Assembly: GCA_964057225.1 (NCBI GenBank)
Contig: OZ059896.1
Span: forward strand, 9,672,001-9,736,000
Length of the DNA stretch: 64,000 bases
Reading direction: 5' to 3'
Source: Auanema rhodensis
Lineage: Eukaryota; Animalia; Nematoda
Part shown: positions 1-64,000 of the stretch, one piece after another
Numbering within the stretch: position 1 is the stretch's first letter
Layout: each line of letters opens with the position of its first letter
Program-made: the position numbers and the translations under genes
The notes under the pieces: generated by a model
Told to the model about the DNA's origin: nothing
Seen by the model: the letters and a program-made list of their open reading frames with translations, nothing else
Databases searched by the model: none

Positions 1-31
1 TATCTAAAGAATATTCGAGAATGGAAAAAAA

Positions 32-2144
32 ATGATATTATTAGTATTTTTAGTCTTGCCAATTATTTTTTTTTTCAGCAGCACTGAGCTGGCCACAAAT
101 CCGGAGAATTATCGATGGTATTTTCCAGTATTTACAAACAGTTCTCTGTTATTACATTCATCACTTATGACGGGATTTTCTTCTCTTCTAGCTTTGGAAC
201 TATTTATAATTTTATTAGCTTTGATTGTTAATTCAGCTCTAATAGCTGCTCTACGATCATCAAGTCTCATCCATATTAATCTAAAACTAATTTGTATAGC
301 ACATTTGGCCGAATTCTATTTTTTGGCCTGTGCTCAAATAGTTTTGATATGTTATCAATCTGGAATTATTACTGATACAGGTAATTTTTATATTTTTTTA
401 TTATTTAGAGAATAATATTAATTATTAAATATACATTTGTATATAAATATATAGAAAGTTTACTATTAGGTCAATAAACTATTTGTCAAGTCCCTACACA
501 TATGTGTATAGGTACATGAGATACATTTCTATATAATATTAAACAAATTTCTTGAATTTATATTAATTTATTTGACTTTGAGTCGCAATAATACAACATT
601 TTCAAATTATTACTTATTTAGTCCTTATATAAATACATACATATAAAATTTGTGGGAAGGTTTTTGGCTTACAACAAGCTTTCTATCTCTCTGTCTCTCA
701 GCCTTTTGGTCTCTGTTCTGCCGATTCATCCGCTTACTTGGCCTTTTAAGTTTGATCACCAAATTATTTGTAGTACTATACTTTTGAACAAAAATAGCGA
801 AATTGGTAATTCAAACTGAAAAATGAATTTTAAGTATATGTATATGTATTAATGACTTTATTAATAATAAAAGAAGTTTTCTTAATAAGAAATATATCAA
901 ATAAAGTTGTTTAATTTCAGATTCTTTATATCATGATGTATGTATAACTTTAACTGGGCTTTGTAAAGTTCATTATCTTTGGTCGATTGTGCTTGTTCAA
1001 GCTGCAACAGTTTTTGAAAGAACAGTGGCTACTAGACATATTTCAAAATATGAGGTTAATCTATTAATAAATATTTAATATTTAACATATATTTCTAGGT
1101 TATGAAAGGAAAACATGTTGGAGTCATAGTTTGTATAATCAAATTCGCATTATCTTTAACTATTTCTCTAACTATACTCTCTCTACGATTACGGTTTTCA
1201 GTAGTTTCAATACTTCTCATAGCTGTTCTAACTATATTAGCTGCGGTATTCAATCTAATATTTAACATATCTTAATATTTTTAATATTATATTTCAGTGG
1301 TATGTTATATTAATGAAGAAAAATCGACGAATATTAGCAGGATGTACAGTAGCAATGTATTCTCTTAGTTCAAAATATCAAGTAACAGAAAATATTCGAA
1401 TTTTAAAGGTTAGAGAAATATTATAACATTTTCTTTTATATTTATATGTTTAAGCTTGTTCGAAATTTGTTTATTCTGGATACAACAGCTTTGGTTCTTA
1501 TAATGGGCTCAATGGCCATAATACGATCTTTTCCATCATTTCTATATGTTCATCCGTTTTTAGTTATTGCTTTAGAGATTATGATGGCAGCGTAAGTTTA
1601 TTATAAAAATTATTTTTAAAAAAAATTAGAATTCATATAAGAAAACGAAAAAACTTTAAGAAATTAATGATATTATTCGTAATCTTATCTTAGAAATAGA
1701 AGCTAGGGGAGCGAAGAAATAAGTATTATATTATGAATAAATTATAATTTTGAACATTTTCAATATTTTAACTAATATTATTAATTTTAATTAATTCTAT
1801 ACTTCATTTAAAAATTCAATAAATAAATAATAACAAAACATTTAAAGATTAATCGGATTAAAATATAAATCTGACCTTTAACTATTTAGACAAAAAAAAA
1901 TGATATATGTAAAGAAAAATGAATAATTTCTGTTCGATTAAATCGGCTTTTTAGATTTCCATTGGAAATGCTGGTAATTGTAATGTGGGATTCAAATAAA
2001 CGAATTCGGATGGCGAATCGCTTAGATCAGCGTACAAGGCAAAGGATGTATTCTAACATTGATTATAATCTTTGGGACTCAGCAGAAGAATCATTAATAT
2101 ATTTCAAACAATTAAATAGTAGCTGGAGTAAACAGCGTCAATAA
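32..2144 (+). CDS. Serpentine chemoreceptor GPCR, Sre-like (Sra superfamily); about 6 exons, 5' end uncertain
   Basis: Exons about 32-380, 922-1054, 1099-1245, 1298-1408, 1455-1591, 1955-2144 encode hydrophobic helices with IHINL, FERTVAT...KYE, YSLSSKYQVTENIR and the C-terminal YFKQLNSSW typical of Sre receptors. Confidence 0.8.
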
Positions 2145-3027
2145 TCTATATTTAAAAGTAATATTTTATCAAATTATTAGATTTTTTTACATATATATGT
2201 ATATGCAGCTTTGTTTGTTTGTTTATTTTTTTATCCAAATTATTTGTCAAATTCTTTTTATCAAAAACTATCAAATTTATTATTCCTCTCAAGCAATATC
2301 TGAATTTATTTCTTGGAAAAGCCTTTCATATAAGTTTGCAAAAACTGTAGGAATTTTCATTTCAGAGCGGGTACTGTTCCAGAATGGGTTTTTGTATGTA
2401 AATACTAAAAAGTGGCTTTAAACACTGGTCTATTAAATATCATTTTTATATATAATTTGTATTTCTTTTTCAATAAAGATGTATTTTATCAATTTTTGTT
2501 TTTATTTTTTTTTCAAAAAATAATAATAAAAAGAATTAAAATTAAATAAATATCTAATACATACTACATACATTTGTATATTTGATTGAGCAAAATTTTA
2601 CTAAATAAATGCAGAAAAATCAGTATCAGTAGTGTCATTGTTCAACCAATATGTTCCGTTTTATTGATATTTATTCATATATTTATATGTAAGAGAATTT
2701 AACATGTTTGGACAATGAAATAAATGATCTGTTTCGAAACAAATAGAGAACCTGACTTCCGCATTTATTAATGCAATTCTATGTTTGTACCTCTGATTAA
2801 ACATTTAAATCAACGAGATGTTCAAAGAAAAAATCAAGAGATCAGAAACTGATAGAAGCAGCAAACGAAGAGGCTATACTCATTGTCAAAGATGGGGTGA
2901 TGATGACAGAAAACTATCATCAATTCTAGTGGTGCAAAGAGTCTGTGATATTCGACTATCAGTTTCTACTATCAACAGTCATTTTTGAAGGATATCTTGA
3001 TCAGTTTCTATTCATAGAGTATAAAAC

Positions 3028-3156
3028 TATTTCTCTCTCTTTCGCTATTTTCCTCTCTCTTTCTCTCTCTTTGCCTCTCTCTCTTTCCTCTGTCTCTCTC
3101 TTTCTCTTTCTTTCCCTCACTCTCTTTCCACTGTCTCTCTCTTTCTCTCTCTCTCA
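3028..3156. repeat. Degenerate (CT)n / polypyrimidine tract
   Basis: About 130 nt of CT/CTT repeats; source of the spurious ORFs 2945..3169 and 3008..3280. Confidence 0.9.
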
Positions 3157-4728
3157 CATAAATTCCTAACCTATCCTTCTGTAGCATTATATATTTCTTC
3201 ATTTTTCTCAATAAATCTTTCCGATTTCTTTTTTCCTTCAAGTAAAGACTAACCAATTTTTCGCTTTTTGTTCTTTGCATCGCTCTTTTTTAATATCTAT
3301 CTCTCCCTCTCTTTACGTTAGAACCCCCCTTTCTCTTTACTTAGAAATCATCATTTATTGGCAACATATCATTCCATCATTGATTTCAGAATCCCAGGTT
3401 TATCCACCTTTAACCATCATTTCCCAAATGATAGTTCAACATGAAAGACTAGATACAGATAAAAGCAAATTTAAAACTTTTTTTTTTTAATATTATAATA
3501 ACATAAAGTTATGATAAACAAATATAATTTTATTAGTTGTAATATCGTCTAACACATAAATCGTTGTTAATCAGATCTGTATACCAATTACGTAGTACTA
3601 AAATTATCATTTTGATCTTCTCTTTGAAAACTTTCATTAATCCTAAAAAAAAGAACAAAAAGAATTGAAGTTCAAGGTCGTAATCAACCTAAATACTTTT
3701 ATGACCATTAAAAATTATAAAATGATATTATTATTACAACACATCAACCTTTTCCCTTCTTCATATCCTTTATTGATCTTAAAAGGATAAACGGGCTGAT
3801 AATGGTGATATGTATATAAGAGAGGATTCGATCAATATCAGATCAGAAGTATTCATCTTATTCTAAATTTTACGGCATATATGTACATCTTTCAAAAAAT
3901 TATGGAACCCTAACGTTCAGCTAAAAGATGGTGAAATCATTTTAATAGGTTGAACTAACCAGCACATAGATCGCACCAGTTTTAGTTTCTCTTCTGGAAT
4001 TTCTTTGTTTCCCATTTAGTCGATTTTTCTTCTTATATTGTAACATGTTAAATACTTTTAAATTGTATGCCAGTTACAGATTGTTTGATGATTTGATTTC
4101 TCATCTGATACATCTTTTTCTGAAATATGATGATGATGATAAAATGATTTGAAGTACACAGTCTGACAGGTCCTCTACCACATCTCATTGCAACTTTTAA
4201 TTTGAAAATTTGAATTAAAACAACACCATTATCACCGAAAAAAAACGATTTGATTTTGATTAAAATCTTGTTTCATATTTTGTTTTTTAAAGAGCATTTA
4301 ATCTTCAATATATCTGATAATTCAAAAATGAATTCTTCCGTCCAATTTCGGTTTACCTGTCTACTAATGATTTCCGTTTGATTCTGTATCACAATGCACA
4401 CCGACTTACTAAACTGGTTCTACTCTTGTTCGACCATCAACTAACCACAGAATTGATTCGTTTTCTCTGTTCTAATACTATTATTTTTCTAAAAAAAGAA
4501 ATATTTTTGACAAAAGTTCATGCTCGTGTACAGAATAACCCGACTTTCGACTTCAAGTTATTAATGCTCCCATGCCACCCCTCCTTTACCGCTTTCTGTC
4601 TTAGTTTACCTTTCTTTCAAATACAAATTTTTTTTAATAAACTTAGTTATCATCGTATTATCAGAAAAAACACTGCAATACACATTGTGTCCAGTACCAA
4701 TTAAACTGTAGTCCTGAATGATTATCTT

Positions 4729-7375
4729 ATGTCACAGCCAGGAGCATCGACCAGTTCGCAATCGTTAGAATCACCAGGTATGATATTCATCTATTTTTAT
4801 AATTTCTAACTTCTTATGGTTAGAATTATTAATTATTGATTGATTATTAGTTAATATAATTAAAAGAAAATTAATTGATTTCTATATTCACGTTTTTAAT
4901 TTTCATTTTTATTGTTGACAGCAAATGGAACGGTTGTGACATGAATTCTTATTACACACCATGTGAAGCTTTTGCTGTTCTCTCTATCAAAACCAAGCTG
5001 ATATATTTTTGTTGAAAATAAACAAACTGTATGATTACAGATTCAGAAGAGGATGCTAACGCATCTTCTGCTTCTACTTCGAATGTCTGTCTAGTGTGTG
5101 GAGAAGGAGCTGCAGCTATGCACTATGGCACTATGGCATGTGTGGGATGTAAGGTAGGCTTTTCCTCTTTATAGTGGCTTCATAATGTGCATTATTCGGC
5201 TTCTAGGAATCGTTTATGAGATATTTATTTCAGGGATTTTTTCGTAGAGCACTAATGAAAGCAGACCAACTTGAATGCTTTAATAATGGCCGATGTGTAA
5301 TTAATAAAAGTGATTTTATTCGTTAAAGTGTTTTAAAAACGGAAATTTTTATTTCAAGATTTACGAACCACATGCAGGAGTTGTCGGTTTCAAAAATGTT
5401 TAGAATCTGGAATGCAGCCCGGAGGTTGAATAAACTATTTTTAAAAATAAATAAAATTGTTTTCAGCTGTTAGACCATGCAGAGATAGCTTAGCAAAATT
5501 AAAAAAAGCAACTGTAGAACCGAGACCCCCATCAGTATGAGCTTAATGATTTCTGTTAATACTGAATATTACATATAAACTATTCCAGCAAGATGTTTCA
5601 CCACCTAAATCAAAAGAAGAATGGATGAAGAAAATGACAGTGGGTATGAGAACACTATTAATGAATCTATTGAATATCGAAGCAAAAGTTATGAAGGTTA
5701 AATTAGCTTTTAACTGTGAATTTTCATTTTTTTTTGTATTACAGGGAGATACTAATCAGGAAATAAGTACTCTATATCCGCTCAATGTACATACCCTTAA
5801 AGAAATAATGGAAAATCCATCAGTTCTAAACGGGAAACGATCTCAAGTCCATCCAAATCATATTGAAACAGTTTTAACGCACTTTACATCTTCAGATGCG
5901 TTATGAGCCATATCGAATGGCAAAAAATAGTGAATTATCAACCATTGCATACCGCCGTTTAATAGCCGCCATTGACTGGGTTCAAATGTTAGCCGAGCTA
6001 GTTGGCGAACTTGATACGAATGACAAGGTTTTAAATAATTCATGAGCATTATCTAGTTAAACTGTTCAGATTGCTCTAATCAAAAGTTGTTTCTTGCCTT
6101 TAATGGTATTCAAGTTTTCTTCACGTACCGCAGAGGCTTCCACAGATGGCGATACACTTTGTTTGTGCAATTTTGCATATGTTCCAAGACATATATCCGA
6201 AGCTTATGCCGATTCTTAGTATGTTTCTACATTTTTTGTTTATTAATGAATATATTGCAGTCATTTGAGTAATGGATTAGTTGGCAGAGTTCTTGACGAG
6301 CTGGTTACTCCTTATAGAATTTATGGTTTTCGGGAAGAGGAGATTGTATGCATATCAGCTATGATAGCATTAAACCCTCGTGAGTTCCTCTTAAAGAAAA
6401 AACATTAGTTCATACTAGTTCACTTCAGTAGCTCGAGACTTGTCTCCCGGTTGTCATACGCGCATTATGGAATTTCGAAATCGTATTCAAGATGTGTTGT
6501 TTCACATCATAAAAGAAGCTCGTATGAGTATTAATCCAGCCATTTCTTTCGGAAAAATACTTCTCTCATTGCCGACAGTTACAGTAAGATTTACCTAGCA
6601 ATTCTTACTGAATTAATAATTATTTTAACAGAGTCTTGCCAATGCTATGTGCGAAAACTTACAATTTGCTCAAACATTTTCACCTCATGCCATACCTCTT
6701 ATTACTGACTTATTCGGGTTTGTAATGCTTTATAAAATTTTAATATTATCAATGTATTTAGGTGCTTTCCTATTGAGCCTTTTCCTGATGATGATGGACA
6801 ACAGAATCTTAACTGGTTAACTTCAGATAAAGGATGTCAAACGGAAATTTCTTATAAATTGAAAAGCAAAAATGTAAGTTGTTCATTCCCTTTCTTAGAA
6901 AAACGTTTAAAATATTTAAGAAACGTCGTCGAAACGAAGATATGACTGAAGATGAACCAGAACATTTCCGCTTACTTCATCCGCCTGGAAACTTTACCCT
7001 AACGGAAATGTTCGATGATATATCGAGAGATGGAGAAAATGATGTGAGATTTGAAATACCTGTGTCTCGAACTGCAATTCATTCCGATTTATCTAGATCT
7101 TCTACGATTATCGTCAAACGTTTGGACCATTACCACCGATTTCTACATTGGCTTCCAATGAACATATAAATGCACAACAAAGCTCTACTCAATATCCGTA
7201 TCAAGCTAATGAGCACTACACTAATGGGCGAGTGCACTGGTATGCCAATGGAAATAGTTCCAACATGCCATCCACCAGTGATCAAGAATCTTATTACATG
7301 GATAATCAAGTGACTCAAATGCAACCACAATCACAACCATATTACCAAATGTCACATGAACCGCGTTATTTTTGA
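4729..7375 (+). CDS. Nuclear hormone receptor (HNF4-derived supplementary NHR), multi-exon
   Basis: Spliced C4 zinc fingers CLVCGEGAAAMHYGTMACVGCK|GFFRRALMKADQLECFNNGRCVINK|NLRTTCRSCRFQKCLESGM, followed by ligand-binding-domain exons (DWVQML...DK|IALIKSC, EEEIVCISAMIALNP) and a Q/Y/S-rich last exon ending PRYF*. Confidence 0.9.
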
Positions 7376-7698
7376 AATTTGTATTGTTCCTTTTGTTTTT
7401 ATTTTTGATAAAAATCATCACATCAAGACGGGTTTTTATTTGCCTTGTGATTGAAACTCGAGGGAAATATTAAATATAATAACCAGGAATCGCATAATAT
7501 TAGAAATTTGGACAGTTCAGCATTTAGTGAAGCTTTGAGTTAACTGAACAAAATTCACAAAATCATAAGCATATTCGAATCAATAAAGATAAACATTTTA
7601 TCGGAAATCGAACTTATTGATTCGAGACTTCTGAATTGTTTCAAAAGGATGATTGCAAGTGGGTCAAGCAACCTTTTTCGCTAGACACTTTCAGGCAT

Positions 7699-8083
7699 AT
7701 GGTGCGTTTTTCTTTAGTTCTATTATTTTTTATAATTTTTTGTTTACTTATAAAGAACAAAATTTACATATATTTCAATGCAATCTGTATAATTGGATAT
7801 TACATATTATTTATTTTTCAGAAGAAGCTTTCGAAAAAGGCTTCAGCTGATGAGCTGAGAAAAATCAACAGTCTTGTAGTATGTTGAAAAGATAAATTAG
7901 CTATATTGAATATATTTCTTTCAGACGACTCTTGGTCTATGTACATTATCATTTGCTCATTATATTGTAAATCCACTCTCACTACCTCCGGCCACAATGT
8001 TAACTGTATCTCTGGTATCTACAATAGCTTCGTTCCTACCACTTCTATCAGCATACATCAGTTTTGAAAAAAAAATGAAATGA
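7699..8083 (+). CDS. Putative 72-aa two-TM microprotein with C-terminal KKMK
   Basis: TTTCAG acceptor at 7689-7694, ATG|GT at 7699-7702, phase-0 exons 7822-7878 and 7925-8083 join in frame: MKKLSKKASADELRKINSLV-TTLGLCTLSFAHYIVNPLSLPPATMLTVSLVSTIASFLPLLSAYISFEKKMK*. Confidence 0.55.
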
Positions 8084-8469
8084 ATACTTTTTATGAATCA
8101 CAGCTTGTTCACTTGTTTAACTTGTCTCATCAATATTCAAAAAAAAGAACACTTTTTTCATAAATAATTTCACGAATGTCAATGCAGACAATACAACAAG
8201 ATAAGATCAATAGAACGACAAACGATTTTATATTAGCTAACAAAATCTTAGACATAAAGTTCATAGAACTGGCTTGAAAACCCAAAAATTAATTCAGAGC
8301 TTAATAGCATCATGTTATCTTTAGTAGATCTTTTGGTTTCTACGTGATAATGCACCGCCTCAACAATGAATAAAAGTCGAAGTTAGAAAAGAATAAACCG
8401 CATTTACATGATTCCGTCCAGGTTTCTCGATCTGTTATTTTATATTATAGCTATATCCTCTTTTATAGA

Positions 8470-9007
8470 ATGATTCGCATAATTACATGTTTGTCTCTGT
8501 GCTTCATATTAGGAGTAACTCAAGATATTGCTATAGCAGAAGTTGCCGAAGACTTAGTATTTTTACTTGACAGAGAAATTGATCGAGCAACAGAAGAAGG
8601 ATCTACTGACAAGGTATTGGTATAATAACGTACTTCTCTGAAAGACTACGTTTCAGACTGTTCAAAAGCAATACAGCCAACTACGTTCAAAATTATTGCA
8701 TCGATTTGGAAGAATTCATCATGTATGTTTTTAATGATTTAAGAACTAAAGTTTTTTAATAGCTCCATGAAATGGCAGCACCAAAGAATAAATTATTCAT
8801 CAGCGATAAAGTTCACTTGGAGTTTACTAAGCTTAAATATTATACAAGGATGTACTTGTATACGGCTAAACACCACGAGATGACAAAGCAGGTAAGTTAA
8901 CTTCTTTTTGGATATTCTTATCTTTTGCACTTCAGAGAGGTATCGAAGGATTCTACTTATTAAGGAATGTACTGCAAAATATCAAAACACTCACACAACT
9001 TTATTAA
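8470..9007 (+). CDS. Small secreted protein of unknown function, 4 exons
   Basis: Signal peptide MIRIITCLSLCFILGVTQ; exons joined by three short phase-0 GT-AG introns (8614, 8723, 8892); ends IKTLTQLY*. Confidence 0.75.
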
Positions 9008-9132
9008 CATTTTTTAAAGATTAGATTTCGTCTAAAACAATATTAAGAATTATGACATTAATTATTAAAATATCCCGTTTTTGTTAGAAATGGAAATATG
9101 GATTATAAATATCAGCATGAAATAGCCTATGT

Positions 9133-10406
9133 TAATTAAAATGAATATTTACTGTTGCTCTCTGGACTAATGTATCCAGCCTCCTGATTAGGCTCAAATG
9201 TTGAACTATAACTTTATATGCAATATTTCACAGAATAATCAAAATACCTGTCATGATAGTCTGGCTCCAGTGTGTAATTAATCTTCTTCTTGTCAAGCTT
9301 TGAATCTATTCTGCTCGCATGCATGTGTCCAAGGTGGCCAAAGCAGGCCACAACTTCAACCAAACCATTATGTCGTTCACACACCTATAGTTCGCTTTTA
9401 ACTTCCATTCGAAAAGAATTTTAAAATATTGAGAAAACATACTCTCATGAATGCGGAACAATGATCAAAAGAATATAGACGCAGTCTAAAAAAGGCAACA
9501 TACATAATAAATTTAGGAACGTTTTCTCATAATTAAACAGTTATAAGAATTGTAATTAGCACCCACAAAATCGAAATTAAACAAAAACAATATAGTGAAG
9601 TGATATATCACCTTTTTCTATGAGTATGTATACATTTCATCAACCAAACCTTCTTAGCATAACGTATTTTAGTCTCTGTGCTTCTAGTGTAGAACCGACT
9701 TGAAGTAGCTTCCTCTTTCATTTGTTTCCATAACTATCCAATTATAACTATTTAAAAATATCATCTTTAATCCTACCCGGAAATCATTGAAATTATTGAA
9801 AACGGTGCGATGTATGCGGAAAACTCCTGATTCATTTACCTTCAATATATTAAATATAAAATAAAAGAGGATATGATAATGTGCATACTAAATCCTGATG
9901 ATACTCATCCGCATGAGTGGCCAGATCAAAATAAGTTTGAAATCGAGCACTACATGAATCAATAGGGCAAACCACATTGTCAGCAGATGCCGAATCCTGT
10001 GGAATCTCATTATGTTCCTTTTCCTTGAAATTAAGAAATATTAATTAACATTACATTTCAAAAAGAACTATACTTTATGATTCCTCAGCCCTAATTTTGA
10101 TAAATATGGCCTCTGACATATATCACATTCAAATACTTGGCGGTTTCTCCCGCCTATATGAACTTTCTAAGAAAAATAATTAAATATTCTGGAAAGCGAA
10201 GAAAAACCTTTGCGACTTGCTTAAACCGCCTGGCTTGCTTAACAATCTCTATTTTTTCTTTGCTTAAATCATGATCATTGAATAAGTGACAATACAATCG
10301 ACGAGAATCGGGAAAGAGTCCATCACATAGCTTAATATTTAAATAAGCTCTTAATACAAGGAAAGAAACGTACATCACATTCTTCTTCCCGGGAATAACG
10401 ATCCAT
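9133..10406 (-). CDS. C2H2 zinc-finger protein with C-terminal MULE/WRKY-GCM1-like metal-binding domain; 3' end approximate
   Basis: Spliced motifs CDLCDGLFPDSRRLYCHLFNDH, FECDICQRPYLSKLGLRNHKEKEH, CPIDSCSARFQTYFDLATHADEYH, then HCSAFMR|VCERHNGLVEVVACFGHLGH. Confidence 0.75.
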
Positions 10407-10886
10407 TGGATAAAGTTCTTAATCAACTATGAGATTGAAACATTTTGAAAACACTCATTTAAAAATTTCAATACTGAGAACACTAGTAAAACATTAATGT
10501 TTGGCAGTGGGTCAGTTATTCAACTAATCGATAGAGTACCCAAAACTGCTCCTTGTAAACATTAAAAAAATGATTTCAACGTAACCATGAAAATTAAAAA
10601 AAATTAAAACTTGTTTCAGCATTAGAGAGTCACAAAGACCTGTCACTGAGGGTATTAATGAATAAATATAAAATTTCTAGCCAATGTTTTTTGAATTTAA
10701 ATACAAAAATCAGAAGAAAAAGTAAATGGAAATTTAGACTAATTGATCAATATGTATTATAAAAATATTTATGCATATACATTATATTCAAAGTTACTAT
10801 CGAACACGTCTTTTTTGTTAAGTTTAATTGGTATGTGGCAACACGAATTGTAAAGGCTGTAGCTTCCACCACCCATATATAACTGC

Positions 10887-11794
10887 TTAATTGCTCTTCT
10901 TGTTAGAAGAATCACTTCCCTTAAAAGAATGGCTTCACATATTTAATGACAGAATATCTAACCTCATGTTTGCTTAACTTTTCAGCTATTTGATCGAACT
11001 CTTTTTGGAGACCCTCTGCTTGCTTTTTCATAGTATCACGATCACTCTGCAGAAATAAATATTTTCCTTCTCCAAGATTAAACTTACATAAGCAGATTTC
11101 AATTCTTTTCCTAACTCTTCAATCTTTTTGTTCAATTCAGCTGTTTCTCCATCACCCTGCACATCACACAATATTATTTATATATAAACTTGAAATAACT
11201 TACAGCATTCATCAGTGTCTTGGCGGCCTTTGTTGCAGATTCTGCTTGACGCATAGCGGCTTCACCGGCAGCTTCCATTTGAGCTCCACGGTTTAAGAGT
11301 GACATTATACGCTTGATGACTCTGTACGTACATTATATTTGCCCAATATATATAATTAACTAACAAGAAAAGAAGGAGAGCAAATCCAGAAATGTAGAAG
11401 TTTCTTTGAGCACGGAACAACTTCATGAGATTGTTGGATTCGGTGCTTGCGGTGTGAATAGCTCGCTCTAATGTTTCTTCAGCAACAGAATATTTGTGAA
11501 CTTCTCTTACAGAGTCTAGAGTTAGAAATTTTTTAAATTGAGTTATAAAAAAACGATTACCGGCAAAGAGAATGAACAGTACAAACGAGAATGCATAGGA
11601 ATATATAAGAGCATGACTACTCAGTGAGGTAAATAGTCTACTCTTGAAGAGTTTGCTCCACCTGAAACAAAATTTGTATTAATTAAAGAATTATAGTCTT
11701 ACAAAGATGGTCTGATCCAAGGCAGCAAAAGGATAAAAGTGAATGCGATTTCCGCATAAAGTACGAACGCAATAATTGTCCACTGTAAAGTCAT
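10887..11794 (-). CDS. BCAP31: B-cell receptor-associated protein 31 homolog (BAP29/BAP31)
   Basis: MTLQWTIIAFVLYAEIAFTFILLLPWI...MKLFRAQRNFYISGFALLL, a coiled coil, and C-terminal KKSN ER-retrieval motif. Confidence 0.95.
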
Positions 11795-12580
11795 TTCTGA
11801 AGAAAAATAAATGTACAAGCAAGTAATGTAAAAGAAAAGTATGAAATTGATAACAACATGATAACCACCATTCAGCAGTACACACAAATATACATTTATT
11901 TTGAGAGAGAGGGAGAGAGAGAGAGATGTTGAAAGAAATAAAGAAAATAAACAATTGGACAAAGAATACCAAGTACGTACAGGAAAAATTATGTACCAAA
12001 CTGTTGGTGCAGGCATAAATAAAGCGGGAATACTCTCAATCACGAGAAACAATACTCTGCTCACGAATATAAATCAAGATACATATTTTTAATTATTTGA
12101 GGAAGCTGTAAGTACAGACCGATTATGTAGATATAACCGGACGTAGAACCCAAATGAAGAAACCAGATTTTACCACAAGAATTCTTATAAAAATATGAAA
12201 ATGGATATTCCGATAGAAATAATTCAAACAACATAAAGTTTGATAATAATCATTTACAGAATAATTTAATATCGAATTTGTAAAATGCGCAACTATACGG
12301 GAACGCGTCATTCAGAGATTCGAGCAAATGACCCGTACAACCTGAAAAAAAAACTATAAACATGTAGTTAAGAACGGGTGTGGAAAATGTTGAGCGATCA
12401 ATAAACAACTGCTATCGCAATGTCTCAAAAATATATCAAGATAAAAACGAAAACAAAGCAAATGCAGAAGAGCTGCAGTGGAAACTCAATATTTATACTA
12501 CAGCACTTGTACACGTAGATATTACACAACATTTTATGTCGTAATGGAATCTAGTTACGAAACAGGGTGACGTGTCTTAC

Positions 12581-13219
12581 CTAATTTTGGGCATATCTTA
12601 GAGTCCATTCCTTAGCTGTGCGAATGGCTTCACTCTCATTTGTTTTCCATTGTTCTGCTACATCAGTCGCCAAAGGATCCTAATTTTTTATTTATTTAAA
12701 TAATTATACTAAAACTTACTTCTGGATTAGGAGCAGAGAGAAGAGCTTGGATGGATAGAAGTACAGTTCTTATTTGAAGAGCTGGAGACCATTTATCTGA
12801 AATTGAAAGTGTTTTAAAAAAACGTTTGAAATAATTATATAAGAACCTTTAAGTATATCCAAGCAAATTCTTCCGAGTTTATCAATATTTGGATGATAAA
12901 TTTTGGTAACGAAACGCACCTAGAATATTCAAAATAATACAATGAACACTCTCTCATCTATATAAAGTTTACCTTAGGAGCTGCCATAGGATATTCCTCT
13001 GGCAAAAACAGTTCCAATTTGAAAATACCTCCAGCAAATGGAGAGTCATCAGGCCCAGTAATCATAACATGGAAATATCTCAAATCAAAACTGTAAAGAG
13101 TTATCCTGTTATGTATACCTAGCATTCTGTTCATCAGGTGAGGCAGAAATACCCGGAACTGGATCTTGCATCAAACGTTGAGTTTCCTTGATGATACGAC
13201 GTGGAAGAGAAGAAGCCAT
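12581..13219 (-). CDS. ubc-13: E2 ubiquitin-conjugating enzyme UBE2N/Ubc13
   Basis: [24 protein letters not shown]...[59 protein letters not shown]; 5 coding exons. Confidence 0.97.
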
Positions 13220-13635
13220 GGCCACCGAAGAACCCCTAATCAGAATAGAATTAAATATCTTCCTTTATCACAAAATTATTCCAAAAAAAATTCGTTCAAA
13301 CAAAAATAGTGACTCATAATCGCACAAAACTGTCTCTCCGCAGACAAATCAATAAGAGAGCGTGGAACACATACTACGATAGTTATTAGGCTTCAAACCA
13401 CGTCATAACATAAACTCTATATATCCAATTATTTTTATAAATTAATAAATTACAGATCATCACAGACAGATTGATAAACTCGTTATCATATCTAATAAAA
13501 ATGCCACATGGCGTAACCCACAATTATTAAATATGAAAAAAATATGAATTAACAATCAGAATTAGTCAACAAGAAAATTCCTAGAAAAAATCAGTATTTT
13601 AAAATTAGGATATTCATATGATTCAAGTTTATAAT

Positions 13636-14397
13636 CTAAAGCTCCTCCTTCACAAATTGAGGCTTCAGTTCTTCAATCTTCTTGATGAACTCGCTCTTTT
13701 CGGTGCAACCCTTACAGTTCTGAAATGGTACAGTTATAATTTTTTTCTATCTCTCTTATATACCTCGCCCCATTCCAAAAGAATGTTTTTGAGTTCCTTA
13801 ACTCTCATCTTCTTCAAATCAATTGTCTTCCAGTCAAGAGGTTTATCTAAACGAAGATGATTTGTTAATTTATCTCTAGTTTTAAACATAAAAAGTAGGT
13901 AAATTTAATAATATAGTAAGTACTGTTCAAAATATTGAAAAAATTTATCAAGATTCTAATAATAAAACTAACATACCGTATTTGAGTTCGCAAATTTGTT
14001 GATCCTTAGATTTTAACTTTTCGCAAACCTTGGCAGGTGGCATGGACCAAGATAAAGGTTTCTGGACATCATTCATAATAGAAGTAGCAGATTCAGGAAG
14101 AGCACCAATGTAAAAACACTAAAATATGTTTGAGTGTATTAGAAAAGAAACGAAATTGGCTTACGAATTTGTTTTCTTTCTTCACGGTCTTAGCACAGTG
14201 CTCGCGGATAGCAATTCCTATACTCTCAGGTTTTTTGGCATCTATAGCTGCCACTTTAGCCATGGCATCAGTCAATACTTTTGTACATACTGAACTGACC
14301 AACTTAAAAAAACACACAAAATATCGAACTAACCCTCGCACTGTTGAGCAGAAACGGCTGCAATCGCAGCAACTGCGAAAATGAGAAAAGTTTTCAT
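13636..14397 (-). CDS. manf-1: MANF/ARMET ER-stress protein
   Basis: Signal peptide, [62 protein letters not shown]-terminal KEEL. Confidence 0.96.
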
Positions 14398-14547
14398 ATC
14401 TGCAAAAAAGCTGATTTTGCTAAAAATGAAAACGATCAATATCTAATCAACAAAAAAGAAAAGCTCTATAGTCTCAGTAACTTAAATAGAAGAGAACTGA
14501 ACTACTTTAGAAGCAAAATGGTTAAAATAGCGTCAGCACAAATAGTC

Positions 14548-14555
14548 TGACGTGT
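14548..14555 (+). promoter_or_regulatory. UPRE/XBP-1-type site TGACGTGT about 150 nt upstream of manf-1
   Basis: Exact TGACGTGT next to a known UPR target gene; related sites at 13398-13405 and 12568-12575. Confidence 0.5.
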
Positions 14556-14962
14556 ACTACTACACTAAGAGCGCGCCAGCAACCGTTAGCCCAAATAATA
14601 TGTGGTCGTCAACCTTACAAAAGTATGTCTACAATACGAGTTTCATTGTTCAAATAGGAAAAATTTTTTAATTTTACAGTATAATTAGTAATCATGCACT
14701 ATGAATAACTGAATAAGTACCAGTAGCACTGATAAAAGCAATACTATAAGACTTGAATATCTGAAGCACAAGTGGTTAACAAGGTGAAAAACAATGCAGT
14801 CATACGATAAATCCGAATATATCAAGATCTACATAAGATCAATTATTAAGAAAAGTGCTTATTGTGATAATACCCGGATTCACTGATGGAGTTAATATTA
14901 TTCCAACACATTTAAGAATATAAAAAAAGCAAAGTGAATGATAAAACGTATGGAAGACTAGC

Positions 14963-17092
14963 TTATTCAAGCTTTTTCGGGGCTGCGAAACGCCTGTGTA
15001 GTGGCACCAGAGCCCATAATAGTGTCGCTAGAAGAGGAGCAAGTGAAAAAAGTAAAATCTGTAATAAAATAGAGGTAAAAAAAGTTACTACCCGTAATAT
15101 CCAACTCACTGAAGGTATGAGCATATCAGAAATATCATCGGAACTTTCTAACTTGAATGAAGATATGGAATTTGCATTTACAATTTCCAACTTTGGTTGT
15201 TCTTTTCCCGTTTCCAAAATTTGTTTTTCCAAATCTTTGATTCGTGCTGAAAATTATAATTAAATGATTACTATTTTAAGGTAATTACTTTGTAGATCCA
15301 AATTCTCTTTCAAAACTGTTTCCATTTGCAATGTTATCGAACTGATATCCTCGACTATTTTGGTTTCCGATTCTATGAAAAGTTTAGAAGAAGTAAAAAA
15401 AAGACGTAGTTACCTGTTATTTCTTGTTTAATTTCAAAATTCTCCTCTGGTTTTGGACCTGGAGGTTCGGGGACGCTTTCTTGGGATCCGATTCCGTGAC
15501 ATTTGAGTAAATCAAAGAGATCAGATAATAAATCTTCATGACCAGCATGCTTCTCATTATGAACAGATTCTTTTACCCGTTCGATCAGAACAGGAAAAGA
15601 TTGCTCCAAAGCTAAAAAAAGACTTATAAATGTATACAAATGTTTTAAATGCCTCTTTCAACAATAGCTTCGTCTGCCAAAGCCTCTGCAGCTCTTAATT
15701 CTTCTTTAGTATTGAAGTAGTGACGTTCCATTTCCTACAACATGATGATAATTTTTGACAAGACAACAAAATGGTACCGTAATGGCATGTTTTACCAAAC
15801 TATATTCTTTCTGAACCCCATCAAAAGCTTTAATTGTCTCCAAAAGCTCACGCTCTGCGATTTGAAGCTACAAAAAAAGAAAATAAATAAGATTAAAAAT
15901 TTGCACTAACTCTCTGTCTAAGGCGACTACATTCTTCTTCAGTATTAACTAGACTTCTGTCAATGTCAGACAGCCGTAGTTCATACTCTGCTCGTTCTTC
16001 TTGAGCTCGTCTAATAACTTCCAAGTAACTATATTAAAAAACGAATATCAAACCGTAAAGCATCCTTCGCCATAGATTCAAATTTAGCTTTATCTTCAAT
16101 CAATGCTATCATTTCTTCCTTAACTTTGTCTATTGAAGGAGACTTCGTATAAACAGATAACTGGGCTTCCAAAGTTTCAATTCTGATAAATAAAATGCTT
16201 ATCAAAGTTTCATACAGACACATACCGAGACAAAAGACGGTCTTCATTTACAACTGCCTTTTGAGCTGCAGACATTAAGACTTCGGTAGAATACAAAATA
16301 TTTTCCAAGTCTCTGATTTTTTTTTGTGTAGCTTCTTCTCTGAACATGAACAATCAGTATTAGAAGAAAATGGAAAAAAAAACTTCACCTGTAAGCTGCT
16401 TCAGTAATATATTGTTGTAGTTGAAAAAGTTGATGGCTATTAATAAGAGAAGATACCACCATAGAATTTGACGAACTAGAAACATATATTTGTTAATTGT
16501 TTCTAAAGCATAAAAAGCTACCTAGAAGGACCAGATATGGTAGAAGTGTTTTCAACTAATTCTCCATCGGCATCAAATAGCTGAATCGAAGCATATATAC
16601 ACCCATGAGCAACTAGGAACATTATCATTATTCTATTACTTTATATTATTCAAAATACCTTTATTGGTGTTTTCAACTATTTCAACGCCGAATTGAACAA
16701 TATCTCTAGTAAAAATTTGTCGTGCTTCAGATTCCTCCCCTGAATTATTTAGATTAAAAAACTTTTCGACTAATAAATTACCTGTAACAGCTAATCGTTC
16801 ATTATTTACAAAGGTTCCATTACTACTTCTTGTGTCGCGAAGAAAAAATTCGCCATTTTTGTACCACATGACAGCATGGTTTCGAGATAATACCTGCAGA
16901 TTTCTTCAGTGTTAGAAATCCAAAATGAAAACTTACTTTACAATCAAAAATTCCATTATCTTTACTAGGTTTTAATCTTGCTACTGCACGACCAATTTTG
17001 AGAGGGTCTTCTTCAGAGCCAACGGCTGCTGTGCGCTCATCGAATGGGTGGCTTTTTGCGATAGGGGATAAAATAATATAGGGACCCTGCAT
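14963..17092 (-). CDS. SLMAP: SLMAP homolog (FHA domain, coiled coil, tail anchor; STRIPAK component)
   Basis: SHPFDER...[21 protein letters not shown]|VLSRNHA...[11 protein letters not shown]...DIVQFGVEI, coiled-coil exons, and hydrophobic last exon [20 protein letters not shown]. Confidence 0.92.
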
Positions 17093-18214
17093 CACCACCT
17101 AACTACAATCTGAAGCAAGCAGGGATAATTATTATAAATTTAACAAAATTAAAAAAAGCAGTCTTTTTTCAACAGAACAATAAGTGATTGATAGCAAGTT
17201 GAACAAAATAAAACAAGACAAAAATTTTTGAATGAACGCCTACAACTGCGTATTTTGCGTATTAATGATGAACCCTGAGGGGTTTCCTACTTCATATGAA
17301 GAATAGCAGTATTTTCGAAACGCAGACTAGTAAATATTCCCAAAAGTAGCCAAATTTTAGGATCTCTCTCTTAGCTTTAATTGGTCGTTTTTTACTTTTT
17401 CAAATCTGAAAATCGAAAGAATAGTAAGTAAAAACGTGGAAAACAACATTATGCGAAAGAGCAAGGCTTGCAGCTATCGACATTGACTTCCTACCACCCC
17501 AATTTCCATCTTTTGCATAAAACATAGTAGAACATTTGAAGATATGCTCATTCGCGGCGAGATGTAATCGTCACAATATTGGCTTTTAGAATGAAATTAT
17601 TATCGATTCCAGATGAATCTCCTTAATTGTATTCCTTCGTTATGGTTGCACTTTTTTGCTAATTACAGAGAAAAGATTTCTTTTCAACTTTGTAAACCTG
17701 TGATGATTCAGTGGGAAACTCGTGTGTTCTCATTACATCTGCATCACTTGCAATGCTTACAATTTTTTTCATGTTGTGTGAAATAAAATATTCTTTAATA
17801 TAATTGGAAATAATAAAAAATTAATTAAGTTTTTACCATAAAATATAGTTCATATAAGTATATTTTGTTACCGTAAACAATAATCGTTAACAGATACACC
17901 GGTCAATTGAGTTGAAAGACATCAAGAAAAACCATAACTTAAAGCCTTCCACAAAAGCTGAAATTGCACAATATGTGTCTACAACGTCATGGATCATATA
18001 TCTCAAACTAATAATACTACATAACAAATACTAGATAAATATTGATAAAATAAGCTCTACAAACAAATCATCGTGAATTTAATATACAGACATTTTTCTA
18101 TGGATTCGATATATTAAAATAGTTAAGTATTAGAGTAATATTATAGAGCTATGAAAAGGGATCGGAATATTGAAATCGGTTTCGATAAAAGCTATGTTTG
18201 GAGTTCCGCTTCGT

Positions 18215-20315
18215 TTATTTTGTCGGTTGGCAATGCTTACATGTTAAGGGACAATAGCTTTTCATTACGAAGAAAAAGGACGCTCGTTTACAATATTGAG
18301 CAAAATGTGGACAGTCCACAAAATGATCCATACATTCTGAAAAATAATATATTATGACTTGAAAGTGCAAAATGATCCTACTTTCTGCGTTGTCCCCGCT
18401 TGACTTTTCCTTTTTCTCCTTTGGTTTTTCTGTGGTAGAAGGGCGCGACTTATCCTTCCTTTTTGGCTTACATTGATATAATTTATTAATCTGAAAATTG
18501 CAACTTTAGTTTTCTTTTCAATGAACTCTATTTTAGAAAAGAGTCAATAATGCATGAACGAATAATCTAGAATTGAACGTTTGTCCGGTTTTCACGAATT
18601 CGTATGAAACCATTTTGTTTGTGTTTCGTATTTCCTTTTGGAACATGAAGTGCCTTAAATTGAAATAGCTGCTTTGGCGTTCAAGAGATGTTATCCGTTC
18701 AAGTTTTAAATTTTTTTATTTACCTTTATTGGAACTTGTAAAAACAACTTGCCTTTACTATATCTAAGGGAGATAAATCCGTTGCACTTCCAATGATATC
18801 AGTAAAACCTTCTTCTACTGTTTCGATCGTATTCTTCCCATTTCTCGAAAATGCTGTTGAGTCGTAATGCATTATGGAACGATAATCATATTTTTCCCCT
18901 TGAAGATCCTAAAAATGGTTTGCAAATTAGATATCGAAATAAATTCGTTAGACATACTTGAAGAGCAACAGAAATTTTATCGAACTGAGATTTCATTCCT
19001 GGCAAAATGTTTTCCCATTTGATTCTTATATGATCTTCTCTATCTACAAAACATTCAATTAATACCTTTGTAGAATACAAAACGTTTTTGATCAAAGAAC
19101 TATATCGAGAAAACAAATAAACAAACCGGCTCGACTATGCTCATGCCAGAAGCCAACAGAGTGCATGAGCTCATGAACTATGATTTCATGGAACAAGCAA
19201 CCACGTCCTAACGAAATTTCTTGCTTTCCTCCCGTTCGGCCTACTTGTGAATAGCATCTAAAAAAAAAAAAGTTCAAAAAATTAAACACTGTTTACCCGA
19301 AGCCTTTCACAATGTTCAAGTAGTCAGTCTCATCTGACCGTTTCTGGAAGCGGATGCATGTGGATTTCTTGTAGCTGGCAAATGCTTTTTCAATAGTTCG
19401 AACCTCAGATAGGGCTAAAATGTTGTTTATTGAAATAAGAAAATAATCTAAATTTTTGACGTGTCCGTTAAAATATAAAAACGAAAAGATAAACGAGAGA
19501 TAGATCAAGGATAAGAAAAGCTAACGAGAAAGCACGAGAAAACAAAAGAAAAGAAATTTGATGAGACTAATATTAGGGAACATTCAGTGCTGCGTGAGAA
19601 GTTTGAACAAATGAACTGTGTTAATAAAATTGGAAAGATTAATAGAAATTATACAACCAGACAGAAAAAATGAGACAATTAATTTTTTTTAAAGATTTCT
19701 CTCATTCTCAATAAAAACTAATTTGATTAAATTATCAATGTTATTCGCTCATCCTCTCCCTTATTTGAAACAAAATTAGAAGAATGTTAAGGTTGTACCC
19801 AAAAGTTTAAACTAAAGCAACACAATTTTTAGTAAATTAGAGATAAGATTCATATATATAAACTGAAATAATCGATTTTTTTAAAGTTTAGTGTCTCATT
19901 TTTTTGTCTATTACGGTAGGACAGATTGAAGAAAAACTTACTCACAAAATGCTGAATCCATTACATATGGTATTATACCTCCAGTCCAAGTCAGTTGTTT
20001 ATTTTTTAAAGCATTAAAGTAAACTGTGCCATCCTGAAATGGTTTTCTATTATGTAATAGCGTAACTTATAGCAACTCTTAATACCGGCTGATGTAATAA
20101 ATGTTCGTCAACCCCATCAATATCTCCTTGAAATTTACCTAAAATATAAATGTTTTACAATTAAACTGCGTTTGATCACCTGAAAATATCCATTCATGGT
20201 GCGCTTTCCTATGCTCAGTTGGCAAATATGGAGCTATTTGGCCAAGAAAGACATTATGCGGCTGTGAGTTTACAAGCTGGAGTAAAACTACCGATGAAAT
20301 AAGGAAACACAACAT
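18215..20315 (-). CDS. nas-6: Astacin metalloprotease with C-terminal ShKT domain
   Basis: Signal peptide, FQGDI prodomain, [15 protein letters not shown] zinc motif, SIMHY Met-turn, Sh[37 protein letters not shown]; closely matches my recollection of C. elegans NAS-6. Confidence 0.93.
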
Positions 20316-22696
20316 GCAGATATGTGCAGGAACTCAGTTTACGTATTCGAGGAGGAGGAAAGAAGAAGGTCGTGAATGATGGAAGTTCAACTTTTCTCCA
20401 ATGTTAACGGACTCTCTCCTGCAATAAACATAAATTTAAAAGTTAAAACGGTTTTATTATGTAAAGCATAAAGAAGTGATAATGGTCAAAAACGAAAGGC
20501 TAAACAGGATAACGATGTGCTTCACTTTGTTCTTTTTTTGTTTTGACAAGGTGTTTGAAGCCTAATCTCTATTAAGAACACTCGAAATTTTTGGGACATA
20601 CAAAATTGGTAGGCATCATGAATTCAAAACATCATGAACTATAAAATATGTTTAGGATCTGAACATATAGTAATTGATCGTGGACTGAAACAAAATCTAC
20701 AGCGTTGAAGAGGTGTCAATTGAAAAAGAAGCTTTCAGAAGCAAGGGAGATGAAGATGGGTGGAGAATAACTCCTTGGAGGAGAAGAAAAGACTGTGAAA
20801 TAACAGTGACACTTGAGGACAACGACATGGACTCGACAAGGAGTTATAAGTTTAAATGGGAGGTATACGAGACTTGAACTTCATCATATACGATGACTTC
20901 ATATCAGAAAATATCTGATGACGACAGAAGCAGTCATCGAAACCGTGGAGACTCGAAATACAATCGACATAAAATCTTTTCAAATGCACATGTCCTGATG
21001 GTTCGGCTTCTGGTTTTTCTCTTGCTTCTCTCATCACCTCTCAAAACATTGAGCAGTATTTCTTCCCCGCGTCGGCTCTCTCGTTGTGTTCCTTTCGTCT
21101 GACGGTTTATCGACGGTCATTCACCTAGCATTCTCGCACATTGCTCTTAGCCTATCTCATGTTCCCTCCTATCCCTGTCCTGTCGAATTTAGCAGACTTA
21201 AGGATTGCTTAGAGAGAATAGGATATCAAGAGAGGACAAGATTATAGAAAGAAGAAAGATAGACTAACTTCAATCCCAATACCCTGGGTTCCGAGATCCC
21301 CCTTTCTTTCTTTTTTGACATTTGCACTGACCGACAAATGCACAAATAGACAATTGGTTAGACAAAAAGTCTCACCGATGAGCTGTCACTTCAGTCCAAT
21401 CCTATTCTCTTTACCAACACGCTGTTCAGTCTGAGACTTGCTTGGATTCTAATATATTTAGAAAATTCTTGAATATTGATTTAGGTGGAGACCTTTTCAA
21501 GGTGTCTTAATTTCTTTTCAGGGAAACAGAAAACCGTGAAAAAAAGAAGAAAACTTTGAAGTGGAGTACGTAACAGTAAAACTCAAATACAGCATTTTCT
21601 TTGTGAATTCCCGGAATAGGGATACTGAAGTCGTGTAATGTTGGATATATAGTTTAATATTCTTTAATGTATAAGATGCTGGATAGTATATGTACCAAAA
21701 CCGGGTCTATATACATACATATGTTTTTGCTCAAGCTGGATTTTATTGTAAATAGTCCTAAAGTTTCTATCCAGTCTAGCATTTCTGAATATCAGCTCTT
21801 CATGAAAAAATTGAAGAACTTCTATTCAAACCAAGAATCAAAAAGGGATTTTATTCGACTGGTTTATTATTTTTTTTAGTTATTTTATTATACATTTTTA
21901 AGCTGATTGATATTTTAATTTTAACTTAAAGATGTGAAAGATCGTCGAAAGATCTACAAAAAACAAACATTGTATAAATGACAGATGTAAATAGAAATTC
22001 AAATAAACTGGAATTTGAATCTTTAGAATAAAGTTGTATGAAAAACAAATTTTTTTTATCTTCTGTAAAAGGAGTTAGAGGTAATAGGGGAAACATAAAG
22101 GTTTAAGAATACAAGAAAATATTGGAAGCTATGAAGGTTTGAGCAAAGGTCTTATATCTCATTCGTAAAGATGTAGTAAACATATTTACTTTTTATAAGG
22201 ACAAACAACGGTAATAGTAGTGATCAGAAGATGACAAAACTTTTTTACTTCACGGGATTCTAATAATACTAAATGTTCTTATGGGGGCCAAATTTGCAAT
22301 AAATAAAATGATTTATTCATCTTTATAACTAGTAGATTTTAGGATTTATCTTATCTTATATAAGACCATTATAATTATGTTTCTACATTTACATTAAATC
22401 AATGATCTTCCATTATACAATCGTTGTTAGAAATACATATATGGAAAAATTGAGGGCCTTGGTGGTATACATAGTGGTCACTAATACATGGTCAATCAAA
22501 GGATTATCAGCCATGGAAACGCGAAAGGTTCAAGCCAACAACGGATATACTGCCCTACCATCACATAACATTACACATAGATCTGACACTACATGTGGTT
22601 AATACCCACTATGTTAATGTTTTATCTATGCACCATAATATTTCTTTTTTTTTCATAATGAAATTGGAAAATAATCAAATAATATTATATATTTAG

Positions 22697-24837
22697 ATGA
22701 AGATAACAGTTAGAGCAACTGTTTTCACATTTCTAATTACAATATCAGGAGCAGATGCGTTTGATTGGGGTGATTTCCACAAGGTTTGTTCAACTAATTC
22801 ATACTCATGAGAAAAAAAAGACAAAATATTTTGAAAATTATAAAACGAACGACGTTGTTAAAGAGAAGTTCTTTTGACGACTGTCAGCACTTGCTTGTTA
22901 TGTTCTCAGAAAAATTGTCAGGCTTCTTCAAAAACGCCCATGCAGGGCAGAAATCAGAGCTAGTTTTTGTCGAAAGCACGTTTATTTTATTTTGAAGATG
23001 TTTCACGTTGACTTAATCTCTCGAGCATTTTGATGAATCATGAGATTGCTATTGATAATCTCATGAAAGTCTTCTGGCTATCAATCTAGTTTATTCATAC
23101 TCAAATGGCTTGCCGTTTGATTCATCCTTGATCTCACTCAACCGTCCAAAACATTTTTCTGACAATTCAGTGATTTTGATATGTAAACAGTATTTCAGAT
23201 TGCGGTCATATTTTTTTCTTTTTTCGGATCCTCTCTTATTCTGGGAGCAATTGTGGCAGTAGCATATTTTGCATTTATAAAATCATGGTAAATTGATATT
23301 TCGTGACATTTTTAAAATTCGATAGGTGTCTTCTTATTGTTTGATATTCAATTCCAATGTATTTTAGGTTTGAATCGTTTCGAGAAGATGTCAGAGAAAC
23401 TCATCGTTCATTTCATCCTTGGCCTCCTGGATCAGCAAAATGGCAGTTGCAGCAATTTAGTGAGTTACACACTTTTTTTGGAATTCAAAAAATCTTTCTC
23501 ACGTTTTTTCTTATTCAATGCTATCTGATACGCTTGCTCTTTTCTCTCTCTCTCTATTTACCTACATAACTGATAAGTAAACACATGCATTTACAAACAT
23601 CTGCATGCTTGGGCGAGTGCTGTATGATTCAACGACTTTTTTCAATTGTTGAGTCGAATTCAAAAGTTTAATGTTGAATACACTATACCTGTGCTCTGCT
23701 CTATGATCGACAAAACTAATTTACTAATTTAAAACCTAATGTGATTCGTTTGAGTTTTAACTCATATCATGAAGAATAGCTTTCTTGCATCGTTCTATCT
23801 TTCATTTTGAAAGTACTTGCAGTCACTATATAGATATACATATATATTCTCTCTTCTTTCTCTCCTTTCACTCAATAGTGTTCTCACTGTTTGAGTTTTT
23901 GAGCATAAGTCTCTTGTTCAACTTCTTCTTCAGTTCGTAGCTCAAGATACGCTGATCCTTCCCAAGCTGGTGCTTCTACACGTTATCAAACAGAATCTGT
24001 TAAATCAGCTCCAGCTATGATAAATTCTGTCAGTCAAAAACTTCCACCTGCTCCAATATCTCCGGGATATCTTCAAACTCCATTGCCACCTGCTAATTAT
24101 CAGGTAACCCTATTTTTTAAAAGTATGGAAAATAACAAACGTACAAATTTTACACTTCTAAATTGAAATTTGAATTATAGATAAAGAACCTAACCAATAT
24201 AATAACAACACATAGGAAGAGCATTGATAAAATATAACTGATTCATTTGACAATGATGCTTTTCTCCGCAATATTTATTTAGTGATGCACACACGTAACG
24301 CATCATTCATTCGAACAATAATTATTACTTTAAAATATTTCTTACAATTATTATTTATTTCTAATACTTTGAAAGTTTTGTTTATTATAGGGGATGTCAT
24401 ACAACGGATTCAGATCATATCAACAACCTTTACCTTCAATTATGATTCCAGACAGTGAACGAGTAGTCATATTATTTAAGAATATAATAATTTTAATTGT
24501 TTAAGTATCCTAGTCCACATCCATTACCGGAAATATCACCATCTAGGTATGTTCATAGTACTCAGCCATATGATCAGAAGCTTATTCAACCAACCGGTAA
24601 TCATTGATATATTTGATCTTAAAAATCATGAATAATGTAGCACCATCAAACCTACTAACACCTTCTTATACTATGCTTGAACATGGCCAAGTGGAAGAAA
24701 TGGAACGCCGTAGAGATGTTAAAACTCCTCTATCGCCTGAGCCTCTAGAAGCAATAACAGTACGAACAACTACTACTACCAGAAGAACAACAGTTCTCAG
24801 CCCTATTCAAGACCGAAGAAACCAAACACTTGTTTAA
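22697..24837 (+). CDS. Single-pass membrane protein with tiny ectodomain, Pro/Tyr/Ser-rich tail and PDZ-binding C-terminus
   Basis: Seven exons splice in frame (starts about 22697, 23199, 23368, 23934, 24391, 24506, 24641): signal peptide, FDWGDFHK, TM IAVIFFSFFGSSLILGAIVAVAYFAFI, tail ending RRNQTLV*. Confidence 0.75.
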
Positions 24838-25093
24838 AAATGAACTTTATTATTTCTATTAAAAGAACCGATCTCCTTCTCCTTCTATTTTTGAAGTAAA
24901 TGTTTCATTTTTTCTCGTAACTATATACATATAATTTCTTCAACTGTACGTAATCACGTACACATCTAGTTTAAATTTTCCGTATTTTAAATTTTTGCTT
25001 GATTGTATATGATCGGCTATTCATAAAATAAATAAGGTTTTAGTAAAATCAGAAAATTTCTTCAAATCAAACTAAAAAACAATTTTATTAGTT

Positions 25094-28000
25094 ATGGATC
25101 GTGGTGAAATAATTCCAGAAGTGGCTTTGAGCAATAGTAATTATCGCATTACTCGTAAAAGAGATTCTAGCGTAGTTTCAGTTTCGTATTGTATGATATT
25201 GCAAATAAATTAGAGTATTTAGCCTCATAATAATTGTGCCAAGAGGGATCACATCATGATGCACAATGAGCCGGATGGTCCTGTACATAAAAAAATCGCT
25301 AAAAAAATTGAGAAACGTCAATGTACAAAAACCTGCCATTCTGTGCCTAATTTGTGAATTTGTAGCGGTTATTATATTAGACGAAGATGATCAGGTCATA
25401 GATTCTACAACTCCAACAAAAACAAAACCTAGCAACAACAGTGATAACTTTAATGAAATCCACCAAAAGGTTTGAGAAGTTCTATAATTTTGTTTTCACT
25501 ATTGCTTTTCTAATATGTAAATGATTAATTTTCTGGTATCGATTACACCTAGAAGACATGCCAGTACTTACTATAGTGCTGAATCCTCACCGTTAAAGGT
25601 AATTGAAGGGAAATTTTTATTCTAAATTGGCATTTCAGGCGGGACCTTCAACAAGTACAGAACTCACACAAGTCGATCAAGTTTTTTTGGATTCAGGAGG
25701 GGAAGAGGTATTTTACTTTTTATTACCTGTGAACAAATGATTTCAGCATTCTTTTGTGAGTTCTACGATGAGTGATTCTATTCCCGAGGTACTGTGGTGT
25801 CTTATTTTTATTAATAACAGTTGATAATAGAAAATGAAATGTGATACACTCTCTCCTTCAATTTCTGAGCCTTGCTCATCAGAGAGTGGAAGGTTAGTGG
25901 TTTTTTTTATTTTGAATTTATTTGTACTATTTTTTAGCTGGGGTTCACCGTATAAGTGTGTTGATATACATTCAAATGAGAGCAGGATGGCAATAATAAA
26001 GTCAATCATATCTAGATCTACGTTTAGTTAGTTTTCTGTGTTATATATATTGATAATTTAATTATTTTGCAGAAATGTTACCCGACCTCAATAAAGCAAT
26101 GCACACAGATTATAAATATTTCATTCACAGTAAAGGTATTTTACGATTTAATTCGATTAGCTTAATATGTATTTTTAAGATCAGGAAGATCCTTATAAAC
26201 CATATCCTTTTACTCCTAAAAATAAAGTCCTACTGTATCGTTAAATTTATAATGTTTTTAAAATTTATTTTTTTTTAGATTTGACGAAGAAGGTTTTGTG
26301 AAATTGCCTTGGTCTATCTCCAATATAACAAATGGACAACGAAATCATGTAGCTATCGCTAAAAGTCTGAGGTGGGTTATGGAAGAAATGAATAGTATAG
26401 ACACACTTTTTGTAAGTTTACATCCAGAATAAAGCTTTGATCTTAGAGTATTAAGGTTGCTATGAGTGAATACTCTGATATCGAAGATTTTACCGGTTTA
26501 ATGGAGTATTACGACAGTATTGAAACAGAAGAAGGCCGTAAAAAACTTTTGCGAATTATATCAGGAATCGCTGAGTTAGCTTTGCGAGCAGAGAAAGTCA
26601 TTACCAAGGTTAGTACGTTTACATTTTTGAAAAATTGAAATCGAAGAATGAATTTGCTGAAATATCTGCCGTAAGCGAATTTTATATTTTCAACTTTTTA
26701 ACTTCACACTTACAATAATTTTGAATATTACATGTATCCTTTAGCCCATTTTGATTTCAGCCACTACATACTATGCATTTTCGCTATGAAAAAAAGGATC
26801 AGGCTTCAACATCTGTATCATTAACCCAAGAACAATGTGCGTGTCTTTTAGCTAATGCTTTTCTTTGTACTTTTCCACCTGCTGAAAAAGAGTTCAACTC
26901 GTTTTCGATGCAAGAGTAAGTAATGCTGCTACTATGCTATTATGACAAGATTACGTGTTTAGATTGCTCTCCCATTCTCGGAATTATCTGGCAGCAGAGA
27001 AACTAAAATTTATTTTTGCTTATTTTGAAGTAGAAGAGCACAAGTTTGATAGTGATATTTAGATCTGGTTTTTCAGACTGTTCTTGAAAAAATGCCATCA
27101 GGAGTTATTTCTTTTCGTCGAGTGTTAATCCGTAGAATACCTGATTTCACAGACCTGCCAAATCCAGTAATACCTAACTATTAACACTTTATCTACATAT
27201 CATATTTCTATAGCAAATGCCGTTGCTTGCTTTTGGGGATGGTTGCATTGAAGACTATGATAATTGTCTTCATGTCGATTTTGCCAATCGTTATATAGGT
27301 GGTGGTGTATTGGGATGCGGAGCAGTACAAGTAATCCTTTCTATCCTTTTTCTGTTTTGTGATCAGTGTATTTAAAGGAAGAGATCATGTTTTTGGAAAA
27401 ACCTGAATTAATGATCTCGATGTTGCTTTGTCCAAGAATGAATTCGAGTGAAGCAATTTTCATTGCCGGTGCCCAAAAATATAGCAGTCATACTGGATAC
27501 GGTAAGTATTTGTTTTTGTATCGTTTATATTTCAAAACTTTAGCTAAAAGTTTACGCTGGGTGCCATTTACACCTCTCGAACCTTTTCGAAGGGATAAAT
27601 TTGGGTAGTGTTACATTCTTACAGTTTTGAGTTCTGTAATCTTGTTTAGAAGAATTTATGAAGAAGTGGTCGCCATAGATGCCAAAAGGTGGCCTCAGGG
27701 TGATCCTAGGCAGTATGAAGAATCTGCTATACAAAGAGAACTTGTTAAGGTTATTATTTTATTCTTTACAAAAAAATGTTCATGTATTATTAGTGTCTCG
27801 CTGGCTTTTACACGAATGAGGATTCTAAGCCTGTTCGAATAAAACCAATTGCTACTGGAAATTGGGGATGTGGCGTTTTTGGAGGTGATATAGAATTAAA
27901 ATGTTGGTTTCCTTTTTATATGTTTTAGCTTCTTTTATTACGCTATATTTAGCTCTGATCCAATTAATTGCTGCTGGAGCTGCTAAGAGAACGCTGATAT

Positions 28001-28214
28001 ATGTTCCATTTGATCAAAAAGAATTTCAAAATGACTTTGAAAAGTTGTATACTACTTTAGTTAGTAAAGGTACTACAATTGGTAAGAATAGTGTTTATAC
28101 ATCTGTATATGAAAGTATATTGCTTAAGGTACTCTATATGATATTGTACTAAATTATCATATCTCAAAAAAACGGACACGTTTATTTGACTTCGTAATGG
28201 AACGACTAAAGTAA
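25094..28214 (+). CDS. Poly(ADP-ribose) glycohydrolase (PARG), about 20 short exons
   Basis: SLTQEQCACLLANAFLCTFP, HVDFANRYIGGGVLGCGAVQ|EEIMF catalytic signature, YSSHTGY, VVAIDA, RELVK, IATGNWGCGVFGGD. Confidence 0.95.
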
Positions 28215-30824
28215 AGTGAATGCAAATCTTAACTTATTTTGTTAGTTGTCTTTGTTCTTATTTACCTTCTCGAAAAATAACTCGATTTTCAATGAATCAA
28301 AAAAAAATCCTCCAAAATATTGTATTTACAACATGTCGAAGCTATGCCAGAAAAATTTCGTTGTGACACTGTTCATTATTCTAGTTTTTTTCTGTTTTAT
28401 AAAGGCATTTAATTTCTTTCTCTTCACTATGACGACTTGGGCTATGCTGTGTTTATAGTCAGTTGAATTCAGTGGCACTATTTCTTCGTGAAATTCGCGT
28501 TATTATCACACTTCTTTGCGTTCATCATATGTACACTAACATATCTTTAACCACGCGCTTGTTTCCAAGCAAATCGTGCGGAACATTCTTTAAACTTTTA
28601 TTCCTTTAGCTAACGCTGTCAGCATCTGGCTGTTTTATTAAAGATTTATGCTAACAATTGAATGCTTTATTTCTTTATTATATATTAGGAAGACAAAAAT
28701 AATATGGTACCAAGGTTAAAACAACAATATCCTTTTCAATGTTTCTTCCAAATAGGGTCTTTGCTCAAGAAATAATACTATTTCTTTGTTTACATTGAAG
28801 CCAGTAATCTGCTGTTTTCTTCAAGAAGTTAGTTTCTTGTTATTTCATCCCGTTGAAGCTAATACAGGAAGTAGTGATTCAATTCGTATTTAATAAATTT
28901 TCAGTTAACCTGATCAAGACATTAGAGTGTTTTGAGTTAAGCCGTTACTATTCTTATCTAGAAATTTAAAGCCTCAAATGATTCCAAATATTTGTTCGTT
29001 TACTGCTATCACTCGTTCAATATGTTGATGTTTTATGAAAAAAATGGTATTGTTAGTCCTTTGCTGTTAGAATTACATAGTACTTTCATTATCATGATTC
29101 ATTTAATTCCCTGTTGTCTAGTTCATGTTGATAGTTCAAAGACGATTAGGTTTTGCATAATATACGATGATGCCAAATAATCATGCATCGGGATCATCAT
29201 TTCTGCGTGTTCAATATTTTTCAACAAAAAAATGATCTTTATCTACATCATTAGTCATATGTACAACTTTCATTTTTCTATAATTCCGTATCATAGGTCT
29301 CGTGTTCGAATATTCTACCTAGTGCACTTCAACTTGTAACAAACGGTAAGTCGATACTACTTGCTCTCCCACTTGTAAAAAGAATTCTTATCTAAGTTTA
29401 GTGATAATCATTATCATATGCTTATTTTTGTTATTCTAATCTATGTCCTATATTTCAGTTTCTATGTTTTCAATGCTATTAAATTCTATAGTGTAATTTA
29501 TATTATACTAATCATGTGGATTACTTGACATAACACCCGGCCATTAATTTCAATGATTTCCTTTAAACAATTTACTCAATTCAATATGGTTGCACTATAT
29601 TCTTAATTGCACCTTCATCATGTTTTAACAATATTTCCAAGACAGCGTTTGATCTTTGAAATTGGTGCAGCTTGATATCAAATTTCGATTTACCCTTCGA
29701 CCTTCTACATCATCATCAATTGCCCGTCACCATTTTCCTAGTAACAATCATAAAAACTGGCAAAGAAGAGAGATATGTTGATATCGACTTTCATCTTTGT
29801 CAGCTTTGTTTCTTTGTAAACCACGTTCAGTGAAATGTCCAAAATCGCCTACCCGAGCGAAAACTAGCGAGTGCTTGACGCGCCAGGACCCAAAGTATAC
29901 ACGAGTGGCAAAAGTGTTGTCAGCTGTTCTGAAAGCAGAGTATGTATAGGATGAGATATTTTCCTCTTTTTTCATTTTCCTGAGCCTTATTTCTTCCTTC
30001 TATTTATTCTTTCAAATTATATGTTTATTTTCGCTTCATTCTCATATTTCATTGAGCTCATCTTGTTGTGAGGCAAATTCCTTTTCAAACTATCTCTATG
30101 CTTAACGACAACACAAAAAAGAAAACATTTCAAAGCAATCTCTATAATCCAATGTTGCTTTTCTTGCTTACATGTATTTTCTAATGTTTTAGGTGCACGA
30201 TCGATGAAATGCCAACTTATCGTGATAGTGTTTTCTTATCATATAACGCTTTGCATCTCAATAACAATTGTCTTTGAAAATCAAAAAAATGTGCTTTATC
30301 TTTCCAGAAAAAAAAATATATATATTTACTACTACATCTGGATATTCAACTTGCTCTGAGAGCGTCTCCTTCTCCTCTTACTCGCACTATCTATTAATCC
30401 TCTTTTCCATCGTTATCTTTCTTTTTATTTTATTTTAGTTCACATTATTCTTAACATAAACTTCATTAACAATGTTGGATTGATTTACTTCATTCATTTT
30501 CTAGTGGTCGAAATGTCCTATCAAGTTTCGTTTTTGTTGCATTTATTGTTCTAGTTAGACCAAAAGTTACCGAAAATTTTCGGTTCTACAGAACAAATAG
30601 TTATTGGTAGATGTCCACTATTATATTATAAAGTAACTATTTAAATTCAATTTAAGCATTGCGTTAGAGATTCTATTGAACTTCCCTTCAATTGAAACAA
30701 GACTGAAAAGGAAATTTATGCTATTTTTCGGAAAGTGATCTGGTTGTCATACCATGTCTAAACTTATATTATAATTTAACAACAAATTTCCATTTCGGCG
30801 CATATCGGGCTTATAACAACTTCC

Positions 30825-30865
30825 TATATATATATATATATTATATATATATGCACACATGCACA

Positions 30866-30898
<33 letters not shown>

Positions 30899-30940
30899 CG
30901 TTTTCTCTTTCTAACCGTTGTTTAGTATGGGGTTTATATG

Positions 30941-31000
<60 letters not shown>

Positions 31001-31016
31001 CATATATGTATATATA
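30825..31016. repeat. Compound (AT)n and (CT)n microsatellites
   Basis: (TA)n at about 30825-30852 and 30945-31016; (CT)n at about 30866-30892. Confidence 0.95.
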
Positions 31017-31796
31017 GGGTTTAAAGTTCGAAATCATAATTCATAAACTGTTTGTCTTAATGTCTTTAAAACCACTAATATATTATGTGGAACAGGGAAG
31101 CACATGACAATTGGAGTTGATGCCAAATAACATCATAAACCAACGATTTAGCTATAAGACATGTTCATATATCTATCATCTATATATTATATTTTCTACT
31201 TAAATTCAGTATAATACAATTTTGCGCAGGGTGGTTTTCTTTTCTTTTTTTTTTCCCCAATAATTTAATTATTGAAAAGTGATATGGCTATTATCATTCA
31301 TTAATCATTGAACCTACTGATTTTAATTTTAGCCATGACAATTTTAAAATATTTCTTTCTTTACGTTTATAAAAATTATCTTATCACATACTCTAAGTAT
31401 TCTTGCCTTTTTTTCTCTTCTCTCCGATAATTAAAAATGCTTATTTCTTACTGTGAAGGGAGTTAAGAGCTTCTTGTTCATAGTTTCTCCTAATTTATTT
31501 TACAATGAGTGTATTTAAAACGGAAACGACGATTGGAGAGTAAATGTTGATGAACACACAAAAGAAAACATAAATGCCGATGAACTCAGAAAAATGAAGA
31601 AATATATGTATGTATTACTTACCGGACACACAACAAAAAATTAAAAGGAAATAAGCACAGGAAAATACATTCAGAATAATATTAGTTTCTTAGAAGTAGG
31701 ATATATTATTTGGTTGGTCTAGGGCACTAACCCTTACACAGCTCCGCAAATTTTTGAAAAATTGAACAAGATGATTTAAGGAAACGGAATGGGTAG

Positions 31797-31955
31797 AAAG
31801 CCGATAGAGAGATAGATGTGTAGATAGAGAGAGAGATAGATGGAAACAATAACAAAAATGGGAGAGAGTGGGAGAGAGAAAAAGAAAGGAAGGGGTACGA
31901 GAGAGAGGGAAAAAAGAGGGAGTGAGGGAGGGAGAGATGAGGAAAAAAGAGAAAG
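31797..31955. repeat. Degenerate (GA)n polypurine tract
   Basis: About 160 nt almost entirely G/A on the + strand. Confidence 0.85.
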
Positions 31956-33223
31956 TGGCTAAAAATTCTAATATTGATTGAGAACTCATCGGTGATATAA
32001 AACCAGAACAAATCTAAAACGCCTTATTGCCCCCGAGTCAACTTACTGGATATTCATGAATTCCCGCATATTTGATTGTTCACAAGACGCTTGGTCTGAT
32101 CACTATATATTCAGCGCTTTACACCCTCGGAGAAGATCATATTCATCTTCATATCCTTTTCTTTTATCTTTAAGTTTTCCCATTTTGCTGGTAATTGTGC
32201 TCATATAGAAGATATTAAACATTCTTGTGATCTAATGCTTCTTATCACGGTTAAAACACAAATCTGTTCTCTTTATGATCGTTTTTTCTCAACTTTCGCC
32301 TACATGTCAGATTAGATTCGTTCGTGTTCTTCTTCGTTTTTTTCTCTTTGCAGATGACTTCTCCTGTTTGTTTTTGTGTTCTTAACTATTCATAAGCATT
32401 GGTTGCATTCTTTTAATCTGCAATTGTTGTTCTTTTTACAATTCAAAAATTATTGGTACAGCAAGTGTTGCTCAATTGTATGGGATGAATTTGGTATCAT
32501 ACATATGTATATGTGACTCATGAATTATTCAACTAAATTATTAAATGTTGCCGATTTTATTAACATTATATCAATTTGTTCCTCCTATTTATGCTACTTT
32601 ATCATTAGCTTATATAATAAACATTAATCCACACATTAAATATTTCAAAGTTCATTTTCATTTCTTTTTTATTGTTTCTCTCGTTAATCTTCCTCATTTT
32701 TCTTGTTGATTGAGGTATTTTGATTTTTTCCACATCAACTTGAATCGAACATCAGGTGAAATGCATTTTATTTTCATTGAAGATTTGAAAGGTTTTCATA
32801 AATTGATTACTTCAGTTTATTTTTGAAATATTTTTTTCATTGTTCTTATTTCTCAGTGACTTTCATGTTCATAAATTCTGTCACTTTCAAGAAACCAATG
32901 GGAGACAAAAGATTGTTGTCATGATAAGACTGTTTTACTCACCAAGACAACAATATGAACATCTGAAATAGTCCGACCTTTTGTTTTTCTGAAGACAAGT
33001 TAAGAAAAGTTAGTACTGAGACATTTCTGTTTTTCTAGGTTCAGTGTTTGAGACTTATAATTTTATTCTTGATCTAAAAATAAAAAAAAAAAAGATTTGC
33101 ATTGCTTCTAAGCCTAATGTCTAATGTTCAAAACGTATACGATCTCGAACTCTTCATTTTCATCGTTTTCCCTTTTTTGATTTACAATTTTATTTACATA
33201 AAATATAAATAACTAATTTAGAT

Positions 33224-36200
33224 ATGCGGATATGTACTGTTCTAATAGTCTATAATATAGTCGTAGCGTTTGCTGAAATATCCTCACCTATCGAAGAAAA
33301 ACCGAATGTAATATCAGAGAATGTAACTGTAACAACTGAACAAGCTGTAACAACAACTCAGGTATAATTTTAAAGTCAAATATAAAATCTACTGATTAAA
33401 GAGAGATATTTTGAAGAATATCTTGTGGCATAAAAAAAACCTACATCAATGATAAAAAAAATCACTTAAGTAGTATAAATATATGAATCTAACTATATGA
33501 ATATATGCGTTTATTTTTTTTCATTTCCTATTTCTTTCTCCGTCTGATTAGCTTTATATTAAGAATTCGCTTATATTAAGAAATTTGGTCGGAACGGAGC
33601 ATTTTCCTCATTACTAACTTATTTTTTCAATAATATAGAAAGATATACATTGAGAAAGAAATTTAATTCCAAATGAGATATATGTATAGCGTAATCGAAA
33701 CTTTATAATTCTTTAAGACTTCCATCAAACGAAATAATATTGAAAGGTTGTTTCCGAATTGATTTAAACATTACATGTTCTTTGGCTTTTTTTTTCAAAT
33801 TTGATTCAACTAGTGTTTTTTTTTCTTTTATTATTCTTATACCTCACAGGCACCTATGATTAATAATAGTACTACAATGGTTCGGATGCCAAGCATTTTC
33901 GGAATGAGGGTTGAATTACCTGCTGATGATCCGTTTGGATATGAGTAAGTTAGAAAAATGATTGAGAATGATCTCGAATATATTTTCTAGCAAGCACGGG
34001 GTGTGCATTGTTACTCCCAATGAACCATTTAAAGTAGTAATTTATGGAAATCACTTGGACAAGATTGCTCAATTAATATTCACTTATACTAACAACTGCT
34101 CAGATCCAACTCATGTTGTTGATGCTACAAACAATTTTATAATACATTTCACTCATAAGGTAAAAGCTATTACGAATATACTATTATCATTGTTATTGAA
34201 GGCAACTTTTCAATTAACATTACCTCAAGTTCCTGAAAACGTTCATGCATATAAGATGTGTGTCAGGCCGAAAGGCTTGCAACCGTCACAACCATTCGAG
34301 ATGACAGTGGTAAGCAAAATATTTCTTTTGATAACCAATTTTTATACGGAATTGAATAAAAATTGTTTTCTCCTATAAGCTTCCGTTGAGTATTCTACTG
34401 CTTACAGCTCGAAGATATCTCAACATGGATTACTACAGAAAAACCTCCGAAGGAGTATTTACTACCATTACCACTTCAGGTTTATTTCATTTTGTTTTTC
34501 AAGTTTTTGGAAATATTCTCAAATATTATTTATTAATAATTCTATCATTATAGATTGTTGTTGTATGTGTTCTATTATGCTTATCAGCCTTGTTTTCCGG
34601 TTTGACATTAGGCCTTATGTCATTGACACCTCAAGAATTAGAACTAGTCATGAAAAGTGGTTCTCCTAGTGAACAAAAATATGCTCAAGCTATTTTGCCT
34701 ATTCGAAAAAAAGGTAGAAAATACTAAATAAAGATGTTCTTCGACTAATATAATTTTTAAGGAAATCAGCTTTTATGTGCGCTTTTGATTGGAAATGTCA
34801 TCGTGAACGCCGGAATTTCAATTTTGTTCGGAGAACTAACAACCGGATTATTAGCTCTCGTCATTTCATCTGCCGGTATCGTCATTTTCGGAGAAATCAT
34901 ACCTCAGAGTTTCTGTGTCAAGTATGTTTAATGAAATATAAAGTAAAAAACAGAATTAAATAAAAATTTAGGAAAGGCTTAGCAGTCGGTGCTCATACGA
35001 TATCTGTTACACAGATTATCATGTTTATAACCTGGCCATTAGCTTATCCAATTAGTCGGCTTCTTGACTGTATATTAGGAGAAGAATATGTAAGTTATAA
35101 ACTTTGTTAATACTATATCCAAACTTGGTTTAGCAATCATACGACAGAAAACGTCTGATGGAGCTTATAAGAATGTCTATAAAATCAGACAACGGTCAAT
35201 TATCAAATGAGCTCAAAATCGCTGTTGGTGCCATGGAAATTGCTGACAAAGTTGTAGAAAATGTTATGACTAAAATCTGTGTAAGAATACAATCTAATTT
35301 CTACAATAATATATCGTATTTCAGGATGTATTTATGTTACCAGATACTACTATTCTTAATGCTAGAACTGTAGCAGAAATTGTAAAAATGGGATACACTC
35401 GTATTCCGGTATATTCTGAGGGAGATAAGAATAATGTGACGGATATTTTGTTTGTCAAGGTTCTTACTATCTATTTCTCATAAGCTTTTCTTACTTTATC
35501 ATATTTCTAGGATTTAGCCCTGCTTGATCCAGATGATAATTTCACTATTCGCACTGTTTGTGGATATCATAAACATCCTGTGAAATTTGTTTTTAATGAT
35601 ACTCCATTGAGTATTTTATTAGAAGCTTTCAAGAAGGTTTATTTTTTTGTTTAAAATTCATTATTACTTTGGGGAAATTTATATTTAATTACCTAAGACC
35701 GATTATTACAAAAATAATTACTGTATCATACCTCAATTACCTATTCTTTCAGAAATTAAAAAATCAGGTATGACCTATCTATGTGTAGATCTTAACGAAC
35801 AAACACTTTTATCACAAAATCAACACTATCTAACTTATGGTTTTTTCCGATTTATACAGTCCTGTCAAAAATTTTTCACGATTATTGTAGCTTTTTCATT
35901 CTTTTACTAACAAATTGAGAGCGATTTCTTAACCTGGGCGAAATTATCTGGGCTTTTACAGTGTTCAAGCAAAGTATAACTGAAGCTTTATCATAAATAT
36001 ATCGTATGAAAGTCAATTTTCATGTGTACATTCAGGGCGATGGTCATTTGGCAATGGTAAAGAAGCTTGTGGGCACTGAAGACCATGATCCGTCCTATGA
36101 ACTTGTAGGTGTTGTCACGTTGGAGGATATTGTGGAAGAAATTCTACAGGTTTGCTTAAAAGTCTAACGAGTTTCAAAATACTTTTTAAGGCTGAAATTA

Positions 36201-37864
36201 ACGATGAATTTGATGTTGTATCTGATAATGTAAATAAAGTTAAACGTGAGAAGCAGCAGGTAGGCAGAAAAGTGTGTTTTAACCTTTTTTTTAAATATTG
36301 TAATAATAATATGTTTTCGTTTGCTTTTTCCCCCTACGTTCTCATAAAGCGTAACACTTTGCTGTTTGACTATAAACATATTTAATACACTGCAAGCTTC
36401 TAATCACAACTTTTATATAAAAATTCTTGCAGAACAGTGAACTTGGTAAATTCTTGAATGATAAGGAAGCTCCTCAAGTACAAATTTCCATGCAGGTAAG
36501 TTAAACAAAATTAAAACAAATATAGATAACATATTTAGCAACAAATTGTTGCTCTGCAATGGCTGGTTTCAAATCAAGCTGCTTTCACATCTAAGTTTAT
36601 TGATACAAATGTGTTGGAAAGACTTATCAAAAATAGTGCCAGGAGGGTAATACAAGTTCATGTTTAGATCTATTTTGTTGATGGTTTCTTCAGGTTGATG
36701 TATCTGCGCTCATGGCTATGGCACACGATCAAGTAAATTTACCAAAGCTTGCTCGTCTTTACATCAAAGGAGAAATGAGCGATAGATTCATTCTCATATT
36801 GGAGGGAAGAGTTCAAGTTACTATCGGCCAAGTTAGTGAATATGAACATGTTCATATTAAAACAAAGAAATATTTCAGAGTGGTATGATGTTCGAAGCCG
36901 GTCCTTGGCATTACTTCGGTAATGAGGTTTTAGAAAAATTGGTTCAAGGTGCAGCAACATTATCACGCAGTACATCAATCGTTGGTATGTTACATTACTG
37001 TTAAAATATAAACTTTGGGAAAATCGAATAACCTTCTGTCAATTTGAAGAATGGTCCAACCTGCCAGATCTGGAAAGCAGCCAGTCTGCCATATTGAACA
37101 AAAGTAATATGATTAAGTAATACAAAAAAAAGAAAGTAATATCTTTTGTTTCTCAGCGTTATATGAAGAGCACACATATTTAAATACTAATTATCGATAA
37201 TTTAAAATTAATGAAAAGGTTTCTGAAAGTGATCGACCTAAACAGCGAATAGAGCTTGAATAAAACATCTGGCTCATTTTTCATCATATTGTATAAATTT
37301 AGTAACAGACATCAGTAGGCATGTTATAGATCCATAATATTTTATATTTCAGATATTAATGACCTATCATGTCGCCGTCCTGATCTTATGTTTAATCCTG
37401 ATTATACTGTAGTGGTAAAAGAAGATTGTACTTTCCTGGATGTTAATGTGGCAGCTTACATAAATGCTTTCAAATCATCGTTGATGCAACGAGAACGAGA
37501 GTAAATTAATTCTCTATTTATATTAACTATTTATATCATGATTTGTAGACGGGACGATATGTCATATGATGGTAATTCGCGATCTCCATCACCTATTCGA
37601 AAGAAGAGCGTTGTACCAATAGGAGTATGTGATTTACTATATACAATTAATTAATTACTTTTCTTTAGTCTCCGATACAAGATCCTTCGGCATTATTAGT
37701 TCCTAAGATGCAACAAATGCACGATGCTCGAGAAGCTGTTAAGGTCTTGAATGAACATATGAATCACCATAGCAAGATAGAGGTATTTACTCTTATATTT
37801 CTCACCTACTACTACTTACACATTACAGGAAGAACTAGAGCTTTTACCAAAAGAAGAAGTTTAA
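33224..37864 (+). CDS. cnnm-1: CNNM-family Mg2+ transporter (signal peptide, CNNM/DUF21 TM domain, CBS pair, cNMP-binding-homology domain)
   Basis: [106 protein letters not shown]. Confidence 0.93.
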
Positions 37865-38132
37865 TATAAAAGCCATAAGTTAATTCTCCCTTCGTACGGG
37901 TTCCAAAGTGTTGTATCAAGTTGTTAAGCTATTCTATTTTGACAATAAAAGATCGCCATCGATCTCTAACAAATAAACAATTTTATACCATGATTTACTA
38001 TTGACGACACTAAAATAAAAACAGCAAAAGCTAAGCATGAGTCAGGAAGGAGAAACCGTATGCAGGGTAAAGACCGGAAGATGACAAAATATATCTAATT
38101 GGAAAAAGAGATAAAAGTATGTATATGAGTTT

Positions 38133-41100
38133 TTAAGAGGAACTGGCATAAGCTGTGAGGTGTTGGCGCAGTTCATCAGGTATACAACTAGAAACAGAGG
38201 CATTGTTTGATGGGCCACGTTGCAAAACAGCTTCAGCGAGGAAGGCTAGAACAGTATTATAAGATAATAATTTTTAAATTTTGACCTACCTTTGTAGTTT
38301 GAAATTTGAGGAGCAACTGGTTCTGCTTTAGCAGCATAACTTAATTTGCAGTAAGGGTTCGTAAACTCTCCTTCAGCATTGTACATGGCGGCTTGTTCTT
38401 CTTCTGGAGAAAGAGTTCCTCTTTCAGACGCAGATGGTGCTTCGATTAGTTTCGTGACTCCCATAGCAAGATCACCGAAGAGATCGCTAAATATGCAAAA
38501 TATAGATCATATATGGTGAGAGCAAGAACATACGGAATAATATTAGTTTGTTCACCAAGTAATCTGGCAAAACCTATCGCAATCAATCTTTTATCTGTGG
38601 GAGTAGTCATGTTTTGAAGAGTAGCTAACTCCGGAATGATAACTTTCTGAACAACCATATGCAACATATTTGGTTGAATAGCATTCATACTCTGAAATAT
38701 TTTATCAGATTTGAAAAAAATTGAAGAACAAACTTTAGCCAAATCCTCGGCACCTCTAACAATAATAAAGCGAGCAATGAAAACAACGAAGAATTTCAAA
38801 AACTTGGGGGTTTTGCTTCCTTGGATTCTTTGGAACATATTGTTCAACATGATCTTGACGGGAGCGTCAACACCTTGAATCATCTAAAACAAAAATATAT
38901 CAGCTTAGAAAAAACGACACACCTCAAGGCAAGGCAATAAAGCATTTCCCAATTGGAATCCGTAATTATCTAATGATCTTGATCCCATCAGACTATAATA
39001 TTATTCTATTTCTTTAATCAATATCTATATTTTACCGAGCATAGTGAGCAAGAACTTTATTTGAGTGCTCAGCAAGAACCTTCTCGGGAGCGTACTTCAG
39101 ATATACCTAATAAAGCAGATATTTGAAAAATTCCAAAAAATTGTAAACCTCTAGGACAGACAAGGCAGCTGGAACATTTGCAGATCTTGCCCATAATTGT
39201 TGATCAAGGAGGAAGTTTAGGAAAGCTATATACTTATCAGAATTAGATCCATTGGTAACAGCAGCAGTCAATAAAACTCCTGAATGAATAGTTGATAATG
39301 TGCTGATAGGCATAGAACGAACCTGTGATTTGAAGAGCGTATGGAATCAAATCGCTAATATCTTTTGTCATAATGGTTTCGACAAGAGGCATAAGCTGAT
39401 CGTCCAAGGAAACTCCGGGAAGATTGGCAGTCTAAATAAATAAATTTCTCAAATTATTCGATTCTAAAGCACCTTTCTAATAAGAACACACATAGTTTCG
39501 AAAAGGAAATGAGTATGTACAGGATCCGCAGGATTCTTAATAGCGGCATCTACCAAATTAGCCAACTGTGAAGCAATAGCGCCAGCATGGCGTGCTGAGT
39601 TATCCTAAAAAGGTAAAGTGTATAACAATATTGGTACAACAATTTACATCTAATAAAGCAACGATACGAAGAATAGCTTTGATCAAGTAAGGGGAGTTTT
39701 GAGACTTTGGGTCCTTGTCGAAAGCCGATACTAAATTGGAGAGAAGTGACTCCACAGGAACATCCTTTCCAGTAAGATAAGGAGTCTGAAATAATCACCG
39801 AAAAAAACTTGAAAAGAAAGTACTCAAAAATACTACATTTGTTTGTGGGTTTTTAACTAGAGCAATCTTCTCAACAGCATATGCAGCATACTTGTGAAGC
39901 ATCTTAAAATGTTACTAGGTTTATCAACCATTTGGGAAAACTTACAGGTATATTGGACTGAAGAAGCCTAACAGATGCTTGAATAACTTCAACTAATACT
40001 TCCACGGGTAGTTGATTACGGAAAGTAACAGCAAATCTAGATTAACGTGTTTTCAATGATAATAAAATATAATAAACTTAATAGCATCCGTTTTCAAAAT
40101 TGGAGTATCATTTACATCACCAGCGAGATGTACACGAACTTGATTGCTATAGTAATCGAGAACGTTGACCTGAAGAATGCATTAAAAATAACTTGCAAGC
40201 ATAGAAAAAAGTGCTATATTAGAAATATTAGAAATACTAACCAGTTCACTAGTACTAGTAGCTCCTGACTTGGCTGTTTCAGTTTTAGAAGCCATAGCAG
40301 TAACTAAGCAATATACCACGTCCAGTTTCATCCACGAACCATCAGAGCATAGAGATGGAATAATCTGAATGTCTTAAGTAATTATATCATAAAAATTGTG
40401 ATCATCACTTGTCCAAGAATTGGAATAAGGGCTGCTTCAAAGCGACGACAAAGAGCTCGAACCAGATCAATTGCTCCTCTTCTACGTGTGCCAACATCAG
40501 TACCTTAAAAAAAATTTAATTTTAAGTTCTTATTCTCAACAATGATACCTTCTAAGTCTCTCTTCATAAAATCGACAGGCTCATCTTCAAACAGTTCGAG
40601 ATCCTCAGGACGAAGAGTTAAATTTTTAACGCACACATCCTCTGAAAGCAAATAAGTAACTTAAGAAACAAGTAAGAAAAATTACGAGCAATCGTTTGAA
40701 GAACTCCTTCTCCGACAAAATATTGTTCATAATATTGCTTCTGACAAATAATACTCAAGAAGCTAAGGCAAGCACAAATCATTCCATCATATCTATAATT
40801 GATAGCATATAGCTAACGATGACTTCTTGTTCAATATTACCTGACATCAGGCCCAGTTTGAACAACTAATTGCCAAACGGACTGAATAATAGAAGGCATG
40901 AAGGGATTGATCTCTTCCTCAAATCTTTGAGCGTATAAAGTGAAGATTTCACAAATTTCACTCTATAATTCATTACTATGGAAATGTATCAATTCAGAAA
41001 TTAAACCTTCATCTTATCAAGCGCTGTGGGATCTCCAGCAGCAGAAGAAACATTGGGGCAATCCAAAGGCATGAGTACTAAGAATCGTTCAACCCATTCT

Positions 41101-42080
41101 TTTAAATGATCCTATAGCATTTACATTGAAACAAGTTTGGTATTTTCTGTTAAACGCACCTCGAAATATTCGGGAATTTCTTGAAAAGAGAGTGAATGAA
41201 ACACTCGTGCAATATAGTGCAAAATCTTCAATGATTTCATATAAATAAAACTCATTTAATAAATTATTATACTTACGTCCAATACTTTCGTTAATGTTTC
41301 AACAGGAAGAGAGTTGGGGTTTCCTAATGCATCGGCCATTTTTTTGAACAGATTAGTCAATGGCTCTTGACACTAAACAGTAAATTAATTTTGAAATTAT
41401 CCCTATTCATACTGTTAAAAGACAATTCTTCAATTCAGTCCACAGTTCTATACTCTTTTGTTCATAACGGAATTTCTTGAAAAGTTGGTCCAATGAAGAA
41501 AGAACAGTTATAAGTCTATCAGGATCATCGCTTTGCATGAGGGTAGCCAAAGTGGGGACTAAATTGGGCCACTTCTCAGGAAAATCTCTCTGCAACAGTA
41601 ACTTTACAACATCCTATATTTTTAAAATAAACCTGGGCGACTAAATGAAGAGCATGAGATAATTGATTTTGAAGTGTTGAAGATATATTGTTAGTGTCAA
41701 AAAGAGTACGTAGTATAGCTTCTCTAATAGCTTGTTCTTCTTCAGCAGGAATATCAACTTCTGGTGTTGGACCCTACATAATGGAAATTTTCATGCTTTA
41801 TATATAATCTTTCCTCACCCAATTTTTCTTAATAAAGTTTTTGAAGGTGATAGCTGCAGCTGTGCTTACAACAGGAGGAACTGTAGGGTCACATACTAAA
41901 GCAATTAGCATAAGACTAAACTCTGAAAATAAGAAACCTTATAAATGTTAATAACTCATGTAACTTACGGGGCTGCTTTTCAAATTCATTAATCTTAGCC
42001 TCAGCAGCACGACGAGTGTCAATTTCTGTACTTAGAGTACTTTGCAAAACTTCAGCTACTTGTGCAAGGTTCCCATTCAT
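38133..42080 (-). CDS. xpo-2: Exportin-2 / CSE1L (importin-alpha re-exporter)
   Basis: AAAITFKNFIKKNW, RDFPEKWPNL, FKKFRYEQKSIELWTELK, QEIPEYFEDH, FEDEPVDFMKRDLEGTDVGTRRRGAIDL, FAVTFRNQLP, WARSANVPA. Confidence 0.95.
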
Positions 42081-42189
42081 TTTTTCTGTATAAGATAATT
42101 TTGAAAATAATGTATTTATTTAAGTCTCATTTAAGAATGACATCAGAAAAATTAACAAAGAACCAAATAGAAAAAATCTAGATATTCAA

Positions 42190-42213
42190 AACTTCATTTC
42201 GAAATCCCGCCAC
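42190..42213 (-). promoter_or_regulatory. E2F/CDE plus CHR (DREAM-like) element upstream of xpo-2
   Basis: Minus strand reads TGGCGGGATTTCGAAATGAAGTTT, continuing TGAA: an E2F-like core followed by TTYRAA, about 120 nt upstream of the ATG. Confidence 0.45.
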
Positions 42214-42840
42214 CGGGAACAATACGTACGTAATCGTACGTAGCAAAAGAAGTTTTGGAAAATACAATGTTGTTGGTCCAATATTTTTTGCAATATCACA
42301 TGTAAAGTTGACTGTTTTGATTCAAGTTGTAGAGCACAAGGTTAAATTGAGACTATAAAATATAGGAACTTATTTTTATATTTATTTGTGTTACTATACT
42401 ATATATTATAGTTAAGAAGTAAAGGTAGTACTGATTGAACCTGTTTTAGTTATTCTTAGTATTTTAAATATTATCTTCAACTCCAGATTGGGGATTAAGA
42501 GAATTGTAACAATTTCAATGCAGATTGATATTTTAGAATAATATAAAATTATTTTCTTGCTAGATTAGCTTTGCCTAAAAAAGTTGAAAATGCATATTGA
42601 CATATCAGAAATATCTAGTAAAGGCTCATTTAATAATTAATTATGCTGTTTTCAATAGATAAGGTAAATAATCATGATTGATAATGTAGACGGATAATTA
42701 GAAAAATCAATAAATAATATTAATATTTTAATTTCTATTCCTCGTACTCGCCGCCCAAATGCGCTCAACATAATTTTTGTATTATAATTATGGTACAATA
42801 ATATAACATAACAAATTATTGGATGGGTATATTAGCTACT

Positions 42841-43712
42841 TCAATGTGATTTATACCAGCTGTTCCGCAGTTCGCCTGCTGCGTCAAACCAAGCAATATA
42901 GCTGCAAGATGCTTTTCCATTTAAATTCCACATTTCTAGTTCATCACAATTATCCCCAGCTAAATATCAAATATAAGTTAAGAAAAATATGTTATAATAC
43001 TTATGATAGAAGAGTTATGTGATTGAAAAACAGCTGAATTTACTGAACAGTCCAAACGACCACATTTTCCGTAGCTTGCTTCATATCTTTAAATTCCTAT
43101 GATAAATGTTGTGCATTTGAAAAGCCTACCGACAATAGAAATTAAAAGCATCATGGGAACCTGTCCATCTTCCGGACCAAGAACAATCTATTGGATCACT
43201 TCTAACAAAACACAGCATAAAATAATTTTACTAGAACTCGAATTTACCTGCAGCAGTACTTCTTATCCAATTTTGTACCTAAAAAGTTCAAACATGGTTC
43301 TCCAAATGATGGATCAGGTATACACACTGTACCATTCTCGCATCTATCAAATAAAAAAATATTTATTTTTGTTTCAGTATTAGTTTTAATAGGCTTTAGA
43401 TAATGTTTTCTCACCTTCCTGTGTGCGATCTAATGTAATCAAAGCCTGCTGGACAACTATCAATACATAAAGGTGCTAATCCGAACCATCGACATCCACC
43501 ATGAGAAGGTAACCGACTTGGAACGTTTGTTGGTCCCGTGGATCTTCAATATAATATGTATAAAATGAGAAAAAATAGTAAATAACTTACAACAGAATAT
43601 TACTGAGCTCCTGTGTGGTTCTTCCGATAACGCCATCCCTCATAAGTGTTTTCTCATGTGCCATATTTGGCACAATTAAGATAAATGCTAAGCATAAATG
43701 ATAGTAGTACAT
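42841..43712 (-). CDS. Secreted cysteine-rich protein, 6 exons
   Basis: Signal peptide, then GCRWFGLAPLCIDSCPAGFDYIRSHTGRCENGTVCIPDPSFGEPCLNFLGTKLDKKYCCRSDPIDCSWSGRW...NFYCRYE...KCGRLDCS...KASCSYIAWFD; all introns phase-consistent. Confidence 0.85.
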
Positions 43713-45984
43713 AGAGGAGGCGAAAGATCGAAAAGTTTGAGATATAGATCGAATAAAGAAATCAAAACGTGATTTAGGCTCGTAATGAAGGAAGTTAGTT
43801 TGGATAAACAAAAGTTGAAGATTAGATGTTTGTTTAAGTACATAAAAGAATTGATTTGCACGGGTTTCCTTATGTGAGAAGCATATCATCAAATTTATTT
43901 GATTAATTAGTGACAGAGCGAAGTGTACTGACAATTTTTGTATTTTTTTCGGACTCACTAAATCTTAATTTCGGGATAACATAATCTTTGCACACAATCG
44001 ACTAATATTGGTTCTGCAAAGTGGATAGACTCCTTTTATGTATGCTACACAGAAAATTCCAGTTATTATTAAGACAAATAATCTCTATTTCATGCAATAC
44101 CAAATGGCTTGGAACACCCTCTCCCCCCTTCGTAACTGTCAATAGCCATTTTCAAAAAAAAACAATGTTTCAAATATTTAGATGTCAGGCTGAGTTCGGC
44201 TTTTTTAAAGGTGAACTGTCAGTTTCAAAATCTCATATAATAATGTGAAGAAAGAGTCATATGTTTGAAATTTTGGTCAAAACTGTCGAATGAAAAGACC
44301 TCTCTCTATCTTTACATTTTTTTCACAGAAGATTAAAGATTATTTTGTCAACTGGAACCACATATATGTATATAACTCCCGAGAAAAACATATTTTCTTG
44401 ATAAGTAGAATATTTTTAGAGAGCTGAGGATTAGTTTTCTCTCGATTTTTGCGTGATTTTTTGTAGGAATTTGAAAACGTACACTTGCACATAGTATTCT
44501 TCTTTTTCATCACTATTTGGCAATCGGCGTTGTCGACTTCACTTCGTCTGAGTTTGTTGACAAATCTGTTTGCCATCGGCTTTTGAGGCCAGTCTTGGAA
44601 AAAAGACATGATGGTGGCATGCTCAATGTTGAAGAAGAACAATTCGCTTAAGTTTCAGCGTCAACCTAAGTATAAAAAATAGAGCAGATCAAACATCTGT
44701 TTCTTACAATATTTTATATGAAATTTATAAATCATTGGAAATTACAATTTTTTTCAATATTAGTTTTTGTCTTTCTTTCACAATTTATGTTTCATAACAG
44801 TTCTAATCAAAGTCTTAAACTTATGTTTTGAGTATTATAAAATATTTATTTTATGAGTAAACCTCTCATCTTTACTGAAGCATCTTGACTGTTTTATAAG
44901 ATGTTTAAATGTTAAGAAGATTTTTGCTTTTGTGATGTACTACTTTCTTTCATTATTGTTTTTACTTTTCAGTTTTCTTATAGTATAACTCGTGTTGCTT
45001 GTCTTAACAGATATTTATTAGAAGTTGTATAGAAAGTTTGGTATGACATTATTAGAACTAATTTAGTAAAATTCATCACATTCTATCTTCTTTTAAGAAT
45101 TTCTAATCTTCTTCAATTAGAATCGCATGATTTTCTCTTGAGAATTTGGGATCTGTCCTAAATTTTCTGGCAACTTTAGCATATTTCATAATTCGAACAA
45201 TCATGCGGGCCTTATAATTCTAGTTTTGCACGTTGCATGTGTTTTAATCTCATTTGATATACATATATAACTATATATAATATATATTCATATTGAATGA
45301 TATTTTCTGTATTATTTATTTTGTCGATTTTTTTGGTGTATGACTGTATAGCTAAAGAAAACTAGAAACATTGTTTTATATCAAGTTCAAAAGCTCTTTA
45401 TACAGTAGTTTCTGTAAAGTTGTGTATGTTGAAGTCCTAGTATCTGCATTATCGATTGAATTTATTATGAAACTAAAAATAATAAATAGTTAGTTCAAAG
45501 ATAACTGACCGATCATTGAACTATGTGCATTCGGTAATATTTTGTTGGGTAAAAATTTGAGAAATTATAACATAAGTTAAGCTTAAAACTGTATGTAGAG
45601 TAACTTGAACTGGTTTCAAGAGCACTCTTCCTTCTCAACTATTGACTTTTCTCAAATGTCAATCACACAGAACGCATTTTTATTTAATACCAATAAAAAA
45701 TGACATACACTGTTTTCTGTTTTCTCTTTCAGATCCATAACAACGAAGATCAATCTGCGTTTTAACAAGACGATGATCCCGATTATTTTATTAACCAATT
45801 TTCAATCCATCAAGTTGTAGATTCCTTCTATGAGTATAAGCATGCCTCTGCAAACTCATCGTATTATTTTATTTGCTCATGTGATTTTGCTGTTTCTCGT
45901 GAATTCTTCGTGAACTTTTGAGCATAATTTCCAATTATTATTTCAAGTTCATATGAAAATGTTATATTTAATTAATATTTAGAC

Positions 45985-46694
45985 ATGCCACGTGAGCGAG
46001 AGGTTTCTACGCGTTTAATTCGACCAACTATGCCATTTATTGACCAAAATCAGCTCGTGCTCTTTGTGGAAAGGTGGAATCCCAGTTGGGAAATCGATGG
46101 CAGCATAAAGGTAATTATACATGATCTCTAAGTAAGAATTTCTTTTTTTTTAAGATTTTCGACGAAGGAATTGCTCAGTATATGATTGCCGATCTTGAAT
46201 CTCATTACAAATACTTTGCTGCATTAATCTTAAGTAAACCAAGCCTCAGATGTCAAATAATCGCTGAAGAACCGACAGACGAACTTGATGACAACGGAAA
46301 TAAATTTGAAATGGTAAGTTGCTACTACAGTTATACATATATTTCTTTTAAAACTTGACCAATCTGCCGCGATCCTATTTATATATTTCAACCGCCGAAC
46401 TTCGAACTAACACATCCATATATGAAAAAATGTGTATCAATCATTTATATAAATTATATTGCTGATAAGATAAGATCATATGTTTTACTTAGATCAGTCA
46501 ATTCCACTTCCATTAAGAACAAAGCATGTTTTCAGCCTTTTTGCGTTCATTCGACATTCAGGTCATCTATGCGATTCCCTCAAAAGAACTTCGCCGAGAT
46601 TTATCCTGCATTGTACGGTGCATATATCCCAGAAATTTCTGACCACAACAGCCCCACATTACTTTCTTTAAATTCTTACATGTTGCAACATTAA
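45985..46694 (+). CDS. Small protein of unknown function; last exon ambiguous
   Basis: Exons 45985-46110 and 46155-46313 (MPREREVSTRLIRPTMPF...WEIDGSIK|IFDEGIAQYMIADLESHY...NKFEM) with strong GTAATT/GTAAGT donors; three candidate terminal acceptors. Confidence 0.65.
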
Positions 46695-49343
46695 TTATTA
46701 GTTCTATTTGAGTACATGTGATATCCTTTCTTATTCTTCAGTGATTTTTTACTGATCTTGTGTATCTTATTTTCAAATTTCATTCTAGTAATAGACAATA
46801 TCATTAATTGAAATCAATCTTATATGGACCGGTTGAAGCAAAAGAATGCTGCGTAGTTTTTTTAGGAAAAATCTGCTTCCAATGTCATTTTGCTTGATTA
46901 GCATTTCATAAATCTGAAAAGTGAATTTAATCTTTTCTTTCTTTTTTCTTATCAATCAGACGGGTCAAAGCCATTATCCCAAAATAGAAAATCATATCTA
47001 TATAGATTTTGTTTTCGAGAGTAGATGCAATACAATTGCTGCTGAATTTTTAAAATTTTTTTTTAATTGAAAAATCTATTTGTCAAACACTATAGCTCGT
47101 AAATCACACTTTTGCAGATATCACAAGGTGAATTAAACTCGGATGATATTCAACGTATCGAACTTTTGAAGATGGTCTTGTCAAAGAGAGGATACAGATT
47201 TTGAAACTTATATATGATCACAAACTTGTACATTCCACATATGCATTGTTTTTCTTGAATATTTGTGAACTATCTTCATTTGTTTTATTGGTTTTTATGA
47301 TTTTCTTAGATTCTACTGTTTAAAACTATGTCGTAGTTTGCTATCATTTGTAGTTCATATTCATCTCACTGTTATATTCGTTCAATTGCACATTGTGAAA
47401 AATAACTTAAATAAACAAATACAAACTAAAGTAGTTAACACTACGAGGTCCCGTCTCGTGCTCTCTTACTCATAATTGTTTCGAAACGTTTTCTTCCTTC
47501 GTTTTTACCCTCTTGTTTTCCATTCCATAGAGTCACGTCATGTGAAGATTGGAGAGCAACTGTCACACAAGGTTCAAGCAGAATGTTTATCTGCTGTTTC
47601 GACATTAAGTTGTAATTGTGAACACGTTTCCCAAAGGATTATGGCTGTTTTCTTCCACAAGAAAAAAAGCTGACCACAGCATTATCAACATTCTTTTTGC
47701 ACGCCAGGTAAATATTCTAAGAGAACTGAGTGTCAGATAATAATTTCAATGAGCAATAAGCTCTCCGGTATCATTTTGTGCTTTCATCTATAAAATATGA
47801 ATAGATACACGTAGGTTATACCAAGCTTCAGCAGTTATTCACTCTACAGTTCCAGTTATTAAATAGCTGGCCAAGCAATTCACTACAACAAACGAGATGT
47901 GTTCCGAGATTCAAGGGTCGATAGCCATTGTTGTCTGGAGAAATCATCTTATTTCTCTCAACAGCATTAACTTCATCTTCCCTTCCGCAAGTCAGCAGGG
48001 CGTCGTCTGGTTTCAACTGACTCCTCAGTCAGCAGGACTCAACTAGCCAGCCCATCGTTAATCGTCAAGGCCTTGACTAAATGAACGGTTAAATCACGAG
48101 TTGGATCGAAAAGTTCCTCTTAATATACCTAATCCATATCCGGCAATAAGATCAGGTAAAGGTTTTCAACTGTTTTCTTGTGTAATCTGCTTACCACATG
48201 TTCTGTTTCACAATCTGAACATTTTTGTTGACAAATATTTGTTGTGTAAACAAGCACCGATTGACACGAGAAAAGGTGCGTGGAAAACACTTATTTCAGA
48301 GACTGATCTTGTCTCATGATCACCTAATTATTTAATTTATGAAGTGCCATTACCAGAAGTTGTCAGCCTCACCTTATTTTACATAACTCAATATTCCATA
48401 CTAGAGAGGAATAAAAGGTGTGATTTAAAAGCAAAGTCATCAAAATTCTTTTACGCTGACGAAATTCACACGTTCCAATACTCATGCGTATTTCAAGAGG
48501 TAAAACGATTATAGATGAGCAGTAAAATATATAAGTATTCGCCTGTTCATTTCCACCTTCACGATAATCAGTATCTTCTGGTATCCTATGTTTACGATTC
48601 TATTTGTCTTTTATGCTATAGCAGCAAACAATTTTTGGCATAGACAAACCACTTCAGCTTCTAAAATATTTCACGTATAAAAAGATTATAGACCAACGGC
48701 TAACTTAATTGTTTCAAAGGTCGCAAAGAGATGAAGTACCTGCTTCATCCGCTCACCTATCCCACAATCTTCATATTATAAACAAAACTGGCAACAGTAA
48801 CTAAAGATCCTCTGCACCGCTATCATTCACGAATTTATAGAATCTGCATGAATGATGACTTTGAGTTTTTTGGTACGTAATTGCGTACCTTCTAGAGTCC
48901 GCTACGCCGTTCTTCCAACCCTCTCTGTCGTTTACGAAATACTGCCTGAGGTAAACATTAGCATTTCAATGTTCCTTGTATCGTGCATATGATAATTTAT
49001 AAGGATCACCGAAAACCAATTAGAATATCAACGTAGATGGCATTTTTATTGAAAAAAGAAGTATGTGCTTCTTGTACAATATTGCTTCAGGGTGCTTTTG
49101 TTTAGAAACACCCATAGCAGTAGCCATGACGCCCTATAATGTCTGTCTAACCTAATATTTCGCAAATGTGCAATCTATCTGTTTCAAATATCTGCCATTT
49201 TTAGTTGTTCATTTCTTTTTTTATATTTAAATTTAATTATAATTTTTCTTTCCTCGATTGTCCATGTTGTTGCTGTTAAAAAAATAATATATCTACATGT
49301 ATATATATCTTTAAACAAAAAGTTTTTTTTAGAATAATTCACA

Positions 49344-51225
49344 ATGGAACCAATTACTCGAATTCACGCATGCTTGTCGTGCCAAAAAGCTATGAAGTTA
49401 GATCCAAGCTTGAAGCGAACGGAGAACGTTGAAACTAATCAGGTTTTATCGAATATTGTTTCCTATAACCAATTCAAATTTAGCATTTTGCTTTATCGAA
49501 TGATGACGAAGGTCTAGCGGGAGAGTCAAAAAATCTGCTTAAAATTATAAGTGATTCCTCAATTTTATCAGAGACGCCAGTATGTAGGGTTGGTCATTTG
49601 TGAATTTCGCATAATTTCGAATATCTCAGGAATGCGCAAGTGAATTGGATATGGCCTTGCATAAACATCTAGCTTCCCTTACCGAAGAATGCAAGGCTTT
49701 TGAAAATTTATTAAAAGATATGGAAGATTTGGTATCAACTTCAAACATATCGGAAAAAAAGAAAGAACTAGAAGCTTTAAAGGTTAGCTTCGTTGCGACC
49801 ACTATTGCCTCATTTTATATTCTTAGTTAGAAGAAAAACGATTGAATATTGAGCTGCAACGTCACTTAGAAGAAGAAAAAACATTGGAATTGAAGCTTTC
49901 TTCAGAAAAAGATAAGCTTGATCAGAAAATGAAAACCGAAGAAGATAAATGGAGGCAGTTTCGAGATAATCACAGGTCTGTTTTTCATGCTGATCAGTGA
50001 AGTACATTTCAATTTGTAGAAATTTAATCGATATTACCGCTCAAACAACGCATCTTGATGCGGAGTTGAGATATGCTGATGCTCAGCATCGTAAGTTAGC
50101 TGGTCTACATATTCTCGACGCTTGTTTTAATATTTGGGTCGACAATGGAGGTGCCATTGGTCAGTTATTCATTTTTTTTCTTACAAGTGCTTTCAATTTT
50201 AGGTGAGATAAACGGTTTTAAACTTGGGCGTCTACCTTCTCAACCTGTTGATTGGCCAGAAATCAACGCCGCTTGGGGACAAGCAGTATTTTTGCTCTAT
50301 GTTACTTAATATTTTTTAACGTTCACTTAATTTTTTCTTTTAGGTTCTATTGGAAGGTTTAAATGTCAAACTAGAAAATAAGAAAATTGTTCCTTTAGGA
50401 AGTTATTCCCATATTATCACTACAAAGTATCATTTTTTCATCTTCTTAAATTCATATAAATTAAGTATCAGAGGTGGTGGTGTTCAAACGTTACCCTTAT
50501 ATGGTTCTGGTCCGGTTAATCCGTTTGGAAACCAGAATTTGGATTCTGGCATTTTCGCATTTCTTCAATGTTTTGATACTCTACATGAAGCAGTTAAGGT
50601 AGGCACAGTTTTTTTTCTCTGGCGATATCCGATTTTTTTTTTCGTGAGCGTCGGTTTTGCACACAATATTGACCACTCTGTCAAACAATGAGTATAGTGA
50701 ACATTACATTTTTTTTCTACGAAAAGCATTTGTCTTACCATATTGTGATCTTATTTTTATCGATAACGTTTTGATAATTCCACGATAAATGCTTTTCTTT
50801 TAAATCAGCTAAATTGCTTATTTATGCACTGTTTTTTAAGCTGCAAAATTTTTTGAAATATCAAATGTATGTGTTTTTTTCAAGTAGTATTTTATTTGAA
50901 ATATTTGATTCTTTAGATTTGCCCATGTGATTGCACAAATCGCATCAAATTTCAGTGTTTTTGAAATCGTGTAAATCTGTGTTTAATTTTGATCAGCAAC
51001 TGCTGAACTGTTACTGTGGCAACATTTCAATGATTGCAGGCACTCAATCCGTCCTTTAGCTTGATCTATCATATCAATGGTGATAAGTTGATTCATGATA
51101 AAATGGAGTACTCTGCAAAGACTATGTGGAACAGTGAAGAACGATGGACCAAAGCTATGAAAATGTTGTTAGCTAACTTGAAAGCTGTCATGCTGCAAGT
51201 TATAAGCCTCAAAAATCCATCTTAA
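49344..51225 (+). CDS. bec-1: Beclin / Atg6
   Basis: CLSCQ N-terminus, PVCREC, coiled coil, [70 protein letters not shown]. Confidence 0.94.
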
Positions 51226-51382
51226 ATGTTGTACACGTTGGCTATGTCATGTTGCTGTTACAGGTTTGTAAAAATAGTGATACATTACTTTGATTCCTAT
51301 ATTTTGATAAGTAAGTATTTTTTGTTAGATATGGTATTGTTGTATTATATGTACATTACACTTGTATATAGTCTTGTATATA

Positions 51383-51439
51383 TTAAATAAAACACAATTT
51401 ATATATTATTTTTAAATTTCAGTTTTATCTGTCATATAC

Positions 51440-51474
<35 letters not shown>

Positions 51475-51507
51475 GCTTTGAATAATGTTATATTTTTTGT
51501 TTCCAGT
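51383..51507 (+). promoter_or_regulatory. Operon intercistronic region bec-1 to skn-1: AATAAA, U-rich (ATT)10 tract, TTTCCAG trans-splice acceptor
   Basis: AATAAA at about 51386, (ATT)n at 51444-51474, acceptor at about 51507, ATG at 51547; spacing of about 120 nt is typical of SL2 operons. Confidence 0.65.
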
Positions 51508-51546
51508 GCTTTATAATATTCTGAGATTTGTTTGGATCGAGTATTT

Positions 51547-54500
51547 ATGGGCTTTGACAGAGGTCGTCGAGCACGTAGCAACAGTACTAGCAGGTATTGT
51601 TTATCTTTAAGTTTTCTAACGCGGCATCCTTATTAAGTGAATCTGGTGACGAATATTCCTCGAGGAATGATATACGTCGCTTCATGAAGAGTCGGTCTTC
51701 ACTACGAACCAAGAATGCAGATTGGAATGTATGTATCAATAGTTTAGTTACTTTATGCCATCTTTCAAAACGTTTAGCTGCATATTACCTGGATTGCCTT
51801 AGCATCTGTTTTGGTCTTATCTCCACTTCCGATGACTAAGTTCTCATACAGTTTTGGTCGAGGTAATTTTTATACATATATACATATTTCTGTTTTTTTA
51901 CTTGATTGACACTAGTATGAGCACCCAATCTCCAGCTATACATTTCTGAAATCTGGTAACTTATTTCAAAATAATTGTTAAATAACCAATTTTACATTGA
52001 CTTCATAAAGAAACTTGATGCGCACCTAGATTCTTCGTAATGCCTGTGTGGTATGGTCAATCAACATGACTGTCTATTCCCACAGTCTTTCGTTATTTTT
52101 TCACTAGTTCTCTCTTTCCCGTCTCTGCCGCAATCATGCCAACAAATATGACATCACTTATTGTGTGATATTTCGTCTCTTTAATCGCAAACGCGCATTC
52201 GATGTCGCCTGACTTCTAGCGTTTTCGTTTCAACATTTTGAATAGAAGTTCTTTTTTTTTCTAGAGTTTTTCCAAATGCATCTTTAAAACTTTGTTTTTT
52301 GAACAATTTTCTATTCGATCTAAAAATTTAAAGGTTTAGCTCCTTTGGAATTATGTTCATCAGCAATTTAAAACATTTTTTATTTTCTGAAGGCTTTTGT
52401 TATTTTTAGTGATAACGGTATACGATTTTAGTTTCATATTGATATAAATTGATAATTACATGGCGTTTCTTATCATTCTTGGCATTTTCATCTATTGCAG
52501 AAAACGTCTTTGAGATGGATATGGAGAGAAATTACCAGGACGGTTACAAACCTCGTCCAATGGGAATAAGGTATAGCTTAAAACGACTTAGTTTTCAAAT
52601 ATTTTTTATTCAGATGGAGAGATGATGAATGGGCAAGGCAACAGTGGAATCCTTATAATGAAAGTTATCGTACAATTGTAATATTTTGTTTGTGTTTACA
52701 GTTTCAAATGTTTTTTTAAAGGTTACTATGCCTGTCATGACCGAGAGACCTAGAGGTTATGTAGGAAGGCAGATGCCCACAACCTCGTCTGAATCAACAT
52801 CGAGTAGTCAAGACCCAAGCTTGGAGGTGTGTTTTAATGATATATTTTGAAATATTTTGAATGTGCTAGGACATTGACTTGATTGATGTATTATGGCGAA
52901 GTGATATAGCGGCCGAGAAAGGATCACGCCAATTAGCTCCATCTGATCAGTATGAAAGAGATCTCCAACTTCTTACAGAGAAAAGCAATAGAGCTGTTAG
53001 TTTTAATCCACTTATACTGAAACTTTTTTCCTCAAAAATGTACCTAATCTTCTTATGCAAATCAGTTTCCTTTTTGATGATGGCCCTTGGTCTTCTCATT
53101 GTCCCAATCTGTTGTTCTTATTCCACGAATTCTACATATTCGTGTAGGTTTAATCAACAGAATGGTACTCATACCTAGGTTTACAATTGGGGCTATGGAG
53201 TTTATTATATTTTTTATACCCAAAGGGGCTAGCTGATTACACCAGTTTGCACTGCTTAATGTAAATTCTAATTGACTGATATGGTTTATTGATCAAAATT
53301 TCACTAACAATGTAATTTTATTTTAAAACCGTTTTAAACTACAGTATACTATTTCTTAAAGTCACTAAATGAAGTACGAATTTTTTTGCAGCAACCCAAT
53401 TCTTTCTATTTCAGCATCTCACTGCTGAAGAATCATCTCGTTTTGAAGGTCTTGCAAAGGTTTACTATGAAGATTTTTATAATCCATGCAGCACCAAGAG
53501 CGGTAAAATGTCTGCACCTGAACACTATGAAGAAGTAAAGAGAAACATTGCAACTCCTACAGACGTATTTTTAATTTTGTTTATTTTGATTTATTTTCTT
53601 CTTTAGGATGACCTTGATGCTTTATGGACAGATATGAAAACTAAAAATTCAGAGCTGGATCAAGCGATTAGTTTCCCATATTCATCAAATGTACTAGAAT
53701 CAGACAATACTCCGTTGCTGAACAACGTTAGTTTGTCTGAAGGAGTGATTTTTAATCAAGGCAATGGTGAGATTAAGTTTGCACTTTCTTAACCTGTTTA
53801 TTTTATTTAGCTACTGATTTCCAATACCTTCAAAATGAGCAAAATGTTGTGCCTGATTCGCACGACTTTCAAAGTCCTTCAGCTGGACTGTATAATAGTA
53901 CAACTTTGGAGTTGGGGAATTCTTGGATGCAGCAGCCTGATGTTACACCTAATGAAGGTACATTTATAATTATTAATAAACTACGTCACTAAGTGTAGAT
54001 TTATGTTTTTATGGACGATCTTCGGCTTATAATATTACATCAGTTATGTAGATAACACGTGTCTAAAATTCATCCTTATCAAATTTCATAGGTTGTAGCC
54101 TCTTGGTTTCACTTATCTTTTAAGAGGGGACAACGTATTAAGCCTTTAAATAATTAGTTTGTTGCGGTTATTTAGTGTGTGAGTATTCTGGTAGTGTGAG
54201 CTAGAGTGTAAAAATGAATGAAATGGCCCATCAATTTTCAAAATATTCATATAGCTCAAATCCATTGCTTGGTTTGTTTTATTATTTATCTTCTTTAATT
54301 CTGTTTTAAACATACTAATATATTCAGTGTTTCCTACTGCTCCTAATCTAAACTATGCCCCGTTCCCTCCCAATGACACTGCTGTCCCCATTGTGTCTAC
54401 TGGCGTACATTATGATCACGCGTACCAGGTATCGAAAAACTTTTCAGACCTGTTATTTGACTGTCAACTTTCAGACATCTAGACCACATGTGTATGATCC

Positions 54501-55066
54501 CTACTACGGTGTACGTTCTTCTTCTCTCAGCGAGTACGTGAGATGTTTTAATTTTCTTTCAAGGTGCATTTTTCAGTTCGTCTTCTATTTGTTCATCCTC
54601 GTCTTCGACTTCTCCTTCATACTCTAGTGAAACTGAAAATAGAGTTCCTGTTTCTAGGTTTGATAACTTTAGCTTTAAGTAAATTAGAACATTTTCTAGA
54701 TATTTCGGCAAGCTAGCACCACCACAAGAGAATTATCCCAAGAAAGAATCCGATGAAGAATCAAATGAATATAGACCATTTTCACCTACTCCTACTCCAC
54801 GTCGCCGAGGAAGACAGTCCAAAGATGAACATCTTGCTCATACTAATAAGTTGCCTGTCTCAGCCTGCGAAATCGCCGAAATGCCTCTAGCTGACTTGCA
54901 AAAAATTCTTAAGGATGATCGCTGGACAGAACAGCAGAAAGCTTTGATTAGAAAGATTAGAAGAAGAGGAAAGAATAAGGTTGCTGCTCGTCAGTGTCGC
55001 CTCCGTCGTGGAGACCGTGTTCAAAAGAAACAATGGTGTAGCATGGCTGGAGGGAATTCTCCTTGA
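51547..55066 (+). CDS. skn-1: SKN-1 (Nrf/CNC) transcription factor, long membrane-anchored SKN-1A-type form
   Basis: MGFDRGRRARS start, hydrophobic LHITWIALASVLVLSPL, RPMGIRWRDD, DIDLIDVLWRSDI, NNVSLSEG, RRRGRQSKDE, and basic region IRKIRRRGKNKVAARQCR with no leucine zipper. Confidence 0.94.
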
Positions 55067-57071
55067 AAACTATTAAGTTATTTAAAGTCGAAAAATTCAT
55101 TTCTGCATGTAAAGGAGGAAATTATCTCATACCAATTTGTTTTTAGCTTAGAATCACCTGTATATTCGATGTAATTTAGTTTCGTATATGCGATGCGCAT
55201 ATTGGTCTTATATTTATTACCTCGGTGTTTTCCCCCACTTAACACAGTGTTACTGAACCAAATTTTGATATATACTCCCAGTATTCCACTATGAAAAGAA
55301 GTGCTGGTTCTCTCCTATGTAACTGTAGAATAGACGCACGGGTTCTCTATAATAATGTTTTACACTAAGCATGTTTTTAATAATATTGATCGCTATTATC
55401 AAATTAATAGAGAAACATCTTGTATCTCTTTTTTTACTGTCACATTATTCTGATCCAAATATTCTAATAAATTGTTTCTACTTGCTTAAATTGTTTCGAA
55501 TTTATTTTCTGTACTGGATCTCTCATCAGTGATAGAAATAAAGGGTGAATAAACACGGGGTTGAAAAGTAAAGTAAAAGTTCCTTGCAAGGCATAACAAC
55601 AGCACTTATGGGGAAACTCATTTTTCTTTTTACACATACTAAAGCGGAATATTTTGCAATTTTCTTAACATTCAAATCAAAGTGCAAACAAAAAGAAAAA
55701 AATTGTCAATTAGGTGTTGCTTTGTCCAAAAATGGGTTATTTTGAATATAAAAGAAATTTCCAAAAACAACATATCTTTTAAATAGCTACGTGCTAAATT
55801 GCTTGAAATCACTAGTTCTTTAATCTTCAATATAGTGAATACAATAGAACGGATGAATATTTTTATATAAAAAAACCAAAGATAATATAGATGTAGAGAC
55901 ATAAAATAAATAAATATATACATTCTAATATCTATTATTATATTTAAAAATAGTTTAATTTTGAAATATCAAAAGATGACGGGAAAATATAGAAAATGTA
56001 TGTTGCATAAATATTTTTTTACATTAACAGTTTAGTATTTTTTGGTTTTCTCAAATTTTTTTCAATGCAGATTATGCATGGTGTGAACAAAATAATATTG
56101 ATAAATATCTTCTCTATTATTATAATTCAATTAAAAAGGAGAAACAAGAAAAACAAGAAATTTAAAATACAATTCAAAGTAAAATCCGAATAATGTTACT
56201 GATATTACGCTTAAGAAGAAAAGAAAATGAATTTTTTAGATCATGTATCCATATTTTAAATTTCTTCTTCTGTTTCCCATCACTTTGTTTCTCATATCTT
56301 TCATAATCATAATAAGAATCATTTGTAGTTCAAACTTCATGTTGTATACAGTTTTTCAAAATTGTTTTTATTTAAGAAATATACATTTTTACAGGATGCA
56401 GTGGTGTTTTTCGAAAATTTTTTCTGACATTTCGATACATATTCAATTTTCACATATCTTTGACTAGTGTATTTGAGCTTTTGACTTTCAGATTACAAAA
56501 TTAAATTTTCATTTTGTTGTTTCTAATTATGTATACTTCAAAAAAAACTTTGCATTTACGACTGTCAACAAAAAGCGGCCAGTAAATATAAAGCAATGAG
56601 AGAAAAAAGTTTAATGAGAAAACACTGAAAAACATGCTAGCTTCATTCTCAATTATATTCGGATCGTAGCAAAGTTGTGCTACTTGTAGACAAGTTCAAC
56701 AGACATGTCTCATTCTTTAATTAATATTCCAAAAACTGACAACGTCTCTTTGCAAATCCGTGTCAATTTCATCTTTATTCGCACACCTTAGTTCTCATTC
56801 CTAGTATAGCTTCATTACCAATCAACGTTTGTCGTTGTTCAAGAACGAGCAACAACCGAGACAACCGCTTATTTTTTTTATATCGTGAACGACGACTAGT
56901 TAGCATGTCAACTTTCGTCATTAGCGTTTCTGAATAGAAACTGAAATTTGCTTTCATAGAAAGCACCAAGACCAAAATTTCCTTTGTCCATTCGTGGTTT
57001 TAGAATCCTACCTTCGTTTAGTCACTTCAACTTTTGTTCAAATCTCGTATTTTCTAAATTCTTCTCAGATA

Positions 57072-58580
57072 ATGTTATTCATTAATACAACAAAATTTGG
57101 ATTATCTGAATCTTATTGCACAACGGTTAGTATTAAAAAAGTTCTTGTTCTTATGTCAGAGCAAAAACAATTTTTCTTTAAAAGCAGATATTTGTAAATA
57201 TAAATATTTCTTTTTAGACTGGATTGAATGTTATACGCCATCCTCTTATCAGGTTTTCTCAAATGTGCGCATTTTTAACTTGTGCCTTAGCTATAATATT
57301 ACTTTTCCGTATGCTATTGAAGAAATTGCCTAAACTCAGTTATCATAGAAACTTCAAAGTAAAGTATAATTTATGAATTAAAATATAAAATAGAGGATGT
57401 TTAGTTGATTTTATGGGCTTTTCATTTTAATGCTCTTATTCATGCTGTTGTTATGACATTTAGCCAGGTATTAGCAAAATATATAATTTTTATTTTTCGT
57501 TAATACACTAAATAATTATTTTATTAACATATGTGATAATTCAGATTCATCAATTCTTTCGAGGATTTTTTATAAATGAACCTTGCGATATATTCTTGGA
57601 TTCAATGTATTATCGTAGTGCGAATATCACAATTATTTTAGTAATGCAATTACAGGTTTTTCCTTTTACAACTAAGATATTCTGAAATAATAATTATTTA
57701 GATATGGATGCTTTTTGGTTTATGGGCTGAGAGATTCATTGCCACGATATATCAAAAAAAATACGAAAAAAATATGCAATGCTTTGGCTTAATTCTACTA
57801 ATTTTAACTGTAATTTTTATTTTAATTTCATGATCAATCGAGCATAGCGAAAAATTTGTTTTGCTTTATTGAACAATAGTATATTTAGAAATTAGTACTA
57901 GAACATCAAACAGAGAGGGTTTCTTTCAGTCCATCGTTCCAATTTGTTTGACGTTTTGGGCATACTTTGAAGAAGAGTGGCAAGACCCGGCTTTGAATGT
58001 CATTAATACTCCTCCATCATCAGGAACGAGAGTGAATATCGTGCTTTACATTCATCTAGGAATCTGTTGTTTTTCATTAATTCTTATTATTTCTATTAAT
58101 CAGATTAATCAAAGGCTAAAATTGTCTCTCACTTTCCTTAAGCTTCATTAATTTTTGATTTTTCAGATTCAAAAATCATTCATCACTATCATCTCAATAT
58201 CAAATTTCTGAAAATGTTATCACAACCAGAATATTGATGTATGTATCTATCTTCACGACAACGATGTATATTTTATACATTCTCTGTACCTTGAGTGTTC
58301 GTTTATCTCATAATGCTGTTTTTTTCCGAGACCGATACCCCTTATATCAAGGATTACGTAATGCTGCATACGTAGGTGTCATAACATCATTATAAATAGT
58401 AACATATATTTTAAGATATTACCTCTTTTTGATCTCATTCTACCATTAATTACTCAATTCGTTCATGATCATGGCCGTCGTACAGCTAACATTAAGCGAC
58501 TCGAAGTTCTGTCAACTCCAGCAACTGGAGAAGAAGGATGGAAAATGTACTCTTCAATAATTCAAAAACAGTGGGGATGA
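57072..58580 (+). CDS. Serpentine chemoreceptor GPCR, Srb/Srab-like
   Basis: Spliced exons give YC..G...HPLIRFSQ, YHRNFK, EPCDIF, AERFIATIY..KYE, SLSSQYQISENV, and GWKMYSSIIQKQWG*. Confidence 0.82.
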
Positions 58581-59021
58581 GCAAAACGTTGATTTATTGT
58601 ATTATTTTCATAATCAGGATACATTTCTCAATATAAGAATGCATAATTTTTCAAAATATTGAGGACAAATCTCTTAAACTTATTCATAGTCGAAGAATTT
58701 TTTAGTTATGTATTAGTTAATGACGTTATACTGAATACTCACAATATTACTTTTTAAGAAAGAAGAAACTCTTTTTCTTTTATTTTGATTTTATAATGTT
58801 TCATCGTTATGCAAAGAAATAATTTAATATATCTTATTTCCTTGTCCATGTCAGTTATATGTATCATTCATTAAGTCAGCATTGTATAATATTATTAACT
58901 TTTTTTCTGTGATAACTTTTAATGAACACTGTGGGAAAACATCTGCTATGCATCAATGAACTATTCATATTATTAATCTTTTCCCCATACGATGCATTTG
59001 ATGAATATAAATAATCATAAT

Positions 59022-59179
59022 AAGTCTACATGGCTTGGATATTTTCGTGATCTTGGAACCGAATGTCTACGGAGAGGCTTGATCATTGCACTTTTGATTG
59101 GACTGACCTGTAAGGTAGCTGCGAGTTGAGGTTCGCCTAGAGCTAAAGTTTTGCGTGGGGATGCGTACGCGCATCACTG
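59022..59179 (+). ncRNA. U1: Variant U1 snRNA (divergent 5' end)
   Basis: Colinear with U1 over 158 nt: helix H GCTT/GAGC, SL1 with GATC loop, SL2 with U1A loop ATTGCAC and CTGACC, SL3 with the nematode GAGTTGAG motif, Sm-like AAAGTTTTG, SL4 GATGCG-TACG-CGCATC, 3' CTG. Confidence 0.92.
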
Positions 59180-59403
59180 TTACTTTGATGTAAGCTCGAT
59201 ATTTGAAATGTTGTTTTGTATTCATACGGTGTCTGCTTCGTGTGAAGATTAATGATCTAGAGTTGCAAAACATAGAAACCTTTATTGCACTGTACAGCGT
59301 CAGATATTTAGAATTTTACAATTAAATATGAAATTTGAAACAAAGTGTTTTACGAATCTTCTTCCTGCGGAAGATATTCTTGGGAAGATCAAATATATTA
59401 GTT

Positions 59404-59880
59404 TTAATGGCACTTCATGGCTGAGATATGTAAAACTCCTTTGTGATCAATATTGCTTTTCAAAGTTCCAACGTTAACGTCCTTGGGCAGCTGATAGCAT
59501 CTGTGAAACATCCGAAATTTTTAGAAAATGGGTAGTGACGAGATACCTTGTAATGCTACGAGAGGTCAAAGGTCCGGCTTGATGTCCCTTCATTGCTTTG
59601 TGCTCCAAATGAATCTCAACCAGATCACCAACAGTCTTGACCTACATCATAATCATTTTGACTAAGATCTATGATATCTCATGCGTTGACCTACCTCAAT
59701 TTCGTTTGGAGCGAATGGTTTAGCATCTAAACCAACTTCAAAATGCTCCTCATCTTCCATTAACTATAAGAAATCATGTAATATCAAACTTCAATGATCG
59801 ATGCTTACAGTAACAAACTCGTCATTGTGTTGAAGGGGCCAGTCCCACATCTTGTTCTCATGCACATTTCTAGTTTCCAT
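59404..59880 (-). CDS. hsp-12: 12-kDa small heat-shock protein (alpha-crystallin domain), HSP-12 family
   Basis: WDWPLQHNDEFV, FEVGLDAKPFAPNEIEVK, SRSITRCYQLPKDV...LKSNID.KGVLHISA; 4 exons. Confidence 0.93.
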
Positions 59881-62098
59881 TTTCACTGAAATTGTAAGAA
59901 AATTGATAAAAGTTAAGAAAAATATTTTATTGGAAAGAAAAAAAATTTTATTCAGAGCTAAATTAAAGTTTAAAGTAGCAAAAAAAAACTTCTTAAGTTA
60001 TCTGAGGATGAATTGCCTTTATATACAGACCCAATGTGTTGACGAAATAACTCTTGTTTGTTTTCCAAGACAATCACAAGGATAAGTACAGCATCATTTT
60101 GAGTGACATATGCTGAAGAAATATATTTAGCTTCTACTAGAAGAACAGATGATCGCAATTTTAAGTCAACCCATGCCTCAAGATGTGCACAGCTTGCAAG
60201 ATAATATTGTGAGAAAATATGTACTCCGGATTTTACGAGTTGAAGTTCTTCAATGAGAGTTCATATATCCATCACGTGCAATCTGTTTTCTAAAAAAAAT
60301 ATAAAATATTTCAAATACTCATTGAGCAGATGAATTTGAAGATAGTCATCTGTGGAAGATATACATGTTGTGCTCAATTTTGCAAAGCCCGATGAATAGA
60401 ATTCTTACTTTGAGTATATGAACTTGAACTTCAATACCTGATGAGGGAACAAAATATTCAATGATCTGAGCCCTAATTTCAAATACAAATACTAATAGTA
60501 AATGTTAAAATTTTAATATTTCATTCATTAATTGATAATAAATATTTCAAATACAATAAATATGTCATTTTTTATAAGATATATATACGTGCTGTATCAT
60601 ATATTTGATAATAATTCAGTTGTAACTTCAAATTATATATAAATAAATTTTATAAATATATAGTATGTACAATTTGAATTAGAATTTATTGTAGTTTTAT
60701 CATATATTTGATATACTATATTTCATATTTACACAATATTGATTACAAGTATATTTCAAATTCTTACATTCAATCCTCGTTTATTACATATTTTGAGTTT
60801 CGTTTATAAATATACTAGTTTATCTTTATCTTTATTGCATTAAATCCGTTGATGTTATGCTATACTGATGATTCTTCATCTTGGATTCGATATTTATCAT
60901 AGTTCAAATGAACTGTTACATGTACTTTGAAACTTTGTTCTGAATTTCTATCTTCTTATGTCAGAATATATAGATTTATATATTCTTCCACGTGTATAAG
61001 GATTGCGTAGACTAATGGGGGTTGACATGGAAAGCACATTGGGGACGAGGCAGTACGGTTTTGACCTTTTCCTTGACTTCTCAGCATCCTCCCACCCCAA
61101 ATCTGATGGTCACCTTTTCCCGTTTTTCTTATTCTCTCTGCGTAGTTACAACGCGAAACGTTGTCTGCTTTGCAAACCTTAGCGCAGTTTTTCGGAATAA
61201 TCATTCTATCAACCATATACCTCCGAGTAAGACCTCGCAATTCGCTCGAACTTCCACGTGGAAATGTATTTATAAACGGTCTCATCTATCCCCTCTTTCT
61301 CTGCGCTCTGCCGTTAATGTTTCTACTTCCCTCAGTTATTCTTTGTTGAAAAACCAAAATCGATACAATTTTCTAGTACAATAGGTCTGTAGTTTTGAAT
61401 ATATTTCACCAATGTTTGCTAAATTATTTATTTTTATCGGAATCTTTAGTTTTATTTTTGAACAACAGTTCACGGTTGAGAATTAAGCTAAAAGTTTAAT
61501 GCTCCAGACCTGATGAACTTCCTGGTTGTGAGTTTGTTCATCAGTGTTCAGTATGTGTGTAAAACCATGTTGGATCACTAGACTTATGATCACTAAACTT
61601 GTCGTTACTGAACAGCACATGCTCGGAGTAGTAATAGATATCGCAAGCGCTGAAAATCCATTTTAAACCATTTCTTCGTTTCTACTACATATAATAATCT
61701 TAAAAATGAGGCAAAGGCGAAGAATTGAAATTAGAGGCCAAATTCCTATGTTATCTGTTTGTATTTGACCTTCTCCTCGCTTTTTACAGTTTCTTTTTGT
61801 TACTCTTTTAGATTTTATGTTCTTGCACATTCAGAATATATCATTTTGCTTTTCTTTCCAGTGTGGCCTCCTTATCGCCGACTATCATTTCTTTTCTTTT
61901 TCTTATCTTCATGTTGATTTTCTTCTTGTTTTATGCCATCCAATGTTTCGCAAGTCGGTTGTGGCGGCGCCGGCGGCATTCTCCAGAATGTTCTGTTTCA
62001 CAGTTCGCTGCCTTCTTCTTTTTTCCTCGCGCATTTTCTATTTTTGATATTATATTATCAACTATTTAAGGTAATATACAAAAACTCGAATACTCAAA

Positions 62099-64000
<1,902 letters not shown>

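Follow-up and report, generated by a model that had tools for sequence, protein, structure and literature searches.

Our analyses establish that the window, that is, the whole 64-kb stretch of DNA under study (positions 9672001–9736000 of the contig labelled C4 in a 181-Mb nematode genome assembly), carries a full-length U1-like sequence of 160 nt at 59022–59181 on the + strand, an orphan and divergent copy that adds to the U1 variants and pseudogenes already known. Either it or the sequences from which it directly descends were under selection for the U1 fold through much of the divergence. On balance, we favour the reading that it is a once-functional divergent U1 paralog that has lost its promoter and now decays as a relic; the order of events and the present silence of the copy are what we infer.

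The body of the copy is defined by an Rfam match and by alignment to the canonical U1 copies of the genome. In a permissive Rfam scan of 58800–59400, U1 (RF00003) matched over model positions 1–166 with 59.1 bits (E 3.7e-14), which bears out the claim of the sequence-only reading that a complete U1-shaped sequence lies here. Since this score is below the RF00003 gathering score of 69.5, the copy falls short of what is expected of a working U1 gene and is missing from the default scan, which at gathering scores reported nothing in the 64-kb window. The canonical U1 genes number well over 100 and score 102–116 bits; the majority are arranged in tandem, with a 727-bp unit, on contig C3 (15.86–16.12 Mb), and five dispersed copies lie on C3 and C7. 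The window copy differs from each canonical U1 by 35–41 substitutions (40–46 differing columns when gaps are counted), and a BLAST search of the genome with it returned the copy itself and then canonical copies at 79–84 % identity. A genome search with an SL2-loop pattern (up to three mismatches) gave the five dispersed canonical copies and the window copy, and none of the seven most U1-like further matches was U1 when checked with Rfam. Among the best genome candidates scored, BLAST, the SL2-loop pattern and Rfam revealed no second variant U1 copy, weaker relics possibly existing besides; the copy is a singleton and lies on another contig than the working U1 genes (C3 and C7).

Alignment of the copy with seven distinct canonical copies gives a consensus structure that is identical with or without the variant included, and 41 of the 45 pairs of this structure, comprising the four-way junction fold (helix H and stem-loops SL1–SL3) and SL4, can still form. 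In helix H, the 5' strand GCUU (59033–59036, +) pairs with GAGC (59140–59143), and the last pair is U·G where canonical copies have G–C, both sides having changed (alignment columns 15/121). Stem-loop 1 (59037–59068, +) carries two more double changes specific to the copy, 19/45 (G–C to U·G) and 27/38 (C–G to U–A), and the doubles 18/46 and 22/43, which, like 23/42 and 100/112, are common to one or another canonical paralog; it still pairs, either over nine of ten pairs with a mismatch at 25/40 or with a shifted 4-bp apex. At the base of stem-loop 3 (59113–59138, +), a U–A pair has been flipped to A–U by a genuine double change (94/119), two C–G pairs have become U·G and one pair is broken (U–A to G–A), while in stem-loop 4 (59157–59178, +) one U·G is improved to U–A and one G–C is broken to G–A. 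The compensation that the sequence-only reading had proposed for helix H, SL1 and the base of SL3 is found in the alignment, as is the pair-keeping change of U·G to U–A in SL4, but it fails for stem-loop 2 (59069–59111, +), where the two copy-specific changes in 44 columns are single ones on adjacent stem pairs, C–G to U·G and C–G to C–A, the second of which breaks its pair. Over the whole molecule, the one-sided changes that preserve a pair are three of C–G to U·G and one of U·G to U–A, and four pairs are broken (25/40, 58/83, 102/110 and 142/159), one in each of SL1–SL4.

Measured against each single canonical copy, 6–8 doubles are kept where about one is expected (0.5–1.3 over both schemes; P ≤ 0.0006), and four pairs are broken where 35–41 random substitutions would break 14–16. 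With a generous ancestor, for which any state found in any canonical copy was counted as ancestral and the 27 substitutions left were placed at random, four kept doubles are still observed against 0.54 expected (P(≥4) ~0.001) and four broken pairs against 9–11 (P(≤4) 0.002–0.016). It is this excess of kept doubles, together with the deficit of broken pairs, from which we conclude that the lineage experienced structural selection in the past; moreover, at least 15/121 and 27/38 were derived on the U1-like copy's own branch, because at both of them the canonical state is the Rfam consensus. The broader claim that the stem changes are compensatory and not random decay therefore stands as regards the excess of doubles and the scarcity of broken pairs, but it had extended to SL2 and had left unmentioned the four broken pairs, as well as the losses of folding energy and of the promoter described below.

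A similar pairing record would be left by an expressed, functional variant U1-type snRNA resembling the human vU1 genes, in which the four-way fold and the U1A loop were kept and the 5' end was altered, and this is the alternative that survives best, although we give it clearly less credence than the relic. It would account for the excess of compensated stem changes and the few broken pairs, for the two or more double changes derived in the window copy, for the conservation of SL2 and its loop, and for the full length with A7–C8, which read the GU, retained; human cells, furthermore, transcribe variant U1 genes whose 5' ends are altered (PMC3561869, PMC10870369). In a weaker form, the copy could possibly yield a low-abundance U1-like RNP with another role, for example in binding the U1A/U2B'' protein. 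We argue against the expressed variant from the state of the protein-binding motifs, the folding energy, the promoter and the copy number.

Considering first the motifs, the 5' end of the copy (AAGUCUACAUG, 59022–59032, +; canonical recognition sequence AAACUUACCUG) is changed at 4 of 11 positions. As had been read from the sequence, positions 3, 4, 5 and 9 differ and A7–C8 are kept, exactly so in the alignment to the seven distinct canonical copies. All 11 distinct canonical U1 sequence types seen begin AAACTTACCTGG, and in place of ACUUACCUG, with which the 5' end of a working U1 can pair to the consensus donor, the copy reads GUCUACAUG. The SL1 loop (59049–59057) is GAUCUUGGA in place of the GAUCAnnAAG which binds U1-70K in this genome, one base being deleted and four substituted specifically in the variant over 10 loop columns, so that half of the loop differs. 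In the Sm site (AAAGUUUUG, 59145–59153, +; canonical AAAUUUUUG), the run of uridines has G at its first position; the AAUUUUUG of the site is invariant across all canonical paralogs, and in place of the pattern A-U(4-6)-G, present as AUUUUUG in every one of them, the copy has AGUUUUG. Only the U1A-bound loop of SL2, AUUGCAC (59085–59091), is intact and identical to canonical. A U1 snRNP needs the U1-70K loop as well as the Sm site in order to engage donors. Since both are altered here, it appears doubtful that an RNA from this copy would bind donors with the assistance of U1-70K and U1C or would assemble an Sm core.

The folding energies point in the same direction. The U1 cloverleaf has an energy of -19.5 kcal/mol in the U1-like copy and of -57 to -63 kcal/mol in canonical copies, two thirds of the stability having been lost, and its pairs include 16 G–C and 13 G·U (canonical copies, 26–28 G–C and 6–10 G·U). 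The copy's minimum-energy fold differs from the cloverleaf, and of 200 shuffled sequences 196 fold at least equally well (z +1.72), as compared with a z-score of -4.27 for the minimum-energy fold of the dispersed canonical copy L002. A cloverleaf of one third the canonical stability, like the altered U1-70K loop and Sm site and the occurrence as a single copy, counts against an expressed variant.

Binding of SNAPc to the PSE is required for transcription of snRNA genes (PMC9652321; for C. elegans, PMC7884074). In this genome, a 17-nt PSE (CACnCRTAnnARRTACG) starts at -58 to -56 in five U1 and two U2 genes at independent loci and scores 13–26 bits when each is left out in turn, the model having been built on U1 and U2 genes only. 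No such element lies upstream of the U1-like copy: scores at the canonical position are at most -11.9 bits, and the highest found in the 300 nt of upstream sequence, -5.6 bits, is reached by 1.5 % of window positions. In place of a SNAPc-type promoter with a PSE ~57 nt upstream of +1, there is what appears to be a PSE relic (58982–58998, +), beginning TCCCCATACG as against canonical CACCCATAnCAGATACG, in which ~7 internal bases are missing and which lies 9–17 nt too near +1; its remnant letters are TCCCCA-TACG at 58982–58991. The absence of a PSE at every position and the misspacing of the relic weigh against expression, a diverged promoter outside the recognisable form of the PSE being a possible objection to the relic. 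A 7-bp inverted repeat (ATGCATC at 58948–58954 and GATGCAT at 58991–58997) flanks the PSE relic and is the source of a chance-level snoR26 match (E 0.9); an upstream snoRNA was rejected, as the Rfam matches to snoR26 and Afu_328 (E 0.9–2.2) are without boxes and due to chance. Downstream of the canonical genes, no clear shared motif that could serve as a 3' box was found.

The RNA data consist of three small runs of the same species, available as contigs and by their look from mRNA-type libraries. They cover the 3' end of the Srb gene (to ~58695), the spliced hsp-12 mRNA (59280–59891, minus strand) and IDH, and in these three tiny mRNA-like runs no contig covers 58774–59279 and hence the copy, which is a further point against an expressed variant but weak evidence, because snRNAs are lost from mRNA libraries and the lack of a contig does not prove that a transcript is absent. 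As a precedent for expression, the human genes are of limited force: most endogenous vU1s amount to <0.001% of U1, and even when the RNU1-1 promoter drives them, few of them support splicing (PMC10870369). Defective snRNAs are reported to be eliminated by quality control (PMC13573567).

The rate pattern bears on both alternatives to the relic. Divergence is uneven, with 16 changes in the first 48 columns and 13 in the other 113 (P=0.0016); SL2, with 2 changes in 44 columns, evolved below the rate of the remainder (P=0.005); and in the single-stranded motifs critical for function, namely the 5' end, the SL1 loop and the Sm site, which are invariant in the canonical paralogs, 10 of 30 positions are changed, compared with 19 of 131 in the remainder of the molecule (P=0.03). 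Judged by the uncompensated stem changes, neutral divergence is only ~10%, whereas 9 of the 21 positions of the 5' end and SL1 loop are changed. One possibility, which would speak for a functional shift, is that these two elements diverged at a time when selection still acted on the stems; another is that the neighbouring changes at positions 3–5 and in loop columns 32–38 go back to a few multi-base events. Changes from G/C to A/T number 15 and those from A/T to G/C number 7, in flanks of 24–34% G+C. Two observations stand against the relic: the near-untouched SL2 and the lack of any large indel are not predicted by uniform neutral decay, and the changes of the 5' end and SL1 loop cluster beyond the ~10% neutral divergence.

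An unlikely alternative is that the copy was dead on arrival and has since decayed neutrally. In that case, it would be the working U1 genes that underwent the compensatory changes once the two lineages had separated, and the kept middle would stem from partial gene conversion by a canonical copy. The working paralogs do differ from one another by compensated SL1 and SL3 pairs, such that 18/46, 22/43, 23/42 and 100/112 need not be derived in the copy, and the uneven divergence (16/48 columns against 13/113) would fit a converted segment. However, four compensated doubles remain after all states shared with any canonical copy have been credited to the ancestor (P ~0.001), the canonical state of 15/121 and 27/38 is the pan-eukaryotic Rfam consensus, so that the change occurred on the copy's branch, the doubles 15/121 and 94/119 each have one partner within the part supposed to be converted, and four broken pairs are far from the 14–16 expected for 35–41 random substitutions. 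Neutral decay would have left an even rate and no regard for pairing, and the copy displays neither; therefore it can be placed among snRNA pseudogenes only if its death was late and secondary.

The strong form of the expressed variant, in which the RNA pairs with CAU|GUAGAC-like donors and extends donor recognition, is improbable, and we attach correspondingly little credence to a second donor-recognition code. The predicted donor CATGTAGAC occurs 9 times in the 64-kb window against 10.4 expected, so that there is no enrichment, which speaks against this variant but says little either way. The proposal of the sequence-only reading that a working U1 reads a second class of donors is not supported, in view of the missing PSE, the -19.5 kcal/mol cloverleaf, the altered U1-70K loop and Sm site, the singleton status, the lack of an RNA contig over the copy and the unenriched donor word in the window. 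Least probable of all is transcription of the copy from a promoter that escapes recognition, giving rise to an Sm-class U1-like particle whose rewritten 5' end selects non-consensus CAU|GUAGAC or YRU|GURGRY donors, as a second RNA-encoded donor specificity in the major spliceosome of a nematode.

Returning to the relic, we considered its origin. Retroposition was rejected, since the copy lacks both an A-rich or poly(A) tail and, on its flanks, direct repeats of the kind left as a target-site duplication. Similarity of the upstream region to that of L002 (on C7) is weak, with 23 of 1000 shuffles scoring equally, and states of SL1, SL3 and SL4 in the U1-like copy are common to the same dispersed copy. 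Considering the missing poly(A) tail and target-site duplication, the few recognisable flank bases together with the PSE relic, and the states common to L002, the sequence indicates a probable origin by DNA-level duplication that included the promoter, and not by retroposition. In keeping with a DNA-level snRNA pseudogene, the copy combines U1 homology with a lost promoter and damaged conserved motifs, and has neither a poly(A) tail nor a target-site duplication.

We suggest the following course of events for the relic. A U1 gene would have been duplicated at the DNA level onto a chromosome-scale contig different from that of the working U1 genes, and the orphan copy would thereby have escaped homogenisation with them. 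For a considerable period it may have been transcribed as a structured U1-type RNA, with its stems kept by compensatory changes, until its SNAPc-type promoter was lost through a deletion inside the PSE and a shortening of the spacing. The present state would then be one of decay, apparent in one broken pair per stem-loop, in the shift from G–C to G·U, in a drift towards A+T and in the damage to the Sm site, the U1-70K loop and the 5' end. As an outcome, the copy would be expected to form no stable snRNP and to have no present role in splicing.

Set beside known systems, the copy resembles canonical U1 (RF00003) of the same genome in its length, in the layout of helix H, SL1–SL3, Sm site and SL4, in the identical SL2 loop and in 84% identity across its 3' two thirds, and differs from it in the 4/11 changes of the 5' end, the half-changed SL1 loop, the G for the first U of the Sm site, the four broken pairs, a cloverleaf of -19.5 versus ~-60 kcal/mol, the lack of a PSE, a score of 59 versus 102–116 bits and its existence as a single copy on another contig. 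With the human vU1 genes (O'Reilly et al. 2013, PMC3561869; Wong et al. 2024, PMC10870369) it has in common that these are imperfect U1 paralogs, once deemed pseudogenes, some of which have an altered 5' splice-site recognition sequence; those vU1s counted as genes are, however, transcribed, capped and assembled into snRNPs, whereas the window copy is known from sequence and its promoter element is broken. DNA-level U1 pseudogenes (of the class I type, as distinct from retro-pseudogenes) share with it full-length homology, scattered substitutions, a lost promoter and the lack of a poly(A) tail or target-site duplication, but the clear compensatory stem record of the window copy is unexpected for a copy dead from birth.

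Taken as a relic, the copy is what turnover in an snRNA gene family ordinarily leaves behind, and at the same time a worked example of how compensatory stem changes prove the past selection of a lineage and not present function. If it is expressed, it would be the first nematode variant U1 with a re-targeted 5' end to be described, and would offer a natural test of whether donor choice diversifies via U1 paralogs, a question that is open even for the human vU1 genes.

As to the snRNA genes of this genome more generally, they are massively tandemly amplified. Every 727-bp unit of the U1 arrays (loci L006–L030, C3 15.86–16.12 Mb) carries U1 and tRNA-Asp(GTC), an snRNA gene of Pol II having been amplified together with a tRNA gene of Pol III as a single cassette, and there are U2 arrays with ~2.46-kb spacing and U5 arrays with ~370-bp spacing (C1 10.95–11.28 Mb and C8 10.43–10.53 Mb). 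The dispersed canonical U1 genes L004 (C3, 6.03 Mb) and L001 (6.15 Mb) lie 117 kb apart in opposite orientation and have near-identical upstream regions, and an open frame of collagen-like Gly-X-Y repeats adjoins L004.

The neighbours of the U1-like copy named in the earlier reading, an Srb GPCR and hsp-12, were borne out by weak matches of exon pieces to the Srb/Sra serpentine receptor and HSP20 families and by a small heat-shock protein mRNA among the RNA contigs. This hsp-12-like mRNA (59280–59891, minus strand), recognised by spliced RNA contigs, an HSP20 exon match and its translation, is convergent with the U1-like copy, the mRNA 3' end at 59280 lying 99 nt from that of the copy. In run X2 only, an hsp-12 mRNA contig has two extra upstream exons (59885–60017 and 60112–60177, minus strand), and the introns that join them have GC donors (AAG|GCAATT and GAG|GCATGG), the joints being flagged 'between: not known'.

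The IDH exon of the window is most similar to strongylid proteins (87% for Ostertagia, 80% for Cylicostephanus, these being the best named matches), no protein fragment exceeding 87% identity, and the coding exons have ~69–84% DNA identity to Ancylostoma caninum. The A. caninum contig with IDH and the conserved 5' exon was examined for an orthologue of the locus, and neither hsp-12 nor a U1-like sequence was found over the 5 kb that precede this exon. In the window, IDH has a non-coding first exon (62080–62154) that is spliced over 855 nt to 63010 and has 83% DNA identity to A. caninum sequence that precedes the IDH coding exons by 4.7 kb (L093:5212–5276), an unusually high conservation for a 5' UTR exon. 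Finally, the large first intron of A. caninum IDH contains a long near-perfect hairpin of CATGGGTGTGCATGGGTTTTGCA-like units (L093:6001–6137, contig JOJR01001015.1), which gives weak matches to miRNA families (E 0.002–0.01) and is probably a repeat.

Follow-up and report, generated by a model that had tools for sequence, protein, structure and literature searches.

Results

The window analysed here is a stretch of 64,000 nucleotides of Auanema rhodensis DNA at C4:9672001-9736000, and it carries a diverged U1 snRNA-like body (59022..59181, plus strand) that corresponds to positions 1-166 of the Rfam model RF00003. The body occupies an intergenic space of roughly 8 kb, flanked by a skn-1-like CNC/bZIP C-terminal exon (54851-55066, plus strand) and idh-1-like NADP-isocitrate-dehydrogenase-like exons (63215-63853, plus strand), both recognized by eye from the translations of open reading frames and both belonging to genes that are divided into short exons. 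Its score in the Rfam scan, 59.1 bits (E=7e-14), lies below the gathering cut-off of 69.5 bits, and it is consequently absent from a scan run at that threshold. The more than 40 canonical U1 genes found in the 181-Mb genome score 102-116 bits with the same model. A search for other RNA families on both strands of 58500-59700 (Rfam, E<=10) returned U1 and two snoRNA matches, which we attribute to chance.

In length and in its four-stem layout the variant matches the canonical U1 of its own genome, yet it shares only 73-77% identity with each distinct canonical copy, compared to 85-99% among the canonical copies themselves. Genome-wide DNA queries, one using the 160-nt body and the other 1 kb of sequence surrounding it, revealed no second copy and retrieved canonical U1 alone, at 79-84% identity; the variant is thus a singleton, and its flanks are unique in the whole-genome search.

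Most of the canonical U1 genes are found in 727-bp tandem arrays on contig 3, with a few dispersed on contigs 3 and 7. All four Sm-class spliceosomal snRNAs (U1, U2, U4 and U5) are arranged in this way, each in large tandem arrays with a few dispersed copies: U1 at C3:15.86-16.64 Mb (period ~727 bp), U2 at C1:10.96-11.28 Mb (2.1-2.5 kb), U4 at C4:15.50-15.56 Mb (472-490 bp) and U5 at C8:10.43-10.53 Mb (366-371 bp), where the array copy counts are lower bounds. Two individual copies deserve mention. One, L029 (C3:16045395-16045556, plus strand), is an array-edge U1 with a canonical body whose upstream sequence is replaced from about -40 outward and has no PSE. The other, L002 (C7:16415553-16415713, plus strand), is a divergent but intact U1 that scores 116 bits, differs from the other canonical copies by 12-14%, and retains the canonical 5' arm, SL1 loop and Sm site. 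Its promoter has a PSE variant of its own, CACCCGACACGGGTACG, at about -57 (14.7 bits in a leave-one-out test), and its minimum free energy of -69.7 kcal/mol is very stable, with a predicted fold that is not the cloverleaf.

In C. elegans the PSE is bound by SNPC-1.1/SNPC-4. We built a species-specific PSE matrix from 11 independent A. rhodensis promoters (five U1 types, two U2, two U4 and two U5), which share a 17-nt element of about CACCCATAnnAnATACG starting ~57 nt upstream of +1, and real PSEs score 12.5-25 bits when each is left out of the matrix in turn. The variant has no PSE at this position and no plus-strand site anywhere in -200..+20, where the matrix score peaks at 0.6 bits and ~0.5% of window positions score at least as high; a matrix scan of the window likewise gave no plus-strand PSE-like site of >=10 bits near the variant. 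The two best matrix positions upstream of the variant overlap TCCCCATACG (58982..58991, plus strand, -40..-31), in which the PSE 5' half CACCC abuts the 3' half ATACG with the 7 bases between them missing. This arrangement looks like two PSE halves fused by a 7-nt deletion. The TACG of the putative relic is ~9 nt nearer to +1 than its counterpart in L002, and from TACG on the upstream sequence aligns to the L002 promoter with 17/19 matches and a 3-nt gap (P=0.04 over shuffles), L002 being the nearest relative of the variant's upstream flank. A PSE broken in this manner would be expected to preclude snRNA-type transcription, a reading based on SNAPc-dependent snRNA promoters (PMC9652321).

Downstream, positions 59192..59246 (plus strand) align locally to the 3' flank of a tandem-array U1 unit, that of L006, with P=0.012 against shuffled sequences, and the variant lacks an A-tail after its 3' end. 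As both flanks are homologous to those of true U1 genes and the A-tail is missing, a DNA-level duplicate is indicated rather than a retrocopy; homology into both flanks without an A-tail is the mark of a class I pseudogene, although its statistical support here is modest. The array-flank-aligned stretch contains a minus-strand PSE-like 17-mer (59228-59244, 11.9 bits) that, because of this location, we judge to be there by chance. It points toward the U1-like 3' end and scores just under the weakest real PSE; the 128 kb scanned contain only about four sites of this kind. A Pol III-type reading of TATAAATA at -16 was also rejected, because, judging from the letters, Pol III would terminate at the TTTT runs that the SL2 loop and Sm site contain. 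A separate observation concerns an E-box-like CACGTGAA that follows U1 array genes (L006/L008, about +50..+60) and also U4 genes (L085/L086, about +27..+45), there beside TGACGTCA; the variant has a decayed form of it, CGTGTGAA, at 59238-59247 of the window. The snRNA repeat units may have this motif in common as an enhancer or a 3' element.

The motifs of the variant body fall into those that are kept and those that are altered. The 5' arm AAGUCUACA (59022..59030, plus strand) differs from the canonical AAACUUACC at 4/9 positions, and it does not qualify as a 5' splice-site-complementary arm (ACUUACCUG), where 7/7 distinct canonical copies are identical over the first 9 bases. Within 59022-59036 it can form a 5-bp hairpin, AAGUC/GGCUU, of -3.6 kcal/mol, compared to -0.2 kcal/mol for the canonical sequence. 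This hairpin contains four private changes, of which one is in helix H and the other three are in the 5' arm. New pairs result from G3, C5 and U15, and U4 converts C4-G12 to a wobble. In the folding model, the 5' arm can thereby be sequestered by pairing with the helix-H strand.

Stem-loop SL1 (59037..59068, plus strand) formally keeps 9/10 stem pairs and is rich in A-U and G-U. Its loop GAUCUUGGAA (59049-59058, plus strand) departs from the canonical loop of this species, GAUCA-N-(G/C)-AAG, at three species-invariant positions (A32U, A35G and G37A), or at four columns if a 1-nt gap is counted, and the closing pair has changed from C-G to U-A; tested as a U1-70K site, GAUCUUGGAA falls outside the class. 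The SL2 domain (59069..59111, plus strand) has only 3/43 positions changed, with one C.A mismatch at pair 58-82, and its loop AUUGCACUUUU (59085-59095, plus strand) contains the U1A/U2B'' site AUUGCAC and agrees with the canonical loop at all 11 bases. SL3 (59113..59138, plus strand) is changed at 8/26 positions and has pair 101-109 broken. In the Sm region (59145..59153, plus strand) AAAGUUUUG stands in place of the canonical AAAUUUUUG, the first U of the U-tract being a G, so that the sequence does not conform to A-U(4-6)-G flanked by purines; a shifted register, AGUUUUG, could conceivably serve instead. SL4 (59157..59178, plus strand) has a UACG tetraloop at 59166-59169 and a broken pair 141-158. 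Most canonical copies have UUCG in this loop, and UACG is found in the variant and in the intact canonical L002. The three motifs that are invariant among functional U1 copies yet altered in the variant are thus the 5' arm, the SL1 loop and the Sm site.

These states are those described in the original prediction, which had reported a perfect U1A site and a UNCG tetraloop next to an altered SL1 loop and Sm site and had read them as an asymmetric divergence of the protein-binding sites. The states are correct, whereas the contrast between the motifs lies within chance. With the mean divergence of 23% as the expectation, none of the motifs taken singly deviates significantly (SL1 loop P=0.18, SL2 loop P=0.057, Sm site P=0.24, 5' arm P=0.13). 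A contrast is found at the level of domains, with 3/43 positions changed in the SL2 domain compared to 19/48 in the 5' third (Fisher P=0.0002), and it persists after correction for scanning, with P of ~0.03 for each of the two regions and 0.004 for both jointly. Among the canonical copies the SL1 stems are the most variable part and SL2 is the least, and part of the contrast between SL2 and the 5' third therefore comes from the canonical side. The motif asymmetry, in which the SL2 and SL4 loops are kept and the SL1 loop and Sm site are altered, is mostly sampling noise on top of a true regional contrast.

The folding calculations give a divided picture. For the canonical copy L004 the U1 cloverleaf is the minimum free energy structure, at -62.5 kcal/mol (z=-3.8). 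The minimum for the variant is -37 kcal/mol (z=+1.7) and is not a cloverleaf; when the cloverleaf is threaded on the variant it has -18.2 kcal/mol, or -22.6 kcal/mol with constrained refolding, and is thus 14-19 kcal/mol worse than the alternative fold. At the same time 44/48 standard pairs of the cloverleaf are kept: 32 have both bases unchanged, 5 differ at one base and 7 at both, and the 4 broken pairs are 25-40, 58-82, 101-109 and 141-158. When the 34 substitutions of the variant were placed at random on L004, the simulated decay kept 33.9 pairs on average (P=0.0003), or 36.6 with the observed substitution spectrum (P=0.003). The threaded energy of the simulated mutants was about -7 to -9 kcal/mol with a standard deviation of 10, compared to -23.5 kcal/mol for the variant carrying its substitutions only (P=0.045-0.066). 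Since more pairs are kept than random decay would leave, the divergence from canonical U1 has not been structure-blind.

Six-frame domain searches of the whole genome, which would miss a paralog that lacks PF12220, PF06220 or PF01423, found the U1-70K N-terminal domain (PF12220) at one locus and the U1-C zinc finger zf-U1 (PF06220) at one locus. For the LSM domain (PF01423) there were 16 matches, which belong to about 15 genes, as many as a normal complement of Sm and Lsm genes would have. These whole-genome domain searches thus revealed no spare U1-70K or U1-C paralog and no extra Sm genes.

Discussion

Taken together, the data make it probable that the variant is a promoter-less, decaying duplicate of a U1 gene, that is, a DNA-level pseudogene of class I type. 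That the body is a non-functional relic is indicated by the missing PSE, the energetically disfavoured cloverleaf, the sub-threshold Rfam score, its singleton state and the lack of spare protein partners. In a plausible course of events, a U1 gene and its flanking sequence would have been duplicated into the space that separates the skn-1-like gene from the idh-1-like gene. The copied PSE would then have undergone an internal deletion of 7 bases and lost its proper distance to the start site, and the body would have gathered ~23% change, some of it in the 5' splice-site arm, SL1 loop and Sm site.

The changes in the SL1 loop and Sm site would be expected to have consequences for the assembly of a particle. 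Structures of the human U1 particle show the SL1 loop bases C31 and A32 stacked against RNP phenylalanines of U1-70K, and the three final loop bases stacked against the closing pair; the SmG pocket is occupied by the first Sm-site U, and the equivalent SmD1 pocket does not accommodate a guanine (PMC4383343). Binding of Gemin5 depends most on the first and third U of the Sm site (PMC5131779), and Sm-core assembly on U1 relies on SL1/U1-70K as well as on the Sm site (PMC10870369; PMC5131779). In the variant, A32, A35 and G37 are altered, and so are the loop's closing pair and the first Sm-site U. Weaker binding is expected on both routes, and we infer that, with both sites altered, U1-70K would bind less well and the Sm core would assemble less readily.

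The original prediction had weighed early pseudogenisation against an altered particle, and had suggested a search for duplicated U1-70K, U1-C and Sm genes and a comparison of the upstream region with other snRNA genes. The comparison revealed a PSE common to 11 promoters that is absent from the variant (0.6 bits). None of the partner genes is duplicated as judged by PF12220, PF06220 and PF01423, and with single U1-70K and U1-C loci and an ordinary LSM set the altered composition receives no support. Pseudogenisation itself is borne out by the missing PSE, the Rfam score, the fold and the singleton state, but the qualification 'early' is doubtful because the variant is 23-27% diverged from every canonical U1.

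A live variant U1 would form a particle with weak or no U1-70K, an atypical Sm core, U1A retained and a re-targeted 5' arm, and we regard its existence as unlikely, including its transcription from a non-PSE promoter or within a longer transcript. It would account for the 44/48 pairs kept beyond neutral expectation (P=0.0003-0.003), for the intact SL2 loop in a nearly intact SL2 domain, and for a UNCG-type UACG in SL4 despite the broken pair 141-158; moreover, changes in SL1 or the Sm site need not prevent human variant U1s from being capped and bound by Sm proteins (PMC10870369). However, no PSE lies within 200 nt, the cloverleaf is energetically inferior by 14-19 kcal/mol, the gene is single-copy with no U1-70K or U1-C paralog and no extra Sm genes to serve it, the 5' arm can be hidden in a hairpin, and the Sm site lacks its first U, a base of critical importance in human systems. 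The more specific form of this proposal appears improbable to us: a single-copy, structurally conserved U1 derivative that binds U1A and not U1-70K, has a non-consensus Sm site and a PSE-independent promoter, and acts on special 5' splice sites or outside splicing. If it were live, the variant would represent the first case in nematodes of a U1 changed in both specificity and composition, but the evidence favours the opposite. The altered 5' arm, located on a promoter-less gene with a predicted unstable fold, should not yet be read as a re-programmed splice-site reader. L002 is the better candidate for a live U1 sequence variant in this genome.

The retention of pairs nevertheless has to be reconciled with a dead gene, and because of it we reject uniform neutral decay from L004 as the complete account of the variant. 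Decay along a shorter variant branch is possible. The retained pairs, the marginally better threaded energy and the little-changed SL2 domain suggest structural constraint during part of the history, in which case the variant may be a once-live divergent paralog that later died. Alternatively, the double changes may have arisen on the constrained canonical lineage, with the relic keeping the older pairs. States also present in canonical L002 or L006 account for 3/7 of the double-sided pair changes, and the polarity of the remaining 4/7 needs an outgroup.

It is also quite doubtful that the variant is an old mosaic pseudogene in which ectopic conversion by a canonical U1 gene renewed the SL2 domain (~59069-59111) and so gave rise to the apparent asymmetry: the substitutions are clustered as a mosaic would have them (3/43 in SL2 against 19/48 in the 5' third, joint P=0.004) and the large homogenised snRNA arrays make it evident that conversion machinery is active, but the SL2 domain equals no single canonical copy and mixes the states of L001 and L004, it has two private changes of which one breaks a pair, SL2 is the least variable part among the canonical copies too, and the possible donors are on other contigs.

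The species-specific PSE matrix offers a practical filter that separates live snRNA genes from relics in this genome. Within the genome, the variant resembles L002 in its SL2 loop, its UACG tetraloop, its states at pairs 22-43 and 99-111 and the similarity of its upstream flank. Unlike L002, it has no passing Rfam score, PSE, canonical 5' arm, SL1 loop or Sm site, and no very stable minimum free energy.

The closest known things to the variant are the human DNA-mediated (class I) U1 pseudogenes and weakly expressed variant U1 genes (Denison and Weiner 1982, cited in PMC10870369; Wong et al. 2024, PMC10870369). The human class I pseudogenes form a large dispersed family, whereas the variant is a nematode singleton, and the specific internal 7-nt deletion of its PSE sets it apart from them as well. 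Several human variant U1s have been shown to be transcribed (PMC10870369). What it shares with the human class I pseudogenes and variant U1s is flank homology to true genes, a divergent or defective PSE and the lack of a poly(A) tail.
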